NCBI GenBank assembly: GCA_000004985.1
Contig: GG738903.1
Reading direction: 5' to 3' (one strand)
Origin: Naegleria gruberi
Lineage: Eukaryota
Length of the DNA stretch: 64,000 nt
Shown here: positions 1 to 64,000 of the stretch, piece after piece
How the letters are laid out: every line of letters begins with the position of its first letter
Numbering within the stretch: position 1 is the stretch's first letter
Notes under the pieces: model-generated
What the model was told of the DNA's origin: nothing
Seen by the model: the letters and a program-made list of their open reading frames with translations, nothing else
Database searches by the model: none
Translations under genes and position numbers: made by a program

Positions 1-111
1 ATTTAATTGGTTTCAGGAAGAAAATATTTCATCAATGCGCAATACCATAAAATATTCTTTGAATATTTCAATTGAGTGTTGGTGATATGAAAATGCAATC
101 CTCCAAAATTC

Positions 112-1068
112 TCAAATGCATAAAGATCGCTCTGCTGAACTATTCTCCAAATCACTCTTAGTTGTAAGGAGAATTACTTCTGGATTGATGGCATGAGTAC
201 GAAATTCCTCCTTTTTGTAATCAAACACGTGCTTTACATTACTGGAATAAGGATTTCCTAATAGTAAGATTGTTGAAGTAGCTCTATAAAAGGTGAATGG
301 AATGTGTAAAACTCTCTCACCAGAGTAACTATCCCACAATTCCAGCTTTAACTTTGTTTCTTGGCCAATGTTGAATTGCTTAACTGCAAAATCAATTCCA
401 ATTGGAGGTAGAATGAATGGATTTAAGGAAACAGGTGAATCTTTCATGGCACACTCGTGAAATGAGGTTTTTCCTGATTTATGTTCTCCATCCAATAAAA
501 CTTTGACCATTTGGGGAGAATTCTTTGGTGGGATAGAAGAAGCAATAGCATCAACTGTGTTGCTTTCTGATGAAGAAGTTTTGAAGAATCCAAGAAAACT
601 GTCGAATAATCCTGTTTTTGACTTTTCCTTTTTTGATTTACTTTTCGAATCTTGATACTCATTGAAAAAACCTTTCAATATTACTAATTCTTCATCTACC
701 CAACTGTCATCAACAGAAATTATTTTAGAATCTCCAGAAATTATTGCAATTTTTGCTAATTTACATGCAAATTCATAAACTTGCCTTCTCAACAAATACT
801 TGATGAACTTCCTTGCCCGAAAATCAGAAGATAGCAACAACTGATCCAACTCTTTAAATCCCGAACATTTTAATTTAAATTTTCTAATTAATATTTCATA
901 TTCTTTCCAAATTAATTCAATAGATTTTCCTCTCCACTTTTTACACACTCTCCCAAATATGAAAAACAATTCCACACTATTGAAAAAATGTAATACTTCT
1001 CCGATTATCATATCATTAGGCAATTCATGAAAAAGAGTGGAGTAAGAAATTGTTTTGCATGTTTCCAT
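112..1068 (-). CDS. F-box-like N-terminus fused to a divergent Rab-like small GTPase domain (318 aa)
   Basis: ATG at 1068, TGA at 112–114. The N-terminus, LPNDMIIGEVLHFFNSVELFFIFGRVCKKWR, is F-box-like. The C-terminal half carries Ras/Rab motifs: P-loop GEHKSGKTS; switch I PPIGIDF (Rab TIGVDF-like); G3 LELWDSYSGER (WDTAGQE-like, catalytic Gln missing); YRATSTILLLGNP; G4 TTKSDLE (NKxD-like). Confidence 0.55.
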   Translation of the reverse strand: METCKTISYSTLFHELPNDMIIGEVLHFFNSVELFFIFGRVCKKWRGKSIELIWKEYEILIRKFKLKCSGFKELDQLLLSSDFRARKFIKYLLRRQVYEFACKLAKIAIISGDSKIISVDDSWVDEELVILKGFFNEYQDSKSKSKKEKSKTGLFDSFLGFFKTSSSESNTVDAIASSIPPKNSPQMVKVLLDGEHKSGKTSFHECAMKDSPVSLNPFILPPIGIDFAVKQFNIGQETKLKLELWDSYSGERVLHIPFTFYRATSTILLLGNPYSSNVKHVFDYKKEEFRTHAINPEVILLTTKSDLENSSAERSLCI

Positions 1069-1198
1069 TTTTTTTGTAAACTTTGCAAAACTTTGAAATC
1101 TCTAACATGTCATAGGAAAGTTGAAATAGAAATATCAAAGAAATTGACATTTCATGCTACTTTACATTCTCGTAAATTGTCCAAATAACAAGAGCCAT

Positions 1199-1570
1199 TC
1201 AATTATTCATACTTTTATCAAATTTGAGATTCATCAGATCAGTGGAAGAGCACAATATTCTAAAGAACTTTCCAGACAAGAAATACTTTGGAAAGGTAAT
1301 CCATTGCTCAATGAATATTCTCTTAATAAAATCCCATGGACCTGTAAATGGTTCTGGCTTATTTGTTTCCAACTTGTGTCCAATGTTTTGCATGCCCATG
1401 GCTATGGCCATAATGGGAAAACCAATAATTGAAAGAAATGGTTGAATAAAAAAGAGGACAATGGTCAGAATGGAGCCAACCATGAATAGTGGAACAAAAA
1501 ACAAGTGCAATAGCAAATTAATTTTGGAAGAGTGGCGACTTTGATAAACATTCAGAGGGTTTTGAGTCAT
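1199..1570 (-). CDS. small membrane protein with two predicted TM helices (123 aa)
   Basis: ATG at 1570. Two long hydrophobic stretches (LLLHLFFVPLFMVGSILTIVLFF, FLSIIGFPIMAIAMGM). No recognisable family. Confidence 0.35.
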   Translation of the reverse strand: MTQNPLNVYQSRHSSKINLLLHLFFVPLFMVGSILTIVLFFIQPFLSIIGFPIMAIAMGMQNIGHKLETNKPEPFTGPWDFIKRIFIEQWITFPKYFLSGKFFRILCSSTDLMNLKFDKSMNN

Positions 1571-1859
1571 TTTCTTGTTGTTTCGAATTGTTTCGAATAG
1601 ATTAGTTTGGATTGAGTTAGTTAAAGTATTGGAAATGTCCTATTGTTCCAATAGTACTCTTCCTTGGTCAGATTCTAATTGAGTCGGTTTTTTGCGGATA
1701 ATCTTCCATGACCTGTGGATTTTGATATCTCAACCAAAACTCCTTTCGAAATAGATTTTGAAATGGAAGATTTTCCTTGTGAACAATTGGCTCAATTCTT
1801 CCTTAATGTTTCAGTTGGTTTCGTTTCTATAATTCGAAAGTGAGAATTTTTGAAATAAT

Positions 1860-2918
1860 TTAATTATAATTGATATCACACAATGTAAATTCTGTTTCTT
1901 CTTTGAATCCACTTCGTACATACACTCCATTTGAGGTTGGATTTGATGAATCGGCAGTCAGAAACATCCACTTGAATAATTGATTTCCACCTTCTTCCTT
2001 TCTTTCGAATAATTGCATTGACATGGATTGAATGAGAAATGAGGCAATACCTCTTCCTCTATATTCTTCCTCTGTGAATACATGAGTAATTCTACATGCA
2101 CTTGGAATTGGAGTGGCCAAAGCAATGGCAATAGGATTCGAATTTCCTTTCATGGTAACATAGAAGGTATTTCCTTTCTGGGATGGTCTAAGCAACATAT
2201 TTTCGAGAATAAATTGTTCTGATGGCACTATTGCTGGAAAACAAATCTTACAAAATCTGTGAATCATATTGGCACAGTGTTTGGTTAGATTTTCATTGGT
2301 TGTGTCCAAAAATTTGAGTTCGTAATTTGTTTCCTTAGGTGGAAGTGTTAAATGATCTCTAATGAGTGAGTAGGACATCATCTTTACCTGAATTTTGTAA
2401 GAAGGAGAAGGATTCATACCAGGATCAAAATTTGAAACGTATTCCTCACATAGAAATAAACTTTCCTCAGTTGACCAGAATCCAGTCAACTTTCTGTCAA
2501 ACTTTTTAACGATTTCTTCAAATTGATCAAAGGATAATACATCACTATTGTTGGAAATTCTCAAATTCCGATAATCAACTGAACAAAACATTTTTAAAAC
2601 TCCTCTTGCAACTATTTTTCTAGTTTCCAATAATTGTTTCTCATCTGGAAAACTAAACACCATCAATTGTGGTGGAAACCAAGTCACGACTCTTTCAATT
2701 TCTCCCTTCTGATGTACAACCATAAGGAATCTCCTATCTATTGTAAATCTTTCCGGATTGTCAACCATGGATTTCATCAAACCAATTTGATAATTATTAC
2801 TTGCAGAATTTTCAAGAAGAAACGCAAGACAATCATTATAGAATTTCAAGGTATCTGTGTAGAATGTGATGGTGTGAGAGTTTTCATCAATGGAAGGTAA
2901 GGAATAAGTTATTGACAT
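1860..2918 (-). CDS. protein with C-terminal GNAT N-acetyltransferase domain (352 aa)
   Basis: ATG at 2918. Near the C-terminus, RGRGIASFLIQSMSMQ matches the GNAT acetyl-CoA motif A (R/Q-x-x-G-x-G/A). Confidence 0.55.
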   Translation of the reverse strand: MSITYSLPSIDENSHTITFYTDTLKFYNDCLAFLLENSASNNYQIGLMKSMVDNPERFTIDRRFLMVVHQKGEIERVVTWFPPQLMVFSFPDEKQLLETRKIVARGVLKMFCSVDYRNLRISNNSDVLSFDQFEEIVKKFDRKLTGFWSTEESLFLCEEYVSNFDPGMNPSPSYKIQVKMMSYSLIRDHLTLPPKETNYELKFLDTTNENLTKHCANMIHRFCKICFPAIVPSEQFILENMLLRPSQKGNTFYVTMKGNSNPIAIALATPIPSACRITHVFTEEEYRGRGIASFLIQSMSMQLFERKEEGGNQLFKWMFLTADSSNPTSNGVYVRSGFKEETEFTLCDINYN

Positions 2919-3376
2919 TTTTTTTTAAAGAGTTTTCACAAAGATTACAATAAAAAAAGGCAATTACCATCAACTTGTGTAACAATTATAGAAAATCCGT
3001 ACTATTTGTTGAAATCTTATTGAATAGCAGTATTAGTAATTAAATTATTCCAATTTTTTTGTAATTTAGAACTTCCCAATTTTGCTCCAAGCTCGATTTT
3101 CTTGAAAAACCACCACCACGTGTAAACCTCCTTTTGATACTTGTCCAATTCCTGTTTGTTATTGTATAAATGGTATTCCTTAATTCTGGATTAATATGAT
3201 AAGGTGTTCTTTGTGTGAAATAATTTTTCAATGGATGATTGACTTAACCAGAAAAAAGACAAAACAAATCCTCAGGAATAGGAATTGAGCCATATTTATT
3301 ACAAAAGTTTACAATAGTGTTCAAAATAATTCTAAAGTTGTTTAGATTTTTCAAAAAAATAGATCAAAAAAAAACA

Positions 3377-4168
3377 ATGGAATACATTGGGGCCAATCTC
3401 ATTCTCTCCTATTCATCTGCAGAAAAGAATGCAATCATCACACACGATAAAAGATCAACTACTGCCATCATTAATCAAGATGATGAATTTATTCCATTTC
3501 TCTATCTAGGAGGAAAGACAGCTGCAGAAATTGATCATCAAGCACTTTATGAAGCATTCTCAATTACTCATCTATTGAATGTGAGTGAAACTCCTAATAA
3601 TAATACTTGTTGTAATATTAAATCAAACTCCGATGATGAGAATGAAAATAATTTAATAATTGATGATGAAAATGAAAATAATGAAAAGGAGACAAATTCA
3701 CCCATTCAAAGTCTTCATCTTCCGTTCCTTGATGCTCCGAATGGTAAATTGGAACACATTCTGCCACAAGCTTTCGAATTTATTGAGAAATGTTTCGAAC
3801 AGAAAGGTTGTTTATTGGTGCATTGTAGAGCTGGAGTTTCTCGTTCAGCAAGTGTGGTGGCTGCCTTTATAATGTATCGATTTGGATTCAATCTAAAAAG
3901 AGTTCTATCTCTAATGAAAGAGAGGAGACCTTCGGTGGATCCAAACTTTGGTTTCATTTACAAATTGAAAGAGTTGGAGAAGCAGTATTGTGATGAGAAG
4001 GATTTAGTGGATAGTATTAATGTGGAGGAGGTGTGGAGCAAGTATTGGTATGATTATGAGATGGTGAAGGAGTGGACACAAAGTGAAATTGCTGAACTGT
4101 TTAGTATGGATGGAGATTTTGATGAGAATGTGGAAACACTAATTTCATTAAGGAATAGATCAAAATAA
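3377..4168 (+). CDS. dual-specificity protein phosphatase (DUSP) with an N/D/E-rich insert
   Basis: Active-site signature VHCRAGVSRSAS (HCxxGxxRS) followed by a typical DUSP C-terminus. First in-frame ATG is at 3377 (MEYIG...). The ORF-track start at 3317 is TTG. Confidence 0.7.
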   Translation: MEYIGANLILSYSSAEKNAIITHDKRSTTAIINQDDEFIPFLYLGGKTAAEIDHQALYEAFSITHLLNVSETPNNNTCCNIKSNSDDENENNLIIDDENENNEKETNSPIQSLHLPFLDAPNGKLEHILPQAFEFIEKCFEQKGCLLVHCRAGVSRSASVVAAFIMYRFGFNLKRVLSLMKERRPSVDPNFGFIYKLKELEKQYCDEKDLVDSINVEEVWSKYWYDYEMVKEWTQSEIAELFSMDGDFDENVETLISLRNRSK

Positions 4169-4226
4169 ATAAATACCAGAAAATCCTTAAGAAAATATTT
4201 AAGATCATTAAGGAAAGACTCAACAA

Positions 4227-4299
4227 GCCCGTCTAGCTCAGTCGGTAGAGCGCAAGGCTCTTAACCTTGTGGTCGTGGGTTCGACCCCCACGGTGGGCG
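4227..4299 (+). tRNA. tRNA-Lys (anticodon CUU)
   Basis: GCCCGTCTAGCTCAGTCGGTAGAGCGCAAGGCTCTTAACCTTGTGGTCGTGGGTTCGACCCCCACGGTGGGCG folds as a cloverleaf with A and B boxes, a 7-nt anticodon loop CTCTTAA and a 7-bp acceptor stem. It is near-identical to metazoan/fungal tRNA-Lys-CTT. A T-run lies 5 nt downstream. Confidence 0.9.
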
Positions 4300-4386
4300 A
4301 TTCAGTTTTATATTTCTAGTTATTTGTATCTAGATATTCCTTTTACCTTAAACCAATGTTGAACAGAGTTTAATTATTTACATATT

Positions 4387-5025
4387 TTAAAAGAAACCCC
4401 ATGCTTTGAATTGTCTTGAAATTCTTTTGCATGCTTCCATAACTTGTGGTTTCAAATCTTTGGAAAGATCTTTTGGATTATCCAAGAATGCAAATGGAAC
4501 AGCATTTGTAACTTTATCCACAAATTGCTTCTCTGACATTGACTCTGTGAAATGTGTTAAAACAATCATTGGATTGAAAGGAAGCCCCTTTACATCTGTT
4601 TCTTTAACAGCATTTTGGAATTTGACAAATTTTTGTAAAGAAACAGAATTCCATTCACAAGCTCTACAAACAAAAATAACTGCGTCAATTCTATTATCGA
4701 GGTCAATCTTGTTTGTCAAGTAATTTTCCACTAAATTAGTTCCGGTCTTGATTCCTTGCAAGATTAATTTTAAGGTATTCAAGTCGTCTGGATTTTCGAA
4801 TGGTTTACCAGCAGAATCAAACAACAACAAGTTGGCAGACGAAACTGGAACACTTTCGTAAAGTAAGGTACCAACTTCTGCCTTTCTTCCAACATCACAT
4901 GTTTCAACCATGATATTTGGATTGAAAAATTTGAGGAGAGTGTTGATGAAGGATGATTTACCTGAATGTGGATCACCAACCACAAGAATTTTGAGAGGAA
5001 GGTTTGGGAGAGTTGTTAAAGACAT
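4387..5025 (-). CDS. P-loop GTPase, IIGP/IRG-like (first copy of a tandem pair)
   Basis: P-loop GDPHSGKSSFINTLL (IIGP-like GxxGxGKSSFIN); conserved block CDVGRKAEVGT; G3 LFDSAG. ATG at 5025 (MSLTTLPNL...); the track start at 5058 is GTG. It is a paralog of the gene at 5212–5962. Confidence 0.5.
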   Translation of the reverse strand: MSLTTLPNLPLKILVVGDPHSGKSSFINTLLKFFNPNIMVETCDVGRKAEVGTLLYESVPVSSANLLLFDSAGKPFENPDDLNTLKLILQGIKTGTNLVENYLTNKIDLDNRIDAVIFVCRACEWNSVSLQKFVKFQNAVKETDVKGLPFNPMIVLTHFTESMSEKQFVDKVTNAVPFAFLDNPKDLSKDLKPQVMEACKRISRQFKAWGFF

Positions 5026-5211
5026 TTTTTGTTGAACCAAATTGAAACGTGATGTCACGTTAAGAATATCTACTCACTGGTATTTATTTTCACGTTTCGA
5101 AAACTTTTTCGATGTGTATTTCATTACATTTTTAAGGAAAGATGCATTAGTTTCAAAGAAAGTTGGGTCAATACTTTTGCTAAAGACATATTTATTCATT
5201 TAATAACTAAT

Positions 5212-5962
5212 CTATCTACGCTTTGTAAGAACCTCTGCACTGACAACAAGGAACACAAATCCAACTACATTTTCTTTAACAATTTCTGAATTCATCCATT
5301 CAGAAAGTGACAAGTTTACACCTGTTGGCAATCCATGAATTAACTTTTGAATTTGATTCACATCATTTCCATCCATTCCCTTTTCGAATGGTTTACCAGC
5401 AGTATCAAAGATGTGATATTCATGACCATTAGAGGAACCGAGATGAACTTTTTCATAGTGAACTGTGCCAACATCTGCCTTTCGTCCAACATCACAACTT
5501 GCAACTTGGATTCGTCTATTGAAATATTTACACAATGTGTTGATTGTTGAGGATTTTCCAGAGTGTTGAGGTCCAAGCACAAGAATGTTGGTAGACTTTT
5601 TGTTAGGATTATATTTCATGTTTTCAACCTCAATTTTTTGTAACATCAAGTCAATGATTTTGTTCTTTTCTGATGGAATGTCAGTTTCCAAGTTGATATG
5701 ATTTTCAAAAAAGAAAATTCTATTTTCATGGATAAGGTTAGACAGAGATTCCTTTAATTCAATTCTTGTTGAGCTGGGGATTTTTTCATGGTTTGTAATA
5801 ATGACCAAAGGTTTTTGTTCTGATAAAGTTGAAATACGAATGTGGAAGAAACTTACTGAGTGATGATTTTTTTTCGAGCCATTGGTAAAGATTTCCAATA
5901 TTAATAACAGCGTCTGTGTCTATGACAATAGATGGACCAAAGAAAAATTCGAACAAACCCAT
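5212..5962 (-). CDS. P-loop GTPase, IIGP/IRG-like (second copy), two exons
   Basis: Model join(complement(5857..5962), complement(5212..5819)). Exon 1 starts at ATG 5962 (MGLFEFFFGPSIVIDTDAVINIGNLYQWLEKKSSL) and ends at donor GTAAGT. The intron is 37 nt (5820–5856), ending ...TATCAG. Exon 2 carries P-loop GPQHSGKSSTINTL, CDVGRKADVGT and FDTAGKPFE. Total 714 nt, in frame. The track start at 5898 is TTG. Confidence 0.5.
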
Positions 5963-6172
5963 TTTTTTTAAGTTATTCGAATCTTGGTGGAAACGAGTGA
6001 GGTAGAAAAAGTATTGTGATTCTAACTACAAACTGCAAACGTGATGATTTCTATGCAACCTCTCACGTTTCCATTCTATTCGAATCTAATGAAAGAACAA
6101 GAAACGTGAAATCATCACGTTTGCTATTAGAATCACAAATCTCGTTTACAATAAAAACTCAAAAAAAAACGC

Positions 6173-7102
6173 ATGCAGATCTTTCAGACCTTTCTTCAGA
6201 ATTTTCGTGGTTTGTGGAGTAGAAACACAATTCAAAAGACTCAATGCAAACCCTCTTTGGAAATTTTAGAGGACTGCTTTAAGAAAAACCGTAGGTTTCT
6301 TTCATTTTAGATTCAGATACAGTTTCGAATAGAAGAAAAAGTTGTTTTTGTTTCATTTGGAAAGAAAGAAGCCATATTCAGCAATATTCCAGAAAATTAC
6401 TTTCTTTTCGTTCAGAAAGAAACGGATTTCGATCTTATTCATCAAACCATTCACAAGATTGTGAAACATCGAAATGACCAAACTATTTCGATTAGAATTT
6501 TAGGTCAACCAACTCATTTGAAAGAGGAAATTCAACAATTGTTCTTGTCATTGTTTAATGTTGTGGAAGATGGTGATAATTCGAGTGACGTTGTCGTGTA
6601 TTTTGTTGAAAACATTGAAACTGTATACGAAACTGTTTCGGATAGTCCAGAAAGAGTTTCTAATGCTTCTGACAATGATCCACAAGAATTATCTCATAAC
6701 TTATTTGATAGGGTCACCAACGAACTAAACTCTGACATTTCCATAACTGGAAATTACAACGAGCACGCAGAACTTTTAAGAAATTGCCTCTCTCGTTTAA
6801 TCAACCCAATTTCAAAGGAGAAGAAACTATTCTTATTTAGTTGGAAGAAAGGTCCTCAATCAACTGTTTTCTTTAGAGATGATGGTTATTTTAGAGAACA
6901 CAAAGATGATCCATTATCGAGGGAGAATTATTGTGTTTTGTTTCTTCCAATGGATAAAGAAAGTTATTGGAGTTTGAAGAGTGAATATTTGAAATTTGTT
7001 CAATCGACTCATCCAAATGTTTCATTCTTTTATGTTGATAGCATTGGGTCTTTTGATGAGCGTCATTTGTCAATTGATTTTATTAAGTGGCTTTCAGGAT
7101 AA
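6173..7102 (+). CDS. hypothetical protein (about 268 aa), tentative two-exon model
   Basis: The long ORF 6461–7102 has no ATG; its frame stays open upstream to 6311. Tentative model join(6173..6209, 6333..7102) uses ATG at 6173, donor GTTTGT and acceptor AATAG. That gives MQIFQTFLQNFR-EEKVVFVSF... No recognisable domain. Confidence 0.35.
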
Positions 7103-7642
7103 TCATCTATAAATGGAAATAATTAATACATTCTCCTTTACTAGTCATTCATCATTGTGTTGTTACTTCTAAATATTACTTTGACAGTATTTGGTGAGGA
7201 AATGGATCATTGTGTAGTTACTTCTATTATGTGAGGAAGAAAGTAGGAGAAATTAGTGGATAACACATGAAAGTGAAACCAGAGTTGACACACCATAACG
7301 TATAGTTACCATTAATGTTGTTAATTAGTGAGTACTTTATTGAAATTAATTCATTTTTACAGCTTAGAACATCTCATAAAAGAAGAACTATTTAAAAGAA
7401 AGTTCTGAGCACTACATTGCTTGCTCTCGAAAGATCACTTTCACTTGGATCATTGTTTGATTGACCAAATGTAAGGTTGCCTTCCAATAAACATTTAAAA
7501 CGATCAACTTGCAAATTATCTGAATTGAAATCCCAACCAAAAGGGTCAAATAATGAAATCTTGTCTGTAAGTGGATAATTATTAACTCTATTCGATTGAA
7601 TAGTTTATAATAAGTGAAACAACTTCTAGAAGCTATTAAGAA

Positions 7643-9517
7643 TTATTTTACTTTTTTAATGAGTTTTAACAGATTTTCAATCTCTGACTCATTTTCAATA
7701 GCATCAATTGAACAATTATAATCATAATATAACCACACAACACCTCTCTCTCTAATAGATATATCCGATTGATAGAGATTTACACCTGAAGGAAACGAAT
7801 CATCTGGTGAGTCCTTTTTCCAATAGGTCTTATTGAGAGTTGCCAAAACCATGATAACAGATGCTCCTCCATAATTTTTGTTCTCATCTGAGAGTGTTAC
7901 CTTGAAATCAGACCATGTTGGTGGTCCATTATGATAAATGAATCGAAGGACGACATCTGGCTTTTGAATTTCTTGCAATGATTGAATATTGAGATTGAGG
8001 AATTGTTGATTGGCCTTTTCTTTGAGTTTCTTCTTGAAATTGCCAGAGATTCCTTCCTTTCTATCTGAAATTGCAACTTGAAAGGTTCTTTCTCTGATTA
8101 TCTCAATAGTATATTTTTGGGAGGTTGAAGGAGTTCTTGAATTCATTATTGATAGGACTGATTGACCAATGGTGGATGGTGTCGTGAAGGAAACCTTAAT
8201 GACTGATCGTTCAGGGATGAATTCCACCATGCATTCCATAGAGCTACTGGCAAAATGTTGTAGAACTGCTCTGACAGATGTCAAGTCAAGGAATTCAACA
8301 TTCTCATCATAAATGTCGCATATTTTAAATTCCAAATAGGTAAGAGTCTTCTCACGTAAAACCCATTTAGAATCTTGAATTTGCACATTCTCTGAGTTAA
8401 TAAGGGCCATCTTGGACCAGTTGACATCCTGACAATCAGCAGTAAATTCAACAGTTTTTTGTTGATCTCCAAACTTGAGCTGAAGCACTGCTTCCCCCAC
8501 AAACTGACATTTAAAGTCAATAACAAGATTATTATCCATAACTGAGACCTTACAATTCCATTCAGAATTTCCACATCTCACAATTGCCTTAATATCCTCC
8601 GCCTTAAACTGCTTGACTTGATGTGAATTGTTAATATTAACACAGGGGATGATAACTGAGCAGTCTTTTCCAGCTATACATCTCTTATTCCAGTTTGATT
8701 TGGAAATACTATTAGCTAAAGATAGTTCTCTATGGTTAAATGTCTTGACTTCCTTTAATAGAATGGTTCCCATGTATTCTAAAGAAAATTCGTATAATCC
8801 TTCGTTTTTGATACAGAAAGATCTGTTCCATTGCTTCCTTCTTTGTAAGCTTGATTGCAATACCAAATTAGATTTCTTTTCAAATGTTTCATTATGCATA
8901 TCAACACCACGAACTCGAATAATTAAATCACTTTCCTTCACGTTCAAATCTGTTTCGACAATAAAATTCACTGGATCATTGGTGTAAATTATTTGAGAAT
9001 GAGGTTCTATTCTTTTTACATGAACCTCTCCGATTCCAATTGATCTGGGAGGATCTTGAATTTTCTTTAATTCCAATTCAGATTTAGTTTGAATAATTGG
9101 CAATGTTTGAGTTGTTTGATTTTGAATCAGTGATGGCTTTTCAGAGTTCATTAATCCACTCTCTACAATTTTAATCATTTCACTTTTCATTGATTTTGAA
9201 ACTTGGTCAACAATATTATTCAACTGTTCCAATTGACTCATCGAAGTTGCATTCCACCAAAACGGTTTCATCTCAAACAATCGACTCAAATACATCAAAG
9301 CAGCTCCTTCCCTAGAAAGCTTAATCTGTTTAAATTCCAATCTGATTTGATCGACATTTGATCTTGAAAAAGAGACAGCCCATGGATAATTAGTGTCACC
9401 ATATTTGAATTGAAGTTCTAGAGCTTCTAATAAATCATCCTTTATGTTATTCATATGGACGAATTGGACTGCCAATTCATAGTTGAATGGAGTTGCAAAC
9501 TTGAATGATTGCAACAT
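7643..9517 (-). CDS. hypothetical 624-aa protein
   Basis: One continuous ORF starting at ATG 9517. It has Ig/filamin-like beta-rich stretches but no confident family assignment. Confidence 0.45.
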   Translation of the reverse strand: MLQSFKFATPFNYELAVQFVHMNNIKDDLLEALELQFKYGDTNYPWAVSFSRSNVDQIRLEFKQIKLSREGAALMYLSRLFEMKPFWWNATSMSQLEQLNNIVDQVSKSMKSEMIKIVESGLMNSEKPSLIQNQTTQTLPIIQTKSELELKKIQDPPRSIGIGEVHVKRIEPHSQIIYTNDPVNFIVETDLNVKESDLIIRVRGVDMHNETFEKKSNLVLQSSLQRRKQWNRSFCIKNEGLYEFSLEYMGTILLKEVKTFNHRELSLANSISKSNWNKRCIAGKDCSVIIPCVNINNSHQVKQFKAEDIKAIVRCGNSEWNCKVSVMDNNLVIDFKCQFVGEAVLQLKFGDQQKTVEFTADCQDVNWSKMALINSENVQIQDSKWVLREKTLTYLEFKICDIYDENVEFLDLTSVRAVLQHFASSSMECMVEFIPERSVIKVSFTTPSTIGQSVLSIMNSRTPSTSQKYTIEIIRERTFQVAISDRKEGISGNFKKKLKEKANQQFLNLNIQSLQEIQKPDVVLRFIYHNGPPTWSDFKVTLSDENKNYGGASVIMVLATLNKTYWKKDSPDDSFPSGVNLYQSDISIRERGVVWLYYDYNCSIDAIENESEIENLLKLIKKVK

Positions 9518-9718
9518 TTTTTTTCTTTTAAAACGTGATTTGTTGAATGGGCTTTTTGAGTCTTGGAATTATTATTAGAAAGCACGTTTCGTCCACTTTA
9601 CTCCAACACGTTTCGTTTCATCACGTTTCGAATGGCCTTAAAAGTTGGTTGTGTTTATCACGTATTAGAGAAATATATAACAAGAAAAAACAAACAACCA
9701 AATCATCAAACAATAAGA

Positions 9719-10272
9719 ATGTCATCCCCAACCCACTATGCTTGCCTTGAATCCAATAACAATTCAAAGTTCAGATTTGCCTATCATGAAACATTCTCAT
9801 CCCAACAATCTGGAAAAGTATTCTTGATTGATTTTGAAAATTCTGTCAAGTATATGAATGATAATTGTCCTCTTGATGTCATCAATACAAAGGTTTTTAC
9901 TCAATTGGTCAGTGGACTTGTTTCAGTCAAGATTTCAGACGAAACTAAAGGAGTCATTGAACTCACCATTGGAACCAAATGTTTGAAATTGGAAAAGACT
10001 GAAATTACAAGTCAAGATTTCCTTCAAGAACAGGTTTACTTGTTGGAGAAGAAGTTTGAAAGAATGCTCAAAGGTAAGTTGTCGGCAATTCGAATAATTT
10101 TGTTGATAACAACAATTTAAAAGAAAATGATAACAAGATTAAAAGCTTGAATGAAGAAATTCACTGCTTAAGAGCAATGAATGAAGAATTGGCTCGAGTT
10201 GTGAGAACCAAGAACGAAGAACAACCTGTTCAACCAGTTGCTGAAGAAGTTCCACCAGTTGTTGTCGAATAA
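9719..10272 (+). CDS. small protein with C-terminal coiled coil (about 167 aa), two exons
   Basis: Model join(9719..10073, 10124..10272). ATG at 9719 (MSSPTHYACLES...). Donor AAAG|GTAAGT; 50-nt intron; acceptor TTAAAAG. Exon 2 encodes ENDNKIKSLNEEIHCLRAMNEELARVVRTKNEEQPVQPVAEEVPPVVVE*. Confidence 0.55.
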
Positions 10273-10319
10273 TTGAAAACTAATGTGTTGTACTTCAATA
10301 CTTTACACTGTAAATAAAT

Positions 10320-11861
10320 TTATTCAAATGTACAAATTGCAACATCACAAAGTGACCTTGATCTCTCGCTCAAAATTGGTGCTGACATTTTCACAACCTC
10401 CAAATAACTCATTGCAATTGGATGTTCATAATTGGTAATGTTAATAATCTTTTTGAATATTTGTCGAGCAGCTTTGTAATCCTTAACAGCAATTGCAACT
10501 CTACCAACACCAATCATGGATCTAATTTCAAGAGAATTCATTTGTAAACCACATTCAAAATTATCAATTGCTTTTTGGTAATGTCTGATATGTCTCAAAC
10601 CTTCTCCTTTAAAATAGAGAACCTCTCTCTTCATTCTACTGTCTTCTATCAGATCATCTGCTCTGTCGAAGAATAATTCTGCCAATGACTTGTGAGTGTG
10701 CACTCTGTTCACGCTATTCATCAAGTTGATTGTCTTTCTGGTGCAGAAATTATTCTTATTAATGTCAGTGGCCACATCATTTGGATTCAGTTCGTGATGA
10801 TCAGAAGAGCAAGTGCATTTCTCATGACAGGTTGAGTATAATCTGGATAACATTGCCTCACAGACAACACCAATTCCAGAATAGGCAATACAGTAAGAGG
10901 TCCTACTATCATAGGCCAATGTTGGATTATTCCTCACTTGTGTATATTCCTTGTTTTGAAGCAATTCAATGAGATCTGAAATTCTGGCTGGATCCAATCG
11001 TGTTGGGTTAATTCTGAAAATTTCCTTTCCCATCAATGCATAAGTTACTTGGATAATGAGTAAGAAACAATCCAGAGCTTCTGAGAATCTATTCAAACAC
11101 AACAATGTCAATCCCTTATTCAAAATGGTCAAACAAGCTCCACTATATCTCAACAGGTAGAATCTATCGTAAACACCTCTCTTGTATCTTTCCTCAACAG
11201 GTGAAACATTGCCAAAATTTGGAGCAAGATATTGAACACTTCCATTCTTTTCATCAGCTGGAAGAGTCAAAATATTTTCACATTGTCTTGCCAATTGATG
11301 GTCATTGCTCATCTGATTAAAGATGTGATCGTCTGGATGAATGGTGCTCACTGTGAAATTATCAATTGCCAATGCAATTGCCTTATTGTATGTTTCCAAA
11401 CTGGAATTGAAATCTTCCTGTAAAAAATAGCAATTTCCCAAAGCATTGTAAACTACATCAAATGATCTGTTAGTCATTGCAATACATTTCTGAAATGTTT
11501 CCATTGCCTTTTTGAATTCTCCTCTTTCATTGAATGCATTTCCTTTTATAACGTAGGCCCATCTATGTTTTGGATCTAATTGTAAAACCTTCTCTTCAAC
11601 TTTGATTGCCTCTGAAAAGTTGGCGCTCACATAATGAGTCACTCCTTTATGGTAAAGAGCTGTTTGATTTCCAATAAATTATACGAAACAATGTTAATGT
11701 TAATAATAGAATGAATGAAACAAACCTTCAATGTGATTAGGTGAAATGTCTAAAATTTTATCAAAGTAATCAGCAGCTTCCTTAAACTTTCCCTTCGCAT
11801 ACAAATTCGAAAATCCCCTTTCGAATAATAAGGCTATAGGCATATTATCTGTACTGGCCAT
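10320..11861 (-). CDS. TPR-repeat protein (about 491 aa), two exons
   Basis: Model join(complement(11726..11861), complement(10320..11659)). Exon 1 is MASTDNMPIALLFERGFSNLYAKGKFKEAADYFDKILDISPNHIE. Donor G|GTTTGT; 66-nt intron; acceptor AAACAG. Exon 2 continues ALYHKGVTHYVSANFSEAIKVEEKVLQLDPKH... and has multiple TPR-like A/Y/F-x-x-G-x-x-x-x-x-x-x-x-A-x-x-x-F units. Confidence 0.65.
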
Positions 11862-12129
11862 GTTATATATTAGTTAGTTAATAAGAAGTTATTGTTATGT
11901 AATAGTTTACAATAATGGTGTAGTGGTGTGTTGGAGTGAATATTAATTAGTTTAATATTCAATAGATATATAGTACAGAGTAAATATGATACAAGTATGT
12001 GTGTGTTCCCGAAACAATAAAAAGATAGAATGAAAAAACCAATATCGAACACTTCTGATGTTGTTGTTTAGTTTTTTTCTCTTATTGTTTGCTAATGTTT
12101 TAAACAACAGTTAAAAGTTTAAATCCGAG

Positions 12130-12420
12130 AGATGATGGATTTCAATGGGATTTGGATGGATAACTCTCTAAACCAAGATCTGAGGTAATGGGTTGAATGA
12201 TGGATATTGTATTGATGGAGGATGGTTTAATAATGGGTTGGCTGATAGTGTTGCTAGTGCTGATGATGATGATGTACTGTTTTTGTTGTTGGATTTGGTT
12301 GAAACTGTTCAGAAAGGTCCTGAGATGGCAGTTGTGTGTTGTATTATGATGAGATGTTGAGTTATTGTTTTGTGTTGTTATGCTTGATTTTGTGATGATG
12401 GCAATTGGCATTGGAGAGAT
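12130..12420. repeat. G/T-rich (top strand) low-complexity tract with (GATG/TGATGG)n-like degenerate microsatellite
   Basis: Runs such as gatgatggatttcaatgggatttggatgg...gctgatgatgatgatgtactg. Minus-strand N/Q/T/S-rich ORFs here (12142–12411; an 81-codon ATG ORF from 12610) may be compositional artefacts. Confidence 0.4.
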
Positions 12421-12690
12421 ACTGAATGTTGATCAATTCCAGTTCATACACAAGAGCATAACAATTGTTGTCATGTTGTTGTTGTGGAAAGGAACGTGTG
12501 TTAGGAGGTTTCGGTAAATTGTTGAAGATTGTTATTGTGGAAAGTCTACTATTTAGAAACAAACATTTCTTGTTAAAACTGAGACAGTTGTAATCATCTC
12601 CTTCCATATGAATGGCAATCTCGCGTTTTTTAAAAAGTGGATGCACCCAACAAATATGGTAAGGAAATTCGTAAGAAAGAAAAAAAGTAG

Positions 12691-12763
12691 TGGAGATGCG
12701 GGGTATCGATCCCCGTACCTCTTCCATGCTAAAGAAGCGCTCTACCATGTGAGCTACATCCCC
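12691..12763 (-). tRNA. tRNA-Ala (anticodon AGC)
   Basis: The reverse complement reads GGGGATGTAGCTCACATGGTAGAGCGCTTCTTTAGCATGGAAGAGGTACGGGGATCGATACCCCGCATCTCCA. The anticodon loop TTAGCAT gives AGC, a G3:U70 pair is present, and the T-arm GGGGATCGATACCCC matches eukaryotic tRNA-Ala. An oligo-T terminator follows on the minus strand (aaaaaaag on plus). Confidence 0.85.
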
Positions 12764-12905
12764 TTACATATGTGTTATTGGAAGTATATCTAGGCAGATA
12801 AAAGAGCGAGTACCAAGCCTTCAGTACTTGTGCTGGTACAATGATAGAAGGTTTTGGCAGAGTTAGAATTGAGAATAGATTGATTTACCTAATCCTTAAT
12901 TACTG

Positions 12906-14285
12906 TTAATTCAAAAGGGAACAAATAATATTTGTAATAGTCTTCCCTCCATCAAAGTCAATGTCGTTTCTTTTGTTTTTCTGTTGTTGTGTTATCATAT
13001 TGTTGAGAACAGTGTTAGCTTTTTCAAACAGTGATGGAAGAGCATTAATAACCACATCTCCTTCTACCTTGGAAACACATGAATCTCCAATGTTTTCTAT
13101 TAAGGCCTTCTCCGTATAAGGGTGTTCTATCATACCATATCGTTCCAAATATAATGTTGGTATCTTGTGGAATAGAACTTCTGTTACAGTACCATATGAA
13201 GTTTTACCAACAAGAACATCAACAGCCAAAAGTAAATCTCTTGCAAAATCAATATTTTCCTTCTCAAGATCTAGGAATGAAAAATTGACAACATTTGGCA
13301 TCCTATTTTCTACAGAACTTCCACACATTACAATTACTATCCAATCGTCTGGAATGTTCCATTCCAATTGCTTTTCTTGAAGAAGGGTTGGTGAAGGAAA
13401 GCTTAACCCACCAAATGAAAACATCATAATCTTGTAATTCTTATTGGAAGGCATCTTGGATTTAGAAATAACCCAATCTTTCATATACTCTTTAGTGTAT
13501 TTTGTATTTTTAATAGTTGTCGTAATAGGCCAACTATTTTCTGTAGACTCGATAATTGTATCCGATCCAAATGGTAATTCGTTTGTAGAGTAAGGCAGTT
13601 GGATAAAAATGTCAGTCTTTCCATGTATAGAGTATAGAGATCTACATTGCTTTACCATGAGTTCCTTTTCTTCCTTTAACTTGGAATAGTTCACATCAAG
13701 TCCATCAATATTTCCAACAATTTCATCTGTACTCTTTGGAAGAGAAATGTGAGACATTGAATGTTCATAAATGTACTCCCAACACCAATTACTTATTCCA
13801 ATAGAGAGCGGCAGGCGACTTTCCAATCCATATTTTCTGTTGAGCCTCTTTGCCATTACTGGAGCAATTTCAGGAACATCCCACACAATTAGCTCAATCT
13901 GGTAAGGTTCCAGAAATTGTTCAATCTCACAAATCATTGAATTTTCAGTTGGAATTCCATTGTGATCCTGTTCATCCCCATACAAACATTCAAAGTGTTG
14001 ACTCCAATGTTTTTTCCATCGCTCAATTGTTTTACAAGGAGATGTTGATACAGAATTTTGTTCCTCAATCAATCCTACAGAAATCTTTGTTCCTAAAATT
14101 CTAATCTGTTGTTCTGGTATTTCCTGAAGTCTCTCCTTGAGGAAGAACCTATTCACTCCACTCACAATATGAAAGATAGCACTCGGGAAGTTTTTATGTA
14201 ATTCATTCAATACTGGAGCAAGCCTAGCAGTATGTCCAATTCCGTGATCCGATATAAAGACAGCAATATGGGAAATATTCATCAT
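12906..14285 (-). CDS. GT-B fold glycosyltransferase-like protein (459 aa)
   Basis: Starts ATGATG at 14285. N-terminal FISDHGIGHTARLAPV resembles the Gly-rich nucleotide-sugar-binding N-terminus of GT1/GT28 enzymes. C-terminal VLVGKTSYGTVTEVLFHKIPTLYL resembles the GT-B C-terminal donor-binding motif. Confidence 0.45.
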   Translation of the reverse strand: MMNISHIAVFISDHGIGHTARLAPVLNELHKNFPSAIFHIVSGVNRFFLKERLQEIPEQQIRILGTKISVGLIEEQNSVSTSPCKTIERWKKHWSQHFECLYGDEQDHNGIPTENSMICEIEQFLEPYQIELIVWDVPEIAPVMAKRLNRKYGLESRLPLSIGISNWCWEYIYEHSMSHISLPKSTDEIVGNIDGLDVNYSKLKEEKELMVKQCRSLYSIHGKTDIFIQLPYSTNELPFGSDTIIESTENSWPITTTIKNTKYTKEYMKDWVISKSKMPSNKNYKIMMFSFGGLSFPSPTLLQEKQLEWNIPDDWIVIVMCGSSVENRMPNVVNFSFLDLEKENIDFARDLLLAVDVLVGKTSYGTVTEVLFHKIPTLYLERYGMIEHPYTEKALIENIGDSCVSKVEGDVVINALPSLFEKANTVLNNMITQQQKNKRNDIDFDGGKTITNIICSLLN

Positions 14286-14455
14286 AAAAAGAAAGTTTTA
14301 ATGGTGTAACAATCTGCCAAGTAAGAGTATCAGAATTTAAATATTATTAAAATGTTGTCGATGGAGGAGTTAAATAGTTGCTGCTGTTTTTTTCAGCTTC
14401 ATCAAGCTTGGCTTCCGACTAGCTATTGTAATCTCGTTGAAAAAATTTAAAAAAA

Positions 14456-15365
14456 AATGTTGAGACTCAGCAAGAACATTATCCGATCATCAAAGGTGAG
14501 CAATCATTATTGAAGCAAATTATTAAATCATTAATCGACTTGTTCTGTATTTTACTAAAATCTTGTATATGTAAATTTATCATCATCTAAAAATTTAGAA
14601 CACCAGATTTGCTCTTTTGTCTACTCAAAGAGCCACTTACTTTACTGATGCCTTCAGTGAAAGCGATAAATTCGCCAAGGAATTGAACAAAGTACGTCAT
14701 CATCTTGTTTTTATATAATAACCATCAATAGTATCCAGTTATTACCGAAGGTTTCGGTGGTGAATATGCTCAACAATTGTTCAGACACGGTTATAACACT
14801 AGCCAATTGGGATACATCAAGTTGAGTGTACGTACATTGTTCTTATTGTTAATTAATTTATTGTTGATTTTTGATGTTGTGATGATGATTATAAAAATCT
14901 TAGCTCGAAGAAACCTTGTCTTTCTTCAAGAAGGAAGGTACTCCAATCACTCAAAACAATGCCGCTCTTACTAAATTCTTGAAGGATGCTGGTGTTGCTC
15001 CAGAAGTTGCTACTGATTTGTTGACTACTGTCTATCAAAGAGGTCAAGAAGGTATCTTTGATACTATTGTTGCTCAATTCAACAAGTTATACAATGCTCA
15101 TTTCCAAATTGCTTATGGTAAATTGACTTTGCCACAACCACTTTCCACCAAGTATACTACTTTCTTGCACCTTATGAAGATGGCTGCTGTCGGTACCCTT
15201 GCTCCAGTTAAGACTAAGGTCAACTTTACTTCAGACATCTTGCCTTCCGATCTCGGTGGTTGGAGAGCTGACGTCGGTGAAGACTCTATTGATAAGTCTT
15301 TCGTGACAGAGCTCGGTAAGATTATTTCTGATGAAAAGCAAAACTCTGTTTTGAGATCCCTCTAA
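14456..15365 (+). CDS. mitochondrial ATP synthase OSCP (subunit 5/O), four exons
   Basis: Model join(14456..14494, 14599..14691, 14732..14827, 14904..15365). Exon 1 MLRLSKNIIRSSK is a presequence. Donors are GTGAGC, GTACGT, GTACGT; acceptors TTTAG, AATAG, CTTAG. The C-terminus SDLGGWRADVGEDSIDKSFVTELGKII fits the OSCP C-terminal consensus (S.LGG..V..G....D.S). Codon bias is GGT/GCT/CCA/AAG. Confidence 0.7.
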
Positions 15366-15467
15366 ATGTAGAACAACAACAATAATAATTAAAATGGGCT
15401 TTTGGTCTTGAAGATTTCAGCTTCTATTGCAGATTCTCAAATAAAAATTTAAAAATTCAATAATTTA

Positions 15468-16061
15468 TTAAACATTGGAAGGTAAATTATTGAATGAAAT
15501 TTGGTGTATTTCATTATCACCAAAAATTAAAGCAAAGGAATTGAGAGTGAAATCAAACTGTTTAGCTGATGAAGTTATTTCACTTAATTCCGATCTATAT
15601 TTCTCATCTGTATATGCTATTGAGACATGTGACTCGTTCTCATTGTATGCAATCGTTCCCTTAGTTAATTCTCCACATTTTCTTCTGAATTGAAGAAATG
15701 ACATTTGATCTTCAATGAATTTCTCAATCTTTATACTTGCAAAGAGACAAATCACCTTCTTATCTTTGATTCTATCCACATCTGATACATGAAAAGAGTC
15801 TACCGAAGCCTTGAATGGATATAATTTGTTTTCTGGATTATTTACAAAATCCTTAACTGCTTGAAGAGCAGTTTCCTTGTATTCGTTCGGAATCTTCACA
15901 ACAAGAGTAGAGTGAAAATTGTGTTGTGGTTCTCCTTTAATTTTATGACCATGATTGTCCAATCGCCATTCCTTCTCCACAAGATTATAAATATTTTCGA
16001 ATGATCTGGCAACATCATCTTCCATCTTTAAGCAACTGTACCCAAATTTACGTGGAGCCAT
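15468..16061 (-). CDS. 2H phosphoesterase superfamily protein (LigT/CPDase/Usb1-like)
   Basis: Two H-x-[ST]-x motifs, NFHSTLVV and ESHVSIAY, sit about 90 aa apart. ATG at 16061 (MAPRKFGY...). The track start at 16076 is TTG. Confidence 0.5.
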   Translation of the reverse strand: MAPRKFGYSCLKMEDDVARSFENIYNLVEKEWRLDNHGHKIKGEPQHNFHSTLVVKIPNEYKETALQAVKDFVNNPENKLYPFKASVDSFHVSDVDRIKDKKVICLFASIKIEKFIEDQMSFLQFRRKCGELTKGTIAYNENESHVSIAYTDEKYRSELSEITSSAKQFDFTLNSFALIFGDNEIHQISFNNLPSNV

Positions 16062-16096
16062 TTTTTTTGTAAACAATTAGCAATTTCAAAAGTGCA

Positions 16097-17272
16097 TTAA
16101 TTTATCAAATCATCGAGCCAATCATCTAAATCACCTGCTTTCTCTTGGGTTTTTGGGTTTTCTGGAGATGTTTGTTTTGGCAGTGTTGCTGATGTTGTAG
16201 GAATGGATTGGGTAGAGATTGGAAGGGTTGGGTTAATTGGACTAGTAATTTTCGGAATTGTTGCTGAGCTAGATGAAGGGTTTGGATGCATTGAAAGTAA
16301 ATCATCCAGAATGTCATCATTCTTCAAATCAATTTTAACTGGTTCAACTTTAGGTTTTGGAAGTGTGAAAGTGGTGTGCTTGACTTCATTTTCCATAATT
16401 TCATCCAGAATGTCCATTGAATCGTCTTGTTTCTTTTCTGTAGTTTGTTCTTGTTGGGTGGTTATTTGCTCGACTGGTGCTTTGGTTGGTACACTTGGTT
16501 CTTCTTGCATTGGTTCAGCATCGTTTTCACTATCAGATGAAATATCTTCCACTTGCTGTTGTTGTGTTGTCTTGGATTTCAAATATTGACTAAATGGTAC
16601 AAATGATGATGATGGTACATTTTCGGTATTTTCTTCTGGTGAGCTATTGGATGGGAAAGGTTGAATGTCAATTAACTTTAATCTTCTTTCAACAGAAATA
16701 CTTGGATCCTTGAGCAAAGTTGCCAATTTAGATTGATCCAAGTAGAATAATTTTGACATTATAGAGTCAGCATCTGATGAATCTAATTTTTCTTCTTCCC
16801 ATTCCAATAATCCTCTAGAAGTTCCTGGTGATGCAAATGACTGTGTCAAAGTTACACTATTAGAAATCATCATCATGGTTTCCTTTTCCATTCTATTTAA
16901 TTCATGTTGTAATTTTGCTTGAAATTTCCTTTCTTCTGCTTCTGGTGTTTGCACTTCATCGTCTTCCTCCGATTTAAATCTAAAAGAATTATCAACAAGA
17001 GATCTTTTACCATATTTTGCTCTCTTTAAATTTTCCTCTTGTTGCATCATTTCAAGTTCCTCCTGATCAACATCTTCATTATCATTCACAGTTTGAATGC
17101 TTCTTCTAAATCCAGTACCAGACATTTGTCCAGTGATCATGAAATGTTTATTCGATCGGGATGATGAATGTTGTTGATGTTTCTTGTTTTTAGTATGAAA
17201 CTTGGAAGGCTTCTTCTTGACTTCTCCTCCCGAAGATGATGAAGCATTGGTTTTACTTTTCTTTTCGCTCAT
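16097..17272 (-). CDS. acidic Ser/Glu/Thr-rich low-complexity protein (391 aa)
   Basis: ATG at 17272. Compositionally biased with a K-rich N-terminus. No domain assignment. Confidence 0.45.
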   Translation of the reverse strand: MSEKKSKTNASSSSGGEVKKKPSKFHTKNKKHQQHSSSRSNKHFMITGQMSGTGFRRSIQTVNDNEDVDQEELEMMQQEENLKRAKYGKRSLVDNSFRFKSEEDDEVQTPEAEERKFQAKLQHELNRMEKETMMMISNSVTLTQSFASPGTSRGLLEWEEEKLDSSDADSIMSKLFYLDQSKLATLLKDPSISVERRLKLIDIQPFPSNSSPEENTENVPSSSFVPFSQYLKSKTTQQQQVEDISSDSENDAEPMQEEPSVPTKAPVEQITTQQEQTTEKKQDDSMDILDEIMENEVKHTTFTLPKPKVEPVKIDLKNDDILDDLLSMHPNPSSSSATIPKITSPINPTLPISTQSIPTTSATLPKQTSPENPKTQEKAGDLDDWLDDLIN

Positions 17273-17797
17273 TTTTTTATTTAAATTAATAATTATTTAT
17301 TTTTAATATTAAATAATTTACATTCTGAGTACTATGATGTTGTATCAGTCAATTTAGTATTATACATTGATATTTAATACTACTTTACAATTATTACTTA
17401 TTCCGAAGAATATCCAATGGATAACACAATTTTCCGTTAACATTTTAACATATCAAGTAAAAACAAGTGTGTTTCATCTTTCCATCACTATGAGTCATTC
17501 AATCCTCACAACATTTTATCATTATCTTCACAATATAAGAGTTACAAGTTGTCTTTAAATTCTCTGAGACTCCCTCTCTCTGTTACAAACCTCCAACCCG
17601 AAAATACTATAAATTCTTCTTCATCAATATTTTGCGCTTCTTTGAAAAAAAAGCCTTGATTGGATCAAAGGAAGCGCACACTCAAAGATAATTGTAGGTA
17701 CCCTCCTAAAGTTTTTGGAACTAAAAAGCCTTTTCGTTAATGTGATGATGTTGTTGTTGTGGTGTGAATTCATTAATTATCGTAACGGAATAGAAAG

Positions 17798-19918
17798 ATG
17801 AAGACTAAATATGTTTTGGTGATTGGTGGTGTTATTTCAGGACTTGGTAAGGGTATCATTGCCAGTTCCGTCGGTAGATTGTTGAAGGAAGCTGGTCAAA
17901 ATGTTACTAGTATCAAGATTGATCCATATATTAACATTGATGCTGGTACTATGTCTCCTTATGGTATGTTTTTCATATTTACATGATGATGTTCATTCTT
18001 ATTCTTTTCTACTTGTGCTATCTTCTCATTTGCTATTTGCCTTCTTGCATCCAAACGAACACTGTCCACTCTGCTTTGTTGTCTTAACTTTCCATTGAAT
18101 GAAACTGTGTGGGTCGTTGTGAAATTTTTTTTGATGCACATTTTGTTTGTATTTTGCTCTTTCCTCAATATGACCTTGTTTGGTGCTGTGATATCTTCGT
18201 CAATAATGGGCTCACTTTTCACACAATCTTTTTCACATGTACACTCTATAGAACATGGTGAAGTTTATGTTTTAGATGATGGTGGTGAAGTTGATTTGGA
18301 TTTGGGTAACTATGAAAGATTCCTTAATTTGAGACTCCACTCTGATAACAATCTTACTACTGGTAAGATTTACAAGTCTGTCATTGAAAAGGAAAGAAGA
18401 GGTGACTACTTGGGAAAGACTGTTCAAGTTGTTCCACACGTTACTAACGAAATTCAAGAATGGATTCGTCGTGTTTCTCTCGTTACTACAGATGTTGCCA
18501 TCTTGGAAAAGCATCCATCATCTAATCCTGATGTCTGTATTATTGAATTGGGTGGTACCATTGGTGATATTGAAGGAATGCCTTTCATTGAAGCTTTGCG
18601 TCAATTCCAACAAAAGGTTGGAAGAGAAAACTTCTGTTGCATTATGGTCAGTTTGGCTCCTGCTATTACTTCAGACAGTGAACAAAAGACTAAGCCAACC
18701 CAACAATGTGTCAGAGAATTGAGAGCTGTTGGTTTCTCACCAGATTTCATTGTTGTTAGATCCGAAGAAGTTTTGCAAAAGGCTGTCAGAGAAAAGATTT
18801 TCAACTTTTGTGGTGTTGAAAGTGTTGACCACGTTATTGGTTGTCACAATATGAGAAATCTCTTGGCTGTTCCAGAATTGCTTGCTCAACAAGGACTCGG
18901 TAAATTGATTCAAAAGAGACTTGGTTTGCAACAAAAGAGTGATTTGCAATTCGATCAATTGCCAACATGGTCCACTTTTGTTTCCAAGTTCGACCAAGTT
19001 GATACTCAAAAGACTGCTACTAGAATTGCCATTGTTGGTAAATATACTGAACAACCTGATGCTTATCTTTCCATTCAAAAAGCATTCCAACACTCAAGCT
19101 TAATGTTGGGAGAAAAGATTGAACTCGTTTATATTGAAGCCAGTAATTTGGAACCAACTGAATGTACTGCTGAAGATGAAACTTCTTCTCAATCATCAGA
19201 TACTGAAGTTTACTCGACTAATTGGGATTTGCTCAAATCATGCCATGGTATTTTGGTTCCAGGTGGTTATGGTATCAGAGGTACTGAAGGTAAAATTGCT
19301 GCTGTCAAGTATGCCAGAGAAAATAATATTCCATACTTGGGTATTTGTTTGGGTATGCAATTGGCAGTTGTTGAATTTGCTAGAAACGTTCTCGGATATA
19401 GCAATGCCACTAGTGAAGAATTCAATGGTGAACAAGAAGAATCAGAAAAGAAGCACAGAAAGAAGAGAGTCGATCCAAAGAATGTCATTGTTTACATGCC
19501 AGAAATTTCCAAGACTCATTTGGGTGGTACCATGAGATTAGGTTCAAGAACTACCATCTTTGTCAATTCACCTGTTGGAGATGATAGCGAAATTGAAAAC
19601 CTTGAAGGATCTCTCTTATCTAAGTCAAAGATTTTCGAATTGTACGGTAAGAAGCCAAGAACTAATGAAAGACACAGACACAGATATGAAGTCAATCCAA
19701 ATTTGGTTCCAGAATTCACAAAGCAAGGACTTATCTTTGTTGGTCAAGATACCACCAGACAAAGACAAGAAATTTGTGAAATTTTGACTCATAACTACTT
19801 TGTTGCTGTCCAATACCATCCAGAATTCCAATCAAGCTTGGAAAATCCAAGTCCACCATTTGTTGGTTTGGTTAAATATTCTGCCGAACAAAAGAGAAAG
19901 GTAGAAACTCAACAATAA
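17798..19918 (+). CDS. CTP synthase (610 aa), two exons
   Basis: Model join(17798..17963, 18252..19918). Exon 1 is [55 protein letters not shown]. Donor G|GTATGT; 288-nt intron; acceptor TATAG. Exon 2 continues [24 protein letters not shown]... The GATase domain has GICLGMQ and HPEF. Total 1833 nt, in frame. Confidence 0.85.
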
Positions 19919-20029
19919 TTGCGATGTAAATAAAATTTTGTACAAACAAACATTCAGTTTGAACTTTAATAAATTATTTTGTTGAGATTTTAAGGTGTTG
20001 GCTTAATTAGAAGCAACTACCTTTAACAT

Positions 20030-21106
20030 TTATCTGATATCATCAAAGTATCTGTGTTCCAAAGCTTCCTTTGCAGTGATACGCTTATTTGGTTGATAGA
20101 TCAACATACGCTTAAAAGGTCAATTAGATCAAAATAATTATTTAAAAAACTTACACCCAAAAGATCAATACCAGCTTCACAAAGGTTTGGAACCAAACCA
20201 CCAATGAAATTACCACGCCAGTTAGGGAAGATTGCCTTCCAGTTTGGTAATGAAGTAACACCACTCCACACAGTTTCTGATGGTGTGCCCAATAATTGGA
20301 AGATCTTGTAGAGCATATCAATTTCAGAGTCTGCTGGGAATAATGCTTGTCCAGTACATAATTCAGCAAAAATACATCCAATACTCCACAAATCGATTGG
20401 TGTTGAGTATCTCTTGGCACCCAACAAAATTTCAGGAGCTCTATACCATAATGTTACGACTTCATGAGTGAGAGTTCTTGTTGGAATTTGGAATGCACGA
20501 GCCAAGCCAAAATCGGCCAACTTGATATCGCCTTCAGAACTGATTAAAATATTTTGTGGCTTCAAGTCTCTGTGAATAATTCTTTGGGAGTGGCAGAATG
20601 CAATACCTTTGAGGATTTGGAAGAGGGTAGTCTTCACATCTTGTGGAGGAATGGTTTGTTTGAGAACTTTTCTATAATAGTCAGTCTTTTTCTTTAAATC
20701 GTGATCAATAAATTCAAAAACAAGATTAAGTTGTTGGTCGCAGTGAATAACTTGATGAAGTCTCACAACATTTGGGTGGTTCAATTCTTTTAAAAGAGAA
20801 ATTTCTCTGATTGAAGTGGAAGGAACACCTTCATCTTCTTGTTCGAGTCTGACTTTCTTCAGGGCTACAATTTGTCCAGTTTGTGTATCTTCGGCCTATT
20901 CATTATTATTACATAATATAGTATTATTTGAAAAAGTATGAATAAGAGTCAATTCAAAAATTGATACAAACCTTGTAGACAACTCCGTAGGTTCCTTCAC
21001 CAACCTTTTCCAACTTTTTATACCTCAAAAGCTTTTGGGAGACTGGAGAGTATTGTTGCTTTTCACTCATGGAGAATTGATCCTCTGGACTTGCAGTGAA
21101 TGACAT
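20030..21106 (-). CDS. cyclin-dependent kinase (PSTSIRE variant of PSTAIRE), three exons, 318 aa
   Basis: Model join(complement(20972..21106), complement(20155..20895), complement(20030..20110)). Exon 1 ends ...[13 protein letters not shown] with donor GTTTGT; the intron is 76 nt with acceptor AATAG. Exon 2 contains [35 protein letters not shown]...[10 protein letters not shown]...DFGLAR...WYRAPE and ends ...GIDLLG with donor GTAAGT. The second intron is 44 nt. Exon 3 is [26 protein letters not shown]. Confidence 0.8.
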
Positions 21107-21354
21107 GATGTTTATGATGGAATAATAATTTAATAAATATATTTAACAGGAAGGGAAATGTTAGATCGACTATAGAATGTAGACACAATATGTTACAATT
21201 TATAGACAATGGAAAGAGGAGCGCGAATATAATCAGCAAAATAGTACTATCAATCAATGATTGCGTTTATTTGCTGCTTTGGAGTGAGAGGAAGAGAGTA
21301 GTGTGTTTGATTTTTTTTTGTTGCTTTTTTTGAAATTGAATTGTACCTAAAAAA

Positions 21355-21365
21355 TGGCGCCAAAA
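21355..21365. promoter_or_regulatory. E2F-type motif TTTTGGCGCCA (read on the minus strand) about 250 bp upstream of the CDK start
   Basis: tggcgccaaaa on plus is TTTTGGCGCCA on minus, matching TTTSGCGC with a palindromic GGCGCC core. It is intergenic, on the promoter side of the minus-strand CDK gene. Confidence 0.3.
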
Positions 21366-21786
21366 TCAAAATAACGGAAGGCATACATGACTGAAAAGTT
21401 AAGCACTTGTCATGACACTTGACGCAAACAGGTTTGGCAGAAAGAGTCTTTGGGTGTAAATTCCGATAGATACTGTAGTGATCTTTTGATCGTAATACTG
21501 CTAGGTTGTGAAAAATATTCGAAACGTGATATTTATAATTAAGGAACTATTCCTTAATTGAGTACTTGACGTTTTGTTCAGTTTTTTTCTGGTTTTGTTT
21601 CTGTATCCAATCGTTCATATCTTTTTGTTTTTTAGCTTCAGCTTCTTCAATGATGAGTTGTCTTTCCCTACTTTCTGCTTCACTACCACCAATTGACCAA
21701 GCAATGGCACATCGTTTCTCATCTGTTGTGACTTGTTTATCATCTAAATGATTCAGAGAGGGTATTCTTGAGATGATTGTCTTTCT

Positions 21787-22418
21787 TTAGTTTTTCATCG
21801 AGTTGGTTATTGGATTTCCCTTCAGATAAAGAACATTCAATTTAGGGAGCTGTGACAATATATCAAGAATTTTTGGATCCTCAATATAATTATTGGAAAG
21901 ATCAATCAACGTTAAATGTTTACAATGTATCAAACTCTTCAAATTTTGAGCATTTTCCAACTTGTTTTTTTGTAACTCTAAACTCTCCAACAATGGACAC
22001 ATTTCAATGCCATCCAAATTTTCCAATCTATTTCTCGCCATATTCAATACTTGCAATTTTTCCAAACTTGCCAAATTCTCAATCCTACTAATCCAATTAT
22101 CATGCAAATAGAGACAAGTTAACTTGCTAAAATGATCCAAATTTTCAATCTTACTAATAACATTTCCATTCAACCACAGGGAAAGCAGAAGAAAATTTCC
22201 AAATTTTCAATAACCTTAAATCCCATCTCGTGCAAATATAAAACCTCATTGAGAGAGGGCTCTCCGTAGAGTCCCCTCCGAGAGCAAACCGAGGCGATTG
22301 TCTCATCGACTGATGTTGATAATATTGTTGTTGTTGATTTTGAAACATTTTTTACAGTTTGGTTCAAAAAATTGGCGCCAAATTTTTCTTTTTTCATCTC
22401 TTCAATTTCCAAGTTCAT
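21787..22418 (-). CDS. SDS22-like leucine-rich-repeat protein, interrupted reading frame
   Basis: Two ORFs carry IENL-type LRRs (LYLHEMGFKVIENLE; LWLNGNVISKIENLDHFSKLTCLYLHDNWISRIENL...). They overlap near 22170 with a 1-nt frame offset. No canonical GT..AG intron can join them; only a weak GTTATT...AG 66-nt option exists. ATG at 22418. Confidence 0.45.
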
Positions 22419-22446
22419 ATTTTATGTTTTGTAAAGTTTATGAACA

Positions 22447-23562
22447 ATGAGGAGTTTCGAATGGGGAATTAGTAAATTTTATAAAAAAATGTCTGTTCCT
22501 CCTCCACCTGGTGGCATTCCATCAATGCCACTCGTCAAACCTGTTGAGAAAACAACCTCACAACCAAAGAGTAGTTTACAAAAATCTTCACTATCTCTTT
22601 CCGAAGCCAAAACTCATCCTCTCGATATTCCAATTGATTGGTCCAATATTCAAAATGTATTCCTCTCCTCCAATCAAACTTCAGGAATTTTATTTGTTGA
22701 AACTCAAGAGAAAGATCATGTGGTTGTGGTGAAGGCAACCTCAACCATAGCTCAGGAAATTTATGGAGGAAAGATTGCTGAATTTTTGGGATTGAAAACA
22801 CCACAAGTAAAGCTAATGGAATACAGAGCTGATTTTAAGAATCCCATTAAAAAGTATTGGGCCGATTGTAAAAAGTATTTGAAAGAATTTACTGTGAAAT
22901 ATGGAATGAGTGTTGAACAGAGAAAGATTGAGAAGGAGTTGTTTAGAGCTTTCTTCTTGTTGATGGAGTTCATTGAGGGAGCAACAAGTTTGGATGATAT
23001 AATGAGTGACGAAAGTATTGGAAAGTCACTTTTGGAAAATGAGCAAGTTTGTGAGGATTTTGGTGGAATGATAGTGTTGGACATTATTCTGAATAATTGT
23101 GATAGATTACCACTTGATTTGATATGGAATCATGAAGGTAATTCGTCCAATATTCTATTTTCTCCCAAGCTGCAAAGATTAGTTCTAATTGACCAAGCAT
23201 TTATGGCAATAATTAATGAGGGTCAGAAACAGACCTACTTTAAAAAGATAGAGTCTTTCTCAAAATGTTGTTCAGAAGAAACTCTTTCCAATAATCCATA
23301 TTTAGACCAAGTTGTTGACTATATTTACAATTGCACTGGATACAAGATGAGCGATCAAGCAAAGGAAAATATTCACAAAGGAATTTTGAAATCCATCGAG
23401 AAATTAAAATCAATCAATAAGGAAACATTACAAGGATTCAAAACAGAAGTGGAAATGATGAAAACAGGATCAGATTGGGAATCAACGTATTTCAATTCTG
23501 TATTAACTATTGATATTGATTTTCTCTATGAAGCCATTCAAAAGATGACCAATATTCAATAA
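22447..23562 (+). CDS. atypical kinase-like protein (PI3/PI4-kinase or actin-fragmin-kinase-like fold), 371 aa
   Basis: HVVVVKATSTIAQEIYGGKIAEFLGLKTP resembles the VAIK-type lysine region. LLMEFIEGATSL is a hinge-like segment. IVLDIILNNCDRLPLDLIWNHEGNSSNILF resembles the PI4K-II / AFK catalytic loop (DRxxxN). LVLIDQAF sits in the DFG position. Confidence 0.4.
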   Translation: MRSFEWGISKFYKKMSVPPPPGGIPSMPLVKPVEKTTSQPKSSLQKSSLSLSEAKTHPLDIPIDWSNIQNVFLSSNQTSGILFVETQEKDHVVVVKATSTIAQEIYGGKIAEFLGLKTPQVKLMEYRADFKNPIKKYWADCKKYLKEFTVKYGMSVEQRKIEKELFRAFFLLMEFIEGATSLDDIMSDESIGKSLLENEQVCEDFGGMIVLDIILNNCDRLPLDLIWNHEGNSSNILFSPKLQRLVLIDQAFMAIINEGQKQTYFKKIESFSKCCSEETLSNNPYLDQVVDYIYNCTGYKMSDQAKENIHKGILKSIEKLKSINKETLQGFKTEVEMMKTGSDWESTYFNSVLTIDIDFLYEAIQKMTNIQ

Positions 23563-23678
23563 TAAAGAGTCAAATCACCAATAAAATCAGCCCACCACAC
23601 GAAAATTAACTTTGTTTCGGATTTGATTCGTTCTAACAGTATTTCACCTTCCAATTTGAGAAAACAATTTCAAAAAAA

Positions 23679-25203
23679 ATGTCCAAACATGCAATGCTCA
23701 CAAATTATGGACACAAGCTGTGCAGTTTATTCACCAAAGGATCCCAATTGCAATTCCTTTTGATCAAACGACCACAATTCAGCGACGACAATCGTGGTTT
23801 TGCAATTCAACAAAATGACGACCTGAAAGGACACCGAAAGATTACCATAGAATCAAATTTTCCAGTCGGTGGACGAATGAATAAATCATTGGAGGAGAAT
23901 TATCATGTATTGGGTGGTGCTGATAGTGGTGGTGATGGTCAAGGATTGAAATTCCTTACTCAATCATTGGATGCTTTTGAAAAATGTTATCAAGTGGTCA
24001 ATCGGATGAGTTTGGAAAAGAATGATGAAAGAGTTGAGGTACAAAAAGTGAGCTATCTTTTGGGAAGATCACAAGTTGGGTTGTACATGATAAGGGACTT
24101 GATGAGGGATGGATTGACGACTGAAGAGTTTGAGTCTTCACATGAGTTATATTTGGATAATCTACCAAAAATTGGAATATCTATTGATGGTAAAGATGTT
24201 TCAAAGCTTGATTCGCCATCGATGAGACATGCACTATGGTTATGGCATTTGGAAAGGTTGATTTCCTTTGGTGACAATTTCACAAGGGAGAAACTAATTG
24301 CATTGTTCTATCTCATTATTCACACAATGTGGAATAGAGAACCAACTTACTCTCTTCATTACATGAGGTTATTTACTAATGAATATTCAAAGACGAAGAA
24401 GTTGTACACTAGCATATTGGGAGATTCATTGACGAACACGTGGTCTCAAGTTTTGGGCAGAATTTTCACAGAAAATGAATTTGATAATTTCAATGATTTG
24501 GATAGTGAGCTTCCTGTAAACCTTAAAAGTATGTATCATATATTCTCTGCGTTTATTTCATTTGCAGACAGTGAAAGCATTCCTGTCGACACTTATTTAA
24601 GAGCTTTGGATAAAGAGCAAGTGAATAATCCACTCAACACATACATTCCATTTATGAAAGTAATGATGGAAGATCAATTTGAAGACATTGAAACTGTATT
24701 GAAAATAATGGAGAAATCACCAATAACTAATCATCAAGCTAATGAAAAGAGATATGGAAAGTGGTGGACTATTTTTGAGTGAAAAGCATGAAAATATTGA
24801 GAGAATTAAGGATTTTAAATTCTATCCAGTTCTTTATTGGAAAGCTTGTGCTGTCAGTGAGCCATCATCTGATCGAGATTTGTCAGATATGAGAAATTTT
24901 GTAAAGCAACTTGAATTCTTCTCTGGAATGCCATCTCATTGTAAATTGTTAAATCTCAAAATAATGGATGAATATAATCATGGAAATTATGAACGAGTTT
25001 TGGAAATATTCAACTTCTCTGAAAAGCATTTCCATTCCCAAATCAAAATGGATGATGATTACTGTTCCACTTTTTATGGATGCCAAGCTTTACATAAATT
25101 AGGAAGAAAAGAAGAAGCACTTTCAATAATTCAAAAGAAAGTAACAAGATACGGTTCAATAGAAACATCATTTCATGAGTTGTTTTCAATTGTTAATAAA
25201 TAA
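23679..25203 (+). CDS. hypothetical protein; two overlapping ORFs (23679–24782 and 24742–25203) probably one gene
   Basis: The adjacent ORFs sit in frames 0 and +1 and overlap by 41 nt. The second starts with a true ATG. Either an unresolved short intron, a frameshift, or two overlapping genes. No recognised domain. Confidence 0.3.
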
Positions 25204-25393
25204 ACGAGAAAATAACCTATGATGTTGTCATTTCTCAAACATGTCAGTATGTTGGCCACATCCAAAATATCACGGGATGGATTTCAAATCACGAAAAGAG
25301 GAAATGTGGTAAATTTTAGAAATTACAAGTAAACTAATTTTTGTAACCTCTCAAAGATTAGTTTCGTTTCTGATATTAACACAACTAAAAAAA

Positions 25394-26738
25394 ATGTTCG
25401 ACAAGCCAACCCACACAATTTCACTGATCGGGCAAACAGGCAGTGGTAAATCAACACTTTTAGGTCAACTATTGTATCAGATGGGATATATTTTAGATGA
25501 ACAATTAGAAGAAATTTCAAAAACTGCCGATAAATTAGGAAAACCAAATTGTAAATATTCCTTCCTGGTCAACTCAACCAGAAAGGAGAGGGAATGTGCA
25601 TCAACAAGTCAATTATCATTTAGACAAGTGGAAACTAAAAATTATTTCTGTAATTTAATTGACACACCAGGTAGGAATTATTTGAATTTATTGAAACAAT
25701 CAAATTTTTGGAATATTGAAAGGAAGTGAAATTTATATGAAAAAAACAATTCGTGCCTTGGCAATTTCGAATACACTAATTGCAGTAATTGATCCGAGAG
25801 AAGTCGAATTCAAAAGGAGCATCAATCGGCTTGATGGAATATTGACACAGTACATGCTTTCTCCCATAGTTACCAGTTCACAAATTATTTGTTGTGTCAA
25901 TTTAATGGATCATCTAGAAATTAATTATTCAGAGCAAGTCTTTGTGAAAACAGTTAGTGAACTTTCAAAAATCTTGAAAAGAACAGGATCGTCTTCAGTA
26001 GATATCATTCCAATTTCTGCTTATTGTGGAGATAATATTGTGGAACTATCTGATAAAACACCATGGTATGAGGGTAAATGTCTGTTGGATGCTTTGAATT
26101 CATTGAAACCAACAGTAAATAATTTGGAACTAAGTTTAAGAATTCCAATTTTGGATGTTAAAAAAATAAGTGGAGTTGGAACAGTTGTTTATGGAAAAGT
26201 TGTAGCAGGGATACTAAAAATGGAATCAAAAATAGTATTGGCTAATTCTAATATTGAAAATGCAAGAATTGCATCTATTGAATCATTTGGAAAGCGATTG
26301 GAAGAAGCAAAATCTGGTCAACTGGTGGCTATCAACTTGCGTAATGTCTTACACAGCTCAATCAAATCAGGAGATGTAATATTAGAGGAAGGAAAATCTA
26401 CTGGTATGGTAACTCGCTTCTTTGAAGCAAATATTTTAAACATTGACCATCCAAAAGGCATTCATCCAAATTACCAACCTACAATTCAATTACAGGCTAC
26501 TCAAGCTAAATGTAAATTGGTTACTATTAAGGAAAGCTCTTGTCATAGGATTTTGAAGGAATATTTTCCCCCCTTTATTAAGAGAAACTATTTAGGAGTG
26601 GTTGAGTGTGAATTAGACAAAGCTTGTTATTTGGATACGGATGCATTTTGTAGATTTTTTATTAGAGATTTTAGGAAGGTGATAGGATTTGGCGCGATTA
26701 CTCGTGTTGGAGTTGAACAAGTTGAAAGTAATAAATAA
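25394..26738 (+). CDS. EF1A-family paralog with degenerate GTPase motifs (about 430 aa), two exons
   Basis: Model join(25394..25670, 25723..26738). N-terminus MFDKPTHTISLIGQTGSGKST aligns to EF1A [22 protein letters not shown]. G3 is DTPGG (EF1A DAPGH) and G4 is NLMD (EF1A NKMD). The intron GTAGGA...AAAG is 52 nt. Domain II (ISGVGTVVYGKVVAGILK) and domain III (FFEANILNIDHPKGIHPNYQP...; FCRFFIRDFRKVIGFGAI) are present. Confidence 0.7.
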
Positions 26739-27043
26739 TGTTTCTAATATTATTATCAAGAACTTTGCATTTACATTTGGTTTTGCTGCCCAAGTCAGAG
26801 CTTTCGGATTGAACAAGGATTTTATTGATACTCAAATCATATATGTGGATTTTGAAGCTGGAATGATGAGAATTGATGCTGAGATTTCCTTTGCTCCAAT
26901 TACAGACATTCCAGTCTCTGTCATTACCAAGTCCTCTGGTCACGGAACTGACTATGTCATTGAGGAATTCTTTAACTGGAACCATGGTTCAAAAGCCATC
27001 CCCATCAACAGATATGCCATTAAAAAGCAATAAACTGTTACAA

Positions 27044-28316
27044 TCAATACATTTGGCAAATCATGTCCACATCATTAAAATTCAATTTTTCATTGAATTT
27101 ATAAATAAAATGTTTTGGAATGATATCAATATCCGAATAGAATAGAATTTCGTCATGCCACACTACATATTTTAATGAGGGAGCACAGCTTTCCATTCCA
27201 TTTATGCTTTGAATCTTGACCACCTTTCGATTATTATTCGAAAACACGGCGTATTCCACTATTTTCCATAATCGAACAAAAAATTCTCTAAAATAACTTA
27301 CTGGTAGAAAGAATGTAAACATCATTATAAATAATATAAGCATCAAAGATTGATTGAGGTGAAAAATCAATCTCCACAATCTTTCTCCAAACATCTATAG
27401 TTCCCATAAATGATCCAGCAATGAATATTTCGTGAGCAATAGTCATGGCCAATGAAATATTTTGGCCAGCAGAGAGTCCAATAATTTCATTATCTGAAGG
27501 TAAATCGAGAGGTTTCGGATTAGTGATGCAAAAGTGTTTTTCATAGCCAAGTTGTTTGTGATCGTTATTTCCCCAAACAAGTCCGTTACCATCCTCAAAT
27601 ACAGCAAGGCAATTAGCAAAACCAGAGGCAATAATCTTGACCCTTCTTCCTTTGATTTTACTATTCGAAATCTTTGTCATATCATGTGCTCTATCACCAC
27701 TACAAGCCAATTGACCAAATCCTGAATTTCCACAAAAATACAGCTCTCTATTCATATCTAAAAAGTAACTGTGGCCATAACCTGTCTTTACATCCACCAA
27801 TTCATCATTTCTCTGTACCAATTCAAACCTCAAATCGGCCATCGATGGCGATCCAATTGTCGTTCCAGCTTGATTCCATGTATTGTAAGTAGTGGCTCCA
27901 TATAAATTTCCCAATCTAGTTTTTAATATCACATTAATTGGCGAAATCTCAAAATCCACAACAAATTCATGTTCCAAATCAACAGGTTTCCACTTTTGCT
28001 CAACATGCACATAAATCCTTCCCTTCCTCGTTAAAACAATCATTGAATCGGAAGTCATTTTCCCCATCATGTAAATATCATCAGTTATTCCCTCCTCATA
28101 ATATTCCGATTTTGATAAGAAGACTTGTGTTGGTTTAGTATCATCTCTCATCAAATAATTATTAAAATCTAATTGTGATCGTTGAATGGGAGATCGTTGA
28201 TCCAGATGATGATGATGATTAGCATGAACAATATTTTGCTTTTTCATTGGTTTCTTCTTGTTGGCTTTTAGTTTTTTTGTTGTTGGAGCCGTAAACAATG
28301 AGGTGATAAAGTTCAT
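27044..28316 (-). CDS. RCC1-repeat (regulator of chromosome condensation-like) beta-propeller protein
   Basis: ATG at 28316. RCC1 signatures are LYFCGNSGFGQLACSGD, LVWGNNDHKQLGYEK and IAGSF. The main exon is 27302–28316. A probable 3' exon spans 27044–27258, reached via donor A|GTAAGT, a 43-nt intron and acceptor AAATAG. It bypasses the TAG at 27288 and adds about 70 aa in frame, for 1230 nt total. Confidence 0.6.
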
Positions 28317-28629
28317 CTCGGTTGTCTATCTATTTTTTTTGTTGTTGTAATTTTAGAATGAAGTTTACAAAAATGTTGTGCTGTTGGCAATTAATTCAGT
28401 ATGGAATGAGGAATAATAGTTGTAAAGTAACAAAATAATTAGTCCCAAATAGATGGTAAATAGAATGAATTGTTACGTCCCAATCGCATAGAAAATTTAA
28501 TGTTCGATTTATTTGAGCTATTAAATAATCCGCCAAGCGCAAGCACAAATCCAAATGGAGACATTTCAGAAATACTATTTAATTTCTAATGTTTCACAAC
28601 TATTCGAAACAAACAACAATCAAAACAAA

Positions 28630-29178
28630 ATGTCTAAAACTCTTGTATTCTTCTTCCACGAAAGATTTGAAAGCTCTCAAGCCAATCGTTCCATGATAAA
28701 GGCCTTGTCAACTCTTGACAATATTGAAATTGTAAACATGCATCAAATATTTACTGAAAATGGTAACAAGTTTGATTCCAATTCAGATATTCAAAGACTT
28801 TTGAATGCAGACAGAATTATCTTTCAATTTCCAATCCAATGGTACTCAATGCCAGCTTTTATGAAACAATGGATTGATGAAACCTTTACTAGAATGTACT
28901 ATATTCGATATGGAGAGGAAGGATTGAAAATGGAGGGAAAGAAATTTATGATATCTGTTACTGCTGGTAATTTTGAGGAGGCATACACTCCACAAGGTCA
29001 GAATTTGATTCCACTCGATGACTTGTTGAATCCATTGAAAGCTCTCGCTCACAGATGTAAATTACAATGGAGTGAACCATTCATTTCCTATCGTGCCAAT
29101 AAGAAATCAGTTGAAGAATTGGAAGAAACTGCCGAACAATATCGTCAATTTGTTTCCAAATGGATGGAAAAGTATTAA
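28630..29178 (+). CDS. flavodoxin-like fold NAD(P)H:quinone oxidoreductase family protein (KefG/KefF/MdaB-like)
   Basis: MSKTLVFFFHERFESSQANRSMIKAL...ADRIIFQFPIQWYSMPAFMKQWIDETF...GKKFMISVTAGN...CKLQWSEPF matches the bacterial KefG/'general stress protein 14' pattern (FxHP, Q-F-P-x-x-W-x-x-x-P-A-x-L-K-x-W-x-D). ATG at 28630. Confidence 0.6.
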   Translation: MSKTLVFFFHERFESSQANRSMIKALSTLDNIEIVNMHQIFTENGNKFDSNSDIQRLLNADRIIFQFPIQWYSMPAFMKQWIDETFTRMYYIRYGEEGLKMEGKKFMISVTAGNFEEAYTPQGQNLIPLDDLLNPLKALAHRCKLQWSEPFISYRANKKSVEELEETAEQYRQFVSKWMEKY

Positions 29179-29312
29179 CTCATCTGTAAATAATCAAAGA
29201 AATGGATCAATTTCTATTATAATAAATACTTTATATTAAATGCAATATATTTCGCCAGCTAAGGTTCGCAAGGGTTGAGTACCTTGATAAACGTTAATTT
29301 AAGAAAGTTGAT

Positions 29313-29431
29313 GGCTACGGCCATATCACGATGAATGCACCTCATCCCGTCCGATTTGAGAAGTTAAGCATCGTCGAGCCACATCAGTACTGAGGTTGGA
29401 GACAACTTGGGAACCTGTGGTGCTGTAGTCT
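29313..29431 (+). rRNA. 5S ribosomal RNA gene
   Basis: GGCTACGGCCATATCACGATGAATGCACCTCATCCCGTCCGATTTGAGAAGTTAAGCATCGTCGAGCC...GGTGCTGTAGTCT carries the conserved 5S helices and loops (CCCGTCCGAT..GAAGTTAAGC; 3' GGTGCTG). It is about 119 nt and is followed by a TTTTT Pol III terminator. Confidence 0.85.
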
Positions 29432-29477
29432 TTTTGAAACTAACCTTATTGCAAACTTATTTTTCGGCCTTACTGAA

Positions 29478-32400
29478 CTAAGGTTTTCGTTTTTTGGAAC
29501 ACTCATGAGTTGTGAAAATTTGTTTCCTCAAACATTTTTCAATTTCTATGGGCAACTTATCCAAGCTTGACATTGCGTCTGCATGCAACCCCGGCCCAAT
29601 AAACGGTTCCAAGAATCTATAGATTGTTTGTTGATTCTCTTTGAATATTGTTGCATAACTGAGAATTGAAATTTTGAATAGATTATTGTCTGTCATGTGT
29701 TGAACTACTTCACGCAAGCTTTCTATCCTAAATCTAATCTTAAAACACGGTGAAAACCCACATCTTGCAACATGTCCTTGCACATCCATATAAATTTCAT
29801 CATTTTTCCTGATTCTGAAAATGCGTCTAATGAAATAGTCATAAATCATGCCAGTGACTGCATTGTCCTTGAATGTTTGAGATTTTGCTTCCAAGTCTTG
29901 AATTGAAAAATTGTCAGGCATTCTATGCACTGATTTTGGAATGAGTATGAAACCAGTGTAATTACTAATTGGGCAATATTCAATGATACTAGAGTTATAG
30001 TCAATTTTTGGTACTAATGCTCCATTGTTTTCATTGTTTTGATTATTGAGGAAGGAATTCTTGAAAATTTTCATAAAATTATTCAATACAAAAGCATGGT
30101 GAGAATATCTTTGAAAGCTCAGTATCACATTTTCTCCATTAGCAAGTTCCAATTCAATAGTTGAATAATCTTCAGATTTAGTTATTAAATAAATACCAGG
30201 TTTGACTTCTTTCATTGTAAACGGTATCAAGAATGGAAAATCAATTTGTATTGATTGCACCGTATCAAGATAATCCAAAAATGAGCTCTGATATCTTATT
30301 ATTTTGTAATATTCAGTGTCAATCATTTTCAAATATTTCATTAGGATTAGTTTGCAGACTGCATAGGAAGATTCCACTTTCAGAAGCCAAAATAATTGAT
30401 TTCCAAATAATTTTGATTTCAGACATCTATTCTTGAGAAGGTATTCAGCTAAAACTCCATATTCATTCTCGTATTTGATACAATGAACAAGAAATGGTAA
30501 AATATCAGAAAATAAATCATCTGATGTTTCTTCTAGGCATTTGATTAATACCAGTTTCGAAAATATTCCAATATTCTCGGAGAAGAGTGATATCATCTCA
30601 ATAATATTTGGTTTCTTCCATTTTCCTAATGTTTGGTTAGCTTCATAAATGATCATTGGGGTTTCGAATGAAATTCCATAAAGAAATGGAACAAAATGCG
30701 AAGGCTCATTCATATCCCACTTATTTCCTTCCAAATAAGTTTCTAAATTTGAATCACTCACATTGTTTTGAATCAAAGATAATGGATGGTTTGGTATTCT
30801 ATCAAAATCATATTCAATAATTGAATCATAAGTTGGAAACTCAATGTCTAGAGAAATTTGTGAGTTTTTTGCACCTTTTGCAAAAAGCCTGACATTCCCT
30901 TGAAGTAATTTCATATTTGAATCAAAAACTGGACATTCAAAGTGATCTTTAAAAACAACTTTTCTTGGTAATCCAGTTTCAGAACACTCTGTTTCCATAA
31001 CAAGTGAAAAATCGATGCAATAATCACATGATATTTCTGAAATTAGTGAATCAAATAAAACCTCTTCATTCCAATCTAAGCAACTCAAACTTTGAGGAAA
31101 GATATTTCTTGTTTTGTGAATTTCTTTCTTATTATTCCTTCCAACTATGGAATATTCAATTGTAAAGGAAAGAGGTTTTTGGTATTTAAATTCAAAATCC
31201 TTGAATGTGAGACCACAGAGTTGATTAATCCTCATTTTCATTCTCTCATTGATTTGGAAAGATGATACAGTATCATTTGTTTGATTGGTTTCTAATATTT
31301 TAATATCCGAAAGTGAATCAAGGAATGCAACATTACTTTCAAAATCCGCATTGGCAGTATTTACAGATTTTCCAATATCAATAAATCTAATTCTATCCCT
31401 TTTTAGCCCTATTCCACAAACAATCTCACTCTCATGATCTTTCAAACGGCTGTTATTCATGGATAGATAAATCAATGATGGCATATTCTCAATAATGGAA
31501 ATTGCTTTCGTACAAAGACGATTTTCAGAAATATTTAATCGTTTCAAATTCTTCCATTCATATTCCTCAAATATTGAATCAATACCACAGTCTGGAACGT
31601 CAAGACTGGTCAATTGTTCCAAATCACAAATATTCTTGATTAAATGAAAATCAATGAGACCAAATGTTGAAATTTTTAGTCTTTTCAGCTTGAGAGGTTT
31701 GAATTCTGTGATAGTTTCCAAGAAATCCTTCCAAATTGATTTACTTGAAATGGTAAGGCTGACTAAATTATTGAATTCGCATTTTGCAAATTCTGAAAAG
31801 TTTTCAATATTTCCTTGTTCAAGTATAAATTCTTCTAAATTATTAGAAATTCTATTAAGGTCTTTTAAATTTACACTCAATTTTCTCAAATTACTGTATT
31901 CCAAATGTGTCAATTTGGTCATAGAATATGACCAACAGTCAAATTTAGTTCTCATTTCCAAGGAATAAAGTTGTGGCTTAATGGATAGTCCAGCAACTTC
32001 TTCTACTTCGTTAACGGATGAATCTACTAACAAATTTACCAAATTAGGCAAACTCATTTTACTATTCATCAATTTATAATATTCTTGGTTATCAATTATT
32101 GATTCCATAATATCCAAAGATTTCAATTTGTAAAAATGTGAAATACTATTAAATTTAAATCCTTCCCTATCACGACCTTGAATATCTCTAATTGTTAAAT
32201 GCTCCAAATTATGCACAAGTCTTGGGGAATTTTTCATAATTTCAAGATCGCTATTCGAAAATGGTCCCCAAATATTCGAAATATTATAAAAATTAATTGA
32301 ATTGTTTTTAATTGCAATGAGGAAATGATTCACTGCTGGATCAACATAGGCTCCCTGGGAGAAACACATTTTCCTACTGGCCAAGATTTTAACTTGAATT

Positions 32401-32531
32401 TTGTTCAGAGTTGATGCTAACCTCCATTTCGAACAAACTAAGGAAATTATTCGAATGATGAATTTTGAATGAAGGAAGGAAAATATTTCCACCAACATTT
32501 CGGATGGAATGTCGTTTAGCTTTTCATACAT
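29478..32531 (-). CDS. F-box / LRR protein fused to a PI3K-type helical (accessory) and divergent catalytic-like region (1017 aa)
   Basis: ATG at 32531. N-terminal F-box: IPSEMLVEIFSFLHSKFIIRIISLVCSKWRLAS. The middle holds L..L.L..C.I-type LRRs. The C-terminal third contains LPFLVHCIKYENEYGVLAEYLLKNRCLKSKLFGNQLFWLLKVE, which matches the PI3K accessory/helical signature (VQALKYE...LA.FLL.RAL.N..IGH.FFW.LRSE). A region of the size expected for the catalytic domain follows, with no intact DRH/DFG motifs. Confidence 0.55.
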   Translation of the reverse strand: MYEKLNDIPSEMLVEIFSFLHSKFIIRIISLVCSKWRLASTLNKIQVKILASRKMCFSQGAYVDPAVNHFLIAIKNNSINFYNISNIWGPFSNSDLEIMKNSPRLVHNLEHLTIRDIQGRDREGFKFNSISHFYKLKSLDIMESIIDNQEYYKLMNSKMSLPNLVNLLVDSSVNEVEEVAGLSIKPQLYSLEMRTKFDCWSYSMTKLTHLEYSNLRKLSVNLKDLNRISNNLEEFILEQGNIENFSEFAKCEFNNLVSLTISSKSIWKDFLETITEFKPLKLKRLKISTFGLIDFHLIKNICDLEQLTSLDVPDCGIDSIFEEYEWKNLKRLNISENRLCTKAISIIENMPSLIYLSMNNSRLKDHESEIVCGIGLKRDRIRFIDIGKSVNTANADFESNVAFLDSLSDIKILETNQTNDTVSSFQINERMKMRINQLCGLTFKDFEFKYQKPLSFTIEYSIVGRNNKKEIHKTRNIFPQSLSCLDWNEEVLFDSLISEISCDYCIDFSLVMETECSETGLPRKVVFKDHFECPVFDSNMKLLQGNVRLFAKGAKNSQISLDIEFPTYDSIIEYDFDRIPNHPLSLIQNNVSDSNLETYLEGNKWDMNEPSHFVPFLYGISFETPMIIYEANQTLGKWKKPNIIEMISLFSENIGIFSKLVLIKCLEETSDDLFSDILPFLVHCIKYENEYGVLAEYLLKNRCLKSKLFGNQLFWLLKVESSYAVCKLILMKYLKMIDTEYYKIIRYQSSFLDYLDTVQSIQIDFPFLIPFTMKEVKPGIYLITKSEDYSTIELELANGENVILSFQRYSHHAFVLNNFMKIFKNSFLNNQNNENNGALVPKIDYNSSIIEYCPISNYTGFILIPKSVHRMPDNFSIQDLEAKSQTFKDNAVTGMIYDYFIRRIFRIRKNDEIYMDVQGHVARCGFSPCFKIRFRIESLREVVQHMTDNNLFKISILSYATIFKENQQTIYRFLEPFIGPGLHADAMSSLDKLPIEIEKCLRKQIFTTHECSKKRKP

Positions 32532-32781
32532 TTTTTTAAACGAAATGGTTTAAAATCGATCACGAATTTATTGTAATAATTCATGAGAACAAATTGAACA
32601 TGCATTAATCTATTTCAAAACGTGATTAGAAATTTAGAATTAGAAAGATCCAAAAATAGTCAATAACACCCGTCAACCTGAAGATGTCAACAAGACAAAT
32701 TCTGGCTCACCTTTTAATTGGAGTGCGCAAGACGAAGCAGTAAGCAACCTTAATGAATTTGAACAACGATACAATGTAGGC

Positions 32782-32991
32782 GTGACTTTTTATCAGATAA
32801 TGACCAAGGATACTTTGACAAGTATTTGTACGTTGTGTAACTTTGGTAAGGTGCAAGATTTGAGATTGAAATTTCCTCACGGAAAATTCACTGATGAATT
32901 AATTGATTCTGTGTTGACCATGTTAGCAAGAGATGCTCACCAGAGAATGAACATTGATACTCTTCTCAAGATTTCTACTGAGCACCACTGA
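32782..32991 (+). pseudogene. possible relic of a protein-kinase C-terminal lobe
   Basis: The 69-aa ORF ends ...FTDELIDSVLTMLARDAHQRMNIDTLLKISTEHH*, resembling kinase subdomains X–XI (S.E..DLI..ML..DP..R.T..ELL.H). It sits in a 730-bp intergenic region and no upstream kinase exons are detectable. Confidence 0.2.
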
Positions 32992-33260
32992 TGTTACATG
33001 TGAATGGAAATCCACACTTATTTCCACAATTACATTAATTTTTTATGGGTTATCTTTTTATCGAGGACGCTTTACAGTAAATAAACTGTAAATGTGTTAT
33101 TGTAAAGTACTTTGATTTAACTGACTCACACGATATTGTAAACCACTTCCCAAACTGTGGGAAAAATCACATGTATTGGGATGTTTCATCTCACATACTA
33201 ATAACTAAACTTCACCAAACAAAACAAAAAAAATCACACAAGAACAAACAATTAGAAACA

Positions 33261-34014
33261 ATGGGAAACGTTTTTGATAAGATTCCTATTGAAGACATTC
33301 AGTCAGGAGTTACTGGAGCCATCAATGCTATTACAACAGGTACTCACCCAAGTACTAGAGACGAAACTACGTACAATTCTGTGAAAAAGTGGATTCAAGA
33401 TTGTGATGTAAAAACCTGCAAGCTATTCCACGATGCTTTTGCAATGCCAACTGATGCAAGTGGTGCTATCATTTATAAGAAAGCTGTCGTTTTCACCAAG
33501 TCAATTGATGTCAATTTGACAGATCTCTTGGTAGATTTGTTAGAATTATTCAACAGTAAGAGTTATCAAGCTCTTGCCATTTCTGCTTTGAGAACAGTTG
33601 CCAAGAATCTCAAGATGAGTATTTCCACAGGTGAAAATAACATGCATGATGACAGATCTCAATAATGGAATGATCATGTGTGTTGCCTCCACTGTTTACG
33701 AAAGTAAACTTGATGCTACAATCTTCAAAACAGGTGTCCTGTGTACTGGTACCATTATTAAGGTTGTTCCACAATCCATGTTCAGAATTGGTTTGATTAA
33801 TGCCATGATGAGAACTAGTTTGGAAAGTGTCAGAAGACAAACTGTTGAAATTTTGCATGCCAAGTATATGATTGCAGAGCAGGATATCAAAGAAAACTTT
33901 ACATTATATAATAAGGTATTCATTGAGACAGAGGCTATTTATAATGATTATATTAAAGAAGAATTGAAAAGACATAAAGCAAAGGAAGAAAACAAGTTAG
34001 AAGCAGAACAATAA
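33261..34014 (+). CDS. hypothetical protein (about 216 aa), probable two exons
   Basis: ATG at 33261 (MGNVFDKIPIED...). Frame-0 and frame-1 ORFs overlap near 33631–33665. Tentative model join(33261..33630, 33734..34014) uses a G|GTGAAA donor, a 103-nt intron and an AACAG acceptor. No domain assignment. Confidence 0.35.
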
Positions 34015-34157
34015 ATTAACATAGCAGTTGGAGATTAAGATGAGGTTGGTGAATCCAATAAACTGTAAGCATAGTTAATGGGTATTAGTTTATTATTATT
34101 GAGGGACTAATTAAATTGATTGACTTGTGAGATCACTTTTCACAAGATCAAAAAAAA

Positions 34158-35210
34158 ATGGGCAATTCACAACCGGCATCAAATCTTGATGGCCAGACAA
34201 CGTATGATCGTTCAACGGGTGAACAAATAGTAAATTTTAATTTATTCTCCGATGATGAATGTAAGGAGAAAACCCATGAAGAAATTGAAGCAAGTCAAGT
34301 TGATTATTTCTCTTCGGATCAGAGATTGGATGAATTAAAAACAATTTTGGGAGAAGACATTGTTAATAACCAGTTGGAATACTATAAGAATGTTACAAAG
34401 GTAACTGAAGAGTGTTTGCCAGTGATGGCAATCACCAAAGATTATCCATTTATGGACGAGTATATAGGTCATTATTTGGTGGCATGTTTAATGAGGAAGA
34501 GTGAAAGTTTTGCTAAACATTCAAAGCCATTCAAGTGTTTGGATGATGGATATTTGGATGAAATTTTAGATGTGAATACTTTAAAGAAATATCCAACCAA
34601 AATTCTGAAACAGAAATTTGAAGAGTTTCATCAGGATTTCCAGTATTGCATGTCAGTGCCAAATTCAAATGAATATAGCAGAGTGATGGAGACTGTATCT
34701 TTGGAAACTGTTTTCAAAGAACCTTATTCTGCAATCCTTTCTCAACCAAATCAAATAGAAATTATCAAGTCTAGATTTTTACCAAAGCAAACTACTTTGG
34801 AAGTCAAGAAAATTGAGCACGAGCCGATGGAACCTTATATTTATAACCCAAAAACAGATACAGAAGAGGATTTTGAAAGAAAGTTAATAGCACTTTCACA
34901 AACTGATTTTTTGAAACAAGATATTGAGCTTGTGAAGGAGTGTTATCAAAAGGAGCAAGAATCGACAAGTGCCGATTGTTTTGGGAAATACAATTCTCTT
35001 TTGAGTATTTCTGAACTCGTTCTTTGCAAGAAGGAAATTCTCACACAATCACCACAATTAACATTTCCAAATATTGAAGACTCAGCACTTTTGGATTTTA
35101 AAAAAGATGGATCTTGTTCAGGAGTTCTTTTGAAAAATCATATTGAAAAACTATTTCCAAATATGCCAAAATTTCACTATCTATACTTTTATAACAAAGA
35201 TAATAATTAA
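34158..35210 (+). CDS. hypothetical 350-aa protein
   Basis: ATG at 34158 (MGNSQPAS...). Continuous ORF with acidic segments. No recognised domain. Confidence 0.45.
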   Translation: MGNSQPASNLDGQTTYDRSTGEQIVNFNLFSDDECKEKTHEEIEASQVDYFSSDQRLDELKTILGEDIVNNQLEYYKNVTKVTEECLPVMAITKDYPFMDEYIGHYLVACLMRKSESFAKHSKPFKCLDDGYLDEILDVNTLKKYPTKILKQKFEEFHQDFQYCMSVPNSNEYSRVMETVSLETVFKEPYSAILSQPNQIEIIKSRFLPKQTTLEVKKIEHEPMEPYIYNPKTDTEEDFERKLIALSQTDFLKQDIELVKECYQKEQESTSADCFGKYNSLLSISELVLCKKEILTQSPQLTFPNIEDSALLDFKKDGSCSGVLLKNHIEKLFPNMPKFHYLYFYNKDNN

Positions 35211-35252
35211 TATTTACAATAATTTCGTTTCCTGAAACAATTTCTTTTGAAC

Positions 35253-36320
35253 TTATTGGGAATGATCAGTAATGACCATTCTAGCAATGGTATTAACACA
35301 ATCAATGGCAGCATTCTCATTCTTGTTTATCCAATAATGCATCTTTACCTTGTTAATGACCACGTCATGGACAAAACCATTCATGCAATGATAGAATGAT
35401 GGATAGGAAAATTGAATGTGAATTCTTCTACAATTTACATGCTTTTGTAAATTATTGAGCATTTTGGTGCTTATTAAATTTTCATTACTGGAATCTGGAA
35501 TGAATTCAATTGATTCATCAAAGTCCTCAACTTGAAAATCTAACTCCTTATCTTGTGTGAAAATATCTGAATAATTATCTGAATCAAATCCACTGTGTCC
35601 AACAATTGAAAACTCAATAGGACCTTTCTGTGGAGGTTGGAATGTAGATTTTGCACAGATGCAAGCCCCTGAATGAGGAACTGAAATGTCGTAATGAGTA
35701 CTTCCAATCAGTGTCTTGAATTTGAAACTATTCCATGCAGATATAAATTTCGATTCTGGTTCTGACATCTCCATCAGCAATGGATCACTCAAAGCCAATT
35801 GCTTACCAGTATCACCAAGAAAGTGTCCCACATATGTATTTGCAATTGTACTCACAACATTTCCATATAAATCAGTCCATCCTCCACTGCTAGTTCTCTT
35901 CGATCCCAAATGAGGAGAACAAATAGTTGTCAACCCAATTGGCTCAAAATATTTAGAGAATTCATCCTCATATTCATTCATCAACACATAGGCAGCATAT
36001 CTACAATAGAGACCTCCTAACGAATGACCAATTAGGGAAAATTTAACCTTGTTGTTTCTTTCTGTAAATTTGGGTAAAATTTCCTTCCTGAAATATTCAA
36101 TAATTTCTTGGGCCATTCTCTTACCACCAACTGCCACTCCATGATGTGTGTCCTTGGAGTTTGATGATGGACGCAGAGTAAATAATTGATCATCGGGAAG
36201 AATTGAATCCAAAATTGGATATTTCTTATGAAATTCTAACTGGATGTCATGTTGTAAATATTCCATATCCTCGTGCTGGCCGTTATTTCCATGCGAGAGA
36301 ACAATAAAGTGATAAACCAT
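35253..36320 (-). CDS. DUF676-type putative serine esterase / alpha-beta hydrolase (355 aa)
   Basis: N-terminal FIVLSHGNNG and nucleophile elbow LIGHSLGG (GxSxG) match the DUF676 (Rog1/FAM135-like) lipase family. ATG at 36320. Confidence 0.6.
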   Translation of the reverse strand: MVYHFIVLSHGNNGQHEDMEYLQHDIQLEFHKKYPILDSILPDDQLFTLRPSSNSKDTHHGVAVGGKRMAQEIIEYFRKEILPKFTERNNKVKFSLIGHSLGGLYCRYAAYVLMNEYEDEFSKYFEPIGLTTICSPHLGSKRTSSGGWTDLYGNVVSTIANTYVGHFLGDTGKQLALSDPLLMEMSEPESKFISAWNSFKFKTLIGSTHYDISVPHSGACICAKSTFQPPQKGPIEFSIVGHSGFDSDNYSDIFTQDKELDFQVEDFDESIEFIPDSSNENLISTKMLNNLQKHVNCRRIHIQFSYPSFYHCMNGFVHDVVINKVKMHYWINKNENAAIDCVNTIARMVITDHSQ

Positions 36321-36421
36321 TTTTTTTTAAATTAATTTATTTAAATTAAACTATTTTTGTAAGCAAGTTCATTTTGCGCCTTACTTTCATTCTATTTTTA
36401 AAACAAATAATAAAGAAAAAA

Positions 36422-37462
36422 ATGTCCACAACACATGATGAAGAAATAATAGAAGGTGATGATCAATCATTGATGATCGGAAGGTTTGATATAACGACTC
36501 TGCCCCTAGAAAATCAAATTAATATATTTTGGTATTGTGATGAGAGAACTCTGATCAATGTGGCTCAAACTAATAGAGGCTATCATCATTTGATCATGGG
36601 GGATGATGATGAATCGGAGCCGGAGGTGAATTCCTATAGAAATACTATTTGGAAGGTTAGATTATTGTCTGAATTGAATAGATTGATTGATGATTATAAT
36701 AAGAGTATAATTGATAATGTAATTGATACTTCCTTGGTTCATAATTTGAATGAAAATGATTTGGACAAGTATGTGAGGAATAATTTGAGAATTAAGGAGG
36801 ATAGAATTAGATATAGTGAAATTTTGGCTAAATTCAAGAGATTAGATTATAAACCAGCTGTGGATTCAACTGAAGTTTCAGCAAAAGGAAGAGTTTGGAA
36901 TAATAAGACTGTATACACTTGGTATTCTTTCCTTCATCGAAATTATCCAATATCAAATGATGATGATTTTGCATCTTATTGTACATTTGAAGGATATGAG
37001 ATTGTAATCAATCAATATGGTTCATCTGGAGGAAATGATTGGAATATTGTGTTTGGTATAGGAGGTGAATATGAAGATTTTGGAAAATCCAATTCGATTG
37101 CAGAGTTTACAGTAGAAAACTGTGGTTTTGGATATATTGTAAATTCTAATCAGTTCAAGATTAGAGGTGATCATATATACGAAGATTGTAAATTCGCAAA
37201 AGATATTAAGGCAGTTAAAGTAGGTGACAGATTCACTCTCAAATATGATAGAGAAAGGAAGTGCATTCACTTCTTCAAGAATGGACAACACATTGTTTCT
37301 GTTGCTGATGAATATGGAGAAACTCTCAAACCAATCGTCTATTATCCAATCATTTCTATGTGTGTTGAAATGGGTGTTACTTTCTATCCTCTGCTTCAAG
37401 TCGATTATCCAGTCAATGAAAATGTATCCTTCACAAAGAGCAACTTTAAATTTACTTGTTAA
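36422..37462 (+). CDS. F-box-like / SPRY (B30.2) domain protein
   Basis: ATG at 36422 (MSTTHDEE...); the track start at 36374 is upstream in frame. F-box-like: LPLENQINIFWYCDERTLINVAQTNRGYHHL. C-terminal SPRY-like: VGDRFTLKYDRERKCIHFFKNGQHIVSV...ISMCVEMGV. Confidence 0.5.
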   Translation: MSTTHDEEIIEGDDQSLMIGRFDITTLPLENQINIFWYCDERTLINVAQTNRGYHHLIMGDDDESEPEVNSYRNTIWKVRLLSELNRLIDDYNKSIIDNVIDTSLVHNLNENDLDKYVRNNLRIKEDRIRYSEILAKFKRLDYKPAVDSTEVSAKGRVWNNKTVYTWYSFLHRNYPISNDDDFASYCTFEGYEIVINQYGSSGGNDWNIVFGIGGEYEDFGKSNSIAEFTVENCGFGYIVNSNQFKIRGDHIYEDCKFAKDIKAVKVGDRFTLKYDRERKCIHFFKNGQHIVSVADEYGETLKPIVYYPIISMCVEMGVTFYPLLQVDYPVNENVSFTKSNFKFTC

Positions 37463-37541
37463 ATTCACACATTTTCATTTCTGTTTTTAATATTAAAAAA
37501 TTATTATTTACTGAATCATTTGTTTATTGAGTTTTTGTTAA

Positions 37542-39078
37542 TTAAAATTCAAACTTAAAGTCGTCGTTGGCTTGGAATTCTTCTGAAGCCATCAAAAATT
37601 CAGAACTTGTTTGAAGGTTGACACCACCAAAGTCAGAATTTTGATCTGGAGATTGTGATTCTTTCAATCTTTCTAAAATATCAATCAAATTTTGAAGCTG
37701 AGAAGGATCCATTGATTGAAGTGTTTCCATTGAAAGTTCTGGAACTGGAGGGGAAGCAACAGCAGCACCTGTACCATTTAAAGCTTGGTGTTGAGCTTGT
37801 TGCACGGTTGGTTGCTCGATACTATCTTGAATATTATTAAAGAGGGCTTCGAATAGTGCTGGATCCAATCCAGTACATTCGTTTGACAAAACGGAACGTT
37901 GATTTTCTTGTTGGAATAACGAATTGACCCATTGTTTACAAACCATATCGCTAATTGGCATGGATTGTTGTTGAGTGAGATCCATTGGCCAATGGAAAGT
38001 ATTATGATTATCGTCGAGGAAATAGTTATTCAAAGTTGGGAAGTTATTCGAATCGAATCTTTGGAAGTGAGCTGAAGTTGGAGCTGACATGGCACTTGAC
38101 AATCCACCACCTATCATATCTTGTTGTGGTTGAGGAGTTCCAGCACTTTGGGAAGAAATTGTCATTGGAGAATTTTGAGAATTTCCACAATTCTCACTTT
38201 CTCTTCTCAAGTTGAGGTAGACATTGAGTTTCATTTCTTTGGCCATCAATCTTTCAGGTGGTGATAATGTACAAGTGGCAGTAGATGTATGTGGATTAGT
38301 TGTATTATTGTTGGATGGAATAAATGAGGTACTTGTGGATGGTTGACTATTCGAAAGTTGACCAACACTCACGCAGCTATTACTTCTCTTTCTGATTGTA
38401 TTCGAATTGGTTTGGTTGAGGATATATGGATGAGAGGCACTGGTGCTTCTATTTCTGGAAGAGGAATTTGGAGTTTCTGGAGAATTCTTTAAGACTAAAG
38501 GAACAACTTGAAGTTGTTTGAATGTTTGTAGTTGAGCAAGCGAGGTTTCTTCCCTTAAGTTTTGATTCTCTGAATGGTATGGTCTTTGTTTCAATCTTTG
38601 GAGTTTCGTCTTCCATCTTAGTTTGGAATATTTCGAATAATTCTTGATCACATGAAATACCATGATGAAGACTTTGATCCAGAGCAGTTAAAGCTTCTTC
38701 AGTGAATAGAATTTCTTCAGTCGAAGGAGTATCAACACTATTAGCAATTGATTGCTTTCTCTTCTTTTGTTTAGTTTCGACTCTTGGAGAATCATTATTC
38801 GAATCTTCTTCAGCAGCTGCAACTGACTTTCTTCTAGATGTTCTCTTTCTCTTCTTTGGAGTGGTTTCGCTACCTGGTTGGAAAGCCAAAACTTGAACAC
38901 CAGTTGATGTACTCAAATTCAATTCGAAATAGTTTTGTTTAAATTCGTCATTGTTGATTTGTTTACGAAGTTTCTTTGGTTGACCACTGATAGGTGTTTT
39001 ATCTGAAGCAATATCAGAATCGTTAGTGTAGTTAGAAATGACGGATCCTCTTCTCAAACTTGGGGAATAGGTGCTCAT
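37542..39078 (-). CDS. S/T/N/Q-rich putative nuclear protein with basic NLS-like cluster; one unresolved intron or frameshift
   Basis: Upstream ORF (ATG at 39078, MSTYSPSLRRGSV...PKKRKRTSRRKS...) and downstream ORF (to stop at 37542) overlap out of frame between about 38449 and 38663. A GT..AG intron of about 90 nt (roughly 38570–38660) would join them in frame: ...SLHH | ENQNLREETSLAQLQ.... Coordinates near the junction are uncertain by ±1. Confidence 0.35.
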
Positions 39079-40908
39079 TTTGATATTTAGTTTAGTTTCG
39101 AATGGTGTGTCTATAAGTTGTTGTAAAGTGTACAAGGCGATGAGAGAATTTATATATTTCGGCGATAGAGTATATTACTAGTTGAACCAAGAGAAGGATT
39201 ACTATTCAAATACTCTTTGACCAATTCAAGTATTTTACAAGTTGTTGTTTTTTTTTGATTCGAATAATTTGCAAGAAACCGTGTGAATTTATTCATCAGT
39301 GCCAATGAAAGGATCATCATGAAGAATGAACGACTGAGATGAAAACTGCACAAGAAGCATCTACTCGCAACTGACTTTGATCTGTGAGAGGCCACACGCT
39401 TGTGCTGCTCATTCTATTCGAAACGAAATCCACACAATAGGAAGACAAACTGTCTGTTGATTGGTCAAATGTCCTCTCTCTATACAATTATATTTCTATT
39501 GACTAGATATGTAGTGATCCATTCTTGTCCAGATTTCAAGTAACAGTTAGTTTCGTCTAAAAACTTAAAAAGCGTAATATGAAATATGACATTTTAATTG
39601 CAGCAAGTGTCAATATTTGGAAAAAAAGAAAGTTTGGAATGTACCAGATGAGTTTGAATAACACATTTCTCCATCGTACGAAACCTTTCAGATACTGGCT
39701 CTTTGAAAGTTGAAGTTTTGCTTTGTGAAATAAAAGGTTTTGTGATTTAAAATGTCAAGTGCTATGAAATTCATGTATGATTTTCTAATATGTGACATGA
39801 TGACTATGTGCAGATGTTGATGTCAACAAGTAAATTACGAAGATAGAACTGTCATACAAGATTGGATCTACAAGTTTCAGATCTAGTGAAATAGTTTAGG
39901 TTAACGCAGACGAAAGGAGATAGATCAGTAATGATAGAAAAGGAATATCCTGTAACCATGGACTGTCTAATTACAAAGTGAATATACAACAGGTACTCTG
40001 TTATTAGTACATTGTGTATTCTCATGGAATTTGAATCTTTTAAAGTGGACAAAAATATACGAAAGTGTAATATTCTGAAAGGTGTGCGTGTTAGTAATCA
40101 TTGTAATAACAAATTTGAGGAATCTTTCGGAATCTTTCTACAATCCACTCACTACAAATATTTCACACTACTGTACATTGTATTTTTGAGAATCTTTCGA
40201 ATATGTCATTGTTCGTTAAAGAAATCGTTGCGTTAGTGGTTTTACAAATTCCAAACCGTGTCCTTTCCAAAATAATGGTGGGAACAGTTTTTCTTCACTG
40301 TTTCCATTTGTGTGGTTGTATCGAATTGATTTTCTTCATTATGTTCAACCAAATGAACCCAATGTTCAAGTTTCGAATAGAGAAGAGATAAGCACAGTTC
40401 TGTTCACTTCCCAAATAATATGACTTGACGCTTTCGCTCGTGTCTTTCCATCAAGAACCTTAAGGTTGCAAATTTGTTGACGAAATTGACGAGATTTCAT
40501 TTTTCTAATTTTGTTTTGAAATTTTTTACAAAATTAAAAGTCCGTTCGTTCGATAATAATTGGACGTTCAGTGATGAGTCAGCAGTTGTTGATTGTATAG
40601 AAGATTTTTGATTCAATTACAATGTGACAGAGATATTGATTCTCATTTTGATTTTTCATGTTTCATTGTAAACAATTTCAAATAGAGATGTGTTGTAAAC
40701 GAAAGGGGTTTGTGAGATAAATGAACTATTTCACAAGTTCATTTGTTTATTTCTTTTTCAAATTGGAAATGAAACTTTATGGTTAGTTTCGTTTGTATGT
40801 TTGATTCATGAAAAGAGAGATAGTTTTCTTTGAGATATTGTAGTTCATTAAATTGTTCTCTCTTCTATTTTCTTCAAGATTCGAATATTGTTAGTTCACC
40901 AATCAATA

Positions 40909-41045
40909 AGGTTCATTTCTTCCATAAGTTCATCAATAAAGAAAATTGTAAAAAATTGTAATCTTTTCATCCATTACACAAGTTCATTTCTTCCATTAGT
41001 TCATCATTAGCTTTTGTACAAAATTCTAAGTCTTTTCAACCATTA
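40909..41045. repeat. two tandem copies of an about 68-bp direct repeat
   Basis: Unit A (40909–40976): aaggttcatttcttccataagttcatcaataaag...tcttttcatccatta. Unit B (40979–41045): caagttcatttcttccattagttcatcattagc...tcttttcaaccatta. A third partial match, acaagttcatttgtttatttc, lies at about 40730. Confidence 0.6.
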
Positions 41046-41047
41046 AT

Positions 41048-42469
41048 TTATTCATCCGATATCAGTATCCCAATGTCACATAATTGATTATTCTTGAGTT
41101 TTTGGAAAATCTTCTCTACAAAGAAGAATTCTCCAGCAAATCGATACCTCACATGAATGATGGAATCAGTTGAAACATCCTCCTCAGTTTTTCCTCCATA
41201 AAAATACAAGCCACTTCCAGTTGCATCATGCACCAGTGAGGAGCACAATAACCTTCCTGCAGCAACTCCTAATTGAATGCAAACACTCCACTCATTCCTT
41301 TTCAAATCGAAAACATAGCAATCATTTTTAGGTATTCTATTGCTCTGTTCACAACCTCCCAAGCTTAATAAAAAACGTTGATCTATCAAACAAATAGTAT
41401 TGCCATAAATTGGCTGAGGTACTGGGCATATCTTTGTTTCCTCAAATTTCACAACGGTCCAAGAATTTGTTTTGAAATGGAAGATGACCAAATCACATGT
41501 TAAAACAGGTACATCAATGTTCAGCTCACCAGCATAAATGACCATAGAATCGTTTGATGGATTGTAAACTGCTGTAGAAAATGATCTGGACTCTATTGGA
41601 ATATTTGGAACAATTTTTTCTACCCACGTTTCAGTTTCACAATCAAAAACATATAAATCCTTACTGATCCACTCATCGGAATATCCTCCAAACAGAACAA
41701 TGGTATTATTAAATGATCTATACACTGAAACATGTCCATAAATTCCAGGGGCTGGATTATTGACTGCCTCCTCTTCAAAAGGGAAATACTTCCACTCATT
41801 AGTATCCAAATTATATATAGTCAAGTCATTTTCTGGTGTTGAATCATCATTTCGTATACCTCCAATAATGTAGAATGAATTATTCACCGGATTATAATTC
41901 AGTGAATGATAATAGAGAGCATTTGGTGGGCTATCATCCGATTCCTTCATACCAATCGGTGGCAACCATTTCTTCTCCAGAATATCATATCTCTGAAATT
42001 CAATACCGTCATGATCTCTACCTCCCCATGAGTAAATAATTCTCGAGTGGTGATTATCAACAATCTCTGTCGTGTGTGCATAAATACTTAGTGGTTTGAT
42101 GCAATCATCAGCTTGATCACTCTTCTGATCACGATGTTTTTCATCTTCGGAGCCTTCATGTACTGAATGTTTACTCTCTGATGTTGATGATTCCTCATCT
42201 TGATGATGATGATTATGATCTTCCTCTTCAACAATTTCCAACGTAACTTGTAGAGCCACATCATCATCATCATGATCTTTATCTTCATAATTCCTCTTTG
42301 AAAAATTCTGTCTATAAATCAGTGGATAATAGATGGGACACAAGGCTGTATGTCGATAGGTAATAAATTCAATATCAACATGTTCATCTTCTTGTTTATC
42401 ATCATCGGGGATGGCAATGATTTCTTCTGAAGATGTTTTTGATTGTGAATCAGTACTCAAATTATCCAT
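41048..42469 (-). CDS. Kelch-repeat beta-propeller protein with acidic/His-rich N-terminal region
   Basis: ATG at 42469 (MDNLSTDSQ...); the track start at 42487 is GTG. Repeated Kelch blades (...YSWGGRD..., W..LPP..., ...HS.VY...FGG) run through the C-terminal 300 aa. Confidence 0.6.
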   Translation of the reverse strand: MDNLSTDSQSKTSSEEIIAIPDDDKQEDEHVDIEFITYRHTALCPIYYPLIYRQNFSKRNYEDKDHDDDDVALQVTLEIVEEEDHNHHHQDEESSTSESKHSVHEGSEDEKHRDQKSDQADDCIKPLSIYAHTTEIVDNHHSRIIYSWGGRDHDGIEFQRYDILEKKWLPPIGMKESDDSPPNALYYHSLNYNPVNNSFYIIGGIRNDDSTPENDLTIYNLDTNEWKYFPFEEEAVNNPAPGIYGHVSVYRSFNNTIVLFGGYSDEWISKDLYVFDCETETWVEKIVPNIPIESRSFSTAVYNPSNDSMVIYAGELNIDVPVLTCDLVIFHFKTNSWTVVKFEETKICPVPQPIYGNTICLIDQRFLLSLGGCEQSNRIPKNDCYVFDLKRNEWSVCIQLGVAAGRLLCSSLVHDATGSGLYFYGGKTEEDVSTDSIIHVRYRFAGEFFFVEKIFQKLKNNQLCDIGILISDE

Positions 42470-42719
42470 TTTGCTATTTATTTTCACTTGATATCAATTA
42501 GTATTAATTAGTATATTTGGTTCGGATCAAAAATATCAATAAACAATTTAATACTTTTGGATGACGAGTTTTTTTTTGTAAAGATTTTTAAATTTCCAGC
42601 CCGCCAATTTCAAAATTAAAAATAGAACAAATCACATCAAAAAAAATAACAAAACTCGTCATTGCAATTCTTTTGATTAAATTTTTTTCATCTTTTTTTT
42701 TGCGATAACAACAATCATC

Positions 42720-43378
42720 ATGATGAGTTCGGCTGAACAACAACAACAACACCTGTCGGTGGTGGAGGATAGTGATCAAAGAATGGTGGAACATAATGAG
42801 GTTCCGATTATGGCCAAACCAGGAGAAGCAAATGCATACTTTCCAAGTTATACGACAAATCATCCAGTTGAGAGGGATTCTGATGAGGACGAGACTGAGG
42901 AAGTTGATGATGATGAAAATGGAGGACGTTTCTTTGATCCTCTCTTTGAATTCAAGGAACAAGACAGATTGTTGCCATATGCAAACATTGAGAGAATTAT
43001 GAAAAAAACTGTGGAAATGTTTAATAAGAGTGCTAAAATTTCAAAGGAAGCAAAGGAGTGTATGCAAGAATGTGTCACAGAATTTATTTGTTTTGTGACA
43101 GGTGAAGCATCCGATCTTTGTGTAGAAGAAAAGAGAAAAACTGTGGCAGGAGAAGATGTTTTGAATGCCTTGGAAAAACTTGGTTTTGAAAATTATTGTA
43201 AGTTTTTATATTGAGATGAGTATTGTGTTAATTGTGAAAAGGTGGAGCCTTAAAAGAATGTCTGACGAAACATAGAGAATCCATCAAAAATGACAAGAAA
43301 GGATCTGGATCTAACAAGAACAAAAAAAAGTCATCAAAGGGCGGAAAGAATAACAACAATAAGGATACTAATTGTTGA
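42720..43378 (+). CDS. NF-YB / HAP3 histone-fold CCAAT-binding factor subunit, two exons
   Basis: Model join(42720..43197, 43242..43378). Core [20 protein letters not shown]...[55 protein letters not shown] matches NF-YB (REQDRFLPIANV.RIMK...SEASDKC..EKRKTI.GEDIL.AM..LGF). Donor T|GTAAGT; 44-nt intron; acceptor GAAAAG. Exon 2 is ...[19 protein letters not shown]...*. Confidence 0.75.
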
Positions 43379-43401
43379 AGACGGATTAAGTTGGAAGTTT
43401 A

Positions 43402-44487
43402 TTACTTCAATATTATTATTCGATGATTTTCCTTGTCTGCTATATAGAGCTCGCCAGTGATATGATTGATACACAATCCATTTGGATTTCCCTCACTGAA
43501 CTGGATTGATTTTAGGTAATTTCCCTCTGGTGAAAATATTAAAACTCTTCTATTAGTGATTCCATCACAAACAAGAATTTGTTTTGTGATCTTGTCTACT
43601 GTTACAGATGTTGGAAATTCAAACTCACCAACTCCATTACCTCTGCTACCAAATTTGAAAAATAATACCTTGCCTCTTGTATCTGTAACATACACTCTAT
43701 TATTATGTCTATCAGATATGATACATTGATTTTCATGATTGACTGTAATACCAAAAGGTGACTCCATTTTGAGCTTTCTTTCACATCTCTTTCCAAAAGC
43801 ATATAAAAAGTCACCATCCTTTGAAAGCACTTTAATTCTATGATTGGACGAATCTGATATGAATATATCACCATAATTTCCACCATTTTCAAAAGTATTC
43901 ACATGTATTCCACAAATTCCATTGAATTGATAGGGTCCATTGCCAGGTTTCAATCTTAGACCTCTCCTCCAAAGTTGTTCATGCTTTATCAAATCGTAAC
44001 AATAAATACATTCATCATCACCTGCAACTAATAAATTCCCATAAATATCTATTTCCATAAAAAGTGGTTTGAAAACCAAATCAATTTTATATTGAAATTC
44101 TCGTGTTGTTAAATCAAAGGCTTGAATCCTCCTATTGCCATGATCAGCAACTAGCAATATGTGATTTTCATGTGATATTTTTACATCGTATGGAAGTGAA
44201 AATTTGCCACATTCCGAATCCTCCCAAGAAGAAGCAATAATACCCAAACTATCTTCATCATAGGATGGCATTACCAATAATTTCGGAATGCAACCAACAA
44301 TCTTTAGAGAATCACTCAATCCACATTCCAAAAAATCTTTTGATTTTCTCATCCCTTTCCTCATATTTTCCGTTAATTTTCTCAAGAGCCAATCTAAATG
44401 ACTAAATTCCTCTTCCTCTTGATCAGTCTGCACATGATTAAAATCGTGTAGAATCAACACAAAGGTCACAGCTGATTCTCTTTTCAT
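43402..44487 (-). CDS. NHL-repeat beta-propeller protein (361 aa)
   Basis: ATG at 44487. Repeated NHL-type blades (LLVADHGNRRIQAFD; IFISDSSNHRIKVL; CIISDRHNNRVYVTD; LVCDGITNRRVLIFS; LYIADKENHRIIILK). Confidence 0.6.
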   Translation of the reverse strand: MKRESAVTFVLILHDFNHVQTDQEEEEFSHLDWLLRKLTENMRKGMRKSKDFLECGLSDSLKIVGCIPKLLVMPSYDEDSLGIIASSWEDSECGKFSLPYDVKISHENHILLVADHGNRRIQAFDLTTREFQYKIDLVFKPLFMEIDIYGNLLVAGDDECIYCYDLIKHEQLWRRGLRLKPGNGPYQFNGICGIHVNTFENGGNYGDIFISDSSNHRIKVLSKDGDFLYAFGKRCERKLKMESPFGITVNHENQCIISDRHNNRVYVTDTRGKVLFFKFGSRGNGVGEFEFPTSVTVDKITKQILVCDGITNRRVLIFSPEGNYLKSIQFSEGNPNGLCINHITGELYIADKENHRIIILK

Positions 44488-44493
44488 TTTTTT

Positions 44494-45434
44494 TTAAAAT
44501 TCAAAAACAAAAGGTTTTCCAATTAGTTTGTCTTCCTTATTGCCAATAACAGAAATTGCATTAATATACATTCTGTCACTCTCCTTCTCATAGGCAAATC
44601 CTCTTGCTTTTGGACAGTGATTATGACCAAAACAGTGTACCTTTAAATTTGTGAAATGATTCGAGTCCAACAATGTGGTCAACTCTTCAGATCCTCTCGA
44701 TGATCCATTTGATGTTCTATCCATATTGAATTTACAACATGGAAAGTGTGTCATTAGAATGTCAATATCATTCGGAATATTAAACGATGTCTTTTTACAA
44801 AACAAAGGTGGTGCCCAATTTCCTCTATATCTCACTCCATGAATCTTGATAGAATGATTATTATCGTCCACAATCGTCACACTTTCGTCCAACAGTAAAT
44901 AATATTGTGATTTGAGAGTGGATTTGGATTTTTCCTCTCGGAAATACTTTTGAAATCGTGGATAGACAATAATATCAGGTGACCATTCATGATTTCCTAT
45001 ATATTTAATAATTAATTATTAAATCATATAATATATGTAATAATATATTGATGATGATGATATATTTGTCATGTTCATAACCTACCCACAATCATGATAA
45101 TATATTTAAATACTCCATCACATTGTTTAATTAAATATTCAAAAAACGTGTCAACTTCTGTGAATAATCCAGTATTGGTAAAGTCACCACAATGCAGTAG
45201 AACATCACCTGCAGGCAGATCAACCATTTCATGCATACAATGTGTATCGGAAATGAGTACAAACTTCATGGGTTGAATTGGAAGATTTGAATGATGTTTT
45301 ATGGATCGTTGTGGAACTTGTAGTGTTGTAATTTCCTCTTCGATTGGAGATGTTGATTCTCCTCCTCCTACTACTTCCACTGATGATGTGTGATGATTCT
45401 TTTGATAGTAAAAACTGCTTTCGTTTTCATTCAT
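44494..45434 (-). CDS. calcineurin-like metallophosphoesterase, two exons (about 283 aa)
   Basis: Model join(complement(45086..45434), complement(44494..44996)). Exon 1 has ...KFVLISDTHC...GDVLLHCGDFTNTG...IMIVG, then donor G|GTAGGT and an 89-nt intron ending TATAG. Exon 2 completes the motif as IVGNHEW (GNHE) and later ...VHCFGHNH... Its stop, TAA at 44494–44496, is only 6 nt from the NHL gene ATG. Confidence 0.7.
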
Positions 45435-45640
45435 TTTTTCAATTTGTTTTATTCAAATTTGTGTCATCTAAACTTGGAATTTGTAATCAACTAGACAATT
45501 TTAAAAGTATTTCAAAAAGTTCAAGAAATTTATGAATTTGGAGTTTCAAAAATTCTCCATTAGCTTCAACTTTTTTGAACTAAGTTGCAAATATGAAATT
45601 TTCAACAATAAGCTGGTTCAATAATTACAATGAACTCTCT

Positions 45641-47639
45641 CTATCTTACATCTGAAATTACCTCTGCAAAGATTTCATCCCAAGGAGTTAGTGCCTCTTC
45701 AGTTACTTCATTTAGTGAGGAGCTAGGAGTCATTTCTTCCTCTTGAGTGAGTTGTTTCAGAATACTCATTAGTACTTCATCATTTTGCAGTGGAATGTCA
45801 TCGTTTGGTGTACCAGAGGAACTGATGATTGATAAATTATCTTTCAGTAAACTGAGTGGAGAAATATTTCTATTGAGAACTTGTGTCATTTCATCAATGA
45901 GATCCTTGTGCATATTTTGAACTCGTCTATATCGTTTACTCATCAAGCTGATTGCTCTAAAGTCCTTCTCCAGAATTGAGAAACTGTCAAATGTGATGGT
46001 TTGTCCTGAGGAAGTAAGAATGCTGGCCTTTCTAGGTTTCAATCCTTTTTCTACCATTTTACAAACATTCAAGTGAAATGCACAAGCTTCCACAACAGGT
46101 GAAAGAACTGCAAATAAGCAATATCTAATTAATTTTCAAAATGGTTATCAATTTGATGATTTTGGATACTTACGGAAACAATTCATTTTCAGTCAATAAG
46201 GTTATTCTGAGTGCACTTTCTTCCATCATTGAATAGCTCACTTCTTGAATCTGTTTCAAGAATAAAAATGCATACCCTTCTGATAAAATTGTTGTAAACA
46301 ATCTCTGATGTTTAAAGTATCCATCGCTGTGGCAGTCAGTTAGAGCTTTCATAGCTTCTGATTTGTGTTTCATGAGGGCCTTGAATATAAAGTGAGAAAC
46401 TTGTTTGAAGAGTACATAGTTTTGAGGAGTAATTTTGGTATTTCTCATGTAGTCCCAAGTACCTGGCAGTAAGAATTCATCGAGTTTTCTATTTACAGAG
46501 TAGAAAAACAGTTGGTACATGTTATCCAACAGATTTTCCATATTATTCAATTCTTTCATAAATCTGGCCGAAACTAGAGTCTTGTGATGGACTAAACTAG
46601 CATAAAATCTATTTCTCAAGGTTTTTTCGTTATCCAAATAAAAATTAATAAGGGTATGATAATAGCTTGCTTTGATTTGATTTCCTTCTGCGACACAAGT
46701 CATAAACATCAAGTGACAAGAGGCACCCCAATAAAACTGTGTGATATGATCCACAGAAAGTGCTGCAATTTCACATTCTGCCCTTCTCAAAATATAATCC
46801 ACATAGTCCAATTCACCCAACAGTTGTGAACTCAATGTCAAAATACCCAAATAGAAAGCATAAATACATCTCAATTCCCCCTTTGATTTTATCCATCCAT
46901 CATTATGAAGCAATTCAACATCTTCCCCTCTCTCAAAACAATGCAAGTAATTATTCACAAAATGTACAAGTTTAGCCCTCTCAATCAGAGGATGAATACC
47001 ACAAATGAAAGTAAAGTACAACTCAATCACCCTCATAGGTGTAATTGGAGAGGGTTTAGTTGTAAATATTCCAGCACTACCATTTGCATTATTGGTCATT
47101 GTGATATCGGTACTACTCTGATCATCGGAAGTCTTTTTCTTAATAGTATCATCGGATGATGATGACGATTTGGGTTTATCCTTTGATTTTAATGAATATA
47201 ATTCAGAACCCTTTCCTCTCTTTTGTGGTGTATTGTACTATAAGAAGTTTTCCGTTCAAATATTCATATGGAGAGTGCAATTATTATTGTAATTAAATAT
47301 ATCGAAATATTGAGTGATAATATTTTGATGATGGGGGTATAAGGAATATTAATAATTGAAACATACAACACATTCCGATCCGACTGCTAAACACTTTGAG
47401 CATCCACTTAATTTCTTATCACACTATTTTCATATCATTGTGATGATGAAGTTTTTCAATGAAAGTTTTAAAAGATGAAAACAAACCTTTTTATGCAATT
47501 TTCTACACCGAATACATGCAATGGGATGGCAATCTCCACTAAACGTCAATTGATTCATTTGCTGATGTTCCTGTTGTTTGTCATTACCTTCACTATTATC
47601 GGGAGGAGATGATGATGAAGGATCCACTTGATGAAACAT
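45641..47639 (-). CDS. Gal4-type Zn(II)2Cys6 transcription factor with fungal-specific TF middle-homology-like region, four exons
   Basis: Model join(complement(47487..47639), complement(47367..47423), complement(46174..47237), complement(45641..46124)). The Zn cluster ACIRCRKLHKK|CDKKLSGCSKCLAVGSECV (C-x2-C-x6-C-x6-C-x2-C-x6-C) is split across exons 1 and 2. Donors are GTTTGT, GTATGT, GTAAGT; introns are 63, 129 and 49 nt. Exon 3 holds the long alpha-helical regulatory region. Exons total 1758 nt, in frame. Confidence 0.7.
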
Positions 47640-47971
47640 TTTTTTCGTAGTTTAAAGTAACTAGTCGATCGGTTCTGCATGCCAAAACCAGAGAATGCAT
47701 TGGCCAAGTTTGAATGTGGTTGGAAATGTTGGTAAAGTGCTTCGGCGGGGTGGAGTTTTTAATATGTACGCCTTTAACAATGTTGTAAAAAATATTTAAA
47801 TATTTAAAAAAAAAATATCCACAGTAATTCTACTAACCAATGTTATTACAGCAAAATCATCCTCCTTAGAATTTGTATCTTTAAAACGGAACAAACCTAA
47901 CTAGAGAGAACAAAGAGGATCACTACAAGTTAAACAATAACAATTATCGTACTTAAACCAGAAAGAAAAAA

Positions 47972-50539
47972 ATGATTGGTGCTGGTGGTATGCCAGGTGC
48001 CGGTGCCGATGCTGCTGGTTCTTCCGATGATGCTCCTCCATCTGGTGCTCAACCAAAACTCTCTCGACTCTTACAAATTGAACAAGATTTTGCTGCAAAA
48101 GATGACCTTGGTATTATTTCCGAAATACATGATAGTAACCAAAAGATTCTGTTGATATCATGCCACACCTTGAATGCGGATCATTCTCTCAACACGGATC
48201 ATGTAATAGTCAAGATTGATACCATCATTAGATCATACAAGATCCGAAATCCCAATACCACAATCAAGGCACCTCTCATGATTAAAACATCCAACTCGGA
48301 GGCATTCCTACAAAGATTGAACAAATTGGGGGTATGCAGAGAAGTGAAGGAAAATATAGTGTTCTATGATGAAATTTCAAAATTTAGCAAATTTGCAAGT
48401 TTGTTTTGTGATTGTTGCTTTCAAAACATGTTGGAACGAAAGCAAATTGGTTTCAATTTTAAAACCTTGTACATGTTGAAAATGCAACTCAGGAGGCCTT
48501 ATCCTTCATGTCTGGATCGATTTAAAAGTGATATTATCATTGGTGCTTATATTGCCTTTCCAGAGTTTGTGTTTGGTGTGACGAATGTTTGGATTAATGA
48601 GAATGAAAGTTTTGGAGTTTACAAGATGAAAAACAGCGACCAGCTACTAATTCACAGTCAAAGTCAAGTTGTATTGGAGAATCTTTTTTACCTAGGATAT
48701 ATTGAGAGTATGGAAAGTTTGGTTTCAATCCAAGGAAGCTCACTATTGGGTTCTAGAGTTTCATTTAGAGGATCAAAATCTGACAAGTTGTACATTCTTC
48801 CGTGCATATCTTTAATGAATAACCTAATAATGGCATCTGTTCCATCTCAAGTGGAATTGGATTATAAATCATGGTTGAATATTGGAACAAGAGAGGATTG
48901 GAAATCATATGTAGATCAGTGTGCCCCAACACCATTTCTCAATAACTCAAATCCAACAATTGGTTATTTCCCTGCCCTATATAAGGGTCCAAAGCATCTT
49001 TTCAATCGATCAGATGCTTCGTTTGTAAATATTGAGGAGGTTTGGGATATTTTACATAACAACAAATTACCAGAAAAGAGACCAAAAGACAGAAACACTT
49101 CACCTGGAGAAGTGACAGTATTATTAGATGAAACGTTTGATAGTAATGTTCTAAGGAGATTTCTCCAGTTGAAATTGAGATTTCCATTGAACCAAAATGT
49201 ATTATCTTTAAGAGGGAAGATTGTGGATTGGTTGTTTAACCATAATCTAGTACTTCCAGTGACTGAAGACCGAACAACTACTCAACTAGTAATACGTAAT
49301 GAATCTATTACTGATTCATCAGAAACTGCTATATTCTATCCTGTAATTAATGACGAGCAGATATCTAATTTATTCCTCAAACAAGAGTATTTGACAAAAC
49401 TAAAAAATAGCCTGTCAGCATTCTTAATTCTCCTTTTCAACTATCTGGAGAAAAATGGGATAGATTATGAGAGAGATCATCCTTTTAGAGATTACTTGGA
49501 TGCAAATCAAACCATTTGGAAAGATTATGACAAGAATTTAATTCACTATCAGCTAGTTGGTAGTACCAAAATCCTCTCAGAATTGAGCTATCAATCTATG
49601 TTTCCTAAACTAAAGCCAAGTATGATTATTTCTAATCAGTATATGTTACTAGATGGAATGAGAATGGAGATTCAAAATATGGATGATTTGAAACGACAAC
49701 TGATAGATTTATATTCAGCAACAGCCTACAGAATGACAATCGTTCATGGAATGTTTGATGATCCTTCTTTTGATAGAACAGTTGCTAACAGTTACATTCT
49801 TTCACTGAATAATTATCTGGAAATATTAGAGAGCCATAGTAAAACAGAAGTTATTGAAGAGGAGGAGCTAGATGAGCTCGATTACCTATTTATAGCTCTT
49901 TCCTCGAAACATTTATTGAAATCATACTCTTACTATGCTGAGTTTAACATTAGATATGCATTTAATGACGGCTGGTATACTGCACAAATGGTTTTTAAAG
50001 AATATGTCCAAAGAAAGAATTTTATTAAGAGGAAACCTAACACTCTACTAATCAATAATTTCCTAAAAAATCAATTAAGAATACTGCATCCAATTATACC
50101 AGCATTCGCATCTTACTGTTGGACTGACATACTTGGTATCAAAGATTCAATACTCTGTTATGAAAATATTCCATTACCTGATCCTAAATATTTACTGTCT
50201 AATCATTTAATAAGAGCAGTACTTCCAAAATCCAAGTTGAGGAAAAGAAAATATTCAACAGCTAGGATAACTGTTTGTGACAAGAAGGAGGAATGGCATG
50301 TGAAAGCCTTAGCAGCTCTCAAAGCACATGAAGAGTATATTAATTCACAAGATTGCTTGAACAAACTTTTCTTGTACGTAAAGGATTATTTGAAAGAAAA
50401 AGATATCAAAACGATAATGCGATATATGAGTGCTCTGTGTGAGTTGTACAAAGAACTGGGATCTGATATTTTCATGAATGGAATGAATATGAATTGCTCA
50501 AGCCACATTTTGAATGGATTAGTGAACAATTCCAATTAG
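47972..50539 (+). CDS. hypothetical 855-aa protein
   Basis: ATG at 47972. The Gly/Ala-rich N-terminus (MIGAGGMPGAGADAAGSS...) uses preferred GGT/GCT/CCA codons. Long continuous ORF with no confident domain. Confidence 0.5.
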   Translation: MIGAGGMPGAGADAAGSSDDAPPSGAQPKLSRLLQIEQDFAAKDDLGIISEIHDSNQKILLISCHTLNADHSLNTDHVIVKIDTIIRSYKIRNPNTTIKAPLMIKTSNSEAFLQRLNKLGVCREVKENIVFYDEISKFSKFASLFCDCCFQNMLERKQIGFNFKTLYMLKMQLRRPYPSCLDRFKSDIIIGAYIAFPEFVFGVTNVWINENESFGVYKMKNSDQLLIHSQSQVVLENLFYLGYIESMESLVSIQGSSLLGSRVSFRGSKSDKLYILPCISLMNNLIMASVPSQVELDYKSWLNIGTREDWKSYVDQCAPTPFLNNSNPTIGYFPALYKGPKHLFNRSDASFVNIEEVWDILHNNKLPEKRPKDRNTSPGEVTVLLDETFDSNVLRRFLQLKLRFPLNQNVLSLRGKIVDWLFNHNLVLPVTEDRTTTQLVIRNESITDSSETAIFYPVINDEQISNLFLKQEYLTKLKNSLSAFLILLFNYLEKNGIDYERDHPFRDYLDANQTIWKDYDKNLIHYQLVGSTKILSELSYQSMFPKLKPSMIISNQYMLLDGMRMEIQNMDDLKRQLIDLYSATAYRMTIVHGMFDDPSFDRTVANSYILSLNNYLEILESHSKTEVIEEEELDELDYLFIALSSKHLLKSYSYYAEFNIRYAFNDGWYTAQMVFKEYVQRKNFIKRKPNTLLINNFLKNQLRILHPIIPAFASYCWTDILGIKDSILCYENIPLPDPKYLLSNHLIRAVLPKSKLRKRKYSTARITVCDKKEEWHVKALAALKAHEEYINSQDCLNKLFLYVKDYLKEKDIKTIMRYMSALCELYKELGSDIFMNGMNMNCSSHILNGLVNNSN

Positions 50540-50627
50540 ATGGATATCCAATTGATTGTTACTTGGAAAGGTCATCTGAGAACTCAACCATAGCCAATCC
50601 TTTCTTTCCTATTGTAAAATTAATTGA

Positions 50628-51329
50628 TTAATGAGCTTTATTTACATATTCCATACACCTTGGATAATTCCATTCATCAATATTTACAGATGATACACTC
50701 TTTCCTTCAGCCATCTGTGTCAATAAATCTGTCACCTCAATCAATTCTGTATCTTGAGGATTTCCATAAAAAGCTCTCATCAAGAGCATGTTACGTAAAT
50801 TATCTGGCAAGTATGAAATTTCATTATCCAAAAAGATGGTCTTTTCCATATCTCTTCCCAAACTATTCACTCTCTTGGTTTGGAAAATATGATGTCTATA
50901 CAATCTATGTGTGAAAACATCAGGCATGTGTTTCAGAATATTATCAGCATGAAATTTCACACCAGCAGTCAACAAGACAATTTCAAATCGTTTCTCCATC
51001 TCTACCAAAAACTCTTCCAATCCAGGTCTCAACATGACATGACATTCTGGATAACAAGGAAACGAATTATGGAATGGTCTCTCCGAACTAGCAATTAAAC
51101 ATTCATCCAAGTCCAAAACCAAAGTCATTTCTCTATCGGATTTGATAGCAGGAAGAGAACACAATCCATCCCGAGAGGCATACTTGTAATTGATGGAATT
51201 ATGACGAATTGTTGATGCAGATGATGATGAATTTTTGAATATTCTTCCATTCTTGTTGTTGCTGGTAACAAGGAAGGAAATTGATGATGAAAACTTGCAA
51301 GATTTTTGTGCTGTGAGAACTTTGAGCAT
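50628..51329 (-). CDS. NIF/FCP1-like HAD-family protein phosphatase (CTD small phosphatase / Dullard-like)
   Basis: ATG at 51329. Catalytic motif LVLDLDECLIAS (DxDx[TC][LV]) plus NIF-domain spacing (...EIVLLTAG...FLDN...). Confidence 0.7.
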   Translation of the reverse strand: MLKVLTAQKSCKFSSSISFLVTSNNKNGRIFKNSSSSASTIRHNSINYKYASRDGLCSLPAIKSDREMTLVLDLDECLIASSERPFHNSFPCYPECHVMLRPGLEEFLVEMEKRFEIVLLTAGVKFHADNILKHMPDVFTHRLYRHHIFQTKRVNSLGRDMEKTIFLDNEISYLPDNLRNMLLMRAFYGNPQDTELIEVTDLLTQMAEGKSVSSVNIDEWNYPRCMEYVNKAH

Positions 51330-51430
51330 TTTTTTCTAATTTTTAATAAAATTCATTTTCCTTTCACAAATTAATGAAATAAGGTACATATCATCAACAA
51401 TTCTTAATTTACATTTACATGAGGAGAGGT

Positions 51431-52099
51431 TTATTTTTCTTTACGATACATGACATCTGTTCTCATGACATATTTAAATTCATTTGGATCACTCAACACA
51501 CTTCCTTCATGATAATTCGAATGAACAAACATCAAGACTTGACCTGCTTGTGGTTTCACACTATGAGTTATTTCACATCTCGAATTGAGAAAGTTAGTTT
51601 CACCTCCACTCTCCACATCATTCAAATATAAGAGAACTGTAATGAAAGATCTTTCCACAACTTTCATTTTCTTTCCATTAATTTCCACATTAAGAGTTGG
51701 TCTCTGAAAACAACCATCATAATGAGGAGCAAAATATTCTCCAGCTGCATACTTGTAGAAACGAATTCTTTCATTGAGACCACACAATTTAAAACCATCT
51801 TGTGGACCTACTTTGAGTGATGACACATTCTGTGGCAGGTATTTCTCTAATTTTTTGTAAAGCATGTCAGAATATTGCTTTTTATCAATCATGGCACGAG
51901 AGTTATTTCTAACATCTTTCATCATGGTAGATGAAGTAGGACCTGTTGAAATTGGGGCTTCTCCATAACCAATTTCTTCACTTTCTTTCAAAAGTTTCGA
52001 ACATTCTTCTGTGGAGAATAAATTCTTGATGAGCCAAATGTTGTTTGGATCAATGGTTTCAAGATGTGGTTGCTTAGAGATGGTGGATGAAGAGATCAT
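51431..52099 (-). CDS. 2-oxoglutarate/Fe(II)-dependent oxygenase, prolyl 4-hydroxylase-like (222 aa)
   Basis: ATG at 52099. HxD in ...FAPHYDGCF..., ...ITVLLYLNDVESGGETNFL..., distal His in ...MFVHSNYHEGS...: a P4Hc-type jelly-roll signature. Confidence 0.65.
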   Translation of the reverse strand: MISSSTISKQPHLETIDPNNIWLIKNLFSTEECSKLLKESEEIGYGEAPISTGPTSSTMMKDVRNNSRAMIDKKQYSDMLYKKLEKYLPQNVSSLKVGPQDGFKLCGLNERIRFYKYAAGEYFAPHYDGCFQRPTLNVEINGKKMKVVERSFITVLLYLNDVESGGETNFLNSRCEITHSVKPQAGQVLMFVHSNYHEGSVLSDPNEFKYVMRTDVMYRKEK

Positions 52100-52243
52100 T
52101 GCTATTGTTTCTTTTGTTTTTTTGAAAATAAATGATACAAACAGTCTGAAAAGTTTAAATTAAACGATGAACATTGAGTTCACAGTTCGAAGCTCGGTAA
52201 TATGAAAACACGTTATTAAGGGTAATCAAGGTTAACAAATGCA

Positions 52244-52295
52244 GCCCGTCTAGCTCAGTCGGTAGAGCGCAAGGCTCTTAACCTTGTGGTGGGCG
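52244..52295 (+). pseudogene. truncated tRNA-Lys(CUU) copy lacking the T-arm (21-nt internal deletion)
   Basis: GCCCGTCTAGCTCAGTCGGTAGAGCGCAAGGCTCTTAACCTTGTG|GTGGGCG is identical to the tRNA-Lys at 4227–4299 except that GTCGTGGGTTCGACCCCCACG (T-stem/loop, B box) is missing. The same 3' flank ATTC and a T-run follow. Confidence 0.7.
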
Positions 52296-52417
52296 ATTCC
52301 TTTTACGATTCTGTCTGTTTATTTTGAAATAGTTAATTTTACAATAATAAATAATTTATCTATAATATTTCAAAACAATAACAATACTATCTATTTATTA
52401 ATTTTTATTTAAAAAAA

Positions 52418-53722
52418 ATGAAGAAGCGAATGAGAGAAGAATTTGATCGTAATTCAATCATGATGGAAGGAAAGGAGTACGATAACTTATTCCCCGATGA
52501 TATTTGTGAAGAAATTATGCAATGGCTAGCTTGGAAAGAAGTTTTATTGAATTGTTGCCTAATTTCCAAGCAATGGTTTACAATTGCAAAATCAAGATAT
52601 AGAGCAAGTATTCAACTCACATATGGTCAAGAAAAATTATGGCTATGTTTTATTAAAGAGCAGCAGGAAGGAATTTCTCGTATATTTAATATTGGTGTTG
52701 ATTCTTTCAGAGTGGTGGGAAGTTACTTTATAGATAGCATTAATGCAGAGATTATTAGCAAATCGTTTCCTAATTTGAAGCGATTGGAAATTGGTGATAA
52801 CCAACAATTTGGAGATTGTGGAGCAGAGTCGATAAGTAAGATTAAGACTTTGACGAGCTTGAATGTTTTAGATTGTGGAATAACTTCAAAAGGAGCAGAA
52901 TTTATTGGATTGTTAAACGGGCTGACCTATCTTAATATTGGAAATAACAAGATTATGGATAGTGGAATGAAATTTATTGGAAAATTGAGTTCACTGAATG
53001 TTTTGCAGATTGGTAGTACTGAGATAACTAGTGAGAGTTTTAAATTGGTGGGCTGTATGAAGGGATTAACATCTCTTTCTATTTATTCAAATCCAGTCAC
53101 AATAGAAGATGCAAAATCCATAAGCTCAATACACGGCCTTAAATCTCTAAATATCAGCAATACAGGAATTTCTGTGGAAGGATTGAAATATTTAAGTGCA
53201 CTGACTTTACTAACGAACTTGTCTTTGGCCAAGAATAACATTACAAATGAAGGGCTTTTATCAATATCCCAAATGAAGCAAATAACTAAACTCTTTCTTC
53301 AACATAATGTAATAGACTGTGATGGAGCTCAATTATTAAGTACAATGACCAATTTGAGATTATTAAATATTAGTCAAACCAAAATCACCACTGAAGGAAT
53401 CAAGCACATTACCTCCTTGAAGAACATTACATCTTTGAATATTTCGATTAATCAGTTAAATGATGAAGCTTTAAAATTAGTTAGTTCAATGAATCAATTG
53501 ACCAATCTCAGTACACACAATAACAAGCTAACCAGCGAAGGCGCAAAACATATAAGCCAATTGAATAATCTAACAGAACTCAACATTTCCTCAAATCCTG
53601 TAAGAATCGAAGGTGCCAACTATTTAAATCAAATGACAACACTCAAAATAATTAATGTTTCAAACTGTAGAACTGGAATCTTCCAATGGAACAATAATAT
53701 TGATCTACAATTTGATGACTAG
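52418..53722 (+). CDS. F-box-like / RNI-type leucine-rich-repeat protein (434 aa)
   Basis: ATG at 52418. F-box-like FPDDICEEIMQWLAWKEVLLNCCLISKQWFTIA, followed by about 14 LRRs of the form L..L..L.I..N.I..EGAK.IS. Confidence 0.6.
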   Translation: MKKRMREEFDRNSIMMEGKEYDNLFPDDICEEIMQWLAWKEVLLNCCLISKQWFTIAKSRYRASIQLTYGQEKLWLCFIKEQQEGISRIFNIGVDSFRVVGSYFIDSINAEIISKSFPNLKRLEIGDNQQFGDCGAESISKIKTLTSLNVLDCGITSKGAEFIGLLNGLTYLNIGNNKIMDSGMKFIGKLSSLNVLQIGSTEITSESFKLVGCMKGLTSLSIYSNPVTIEDAKSISSIHGLKSLNISNTGISVEGLKYLSALTLLTNLSLAKNNITNEGLLSISQMKQITKLFLQHNVIDCDGAQLLSTMTNLRLLNISQTKITTEGIKHITSLKNITSLNISINQLNDEALKLVSSMNQLTNLSTHNNKLTSEGAKHISQLNNLTELNISSNPVRIEGANYLNQMTTLKIINVSNCRTGIFQWNNNIDLQFDD

Positions 53723-53802
53723 CAGCACATGAACCATAAAGTTAAATAGTAAACAACTCTTGTTACCCATAAAGCAACCATCAAATTCACCAATCAAAAA
53801 AA

Positions 53803-55164
53803 ATGCCAAACATCAACATTCGACTTCGACAAGCCAAAAACTTGGCAGCAAAAGACCTTTCCAAAACGTCGGACCCATTGGTAATTTGCACAGTTAACAA
53901 CAAGAAATCATTCAAGACAGAACCAATCATGATGGACTGCAATCCAAACTGGGAAACGCACAAGAAACCAATTAAACATGAATTTACGGTGAATTTTGAC
54001 AAATTAACAGACGTGATACAATTACAAGTGGAAGACTATAACATCTTCTCTAAAAACAAACCAATAGGAAGTTGTCAAATACCTCTTCAATTTTTAGAAA
54101 AATCAAAACCAATGGAATTTACATTTGATTTACGTGATACGAAACAAGCAATTGCTGGACAATTGGTAGTTTTATTGGAAGCAATGGATTTTGGAATTGT
54201 TCCTTCAACAACAACAGTGCCTATGTATCCTCTTCCGACACAGCAACCATATTCTCCTCCTATTTCTGTTGTGCAGACACAGCAACCACAACAACCACAG
54301 CCACAGATACAGCCACAACAGCCACAACAGCAACTAGTTGGAAATTTACAAAGGAATGACAGTAGTCCAACACTTGCTGCACTCAGACATGGATCTTTCC
54401 TGACCAATAATAATACAGGTGTTGGTGGTCAATCACCTATTCAACAGCATCCATTGCAAACTTCTCAGAGTTTTATCATGCAAAAAACGACAATGGATCA
54501 ACAACAATCATCAATGATGATGGGCACAGGAAGTAATAGTGTATATGGAATGCCACTACCACAACAATATGTCAATAATGGAATGCAACAACAGCAACAA
54601 CAGCCATTGACACATTCCAATTCGTTCATTAATTATTCACAACAACCACAACAACAACAACCACCATCAATGTATAATAATTCTCAGCAAGGAGTTAATA
54701 TAATTTCACCAAGTGCTAATAATAATAATAATATTGGAACTCAATATACTCCTCCACAACAGTATAATCAACAGTATAATCAGGGAATTGTTAATAGTCC
54801 AGGAAGTATTTCATCTCCTTCGAATTTACAACCAATGAATAATTCATCATCTTATAATTTAATGAATAATTGTCAACTACAAGGAAATGTACAAGCTCAA
54901 CAAATTCAACAAAATGATAATAGTGTATCTACTCCAAGAAAGGCATTGCCTACATTACCAGTTAAACAAGGAAGTACAAGTCCTCAAACAATTGGTCAAC
55001 CAACAATTGATTCACAAATTCCAAAACCAAATGAGCTACCTCAATCGAATCAATGGACTGGTGTTGTCACTGATCAATACATTGATTATGTAGTTTCCCA
55101 ACTTCCAATTCCACTCTCCATACCAGAATATTACCAACGTTTTGTAAAGCCATTTAAAATATAA
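53803..55164 (+). CDS. C2-domain protein with long Q/N/P-rich low-complexity C-terminus (453 aa)
   Basis: ATG at 53803. The N-terminal 100 aa fit a C2 fold (IRLRQAKNLAAKDLSKTSDPLVICTV...NPNWE...FTV....DVIQLQVEDYN...IGSCQIPL). The rest is poly-Q/PQ/N repeats. Confidence 0.6.
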   Translation: MPNINIRLRQAKNLAAKDLSKTSDPLVICTVNNKKSFKTEPIMMDCNPNWETHKKPIKHEFTVNFDKLTDVIQLQVEDYNIFSKNKPIGSCQIPLQFLEKSKPMEFTFDLRDTKQAIAGQLVVLLEAMDFGIVPSTTTVPMYPLPTQQPYSPPISVVQTQQPQQPQPQIQPQQPQQQLVGNLQRNDSSPTLAALRHGSFLTNNNTGVGGQSPIQQHPLQTSQSFIMQKTTMDQQQSSMMMGTGSNSVYGMPLPQQYVNNGMQQQQQQPLTHSNSFINYSQQPQQQQPPSMYNNSQQGVNIISPSANNNNNIGTQYTPPQQYNQQYNQGIVNSPGSISSPSNLQPMNNSSSYNLMNNCQLQGNVQAQQIQQNDNSVSTPRKALPTLPVKQGSTSPQTIGQPTIDSQIPKPNELPQSNQWTGVVTDQYIDYVVSQLPIPLSIPEYYQRFVKPFKI

Positions 55165-55180
55165 ATCCAAATCTGGACAT

Positions 55181-56131
55181 TTGAATGATTTGAAACTTTT
55201 TAAAAAAATGATAAAACGAACAATTGAAACTCTTGTTGATGAAGCAAATGTTGGATCTGAAACAAAAAAGACGAAACTCACTCATGAAGTTTTCAATGAT
55301 GATATTCTGGGTGAAATTTTATCCTTCCATGATGATTTTAAATTCATTGTATTGAATTGTGCATTAGTTTCGAAACAGTGGTTGAATGTCATATTGGAAA
55401 GATCAAGACTTTGTTTTCGATGTTATAGTAACAATTTGAAAGGTCGATTTTTACAAAATATTGCAACTTTGGTGGTGAGATTTGGAACTGTCGAATTTGA
55501 TTATCAAATACTTGGTCTGATGAAACGTTTATCACATCTTCGAGCTTGTTTTAATGATATTGGTGTTGAAGGGGCTAAACACATCAGTCAATTGAAACAA
55601 TTAACTTTTCTTGGAGTGAGTGGTAATTTTGTTGGAGTGGAAGGAGCCAAATACATTAGTCAATTGAAACAATTGACAAACCTAGATATTTGTTTTAATA
55701 ATATTGGAGATGAGGGAGCAAAACACATTAGTGAATTGAAACAATTGAAAAATCTCAAAATTGGAAACAATTACATTGGTGTTGAAGGTGCCAAATATAT
55801 TAGTCAACTGAAACATGTAACCAAGCTTTCTATTAGTTATAACAATGTCAGAGTTGAGGGGGTTAAATACATTAGTGAAATGAAACAATTAACTGATCTT
55901 AACATTGGTGAGAATGTAATTGGTGATGAAGGAGCTAAACATATTAAGAAATTGAATCAATTGACTAGATTAAGTATTTCAGGTGTTGAAATAAGTGAAG
56001 CAGGAGCTAAATACATTTGTGAAATGAAACAATTAACACAGCTCAATATTAAGAATAATAACATTGGCAAAATAGGCAAGGAATATATCTGTACTGAACT
56101 GAAATATTTAATTGATCTTGAAGTGTACTGA
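55181..56131 (+). CDS. F-box-like / RNI-type LRR protein (316 aa), paralog of 52418–53722
   Basis: ATG at 55181, only 16 nt after the upstream stop. Repeats are NNIGDEGAKHISELKQLKNLKIGNNYIGVEGAKYISQLK... Confidence 0.6.
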   Translation: MNDLKLFKKMIKRTIETLVDEANVGSETKKTKLTHEVFNDDILGEILSFHDDFKFIVLNCALVSKQWLNVILERSRLCFRCYSNNLKGRFLQNIATLVVRFGTVEFDYQILGLMKRLSHLRACFNDIGVEGAKHISQLKQLTFLGVSGNFVGVEGAKYISQLKQLTNLDICFNNIGDEGAKHISELKQLKNLKIGNNYIGVEGAKYISQLKHVTKLSISYNNVRVEGVKYISEMKQLTDLNIGENVIGDEGAKHIKKLNQLTRLSISGVEISEAGAKYICEMKQLTQLNIKNNNIGKIGKEYICTELKYLIDLEVY

Positions 56132-56221
56132 AGTATAAAAAGAAAAAATTCATTTTCTTTCGTGCATTTGATTTGTACAAATACCATCCATGAAAGGTAA
56201 TCTTCTTGTCTATACTTAAAA

Positions 56222-57871
56222 TTATTTATTCCAATAACTTAATAATTCTTCCATTTTACCATACGAGTTGATGCTAACCTTCCTTAATTTGGCAAAAGTT
56301 GGATTTGTTTGCAAAGCTTTCACACATGCTTTTGATGCAGAAACGGAATGTGCATCAATTTTTCTCAAATTTACCAAATTGGTACACTTGGAAACAAGGT
56401 TTTCATACAAATTGATGCCATCCATATTGCAACATTGACAAATTAATTCCTTCAAATTGGAAAAGACTGGTGAATCGAAAATGATTTCGAATAAAGATTC
56501 TAAACAAGCCAAATCAGAAATATCCAAATATTCCAAGTTAGATAAGGTAGGAGCACTCAAAAAGGTTTCATAGGAACTCTTCAATAAGTTCTTGTTTTCA
56601 CAATATCTAGCACTTGAATGAGAGATAGTGAGCCTCTTTAGATTTGGGCAATGATAAGAGAGTGAAGGAAAGGTTGAAATGTAGGTACTTTTCAAATTCA
56701 AATCAGTGAGTGAGCTTTGAGAGTTTGGTGGACATTGTACAACCTCTGAATTTTCTTGTCTGTAGTGTGCAGTAGGACCTCCAAAAATGTTTGCATTTCC
56801 CCAATTAAAGTTTTCAGCTTTGAGTGTTGTGAGTTTTGGTAAACTTGGAGAAACAATCAAATTTACAAATTCACTATTTGGCATGGAACAATAGGAAAGA
56901 TCAAGTCTAGTAATATTGGTTAAACTTGTCCAAAAGTTTGGGTAAAGAGTCAATCTATGATTTCTAATACCCAAATATTCGAGATTGACCTTATCTTTCA
57001 ACAATTCGGTTAGTCCATAGTCTTCATTTCCAGATTGAGAATGTTGTGCTAATTCTAAATGAGTGAGTTGATTCAAATATTTGGATTCTGAAATGATTTG
57101 CAAAAATGATTTTGGAAAGTCGTGGCTTGTCAAGTCTAATTTTTTAACACTGGACATGAAACTGCTATTGAGTAATTCCTTTGCCTCCTTTTCTGTAAAC
57201 TTTTTCACATTGGCCAAGTTTAATTTTGTCAAATTCTTCATTGAACATTTCTTTAAATTCTTCACACTTTGAATTCCCATATTATTGGATGCTAAATTCA
57301 ATTTTGTCAAATTCTCCAACTTTTTACAATTAGAAAGTACTTGAAATGTATCAACACCAGCAGAAAACAATGATAATGAAGTGACATTCTTGATAAATGG
57401 TCCATCTAACAAACTGGTAATCTCTTCCTTTCCAACTTTGACTGACTTTCGTCTACTATAACTTGCAGTACCTAATCTCACTTTAAAACTAAGTCTTTTC
57501 AAGGTTTCTCTCCACATCTTGGATACCAATTGACAGGAATTCATCAGAACTGGTATATCCAAGAATTGATAAATGTGAAATAAATTATCCGAATTTAATT
57601 GATCGGACGAAACTCTTCTTCTATGCACATCCAACTCCTTCAAGAATTCGTTAATATTACCAACAAATTCATCAATCATACAATTATTATTTACAAAATA
57701 ATGATGACCAACTAATTTCACCTTTTTAGAAAGTGACAGTAATTGATCATTGACATTGGTCATTTCATTAAATAAAGTACCATCAATATTTTCATCAACA
57801 TGTTCATCAACATTTGCAAGTTGTTGATCTGATGTTTCTTCGTGTTTTCTCTTCTTGCTTTGTTTTGGCAT
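56222..57871 (-). CDS. F-box-like / LRR protein (549 aa)
   Basis: ATG at 57871. F-box-like LFHIYQFLDIPVLMNSCQLVSKMWRETL, followed by cysteine-containing LRRs (L..L.L..C..I.D..). Confidence 0.55.
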   Translation of the reverse strand: MPKQSKKRKHEETSDQQLANVDEHVDENIDGTLFNEMTNVNDQLLSLSKKVKLVGHHYFVNNNCMIDEFVGNINEFLKELDVHRRRVSSDQLNSDNLFHIYQFLDIPVLMNSCQLVSKMWRETLKRLSFKVRLGTASYSRRKSVKVGKEEITSLLDGPFIKNVTSLSLFSAGVDTFQVLSNCKKLENLTKLNLASNNMGIQSVKNLKKCSMKNLTKLNLANVKKFTEKEAKELLNSSFMSSVKKLDLTSHDFPKSFLQIISESKYLNQLTHLELAQHSQSGNEDYGLTELLKDKVNLEYLGIRNHRLTLYPNFWTSLTNITRLDLSYCSMPNSEFVNLIVSPSLPKLTTLKAENFNWGNANIFGGPTAHYRQENSEVVQCPPNSQSSLTDLNLKSTYISTFPSLSYHCPNLKRLTISHSSARYCENKNLLKSSYETFLSAPTLSNLEYLDISDLACLESLFEIIFDSPVFSNLKELICQCCNMDGINLYENLVSKCTNLVNLRKIDAHSVSASKACVKALQTNPTFAKLRKVSINSYGKMEELLSYWNK

Positions 57872-58192
57872 TTTTTTTTCTAGAAGAAAGTGGTTGAAAC
57901 GAAACTTTACAATTATTTCAACCTGTCAATTTAACAGATTTTCCAGAAAATGGAGTGAATTCACAAATTCCACTATTTATTGGCTAATAATAACTGTTCA
58001 ATAATAATTATTCAATTCTGGATTACCATTTATGGTGCTTTCTATAAAAAGTTTAAAATTCACAATTTCAATAAATATTTTCAAATAACAACTTTGATTA
58101 AAACTAGATCATTTGAAAAAGATCTAAAAATTAAATTCCCTTTCACTCAATCAAAAAAAAAGATCAAATTTATTTTTAAATATTAAAAAAAA

Positions 58193-60328
58193 ATGAAGAA
58201 AACTTCTTCCTCGCTAGTGAGGAGTTTTTCTTCCGTGTCTGTTGTGATGAAAAATAAGACAATGCAATCATCAAATTTATCAGCATTGATCAATAATTGT
58301 CAAGTACTATCATCCACGAGGAAAAATGCTAGATTTTATAGTGTAAAGCAAACTCTTGGAGGAAATGAAGCCTCCACTCTTAGACAACAAGTTGCTTCTA
58401 CAACATCGTCATCATCTTATGCTCAACAACATCAAGCACCACCAGTGATTGAGCAAGTTGTTGCCGAAGAATCAACAACAACAACAACATCCGAACCAAT
58501 TATTGAAGAAAAACCACTCTTCTCCAAGAAGGAAATTATGATTCTTGAAAGCGAAAAAACAGCACTTGGACACTTGTTGAAAATTATCGAAAACGTTGAA
58601 GGAAGTGAAGAGGATATTGATCTTTTAAGAAAAAGTATTAATCAATTGGAGGAACATTTCTTGATGGTTATTGTTGGTGAATTTAATGCAGGTAAATCAT
58701 CATTCATTAATGCCATGCTCGGAGATCGTTATTTGAGAGAAGGTATTACTCCAACAACAGCTCATCTTCATGTTATTCGTCATGGAGGTGATTCTAATCA
58801 AAAGTTTGACGAGAGAAATCAACTTGTAAATATGGAACTTCCACTCAAGTGGCTTAAAGGTATTAGTGTTGTTGATACACCAGGTACTAATGCCATTATC
58901 AAGGAACATCAAACAATTACAGAAACTTTTGTACCAAGAGCTGATTTAATCATCTTTTTGACCAGTGCAGAAAGACCATTCTCTGAGAGTGAACACACCT
59001 TCCTTGAAATGATTAGAAAGTGGGGTAAGAAGGTTGTTGTCTGTATTAACAAGTATGATTTACTTCAAAATGAAAAGGAACAGGACGAAGTGGAAGTATT
59101 TGTTCGTGATGGTATTATTCGTTTATTGGGCTTTGAACCTAAAATCTTTTGTGTCAGTGCTAGGAGTGCAATGGATTTCAAACAATCATCAAGAATTTCT
59201 TCATTCTTGGCTCCTGAAGAAAGAGAACTTGCCGAAAAACAAAAAAAGACCAAGTTGGCTGAAAATTGGCTTGATTTGGAAAAGTATGTTTTGGACACTC
59301 TGAATTCTATTGAACGTGCCAAGTTGAAATTCCTTTCTCCACTTGGTGTTGCTCAAAATTTATCTGAAAAGTACTTGACAACCAATATTGAAGAAAGATT
59401 AAAGGTATTGAAAGAAGATAAGAAAACTATGGAAATTATTGAAGAACAACTTCAAGTATTTTATAATGATATGAAACAAGATTTTGAATTGCAACAAGCC
59501 AAATTGGAAAATATTTTCCATGAACTTTCTGAACGTGGTACAGGCTTTTACGATAACTTTGTCAATTTGTCTAATATTTCAAGTTTGATCAAGTCCAAGA
59601 TTGTTGCTGAAGAATTCCAAACTCAAGTTATTGCCAATACTGCCACTCAAATTGAAAATCATGTCTCTGAAGTTATTGATTGGATAATTGACAGAAAATA
59701 CAGACAATGGAAAGCTGTGACAGATTTTGCCAATAAGAGAGCTAGAATTTCACTCCATGAAGATAAATTAGTTGGAACTCTTTCAAGTGATTTCCAATTT
59801 AACAGAAAGGAACTTTTACTCAAAATTGGTACCACAGCTGAAAATGCTGTTAGAAGCTATGATAAGGAACATAATGATACTGAAAAGCTCTTCTCTGAAA
59901 TTGCCTCTGGTCTCAAGGCTACAGCTGCTGTAGAAGTCAGCGCTATTACAATTGGTGTTTCTTCTGCACTCTTGATGCCAACTGCTGCTATGGCAGGTGC
60001 TGGTGTTGTTGGTGCCTTAATGGTTGGTGCTGGTGGTCTCTACGCACTCCCATACAAGAGAGCTACAATGAGAAAGAACTTTATTCGTGAAGTTAACAAG
60101 CTTAAGGAAGTTTTAAAGCAAAGAATGAGGGAAGAATTTGAACGAGAATTATTGTCAAGTATTGATAGTATTAAGAATTCAATTACTCCTTACTCTAGAT
60201 TTGTTAAAGCTGAACATGAAAAATTCTCAACTCAAAAGGAAAGACTCATCGAACTTCAAAAGGTTATTAATCAAATCAGAAAGGAAATTGAAAGCTTACA
60301 AGAGGCTGATATTACTAAAAAGATGTAA
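58193..60328 (+). CDS. dynamin-like / BDLP-mitofusin-type large GTPase with predicted mitochondrial presequence and C-terminal hydrophobic segment (711 aa)
   Basis: The N-terminus, MKKTSSSLVRSFSSVSVVMKNKTMQSSNLSALINNCQVLSSTRKNARFYSV, is basic and hydroxylated with no acidic residues (presequence-like). The GTPase has G1 GEFNAGKSSFINAML, G3 DTPG and G4 NKYD, followed by long coiled-coil-like regions. A Gly/Ala-rich hydrophobic segment, AVEVSAITIGVSSALLMPTAAMAGAGVVGALMVGAGGLYALPY, lies near the C-terminus. Confidence 0.6.
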   Translation: MKKTSSSLVRSFSSVSVVMKNKTMQSSNLSALINNCQVLSSTRKNARFYSVKQTLGGNEASTLRQQVASTTSSSSYAQQHQAPPVIEQVVAEESTTTTTSEPIIEEKPLFSKKEIMILESEKTALGHLLKIIENVEGSEEDIDLLRKSINQLEEHFLMVIVGEFNAGKSSFINAMLGDRYLREGITPTTAHLHVIRHGGDSNQKFDERNQLVNMELPLKWLKGISVVDTPGTNAIIKEHQTITETFVPRADLIIFLTSAERPFSESEHTFLEMIRKWGKKVVVCINKYDLLQNEKEQDEVEVFVRDGIIRLLGFEPKIFCVSARSAMDFKQSSRISSFLAPEERELAEKQKKTKLAENWLDLEKYVLDTLNSIERAKLKFLSPLGVAQNLSEKYLTTNIEERLKVLKEDKKTMEIIEEQLQVFYNDMKQDFELQQAKLENIFHELSERGTGFYDNFVNLSNISSLIKSKIVAEEFQTQVIANTATQIENHVSEVIDWIIDRKYRQWKAVTDFANKRARISLHEDKLVGTLSSDFQFNRKELLLKIGTTAENAVRSYDKEHNDTEKLFSEIASGLKATAAVEVSAITIGVSSALLMPTAAMAGAGVVGALMVGAGGLYALPYKRATMRKNFIREVNKLKEVLKQRMREEFERELLSSIDSIKNSITPYSRFVKAEHEKFSTQKERLIELQKVINQIRKEIESLQEADITKKM

Positions 60329-60422
60329 ATTTAAAAGTATATTAATCTAAAGCAACTATTTTGTGTTAATCACTTTATTCTTTATCACAAAATATATTGA
60401 ATGTTTCAAATCAAAAACAAGT

Positions 60423-60493
60423 TGCATTAGCCGGGAGTCGAACCCGGGTCACCAGCTTGGAAGGCTGGTATGATACCGTTACACTACTAATGC
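60423..60493 (-). tRNA. tRNA-Gly (anticodon UCC)
   Basis: The reverse complement reads GCATTAGTAGTGTAACGGTATCATACCAGCCTTCCAAGCTGGTGACCCGGGTTCGACTCCCGGCTAATGCA. The anticodon loop CTTCCAA gives TCC, and the T-arm GGGTTCGACTCCC is canonical. It is near-identical to eukaryotic tRNA-Gly-TCC. A T-run follows on the minus strand. Confidence 0.9.
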
Positions 60494-60520
60494 TTCTCAT
60501 TACATTTCTTAAAATATGAT

Positions 60521-60614
60521 ACTAAACGAGTCAATTATAGCATTTTAAGCATCACTCAAGAGCAAATCAAACACAATCAATTATGCTTAAAATGCTATAA
60601 TTGACTCGTTTAGT
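60521..60614. repeat. 32-bp perfect inverted repeat (hairpin) with 30-nt spacer, about 30 bp upstream of tRNA-Gly
   Basis: Left arm 60521–60552 is actaaacgagtcaattatagcattttaagcat. Right arm 60583–60614 is its exact reverse complement, atgcttaaaatgctataattgactcgtttagt. Confidence 0.8.
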
Positions 60615-60628
60615 GATATGATTCTTGT

Positions 60629-61353
60629 TTTGTGGGCCAACCAATGCTAAAAATGAGCGTAAACGTTCAGTGAGCCTGAATTGATTTACAATTCTGTTCC
60701 TAACCAAAACAACAAATATTTGGTTTATTAATTATATTCTCACATAGATGCTTGTTATTTGATCGAACGGTCTTTTATCTTTCTGTGTTGGAAGAAACAA
60801 TCAATAAAGTTTTGTGTAATTTTTTAGCTAGTGGTTTGTAAACATTAAAAAAACGAGTTTATTTTGGACATTGCTCGATATCTACTTAATGAATCGTATC
60901 AGATTAAATATCACAATGTTATTTAACAAAATTATTATTGTATTGTTTTGTTGGTTTTATTAAAACTGTTGTTATTCTTAAAATGTTAGCAGATAGATAA
61001 GTTTCGGAAATCACTTACAATGGCAACATTTCTTCACTCCACACAATAAAATACTGTGATTACATGCGATCAAAGGTTGAATTTTGGAATATCATTAAGT
61101 AACTAAAAAGTTTGCTCCCAAAATAACATCCGAATAGTGAGCTAATTTACTTTGGGAAAAAATTACTGTTCAACCGATGGTCCAAGATCTATGAATTGAA
61201 TTATTGAAACAAAGATTGTCCTCAGTTTTATGCACAGTGATGTCTACAACGAAAAAACGATGGTAGTATATTAATGTTTTGAAGGTATACAGACATTGAA
61301 CAATACTGTTGGTCTGTATTTTATCATATTTTTTAGGGTTGGTTGGCCCACAA
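60629..61353. mobile_element. candidate MITE-like non-autonomous element (about 725 bp) bounded by 15-bp terminal inverted repeats
   Basis: ttgtgggccaaccaa at 60629–60643 and ttggttggcccacaa at 61339–61353 are perfect reverse complements. The sub-terminal sequences are also similar (..ctaaaaat..). The interior has no ORF and a different composition from flanking DNA. The right end abuts the NHL-like gene's stop codon, 4 nt away. Confidence 0.3.
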
Positions 61354-61357
61354 TATA

Positions 61358-62323
61358 CTAAGAATATATAAGTACTCCAAATTGTCCACTATCACATACA
61401 TAAAGTAGACCACTTAATGGATCAATAATAATTCCAAAACTCTTATAATTTCCACTAACAGATTTAACTTTTGATAAATCCTCCCTTCTAACCACAACAA
61501 GTCTATAACCACCATTATCTGATACATAAATCAAATCAGAGGCCTTCTCATAGAATATAGAATAGGCAAAATTCATTCTAAAAGATGATTTTCGAATAGA
61601 ATTCCATTTTCCTTGCTGTTTTTCAAATAATTCTAAACAAGAATTATGACTCATTAATATTTCATTCTCAGAAAAGCAATGAATACCAAAACCACCACCC
61701 TCAATTTTCCCAATATCATCATCTAAATATTGTAAATGATCTCCATGTTCACGATCTAATATCATAACTGATTTTTCATAATCCACAACATAGAGTTGGG
61801 ATCCCATAACATCCAATCCCCAGATATTATAGTAAGTTTCTTTAGATTTCCAAACAAGAAGTGGATTCTTCCTCATTATATCAGAAACCTTAATCTTTAC
61901 AACATATGGATCAGTAGATGCATAAATATATTCCTCATCCTTCTCCTTAATCAATTTCAAACAATTAAAACAAGTAATTTCCTCAAACTCAACTTCAAAC
62001 AAGGCCTTCCTTCCAATTGACTTGTTTTCATACTCTTCAGCTGTCTCTGCTCTCGGAAAAACACTCAGTGCCGAACCATTCGTTACAATAAATCTATAAT
62101 AATCATTGGAGAGAACAATATCAAAACAATTCGGACCAACATGCCATGCAGAATAATAACCACTAACATTCAGTGATGAAAATTCGAGAGAGTATCGTTT
62201 GGTGGGGATGATATTAATTTTATATTTTAGGAGGTTAATTAAATTATTATTATCGTGATGATCATCATCAGTGGAAGTAAATTGGGACGGAAGAAAATCT
62301 ATCAGCTCAACCTTTACAGACAT
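61358..62323 (-). CDS. NHL/YVTN-like beta-propeller protein (321 aa)
   Basis: ATG at 62323. Blade-like units are LYVVDYEKSVMILD, IYVSDNGGYRLVVV and LYVCDSGQFGVLIY. Confidence 0.5.
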   Translation of the reverse strand: MSVKVELIDFLPSQFTSTDDDHHDNNNLINLLKYKINIIPTKRYSLEFSSLNVSGYYSAWHVGPNCFDIVLSNDYYRFIVTNGSALSVFPRAETAEEYENKSIGRKALFEVEFEEITCFNCLKLIKEKDEEYIYASTDPYVVKIKVSDIMRKNPLLVWKSKETYYNIWGLDVMGSQLYVVDYEKSVMILDREHGDHLQYLDDDIGKIEGGGFGIHCFSENEILMSHNSCLELFEKQQGKWNSIRKSSFRMNFAYSIFYEKASDLIYVSDNGGYRLVVVRREDLSKVKSVSGNYKSFGIIIDPLSGLLYVCDSGQFGVLIYS

Positions 62324-62872
62324 TTTTTTTTAAAATTATTTGTAAAGAATATTGTAAAGTTAGGGTGGTGAGGATTAACAGATTCATTTTGATAACATTA
62401 TCAATGGCATTGTTGATTTTATTTCGAATAAAGTGGAGACAGATACAGTTGACATGTTCTCTGTTTGACATTGAAATGATGTATCAGCCATTATCAGAGT
62501 ATATGGCCAATGGTTCTTGAATTGTATGACAAAATCCTCATCTCATCTGCATTGAGTTGTGTTCTATATTCAGTCTCTTCTTTAATTTGTCCATTTTTGT
62601 AGAAAGATTCATGAAGTTTGTTTATTCGAATAAAAAGAATTTAAAAATTTTTGGTGTTTTTGAATTCTATACAAGTCGAACAGGTATTCGTTAAAAAACT
62701 GTGGTTAACATCTCTGATGCGAAGTATTTATCAACTTTCTCTTCATGGATGCAATATACGAAACCATCTGAAAGGGAGGTTTAAAAACTGGATAATTGTA
62801 TCACTTTAAATAGGGAGGATAAACTTCTTTCAACATCTTTCCTTAGTCTTTAGAGCATTAAAAGAAAAAAGA

Positions 62873-63286
62873 ATGAAAACCAATTCAATGGATCGCTTAT
62901 TTGATAATTTGATGAGATTATACTTGACATTGCTGGCAGAAACTCAAACTAATCTTGAACAAATACAAGTTGATAAAACAATAAGTGCCAGTAATCCACA
63001 AGTGTTGGAAGAAAACCAAAAAGTTTCCACTCAGACATCGTACGAAACATCTAATGTAGACAATGATTCGAATAATGTAATTTGTGATACAATCTCGCAA
63101 AGCGAACCACTTCCAAGTAATAGAAACGAAAGCTCATCTACCGATCATACAAACAATAGGACTGAATTGAATTTTGTAATAGTTAGTGCCTCGACCATTT
63201 CAGAGAAATGTTATTCGAAAGTTAAAAGAGGAAGAGGAAGACCAAGAAAAAATACACTAAACAATAATAACAATACCAACAAATAA
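62873..63286 (+). CDS. small AT-hook protein (137 aa)
   Basis: ATG at 62873. The C-terminal KVKRGRGRPRKNTLNNNNNTNK contains an AT-hook core (RGRGRPRK). Confidence 0.45.
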   Translation: MKTNSMDRLFDNLMRLYLTLLAETQTNLEQIQVDKTISASNPQVLEENQKVSTQTSYETSNVDNDSNNVICDTISQSEPLPSNRNESSSTDHTNNRTELNFVIVSASTISEKCYSKVKRGRGRPRKNTLNNNNNTNK

Positions 63287-63438
63287 TCATTTCAATCCTT
63301 GATCGATTTCTCTTCCAATTCTCAAGTTCTTTGTTGATTCCAATAGTTTTGTGCTATTCGAAACTGCATACCATAAATTTCTCAATCACTATTGTTTTTG
63401 ATTGAATGAAATTTACTAATAAAAAATAGCTCAACCGT

Positions 63439-64000
63439 ATGAAACGTTTCTCTTGTGCACTTTCGAATACCTTTAAATTCGTCCAACCTAGACGAACGTT
63501 GCCGAATACTTTAAACAAGAATAATTTACGCAATTCCTTCCGATCCTTTCACACTAATTTTCCAATTTTTAATCAAAATGATCGAAATGCAAATGAGACT
63601 CAGAATCTTATAGACGAAATTTCCAAAGCAATTCGTGAACAACAATATTCGAAAGCGAAACAAACTCTCCGAGGATTAACCAAGAATTGGTTGGGATTTT
63701 ACAAATTCGATGATAATCAATTAGCTCTTTATTTACAGAGTTTAGTCTTGTTGGATTGTTCGAATAATGATGAACGAAAGATGAATCTAACACCCTTGCT
63801 ATTAGCTTCGAATAATGGCTATAAGAAAGCTCACTTAATGCTTGCAACTATGGCTTATTTGAAGGATTCCAATTTGGAGAATGAAAATTATAGAGTTTAT
63901 TTGAAGGAATTTGACGAAAGTGTGGATTGGAATGACGAAACATTGGTTCAATTGACCATTGAATCACATTTAAAAGAATTAATCCAACAATTTGATTCGA
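63439..64000 (+). CDS. 5'-partial view of a gene running off the window (at least 187 codons, no stop), presequence-like N-terminus
   Basis: ATG at 63439 (MKRFSCALSNTFKFVQPRRTLPNTLNKNNLRNSFRSFHTNFPIF...). The frame stays open to 64000 and is absent from the ORF track, presumably because it has no stop inside the window. The opposite-strand ORF 63608–63847 looks spurious. Confidence 0.45.
   Translation, partial: MKRFSCALSNTFKFVQPRRTLPNTLNKNNLRNSFRSFHTNFPIFNQNDRNANETQNLIDEISKAIREQQYSKAKQTLRGLTKNWLGFYKFDDNQLALYLQSLVLLDCSNNDERKMNLTPLLLASNNGYKKAHLMLATMAYLKDSNLENENYRVYLKEFDESVDWNDETLVQLTIESHLKELIQQFDS

What the first reader, a model, noticed from the sequence alone, without database searches (positions are those of the whole stretch)
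58193..60328. Presequence-bearing bacterial-type dynamin-like GTPase (BDLP/mitofusin-like) with a Gly/Ala-rich membrane paddle
The 711-aa protein has a classic mitochondrial-presequence-like N-terminus, a dynamin/BDLP GTPase with G1 GEFNAGKSSFINAML, G3 DTPG and G4 NKYD, long helical stalk regions, and a single C-proximal hydrophobic G/A-rich segment. This layout resembles bacterial dynamin-like proteins and matrix or inner-membrane-facing fusion/fission GTPases more than canonical Fzo1/mitofusin, which lacks a presequence and has two TM segments, or Mgm1/OPA1. It may be a retained endosymbiont-derived DLP acting inside mitochondria.
Basis: partly seen in the sequence, partly recalled or inferred. 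Interest (0 to 1): 0.55.

Follow-up and report, generated by a model that had tools for sequence, protein, structure and literature searches.

The report
Mitochondrial bacterial-type dynamin GTPase of Naegleria
This Naegleria gruberi nuclear gene encodes a bacterial-type dynamin GTPase with a mitochondrial import signal that has already been detected in purified mitochondria; it is related to the chloroplast protein FZL and built like the trypanosome inner-membrane remodeller TbMfnL, so it is an uncharacterised member of a known kind.

Summary
Window 58193-60328 (+) is an intact 711-aa ORF, 100% identical to N. gruberi XP_002671692.1 (NAEGRDRAFT_73238). It has G1 GEFNAGKS, G3 DTPG and G4 NKYD, a basic, acid-free N-terminal extension that bacterial homologues lack, and one G/A-rich hydrophobic stretch.

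Two corrections apply. The hydrophobic stretch (aa 570-622) is long enough for a two-helix hairpin and is conserved in bacteria. The true start is probably M1, not the annotated M24.

The protein is listed in the published N. gruberi mitochondrial proteome with 39 peptides, and its abundance rises with mitochondrial enrichment. By sequence and fold it belongs to the BDLP/mitofusin class. It aligns over its whole core with algal FZL, and with presequence-bearing proteins of Heterolobosea and Amoebozoa. Its closest prokaryotic relatives are Chloroflexota, so an endosymbiont origin is not supported.

Its layout (presequence, GTPase, C-proximal hairpin) matches T. brucei TbMfnL, which was shown experimentally to sit on the inner membrane facing the matrix. 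The most likely role is GTP-driven inner-membrane remodelling from the matrix side. This is inferred, not shown.

Verdict: a real feature, a new member of a known kind, of moderate interest.

The parts
58193..60328 (+). Complete intron-less CDS (711 aa plus stop) of the N. gruberi dynamin-like GTPase NAEGRDRAFT_73238
   Evidence: ORF list. 100% identity to XP_002671692.1. GC 0.351 against 0.334 for the window.
58193..58342 (+). Putative mitochondrial presequence, aa 1-50 (basic, Ser/Thr-rich, no acidic residues, RFY|S R-3 motif at aa 47-50)
   Evidence: Composition and hydrophobic moment. Absent from bacterial homologues. AF2 pLDDT about 30. Cleavage is inferred, not shown.
58343..58516 (+). 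Low-complexity S/T/Q/E-rich linker, aa 51-108; variable among eukaryotic homologues and absent in bacteria
   Evidence: Alignment A1. Predicted disordered, pLDDT <50 for aa 1-103.
58517..58645 (+). N-terminal helices preceding the G domain, aa 109-151 (start of the core shared with bacteria)
   Evidence: Bacterial proteins begin here. AF2 helices H112-134 and H139-151, pLDDT about 90.
58646..59212 (+). Dynamin-type GTPase domain, aa 152-340 (G1 162-169 = nt 58676-58699; G3 228-231 = nt 58874-58885; G4 286-289 = nt 59048-59059; family signature RPFSESE 261-267)
59213..59899 (+). Helical stalk/trunk, aa 341-569
   Evidence: AF2 long helices H372-455, H468-520 and H533-558. Foldseek full-length matches to Nostoc BDLP and Campylobacter DLP1/2.
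59900..60058 (+). G/A-rich hydrophobic stretch, aa 570-622: two hydrophobic helices split at P596-T597 (membrane hairpin or paddle)
   Evidence: Only Kyte-Doolittle >1.2 stretch. Conserved position and length in eukaryotic and bacterial homologues. Aligns with the hydrophobic domain of algal FZL. AF2 helix-turn-helix with low confidence at 583-613.
60059..60325 (+). C-terminal long helix, aa 623-711, returning along the stalk
   Evidence: AF2 H605-710, pLDDT 84-96. Conserved P666, F670 and E674.

Best explanation
The gene encodes a nuclear-encoded, mitochondrion-targeted dynamin-like GTPase of the bacterial BDLP/mitofusin class. It belongs to the sequence family that includes plastid FZL.

Proposed mechanism:
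1. The basic N-terminal extension acts as a presequence. It drives import through TOM/TIM23 and is removed near RFY|S (aa 49/50).
2. There is no hydrophobic stop-transfer segment near the N-terminus, so the GTPase and stalk reach the matrix.
3. The C-proximal two-helix hydrophobic hairpin (aa 570-622) inserts into, or dips paddle-like into, the inner membrane from the matrix side. Both termini stay in the matrix.
4. GTP binding and hydrolysis drive G-domain dimerisation and stalk rearrangement. These tether, fuse or branch inner-membrane and crista membranes, as shown for T. brucei TbMfnL (matrix side) and Chlamydomonas/Arabidopsis FZL (stromal side).

Shown: the sequence features, fold class and family relationships (this work), and the mitochondrial co-fractionation (published proteome). 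Inferred: presequence cleavage, matrix-side topology, hairpin insertion, and the remodelling activity.
For: - Mitochondrial location: XP_002671692.1 is in Supplementary Data 2, sheet 1 (putative mitochondrial proteome) of Horvathova et al. 2021 (PMC8134430). It has 39 unique peptides and 54.8% coverage. Its LFQ intensity rises 24.4 -> 27.9 -> 29.4 with mitochondrial enrichment. It is filed in the same functional category as prohibitin, LETM1, MTFP1 and Sam50.
- Presequence: the eukaryote-only extension is basic and acid-free. No other hydrophobic segment exists.
- Family: full-core BLASTP match to a green-algal protein with the TMP-TENI + GTPase layout published for Chlamydomonas Fzl (1e-72, aa 107-697, including the hairpin). 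The match to the dictyostelid Tieghemostelium is 6e-124.
- Precedent: TbMfnL has the same MTS + GTPase + two C-proximal TMs. It is protease-protected in mitoplasts and carbonate-resistant. Its overexpression causes GTPase-, MTS- and TM-dependent hyper-branching (bioRxiv 10.1101/2023.06.28.546890).
Against: - No localisation, topology or functional experiment exists for this protein. The proteome shows co-fractionation only and cannot assign a sub-compartment.
- No dedicated targeting predictor could be run here. The published predictor scores on the M24-truncated model are modest (TargetP 59, MultiLoc 40, PSORT II 34).
- Chlamydomonas Fzl is largely soluble, and BDLP uses a paddle rather than a true TM, so stable membrane integration is uncertain.
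- TbMfnL loss gave no phenotype in one study, so the physiological role of such proteins is itself unclear.
- Membership of the TbMfnL clade could not be tested.
- AF2 confidence in the hairpin is low.
Confidence: 0.62

Rival explanations
1. It is an outer-membrane fusogen that works like Fzo1/mitofusin. The hairpin anchors it in the outer membrane, the GTPase faces the cytosol, and the N-terminal extension is not a cleaved presequence.
Against: No Fzo_mitofusin (HR2) domain is detected at E<=1. Every named eukaryotic homologue examined has added an N-terminal targeting-type extension that bacteria lack. The family's characterised relative FZL is inside the organelle, and so is the layout analogue TbMfnL. 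TbMfnL's TMs alone do not target mitochondria.
Confidence: 0.1
2. It is an inner-membrane or IMS-facing remodeller like Mgm1/OPA1. It is anchored in the inner membrane with its GTPase in the intermembrane space.
For: It has a presequence-like N-terminus and a mitochondrial location. Known inner-membrane fusion dynamins face the IMS (PMC10280142).
Confidence: 0.1
3. Evolutionary rival: the gene is a vertically retained relic of the alphaproteobacterial endosymbiont's own dynamin-like protein.
For: It has bacterial-type architecture and 40-44% identity to bacterial proteins over the whole core. It is located in mitochondria. It is present in two or more eukaryotic supergroups.
Against: The best 80 of at least 594 prokaryotic loci are Chloroflexota (Caldilineaceae, Anaerolineae), Rubrobacter, Acidobacteriota and Armatimonadota, with no Alphaproteobacteria. 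Eukaryotic baits from other parts of the family returned the same Caldilineaceae proteins. Identity to the Caldilinea group (41.5%) exceeds that to Amoebozoa (36%). Deep nodes are unresolved, with the eukaryote clan at only 25-39% NJ bootstrap. Nearest neighbours by similarity are not a phylogeny, so this rival is weakened but not excluded.
Confidence: 0.12
4. It is bacterial contamination or a recent, functionally unintegrated lateral transfer.
For: Its similarity to Chloroflexota proteins is high.
Against: The gene lies in a 304-kb N. gruberi scaffold between typical eukaryotic genes (a C2 protein and LRR proteins) and has the host's GC content. Orthologues exist in N. fowleri, N. lovaniensis, Willaertia, Acrasis and Percolomonas; this Heterolobosea clade has 93-98% bootstrap. 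The protein is abundantly detected, with 39 peptides.
Confidence: 0.02

Closest known systems
FZL / Fzl (FZO-like protein of chloroplasts; Arabidopsis At1g03160, Chlamydomonas CrFzl)
   Same: Same sequence family. There is a full-core alignment (aa 107-697, 31% identity, 1e-72) to a green-algal protein with CrFzl's TMP-TENI + GTPase layout, covering the GTPase, stalk, hydrophobic domain and C-terminal helix. Both have an N-terminal organelle-targeting extension and an ambiguous one-or-two-TM hydrophobic domain. FZL acts from the organelle's interior (stromal) side.
   Different: Naegleria has no plastid, and the protein co-purifies with mitochondria. It lacks the TMP-TENI domain. FZL's function (thylakoid fusion and organisation) cannot apply here.
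TbMfnL (Tb927.7.2410) and the MfnL family of Morel et al. (bioRxiv 10.1101/2023.06.28.546890)
   Same: Identical layout: cleavable MTS, BDLP-like GTPase with G1-G4, and two adjacent C-proximal hydrophobic helices. Both are from Discoba, both are mitochondrial, and both have bacterial homologues that lack only the MTS.
   Different: Clade membership is untested because no MfnL sequence could be obtained. [quoted passage not shown] This protein's relatives are Chloroflexota and include algal FZL. Searches from other eukaryotic members returned no named Euglenozoa or SAR proteins. It is probably a sister subfamily.
Nostoc punctiforme BDLP and Campylobacter jejuni DLP1/DLP2 (bacterial dynamin-like proteins)
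   Same: These are the best sequence and Foldseek matches in the PDB. They share the G domain, helical neck/trunk and tip-located hydrophobic paddle.
   Different: Identity is only about 15-26%. The much closer bacterial relatives are solitary ~580-aa genes of Caldilineaceae and allies at 40-44% identity, with no tandem partner in the two loci examined. Bacterial proteins have no targeting extension.
Fzo1 / mitofusins
   Different: No Fzo_mitofusin/HR2 domain. A presequence-type N-terminus. Only weak sequence similarity (E about 4e-4).
Dictyostelium discoideum DDB_G0287331 ('similar to Fzo1', function unknown)
   Same: Dictyostelid members of this family (Tieghemostelium 6e-124; D. citrinum) are clear homologues with long N-terminal extensions. 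The D. discoideum entry is listed as the only mitofusin-like DSP of that species (PMC8565484).
   Different: I did not retrieve the D. discoideum sequence itself, so the equivalence is inferred from its sister species. It is uncharacterised.

Membership tests
Dynamin superfamily | Large GTPase with a Dynamin_N-type G domain and G1, G3 and G4 motifs | tested here: met
   Pfam Dynamin_N 1.2e-22, above the gathering score. GEFNAGKS, DTPG and NKYD are present and conserved.
BDLP/mitofusin class of dynamin-like proteins | G domain followed by helical neck/trunk bundles, with a hydrophobic paddle or hairpin at the tip; no Dynamin_M, GED or PH domain | tested here: met
FZL family | Full-length sequence homology to FZL orthologues (GTPase + stalk + hydrophobic domain + C-terminal coiled coil) | tested here: met
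   BLASTP 1e-72 over aa 107-697 to Myrmecia bisecta P0244. P0244 has the TMP-TENI + GTPase layout described for CrFzl. The Arabidopsis and Chlamydomonas FZL sequences themselves were not available.
FZL family | Plastid transit peptide and plastid (inner envelope/thylakoid) location | tested here: not met
   The organism has no plastid. The protein is in the mitochondrial proteome. The N-terminus is of the mitochondrial presequence type.
MfnL family (TbMfnL) | N-terminal mitochondrial targeting sequence absent from prokaryotic homologues | tested here: met
   By composition and by comparison with bacteria, plus the proteome. Cleavage was not tested.
MfnL family (TbMfnL) | Two consecutive C-proximal transmembrane helices required for function | tested here: inconclusive
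   A hydrophobic stretch of about 46-50 aa split at Pro-Thr fits two helices. No TM predictor or experiment was available, and AF2 confidence there is low.
MfnL family (TbMfnL) | Inner membrane, matrix-facing topology | not testable with these tools
   Needs protease protection and carbonate extraction, as.
MfnL family (TbMfnL) | Phylogenetic placement inside the MfnL clade (Euglenozoa, SAR, haptophytes and others) | not testable with these tools
   No MfnL reference sequence could be obtained. Indirect signs point to a separate subfamily.
Fzo1/mitofusin | Fzo_mitofusin (HR2) C-terminal domain; no presequence; outer-membrane anchoring | tested here: not met
   No Fzo_mitofusin hit at E<=1. A presequence-type extension is present. 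Membrane assignment was not tested.
Mgm1/OPA1 | Presequence followed by an N-proximal TM (stop-transfer); classical dynamin G domain with middle/GED stalk | tested here: not met
MidX | Member of the 'core' DRP classes, sister to Mgm1, with a unique closed structure | tested here: not met
   The MidX study explicitly excluded BDLPs and mitofusins from its DRP set. This protein is BDLP-class. No direct sequence comparison with MidX was made.

The most novel reading that the evidence does not exclude
The presequence-bearing proteins of Heterolobosea, Amoebozoa and other, unnamed eukaryotes, together with plastid FZL, form one ancient eukaryotic family. Its original job was remodelling the mitochondrial inner membrane from the matrix side. 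It was later re-targeted to plastids as FZL. Its prokaryotic source was a Chloroflexota-like lineage rather than either endosymbiont. If so, FZL would be a re-deployed mitochondrial protein, and Naegleria and Dictyostelium would be tractable systems for an interior dynamin machinery missing from animals and fungi.
Probability: 0.25. Interest if true: 0.65.

Novelty: new member of a known kind. Interest (0 to 1): 0.38.

Why it matters
Animals and fungi remodel mitochondria with Mfn/Fzo1 from the cytosol and OPA1/Mgm1 from the intermembrane space. Most other eukaryotes lack these proteins, and how they fuse or shape the inner membrane is an open question.

Matrix-side dynamin-superfamily proteins (TbMfnL, MidX) have been described only since 2023. 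This Naegleria protein, with its relatives in Heterolobosea and Amoebozoa, extends that picture in two ways. It adds further lineages, and it links the picture by sequence to chloroplast FZL.

That link suggests one widespread class of dynamins acting from inside the organelle in both mitochondria and plastids. It also shows that the class's nearest bacterial relatives belong to neither endosymbiont lineage. For this particular gene, the practical gain is an annotation and a corrected start codon.

Tried and rejected
- No TbMfnL or other MfnL sequence could be obtained. The preprint has no held supplements, and the 2015 paper's supplement has no sequence.
- The last two homologue searches used baits from other eukaryotic parts of the family: profile A3 (which includes the rhizarian Mataza) and P0169. 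They returned Caldilineaceae again and no named Euglenozoa or stramenopile proteins.
- The look-up of encoding contigs on unnamed representatives (P0218, P0160, P0145, P0215) gave only run or assembly accessions and no taxon.
- MidX was considered and rejected as the wrong dynamin class.
- An anti-phage LeoA/LeoBC relationship was considered. PADLOC gives a LeoBC hit at 1.8e-19 across the protein, which reflects generic BDLP similarity. The bacterial homologues examined are solitary genes among housekeeping neighbours.
- A cyanobacterial origin through FZL was considered. No cyanobacteria are among the best 80 prokaryotic loci, and Jilly et al. 2018 found no cyanobacterial DLP close to AtFZL.
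- NJ trees with three distance corrections could not resolve deep relationships. No maximum-likelihood software was available.
- Literature searches found no paper in the library that co-mentions Naegleria or Heterolobosea with BDLP, FZL or MfnL, and none that cites the accession numbers in its main text.
Full report
**What is there.** Window 58193-60328 (+) is an uninterrupted 711-aa ATG ORF. An in-frame stop lies three codons upstream. It is 100% identical to N. gruberi XP_002671692.1 / NAEGRDRAFT_73238 / D2VW39, which sits on a 304-kb scaffold. The window is therefore Naegleria gruberi nuclear DNA. The flanking ORFs are typical eukaryotic genes: a C2-domain protein with a Q-rich tail and two LRR proteins. 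The gene's GC content (0.351) matches the window (0.334).

They are invariant or nearly invariant in 73 homologues. Pfam gives Dynamin_N at 1.2e-22, with no Dynamin_M, GED or Fzo_mitofusin hit.

**N-terminus.** The first acidic residue is E59. With 15.3% D+E in the core, a 58-residue acid-free run has a chance probability of about 7e-5. Residues 1-58 hold 9 K/R and 17 S/T. Residues 1-16 have an amphipathic-helix moment of 0.55-0.60. RFY|S at 47-50 fits the R-3 processing motif.

Bacterial homologues begin at the position equivalent to residue ~109. The eleven eukaryotic homologues in that alignment carry extensions of 20-175 aa that are basic and almost free of acidic residues in their first 40 positions. 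AlphaFold2 leaves aa 1-103 disordered.

The RefSeq model starts at M24. The upstream 23 aa align with the N-termini of N. lovaniensis and N. fowleri, and a second N. gruberi isolate (P0121) has Ile at position 24. M1 is therefore the likely start.

**Hydrophobic segment.** The only Kyte-Doolittle >1.2 stretch is aa 570-622, ATAAVEVSAITIGVSSALLM-PT-AAMAGAGVVGALMVGAGGLYALPY. At about 46-50 aa and split by Pro-Thr, it fits two helices. AF2 draws a helix-turn-helix at the tip of the stalk, with low confidence. A stretch of the same length and position is present in other Heterolobosea, Amoebozoa, algae and the bacterial homologues. It is therefore an inherited paddle or hairpin, not a eukaryotic addition.

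**Location.** Horvathova et al. 2021 (PMC8134430) fractionated N. gruberi mitochondria and defined 946 putative mitochondrial proteins. XP_002671692.1 is in that list, with 39 unique peptides and 54.8% coverage. Its median LFQ intensity rises from 24.4 to 27.9 to 29.4 across the three increasingly mitochondria-enriched fractions. This is the same profile as its table neighbours prohibitin, LETM1, MTFP1 and Sam50, which share its functional category. This is experimental support for a mitochondrial location, but it does not assign a sub-compartment. The paper does not discuss the protein.

**Family.** Close homologues occur in these groups:
- Heterolobosea: N. fowleri, N. lovaniensis, Willaertia, Acrasis, strain BB2, and Percolomonas (two paralogues).
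- Amoebozoa: Tieghemostelium, Dictyostelium citrinum, Planoprotostelium, Filamoeba, Clastostelium, Vermistella and Mayorella. Acanthamoeba was the best BLAST hit recorded by Horvathova et al.
- Archaeplastida: Cyanophora, Galdieria, Eucheuma and the green alga Myrmecia bisecta.
- A cryptophyte (Hanusia phi) and the rhizarian Mataza.

The green-algal members carry an N-terminal TMP-TENI domain in front of the GTPase. This is exactly the layout published for Chlamydomonas Fzl, and FZL is reported as the only mitofusin-like protein of plants. The Naegleria protein aligns with such a protein over aa 107-697, including the hairpin and C-terminal helix (1e-72, 31% identity). It aligns with the dictyostelid protein at 6e-124. 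It therefore belongs to the FZL sequence family but is targeted to mitochondria.

The cryptophyte member has a signal peptide followed by 'SFAP', a plastid-type bipartite leader. Many unnamed eukaryotic representatives have short Arg-rich presequences of the mitochondrial type. In D. discoideum the presumed orthologue is listed as 'similar to Fzo1, function unknown'.

**Origin.** In one genome per prokaryotic species (GTDB), at least 594 loci encode relatives. The best 80 are Chloroflexota (Caldilineaceae, Anaerolineae, Chloroflexia, Thermoflexales), Rubrobacter, Acidobacteriota and Armatimonadota. None is alphaproteobacterial or cyanobacterial. Baits from other eukaryotic parts of the family return the same Caldilineaceae proteins. 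Jilly et al. 2018 also found no cyanobacterial DLP close to AtFZL.

In neighbour-joining trees the Heterolobosea clade is robust (93-98%). Amoebozoa is moderate (50-69%). Heterolobosea + Amoebozoa reaches 40-49% and an all-eukaryote clan 25-39%. Naegleria is more similar to the Caldilinea group (41.5%) than to Amoebozoa (36%) or the plastid lineages (32%). A single ancient acquisition and several separate transfers both remain possible. An endosymbiont origin has no positive support.

The bacterial genes examined are solitary and sit among housekeeping neighbours.

**Mechanism.** The closest functional precedent is T. brucei TbMfnL (Morel et al., bioRxiv 10.1101/2023.06.28.546890). It has an MTS, a GTPase and two adjacent C-proximal TMs. 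The MTS is necessary and sufficient for import and is cleaved. The protein is protected from proteinase K in mitoplasts and is carbonate-resistant through its TMs. Its overexpression hyper-branches the mitochondrion in a manner that depends on the GTPase, the MTS and the TMs. FZL acts analogously from the stromal side of plastid membranes and promotes thylakoid fusion.

The Naegleria protein has no hydrophobic segment near its presequence. I therefore infer complete import into the matrix, insertion of the hairpin into the inner membrane from the matrix side, and GTP-driven tethering, fusion or branching of inner-membrane and crista membranes. None of these steps has been tested for this protein.

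**Relation to MfnL.** I could not obtain any MfnL sequence. [quoted passage not shown] It does not mention Heterolobosea. It places Acanthamoeba and Dracoamoeba inside a bacterial subgroup. The family found here is anchored on Chloroflexota and includes FZL. The two are probably sister subfamilies with one architecture, and membership in MfnL sensu stricto remains open.

**Verdict.** The gene is an uncharacterised member of a known kind. No paper in the searchable library connects Naegleria or Heterolobosea with BDLP, FZL or MfnL. The link between mitochondrial Heterolobosea and Amoebozoa proteins and plastid FZL, and the Chloroflexota affinity, are the modestly new points.

Noticed in passing
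window 58193-58264 (aa 1-24 of the ORF): The RefSeq/UniProt model (688 aa) starts at M24. The upstream 23 codons are conserved with other Naegleria species, and a second N. gruberi isolate has Ile at position 24. The annotated start therefore probably truncates the presequence, and the published TargetP, MultiLoc and PSORT scores were computed on the truncated model.
   Followed up: yes
related proteins P0244, P0267, P0232 (green-algal FZL) versus loci L001-L080: The closest prokaryotic relatives of the FZL family appear to be Chloroflexota (Caldilineaceae and allies), not cyanobacteria. This is at odds with the usual assumption that FZL descends from the cyanobacterial BDLP.
   Followed up: partly
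PMC8134430 Supplementary Data 2 (not in this window): The same N. gruberi mitochondrial proteome lists a second, 148-kDa protein, XP_002673838.1 (NAEGRDRAFT_80834), with an HHpred match to mitofusin-1 (1e-18) but only 5 peptides. It is a possible second BDLP/mitofusin-like GTPase in Naegleria mitochondria.
   Followed up: no
related proteins P0124 and P0272/P0130 (Percolomonas cosmopolitus): Percolomonas has two divergent paralogues of this protein, one of them on a very long branch with a ~180-aa N-terminal extension.
   Followed up: no
related proteins P0245/P0279 (cryptophyte, Hanusia phi): The cryptophyte member has a signal peptide plus 'SFAP' plastid-type leader, and a SAM domain inserted before the GTPase. 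This domain combination was not seen in the other members.
   Followed up: partly
window 53803-55164 (+), 55181-56131 (+), 56222-57871 (-): Upstream neighbours are a C2-domain protein with a long Q/P/N-rich tail and two leucine-rich-repeat proteins (RNI-like LRR_6 repeats with the 'GxEGAKxISxLKQL' unit). This is a typical Naegleria nuclear context and nothing bacterial.
   Followed up: partly
window 61358-62323 (-): A 321-aa ORF downstream has no Pfam match at E<=0.01. It was not examined further.
   Followed up: no

What the first reader, a model, noticed from the sequence alone, without database searches (positions are those of the whole stretch)
60494..61357. Composite non-coding insertion directly upstream of tRNA-Gly: 32-bp perfect hairpin plus MITE-like element with 15-bp TIRs
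The 5' flank of the minus-strand tRNA-Gly holds a perfect 32-bp inverted repeat with a 30-nt loop (60521–60614). It is followed within 15 bp by a roughly 725-bp ORF-less segment bounded by perfect 15-bp terminal inverted repeats ttgtgggccaaccaa / ttggttggcccacaa, with similar sub-terminal sequence. The position, immediately upstream of a Pol III gene, is the classic integration window of tRNA-targeting mobile elements (Ty1/Ty3, dictyostelid TREs). The right TIR ends 4 nt from the neighbouring gene's stop codon. It could be a novel non-autonomous DNA transposon or foldback element with target preference for tRNA upstream regions.
Basis: seen in the sequence. Interest (0 to 1): 0.55.

Follow-up and report, generated by a model that had tools for sequence, protein, structure and literature searches.

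The report
Palindromic mini-transposon remnant beside tRNA-Gly
The long spacer upstream of a Naegleria gruberi tRNA-Gly gene holds a 94-bp palindromic element with the hallmarks of an old miniature DNA transposon, plus a 724-bp non-coding stretch bounded by a short inverted repeat of unclear origin; nothing indicates a mobile element that targets tRNA genes.

Summary
The window is Naegleria gruberi. Both observations are real, with coordinates 1-2 nt off. A perfect 32-nt inverted repeat with a 30-nt loop (60521-60614) lies 27 nt upstream of tRNA-Gly(TCC). A perfect 15-nt inverted repeat (22/24 with sub-terminal bases) bounds an ORF-less 724-bp segment (60630-61353) that ends 4 nt from the stop codon of an orphan NHL-like gene.

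New evidence:
- The hairpin is flanked exactly by an 8-bp direct repeat, AATATGAT/GATATGAT (chance about 1e-3). It therefore has the anatomy of a miniature foldback/MITE insertion.
- A near-identical strain in an ENA metagenome carries the same arm start at the same site, so the insertion is old and shared, not recent.
- The 724-bp segment has no target-site duplication at any boundary, no coding remnant, and no similarity to anything reachable.
- No second copy of either element was found, but the N. gruberi genome itself could not be searched.
- The three other tRNA loci in the window and one in N. lovaniensis lack such inserts, so tRNA targeting rests on a single case.

Verdict: a modest finding. 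The hairpin is a probable new small MITE-like element. The "second MITE" and the tRNA-targeting reading are unsupported. The side observation worth follow-up is unusually diverged tRNA-Gly flanks between near-identical strains.

The parts
60423..60493 (-). tRNA-Gly(TCC) gene. A T5 Pol III terminator (60413-60417 on the + strand, read as A5) lies 5 nt past its 3' end.
   Evidence: ARAGORN and Rfam RF00005 at 69.3 bits. The gene is 100% identical in ENA strain contig L005, including about 10 nt on each side.
60513..60520 (.). Left copy of the 8-bp flanking direct repeat (AATATGAT), a putative target-site duplication of the hairpin element.
   Evidence: It matches the right copy at 7/8 and abuts the arm exactly. 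The empirical chance is 1.2e-3.
60521..60614 (.). 94-bp palindromic (foldback/MITE-like) element: 32-nt perfect arms (60521-60552 and 60583-60614) and a 30-nt loop.
   Evidence: The outer 18 nt of the left arm is present at the same position in ENA strain L005 with 1 difference. Rfam gives only generic miRNA-hairpin hits below gathering score.
60615..60622 (.). Right copy of the 8-bp flanking direct repeat (GATATGAT).
60630..60653 (+). Left arm of the long-range inverted repeat. The core TTGTGGGCCAACCAA (60630-44) is perfect, and the arm is 22/24 with sub-terminal bases. Before the hairpin insertion it lay 34 nt upstream of the tRNA 5' end.
60654..61329 (.). AT-rich (30% GC) interior with no ORF. 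It has no tandem repeat of note, no Rfam family, no box C/D signature and no A/B box.
61330..61353 (-). Right arm of the long-range inverted repeat. It ends 4 nt before the stop codon of the neighbouring gene.
61358..62323 (-). Neighbouring gene: a 321-aa N. gruberi orphan (XP_002671756) and distant NHL-type beta-propeller. Its C-terminus is complete, so it is not truncated by the segment.
   Evidence: (the only hit is itself), and (aligns to paralogue 43402-44487 up to 2 residues before both stops).
60338..60404 (.). Spacer between the dynamin-like gene and the tRNA 3' end. It is barely alignable between NEG-M and the ENA strain (94 vs 124 nt), although the adjacent gene is 99.7% identical. 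This is the left edge of the hyper-diverged tRNA-Gly block.

Best explanation
The 864-bp spacer is ordinary fast-evolving tRNA-flanking and intergenic DNA of Naegleria gruberi. It contains one recognisable relic of transposition.

(1) The 94-bp palindrome (60521-60614) is a miniature non-autonomous DNA transposon of the foldback/MITE type. A transposase made a staggered 8-bp cut in the AT-rich site AATATGAT, 20-27 nt upstream of the tRNA. It inserted a unit made of two 32-bp terminal inverted repeats around a 30-bp core, and gap repair duplicated the 8-bp target. The anatomy (terminal inverted repeats, target-site duplication, exact junctions) is shown. Mobility and superfamily are inferred; an 8-bp duplication is compatible with hAT, P and others. 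The insertion predates the split of two N. gruberi strains and is tolerated by an intact, conserved tRNA gene.

(2) The 724-bp segment bounded by a 24-nt (22/24) inverted repeat is most likely the 3'-UTR and intergenic DNA of the orphan NHL-like gene. It may be a long-decayed element that has lost its duplication, but it is not a demonstrable MITE.

(3) The position next to a tRNA gene is incidental: gene-poor, AT-rich DNA in a compact genome. It is not evidence of Pol III-directed targeting.
For: Hairpin anatomy:
- Arms are perfect.
- The flanking direct repeat is 7/8 and abuts both arms exactly, with empirical chance 1.2e-3.
- Deleting element plus one repeat copy restores a continuous AT-rich site.

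Shared insertion: ENA contig L005 comes from a strain whose dynamin-like gene is 99.7% identical (3/269 fourfold sites differ). It has the same tRNA-Gly and, at the same junction (..GTGAT|AGTAAACGAGTCAATTAT..), the start of the same arm.

Lineage-specific block: more distant Naegleria (N. lovaniensis L001, ENA L002) have the dynamin-like orthologue but neither the tRNA-Gly nor the element.

724-bp segment:
- No target-site duplication and no ORF.
- No Rfam family and no snoRNA or Pol III motifs.
- No match of any reading frame in 5.8 billion proteins.
- Inverted-repeat pairs of similar class occur elsewhere in the window without any element, for example inside a Kelch ORF.

No targeting: the other Pol III genes have short plain flanks. 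No transposase, RT or integrase is present in the window.
Against: - No second copy of the 94-bp element was found: window, related loci (31), viral (29, 81), JGI metagenome (39, which returned only a plant false lead) and prokaryotic genomes (80). Multi-copy status, a defining MITE property, is therefore unshown. None of those collections contains the N. gruberi genome, so this is absence of a test, not a negative result.
- The termini ACTAAACG.. (AGTAAACG.. in the ENA strain) match no superfamily consensus known to me.
- The 22/24 inverted repeat around the 724-bp segment is unlikely to be chance. It fills the spacer almost exactly, from 4 nt past the stop codon to 34 nt from the tRNA. The "ordinary spacer" reading does not explain this.
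- The insertion site at -20 to -27 is inside the usual TFIIIB footprint, which is where Ty3 and DGLT-A integrate (my own knowledge). A single case cannot exclude targeting.
Confidence: 0.5

Rival explanations
1. A tRNA-targeting mobile element family. The hairpin and/or the 724-bp inverted-repeat element belong to non-autonomous DNA transposons whose transposase is recruited to the TFIIIB/TFIIIC-bound region, so copies accumulate just upstream of tRNA genes in Naegleria.
For: Two inverted-repeat-bounded units sit in a single tRNA upstream region. The hairpin's target site is at -20 to -27, and the left inverted-repeat arm was at -34 before the hairpin inserted. This spacer is far longer than those of the other tRNAs.
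Against: None of the 4 other tRNA loci examined (three in the window, one in N. lovaniensis), nor the 5S gene, has such an insert. No second copy was found in any searchable DNA. The 724-bp unit has no target-site duplication. No transposase was found.
Confidence: 0.07
2. A functional hairpin. The 94-nt perfect stem-loop is maintained by selection as an RNA (a Dicer substrate or miRNA-like precursor, perhaps read through from the upstream orphan gene) or as a DNA cruciform that modulates Pol III initiation. Its arms co-evolve.
For: The structure is very stable (z = -9.4). It is retained at the same site in two strains. If the 8 differences between the strains' left arms are real, the 32/32 complementarity in NEG-M implies mirrored changes on both arms. 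It scores 56 bits against generic miRNA-precursor models.
Against: All Rfam hits are below gathering score and are driven by generic pairing. The flanking 8-bp direct repeat points to insertion, not to a structure that evolved in place. Seven of the 8 arm differences lie in the last 14 nt of a low-coverage contig and may be assembly error. The right arm of the other strain is unseen, so there is no true covariation test. The element is absent from other Naegleria species.
Confidence: 0.13
3. Turnover of a tRNA-Gly cassette. The whole block from 60338 rightwards (tRNA 3' spacer, tRNA, 5' flank, hairpin, possibly the 724-bp segment) is a unit that was acquired in the N. gruberi lineage. It is repeatedly overwritten by ectopic recombination or gene conversion with paralogous tRNA-Gly loci, perhaps triggered by breaks at the palindrome. 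The inverted repeats are by-products.
For: There is a sharp identity break at 60337/60338 next to a 99.7% identical gene. The 3' spacer is almost unalignable (94 vs 124 nt), and the 5' flank plus arm is 24% diverged against a 3.5% intergenic baseline. The tRNA-Gly is absent from this position in N. lovaniensis and in L002.
Against: No paralogous tRNA-Gly locus is available for comparison. Elevated divergence at -10 to -23 is also what transcription-associated mutagenesis predicts (PMC6130373), and the tRNA-Lys pseudogene locus shows a milder version of it. This rival does not explain the hairpin's flanking direct repeat.
Confidence: 0.15
4. The 724-bp segment is a solo LTR, or a Ginger/integrase-type DNA transposon remnant. 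Its termini read 5'-TGTGGG...CCCACA-3' (TG...CA), as in LTRs of Ty3/gypsy elements, some of which insert upstream of tRNA genes.
For: The termini are literally TG...CA within a 14-nt inverted repeat. The size is within the LTR range. The position was about 34 nt upstream of the tRNA before the hairpin inserted.
Against: There is no 4-6-bp target-site duplication. No other copy exists and no RT, integrase or gag is present in the window. The neighbouring ORF is an NHL-like cellular paralogue, with no polypurine tract before the repeat.
Confidence: 0.07
5. The long-range 15/24-nt inverted repeat is a coincidence in AT-rich DNA and bounds nothing.
For: Perfect 15-mer inverted pairs within 1 kb arise in 15% of randomised windows, and a 17-nt pair lies inside a coding ORF.
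Against: The 22/24 match was unique in the window and absent from 20 randomised windows. BLAST E is about 1e-3. The repeat is GC-rich in an AT-rich context.
Confidence: 0.08

Closest known systems
MITEs / foldback-type miniature DNA transposons (eukaryotic non-autonomous class II elements)
   Same: The hairpin unit is short (94 bp) and non-coding. It consists almost entirely of two perfect 32-bp terminal inverted repeats and is flanked by an 8-bp direct repeat abutting the termini. It sits in AT-rich DNA near a gene.
   Different: No second copy or autonomous partner has been seen. The termini (ACTAAACGAG..) fit no superfamily consensus I know. Superfamily assignment from an 8-bp duplication alone (hAT, P and others) is not possible.
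tRNA-gene-targeting retroelements (yeast Ty3 and Ty1; dictyostelid TRE5, TRE3 and DGLT-A)
   Same: Location within a few tens of bp upstream of a Pol III-transcribed tRNA gene.
   Different: Those are retrotransposons with RT and integrase, short 4-6-bp (or variable) duplications, and many copies at a fixed distance from many tRNA genes. Here there is no coding capacity, a different duplication length, one locus only, and other tRNA genes are unoccupied.
Transcription-associated hypermutation of tRNA flanks (Thornlow et al. 2018, PMC6130373)
   Same: The tRNA is perfectly conserved while its immediate flanks are far more diverged than background. Substitutions cluster at -10 to -23.
   Different: The reported effect is about 4x in the inner 20 nt and about 1.5x further out. 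Here the 3' spacer is essentially replaced, and divergence is 24% against a 3.5% baseline out to -59. Part of this may be contig-end error.
MITE-derived miRNA-like hairpins (e.g. Rfam MIR6288 and other plant MIR families)
   Same: A perfect hairpin of about 90 nt, scoring 56 bits over the full model length.
   Different: The score is below the gathering score of 74, and the similarity is generic pairing plus AT-richness. The organism is unrelated and there is no expression evidence.

Membership tests
MITE (hairpin element 60521-60614) | Short (<800 bp) and without coding capacity | tested here: met
   94 bp. There is no ORF apart from a 46-aa frame that runs out of the element.
MITE (hairpin element 60521-60614) | Terminal inverted repeats | tested here: met
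   32/32 complementary arms.
MITE (hairpin element 60521-60614) | Target-site duplication directly abutting both termini | tested here: met
   AATATGAT / GATATGAT, 7/8, at 60513-20 and 60615-22. Empirical chance 1.2e-3.
MITE (hairpin element 60521-60614) | Multiple dispersed copies in the genome | not testable with these tools
   The N. gruberi assembly is not in any DNA collection or contig index. There are no copies in the 64-kb window, related loci, or the viral, JGI-metagenome or prokaryote collections.
MITE (hairpin element 60521-60614) | Presence/absence polymorphism or an empty site in a relative | tested here: inconclusive
   The close strain L005 has the element at the same site, so it is not polymorphic there. 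Distant species lack the whole tRNA block, so no clean empty site exists.
MITE (724-bp segment 60630-61353) | Terminal inverted repeats | tested here: met
   15/15 perfect, 22/24 with sub-terminal bases. Unique in the window and absent from 20 random windows.
MITE (724-bp segment 60630-61353) | Target-site duplication | tested here: not met
   There is no exact match of 3 nt or more, and no one-mismatch direct repeat of 6 nt or more, at boundary offsets of -4 to +4.
MITE (724-bp segment 60630-61353) | Multiple copies | not testable with these tools
   No copies in any reachable collection. The genome itself is not searchable.
tRNA-targeting mobile elements (Ty3, DGLT-A, TRE type) | Recurrent insertion at a characteristic distance from many tRNA genes | tested here: not met
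   None of the other Pol III loci examined has such an insert: tRNA-Lys 4227, tRNA-Ala 12690, the tRNA-Lys pseudogene 52244, 5S 29313, and tRNA-Thr in L001. The sample is small.
tRNA-targeting mobile elements (Ty3, DGLT-A, TRE type) | Retroelement features (RT/integrase, an LTR with a 4-6-bp duplication, or a poly(A) tail) | tested here: not met
   No such domains occur in window ORFs. There is no 4-6-bp duplication.
Solo LTR | TG...CA termini plus a 4-6-bp target-site duplication | tested here: not met
   The TG...CA termini are present but there is no duplication.
Rfam miRNA precursor families (MIR6288 etc.) | Score at or above the family gathering threshold | tested here: not met
   56.5 bits against a gathering score of 74. 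The other families score lower still.

The most novel reading that the evidence does not exclude
Naegleria carries a family of palindromic DNA elements that integrate into the TFIIIB-bound region just upstream of tRNA genes, and whose arms evolve in concert. The evidence for concerted change is 8 differences between strains in one arm while the two arms remain perfectly complementary. This would be the first DNA-transposon-type, tRNA-directed integration system in Heterolobosea. The adjacent 724-bp inverted-repeat-bounded unit would be a second member.
Probability: 0.06. Interest if true: 0.7.

Novelty: new member of a known kind. Interest (0 to 1): 0.27.

Why it matters
If the 94-bp element proves multi-copy, it would be a newly described MITE/foldback family in Naegleria gruberi, whose mobile DNA is barely characterised. 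I found no paper describing MITEs or tRNA-associated elements in Naegleria.

The more useful lead is population-genetic. Two strains with about 99.7% identical genes differ drastically in the DNA around this tRNA-Gly gene, while the tRNA itself is identical. That makes the locus a candidate case of tRNA-flank hypermutation, or of cassette turnover next to a fragile palindrome, in a protist.

None of this changes current understanding unless genome-wide association with tRNA genes is shown.

Tried and rejected
- **Synteny-based empty site.** N. lovaniensis (L001) and a more distant ENA Naegleria (L002) share only the dynamin-like gene. Their downstream neighbours differ and there is no tRNA-Gly, so no clean empty site exists.
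- **Exact-protein look-ups of window genes.** These were meant to reach the N. gruberi assembly, but it is not on record.
- **Metagenome scan with the 12-nt hairpin termini.** It gave two hits (L003, L004). Both are one plant locus, with LINE-RT ORFs and a (TA)n tract. It shares only about 14 nt, and these lie inside a longer, different inverted repeat. Rejected as a false lead.
- **Other DNA scans.** Scans for the 24-nt long-range repeat consensus and for the arm core conserved between strains found nothing in viral, metagenome or prokaryotic collections.
- **Six-frame concatenated translation of the spacer.** Searched against 5.8 billion proteins, it gave no hit at E<=10.
- **Rfam.** Only sub-threshold generic hairpin hits, and no snoRNA, snRNA or other family. 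A regex scan found no box C/D or A/B box motifs.
- **Truncation of the neighbouring gene by the insertion.** Rejected, because the orphan aligns to its NHL paralogue to within 2 residues of both stops.
- **LTR retrotransposon with the orphan as an internal ORF.** Rejected: no polypurine tract, no gag or pol, and the ORF is an NHL-like cellular paralogue.
- **Outward extension of the long-range repeat (I2, 38 nt, 79%).** It partly consists of the hairpin's right duplication copy and the orphan's last codons. I treat it as AT-rich coincidence.
- **Literature.** Nothing on Naegleria MITEs or tRNA-associated elements.

Full report
**Source and context.** The window is from Naegleria gruberi. The 711-aa ORF at 58193-60328 is 100% identical to XP_002671692, and the 321-aa ORF at 61358-62323 is XP_002671756, both on a 304-kb scaffold. 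The genome here is compact, at 30-37% GC with a median ORF-free gap of 142 bp. The 864-bp spacer between tRNA-Gly and the next gene belongs to the second-longest ORF-free gap in the window.

**Checking the observation.**
- tRNA-Gly(TCC) is at 60423-60493 on the minus strand. A T5 terminator lies just past its 3' end.
- A perfect 32-nt inverted repeat (60521-60552 and 60583-60614, 30-nt loop) starts 27 nt upstream of the tRNA. It folds at -48.5 kcal/mol, z = -9.4.
- Fifteen nt further on, TTGTGGGCCAACCAA (60630-60644) is repeated in inverted orientation at 61339-61353. This bounds 724 bp with no ORF longer than 31 aa inside it.
- The right repeat ends 4 nt before the TAG stop codon of the minus-strand gene.

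**Is the 15-nt repeat more than chance?** The hairpin is far beyond chance. The 15-mer pair alone is not: at least one such pair within 1 kb arose in 9 of 60 randomised windows, and a 17-nt pair of the same class lies inside a Kelch-repeat ORF. With its sub-terminal bases the match is 22/24. That was unique in the window and absent from 20 randomised windows, and BLAST E is about 1e-3. I accept it as probably non-random.

**What the hairpin is.** The 8 nt immediately left of the left arm (AATATGAT, 60513-60520) and the 8 nt immediately right of the right arm (GATATGAT, 60615-60622) form a 7/8 direct repeat. For 8-mers flanking any 94-nt stretch of this window, the empirical probability of a 7/8 or better match is 1.2e-3. 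Two perfect terminal inverted repeats, a short core and an exactly abutting 8-bp duplication are the anatomy of a miniature foldback/MITE-type DNA transposon insertion. Removing the element and one repeat copy gives a continuous AT-rich site. It also places the left arm of the long-range repeat only 34 nt from the tRNA.

**Age of the insertion.** The 90% cluster of the dynamin-like protein contains an ENA metagenome protein, P0122. Its 2.5-kb contig, L005 (sample ERZ929261), is from essentially the same species: 99.7% nucleotide identity over the gene, with 3 of 269 fourfold sites differing.
- L005 has the same tRNA-Gly in the same place and orientation.
- After a 27-nt 5' flank it reads AGTAAACGAGTCAATTAT.., which is the start of the same arm at the same junction. 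The contig then ends exactly at the arm/loop boundary.
- So the element predates the split of these strains and is not a private recent insertion.
- More distant Naegleria (N. lovaniensis L001 and ENA L002) keep the dynamin-like gene but have other neighbours and no tRNA-Gly. The whole tRNA block is therefore specific to the N. gruberi lineage.

**An unexpected divergence pattern.** Identity between NEG-M and L005 changes sharply along the locus.

| Region (window coordinates) | NEG-M vs L005 |
|---|---|
| Up to 60337 (9 nt past the stop codon) | about 100% identical |
| 60338-60404 | barely alignable (94 vs 124 nt) |
| tRNA plus about 10 nt each side | 100% identical |
| 27-nt 5' flank | 6 differences |
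| 32-nt hairpin arm | 8 differences |

- Control contigs from the same sample give a pooled intergenic substitution divergence of 3.5% (20/566).
- The 5' flank of tRNA-Lys at 4227 has 2 differences in 58 nt. The flank of the tRNA-Lys locus at 52244 has 5 in 24 nt and is near-identical beyond that.
- The differences at -10 to -23 fit transcription-associated mutagenesis of tRNA flanks. The reported effect is about 4x in the inner 20 nt, about 1.5x at -21 to -40, with a peak at -12 to -15 (PMC6130373). Here P = 0.19 at 4x baseline.
- The near-replacement of the 3' spacer does not fit, and neither do 8 of 32 differences in the arm (P = 4e-4 at 1.5x baseline).
- Caveat: 7 of the 8 arm differences lie in the last 14 nt of a low-coverage contig that ends at a hairpin, so they may be assembly error. 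The outer 18 nt differ at only 1 position.
- If the differences are real, the 32/32 complementarity in NEG-M implies that both arms change together. This could happen by templated repair within the palindrome, by conversion from another family copy, or by selection on the stem. I cannot decide among these without the other strain's right arm.

**What the 724-bp segment is.** I could not show that it is an element.
- It has no target-site duplication at any boundary offset of -4 to +4 and length 2-10, and the repeat does not extend inward past 24 nt.
- Its termini literally read TG...CA, but it lacks the 4-6-bp duplication expected of a solo LTR.
- There is no polypurine tract, and no RT, integrase, gag or transposase in any window ORF of 180 aa or more.
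- It has no Rfam family, no box C/D or A/B box motifs, and no notable tandem repeats.
- No reading frame matches any of 5.8 billion predicted proteins.
- The neighbouring orphan gene is a distant NHL-type beta-propeller with a complete C-terminus, so nothing has been truncated.
- The segment fills the spacer almost exactly, from 4 nt past the stop codon to 34 nt from the tRNA before the hairpin inserted. That remains unexplained. It could be the orphan's 3' UTR closed by a long-range stem (fold z = -4.1), or a decayed transposon.

**Copies elsewhere.** None were found.
- The window has none, and nor do the related loci.
- IMG/VR has none, and nor do prokaryotic genomes.
- The JGI metagenome scans found nothing real. 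The only hits, L003 and L004, are a plant locus sharing about 14 nt inside a different, longer inverted repeat.
- None of these collections holds the N. gruberi genome, and exact-protein look-ups show that the assembly is not indexed.

**tRNA targeting.** The three other tRNA loci and the 5S gene in this window, plus tRNA-Thr in the N. lovaniensis locus, have short ordinary flanks. The known tRNA-targeting elements (Ty1, Ty3, TRE5, TRE3, DGLT-A; my own knowledge) are retroelements with many copies at fixed distances. None of their defining features is met here. The insertion site at -20 to -27 does fall within the usual TFIIIB footprint, but one case is not a pattern.

**Verdict.** The hairpin is best read as an old, fixed, miniature foldback/MITE-like DNA transposon insertion with an 8-bp target-site duplication. 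It is a probable new member of a known kind, pending copy-number evidence. The "second MITE" and the tRNA-targeting hypothesis are unsupported. Interest is modest. The most useful follow-ups are a genome-wide BLAST of both units and reconstruction of the second strain's allele from ERR1078381 reads.

Noticed in passing
window 52244-52295 (+); L007: Rfam calls a 52-nt 'tRNA' here (36.7 bits) that ARAGORN skips. It is a tRNA-Lys(CTT) pseudogene in NEG-M with internal deletions in the T-arm. The ENA strain has the intact 73-nt gene at the same place, identical to tRNA-Lys at 4227-4299. This is a recent strain-specific tRNA gene death.
   Followed up: partly
window 60337/60338 through at least 60552; L005: There is a sharp switch from about 100% identity to barely alignable DNA between two N. 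gruberi strains, immediately after the dynamin-like gene's stop codon. The tRNA itself is 100% conserved. This points to hypermutable or recombinationally replaced tRNA-Gly flanks.
   Followed up: partly
window ~3200-3345; L006: A 146-bp stretch upstream of the dual-specificity phosphatase gene is present in NEG-M but absent in the ENA strain. It has no terminal inverted repeats or target-site duplication, so it is an ordinary indel polymorphism.
   Followed up: partly
window 6012-6140: A second intergenic imperfect hairpin lies between divergent ORFs. It has 17-nt perfect arms at 6035-6051 and 6108-6124 plus outer arms of about 13 nt. Its sequence is unrelated to the tRNA-Gly hairpin and it has no flanking duplication.
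   Followed up: partly
window 41636-41652 / 42433-42449: A 17-nt perfect inverted repeat about 780 nt apart lies entirely inside a 479-aa Kelch-repeat ORF. It is a useful internal control showing that such pairs occur without any mobile element.
   Followed up: yes
window 29313-29431 (+): A 5S rRNA gene (105 bits) sits between two protein-coding genes with short flanks and no associated repeats.
   Followed up: no
window 51431-52099 (-); P0124: The 222-aa 2OG-Fe(II) oxygenase has a second N. gruberi copy at 90% identity or more (XP_002668684) on a separate 14-kb scaffold. This is either an unmerged alternative haplotype or a recent duplication.
   Followed up: no
window 62873-63286 (+): A 137-aa orphan ORF has a sub-threshold Pfam hit to the TFIIIC zinc-finger (E = 0.005, 17 bits against a cutoff of 23) and an AT-hook-like KRGRGRPRK motif. 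It lies about 1.5 kb from the tRNA-Gly. This is probably coincidence.
   Followed up: no
L003 2455-2580 / L004 57-182 (JGI metagenome Ga0228711 / Ga0228710): A plant contig, with LINE-RT ORFs and a (TA)n tract, carries a MITE-like inverted repeat. It contains the motif ACTAAACGAGTC(G)AATTATA, also found at the terminus of the Naegleria hairpin. The similarity is limited to about 14-19 nt and was judged coincidental.
   Followed up: yes
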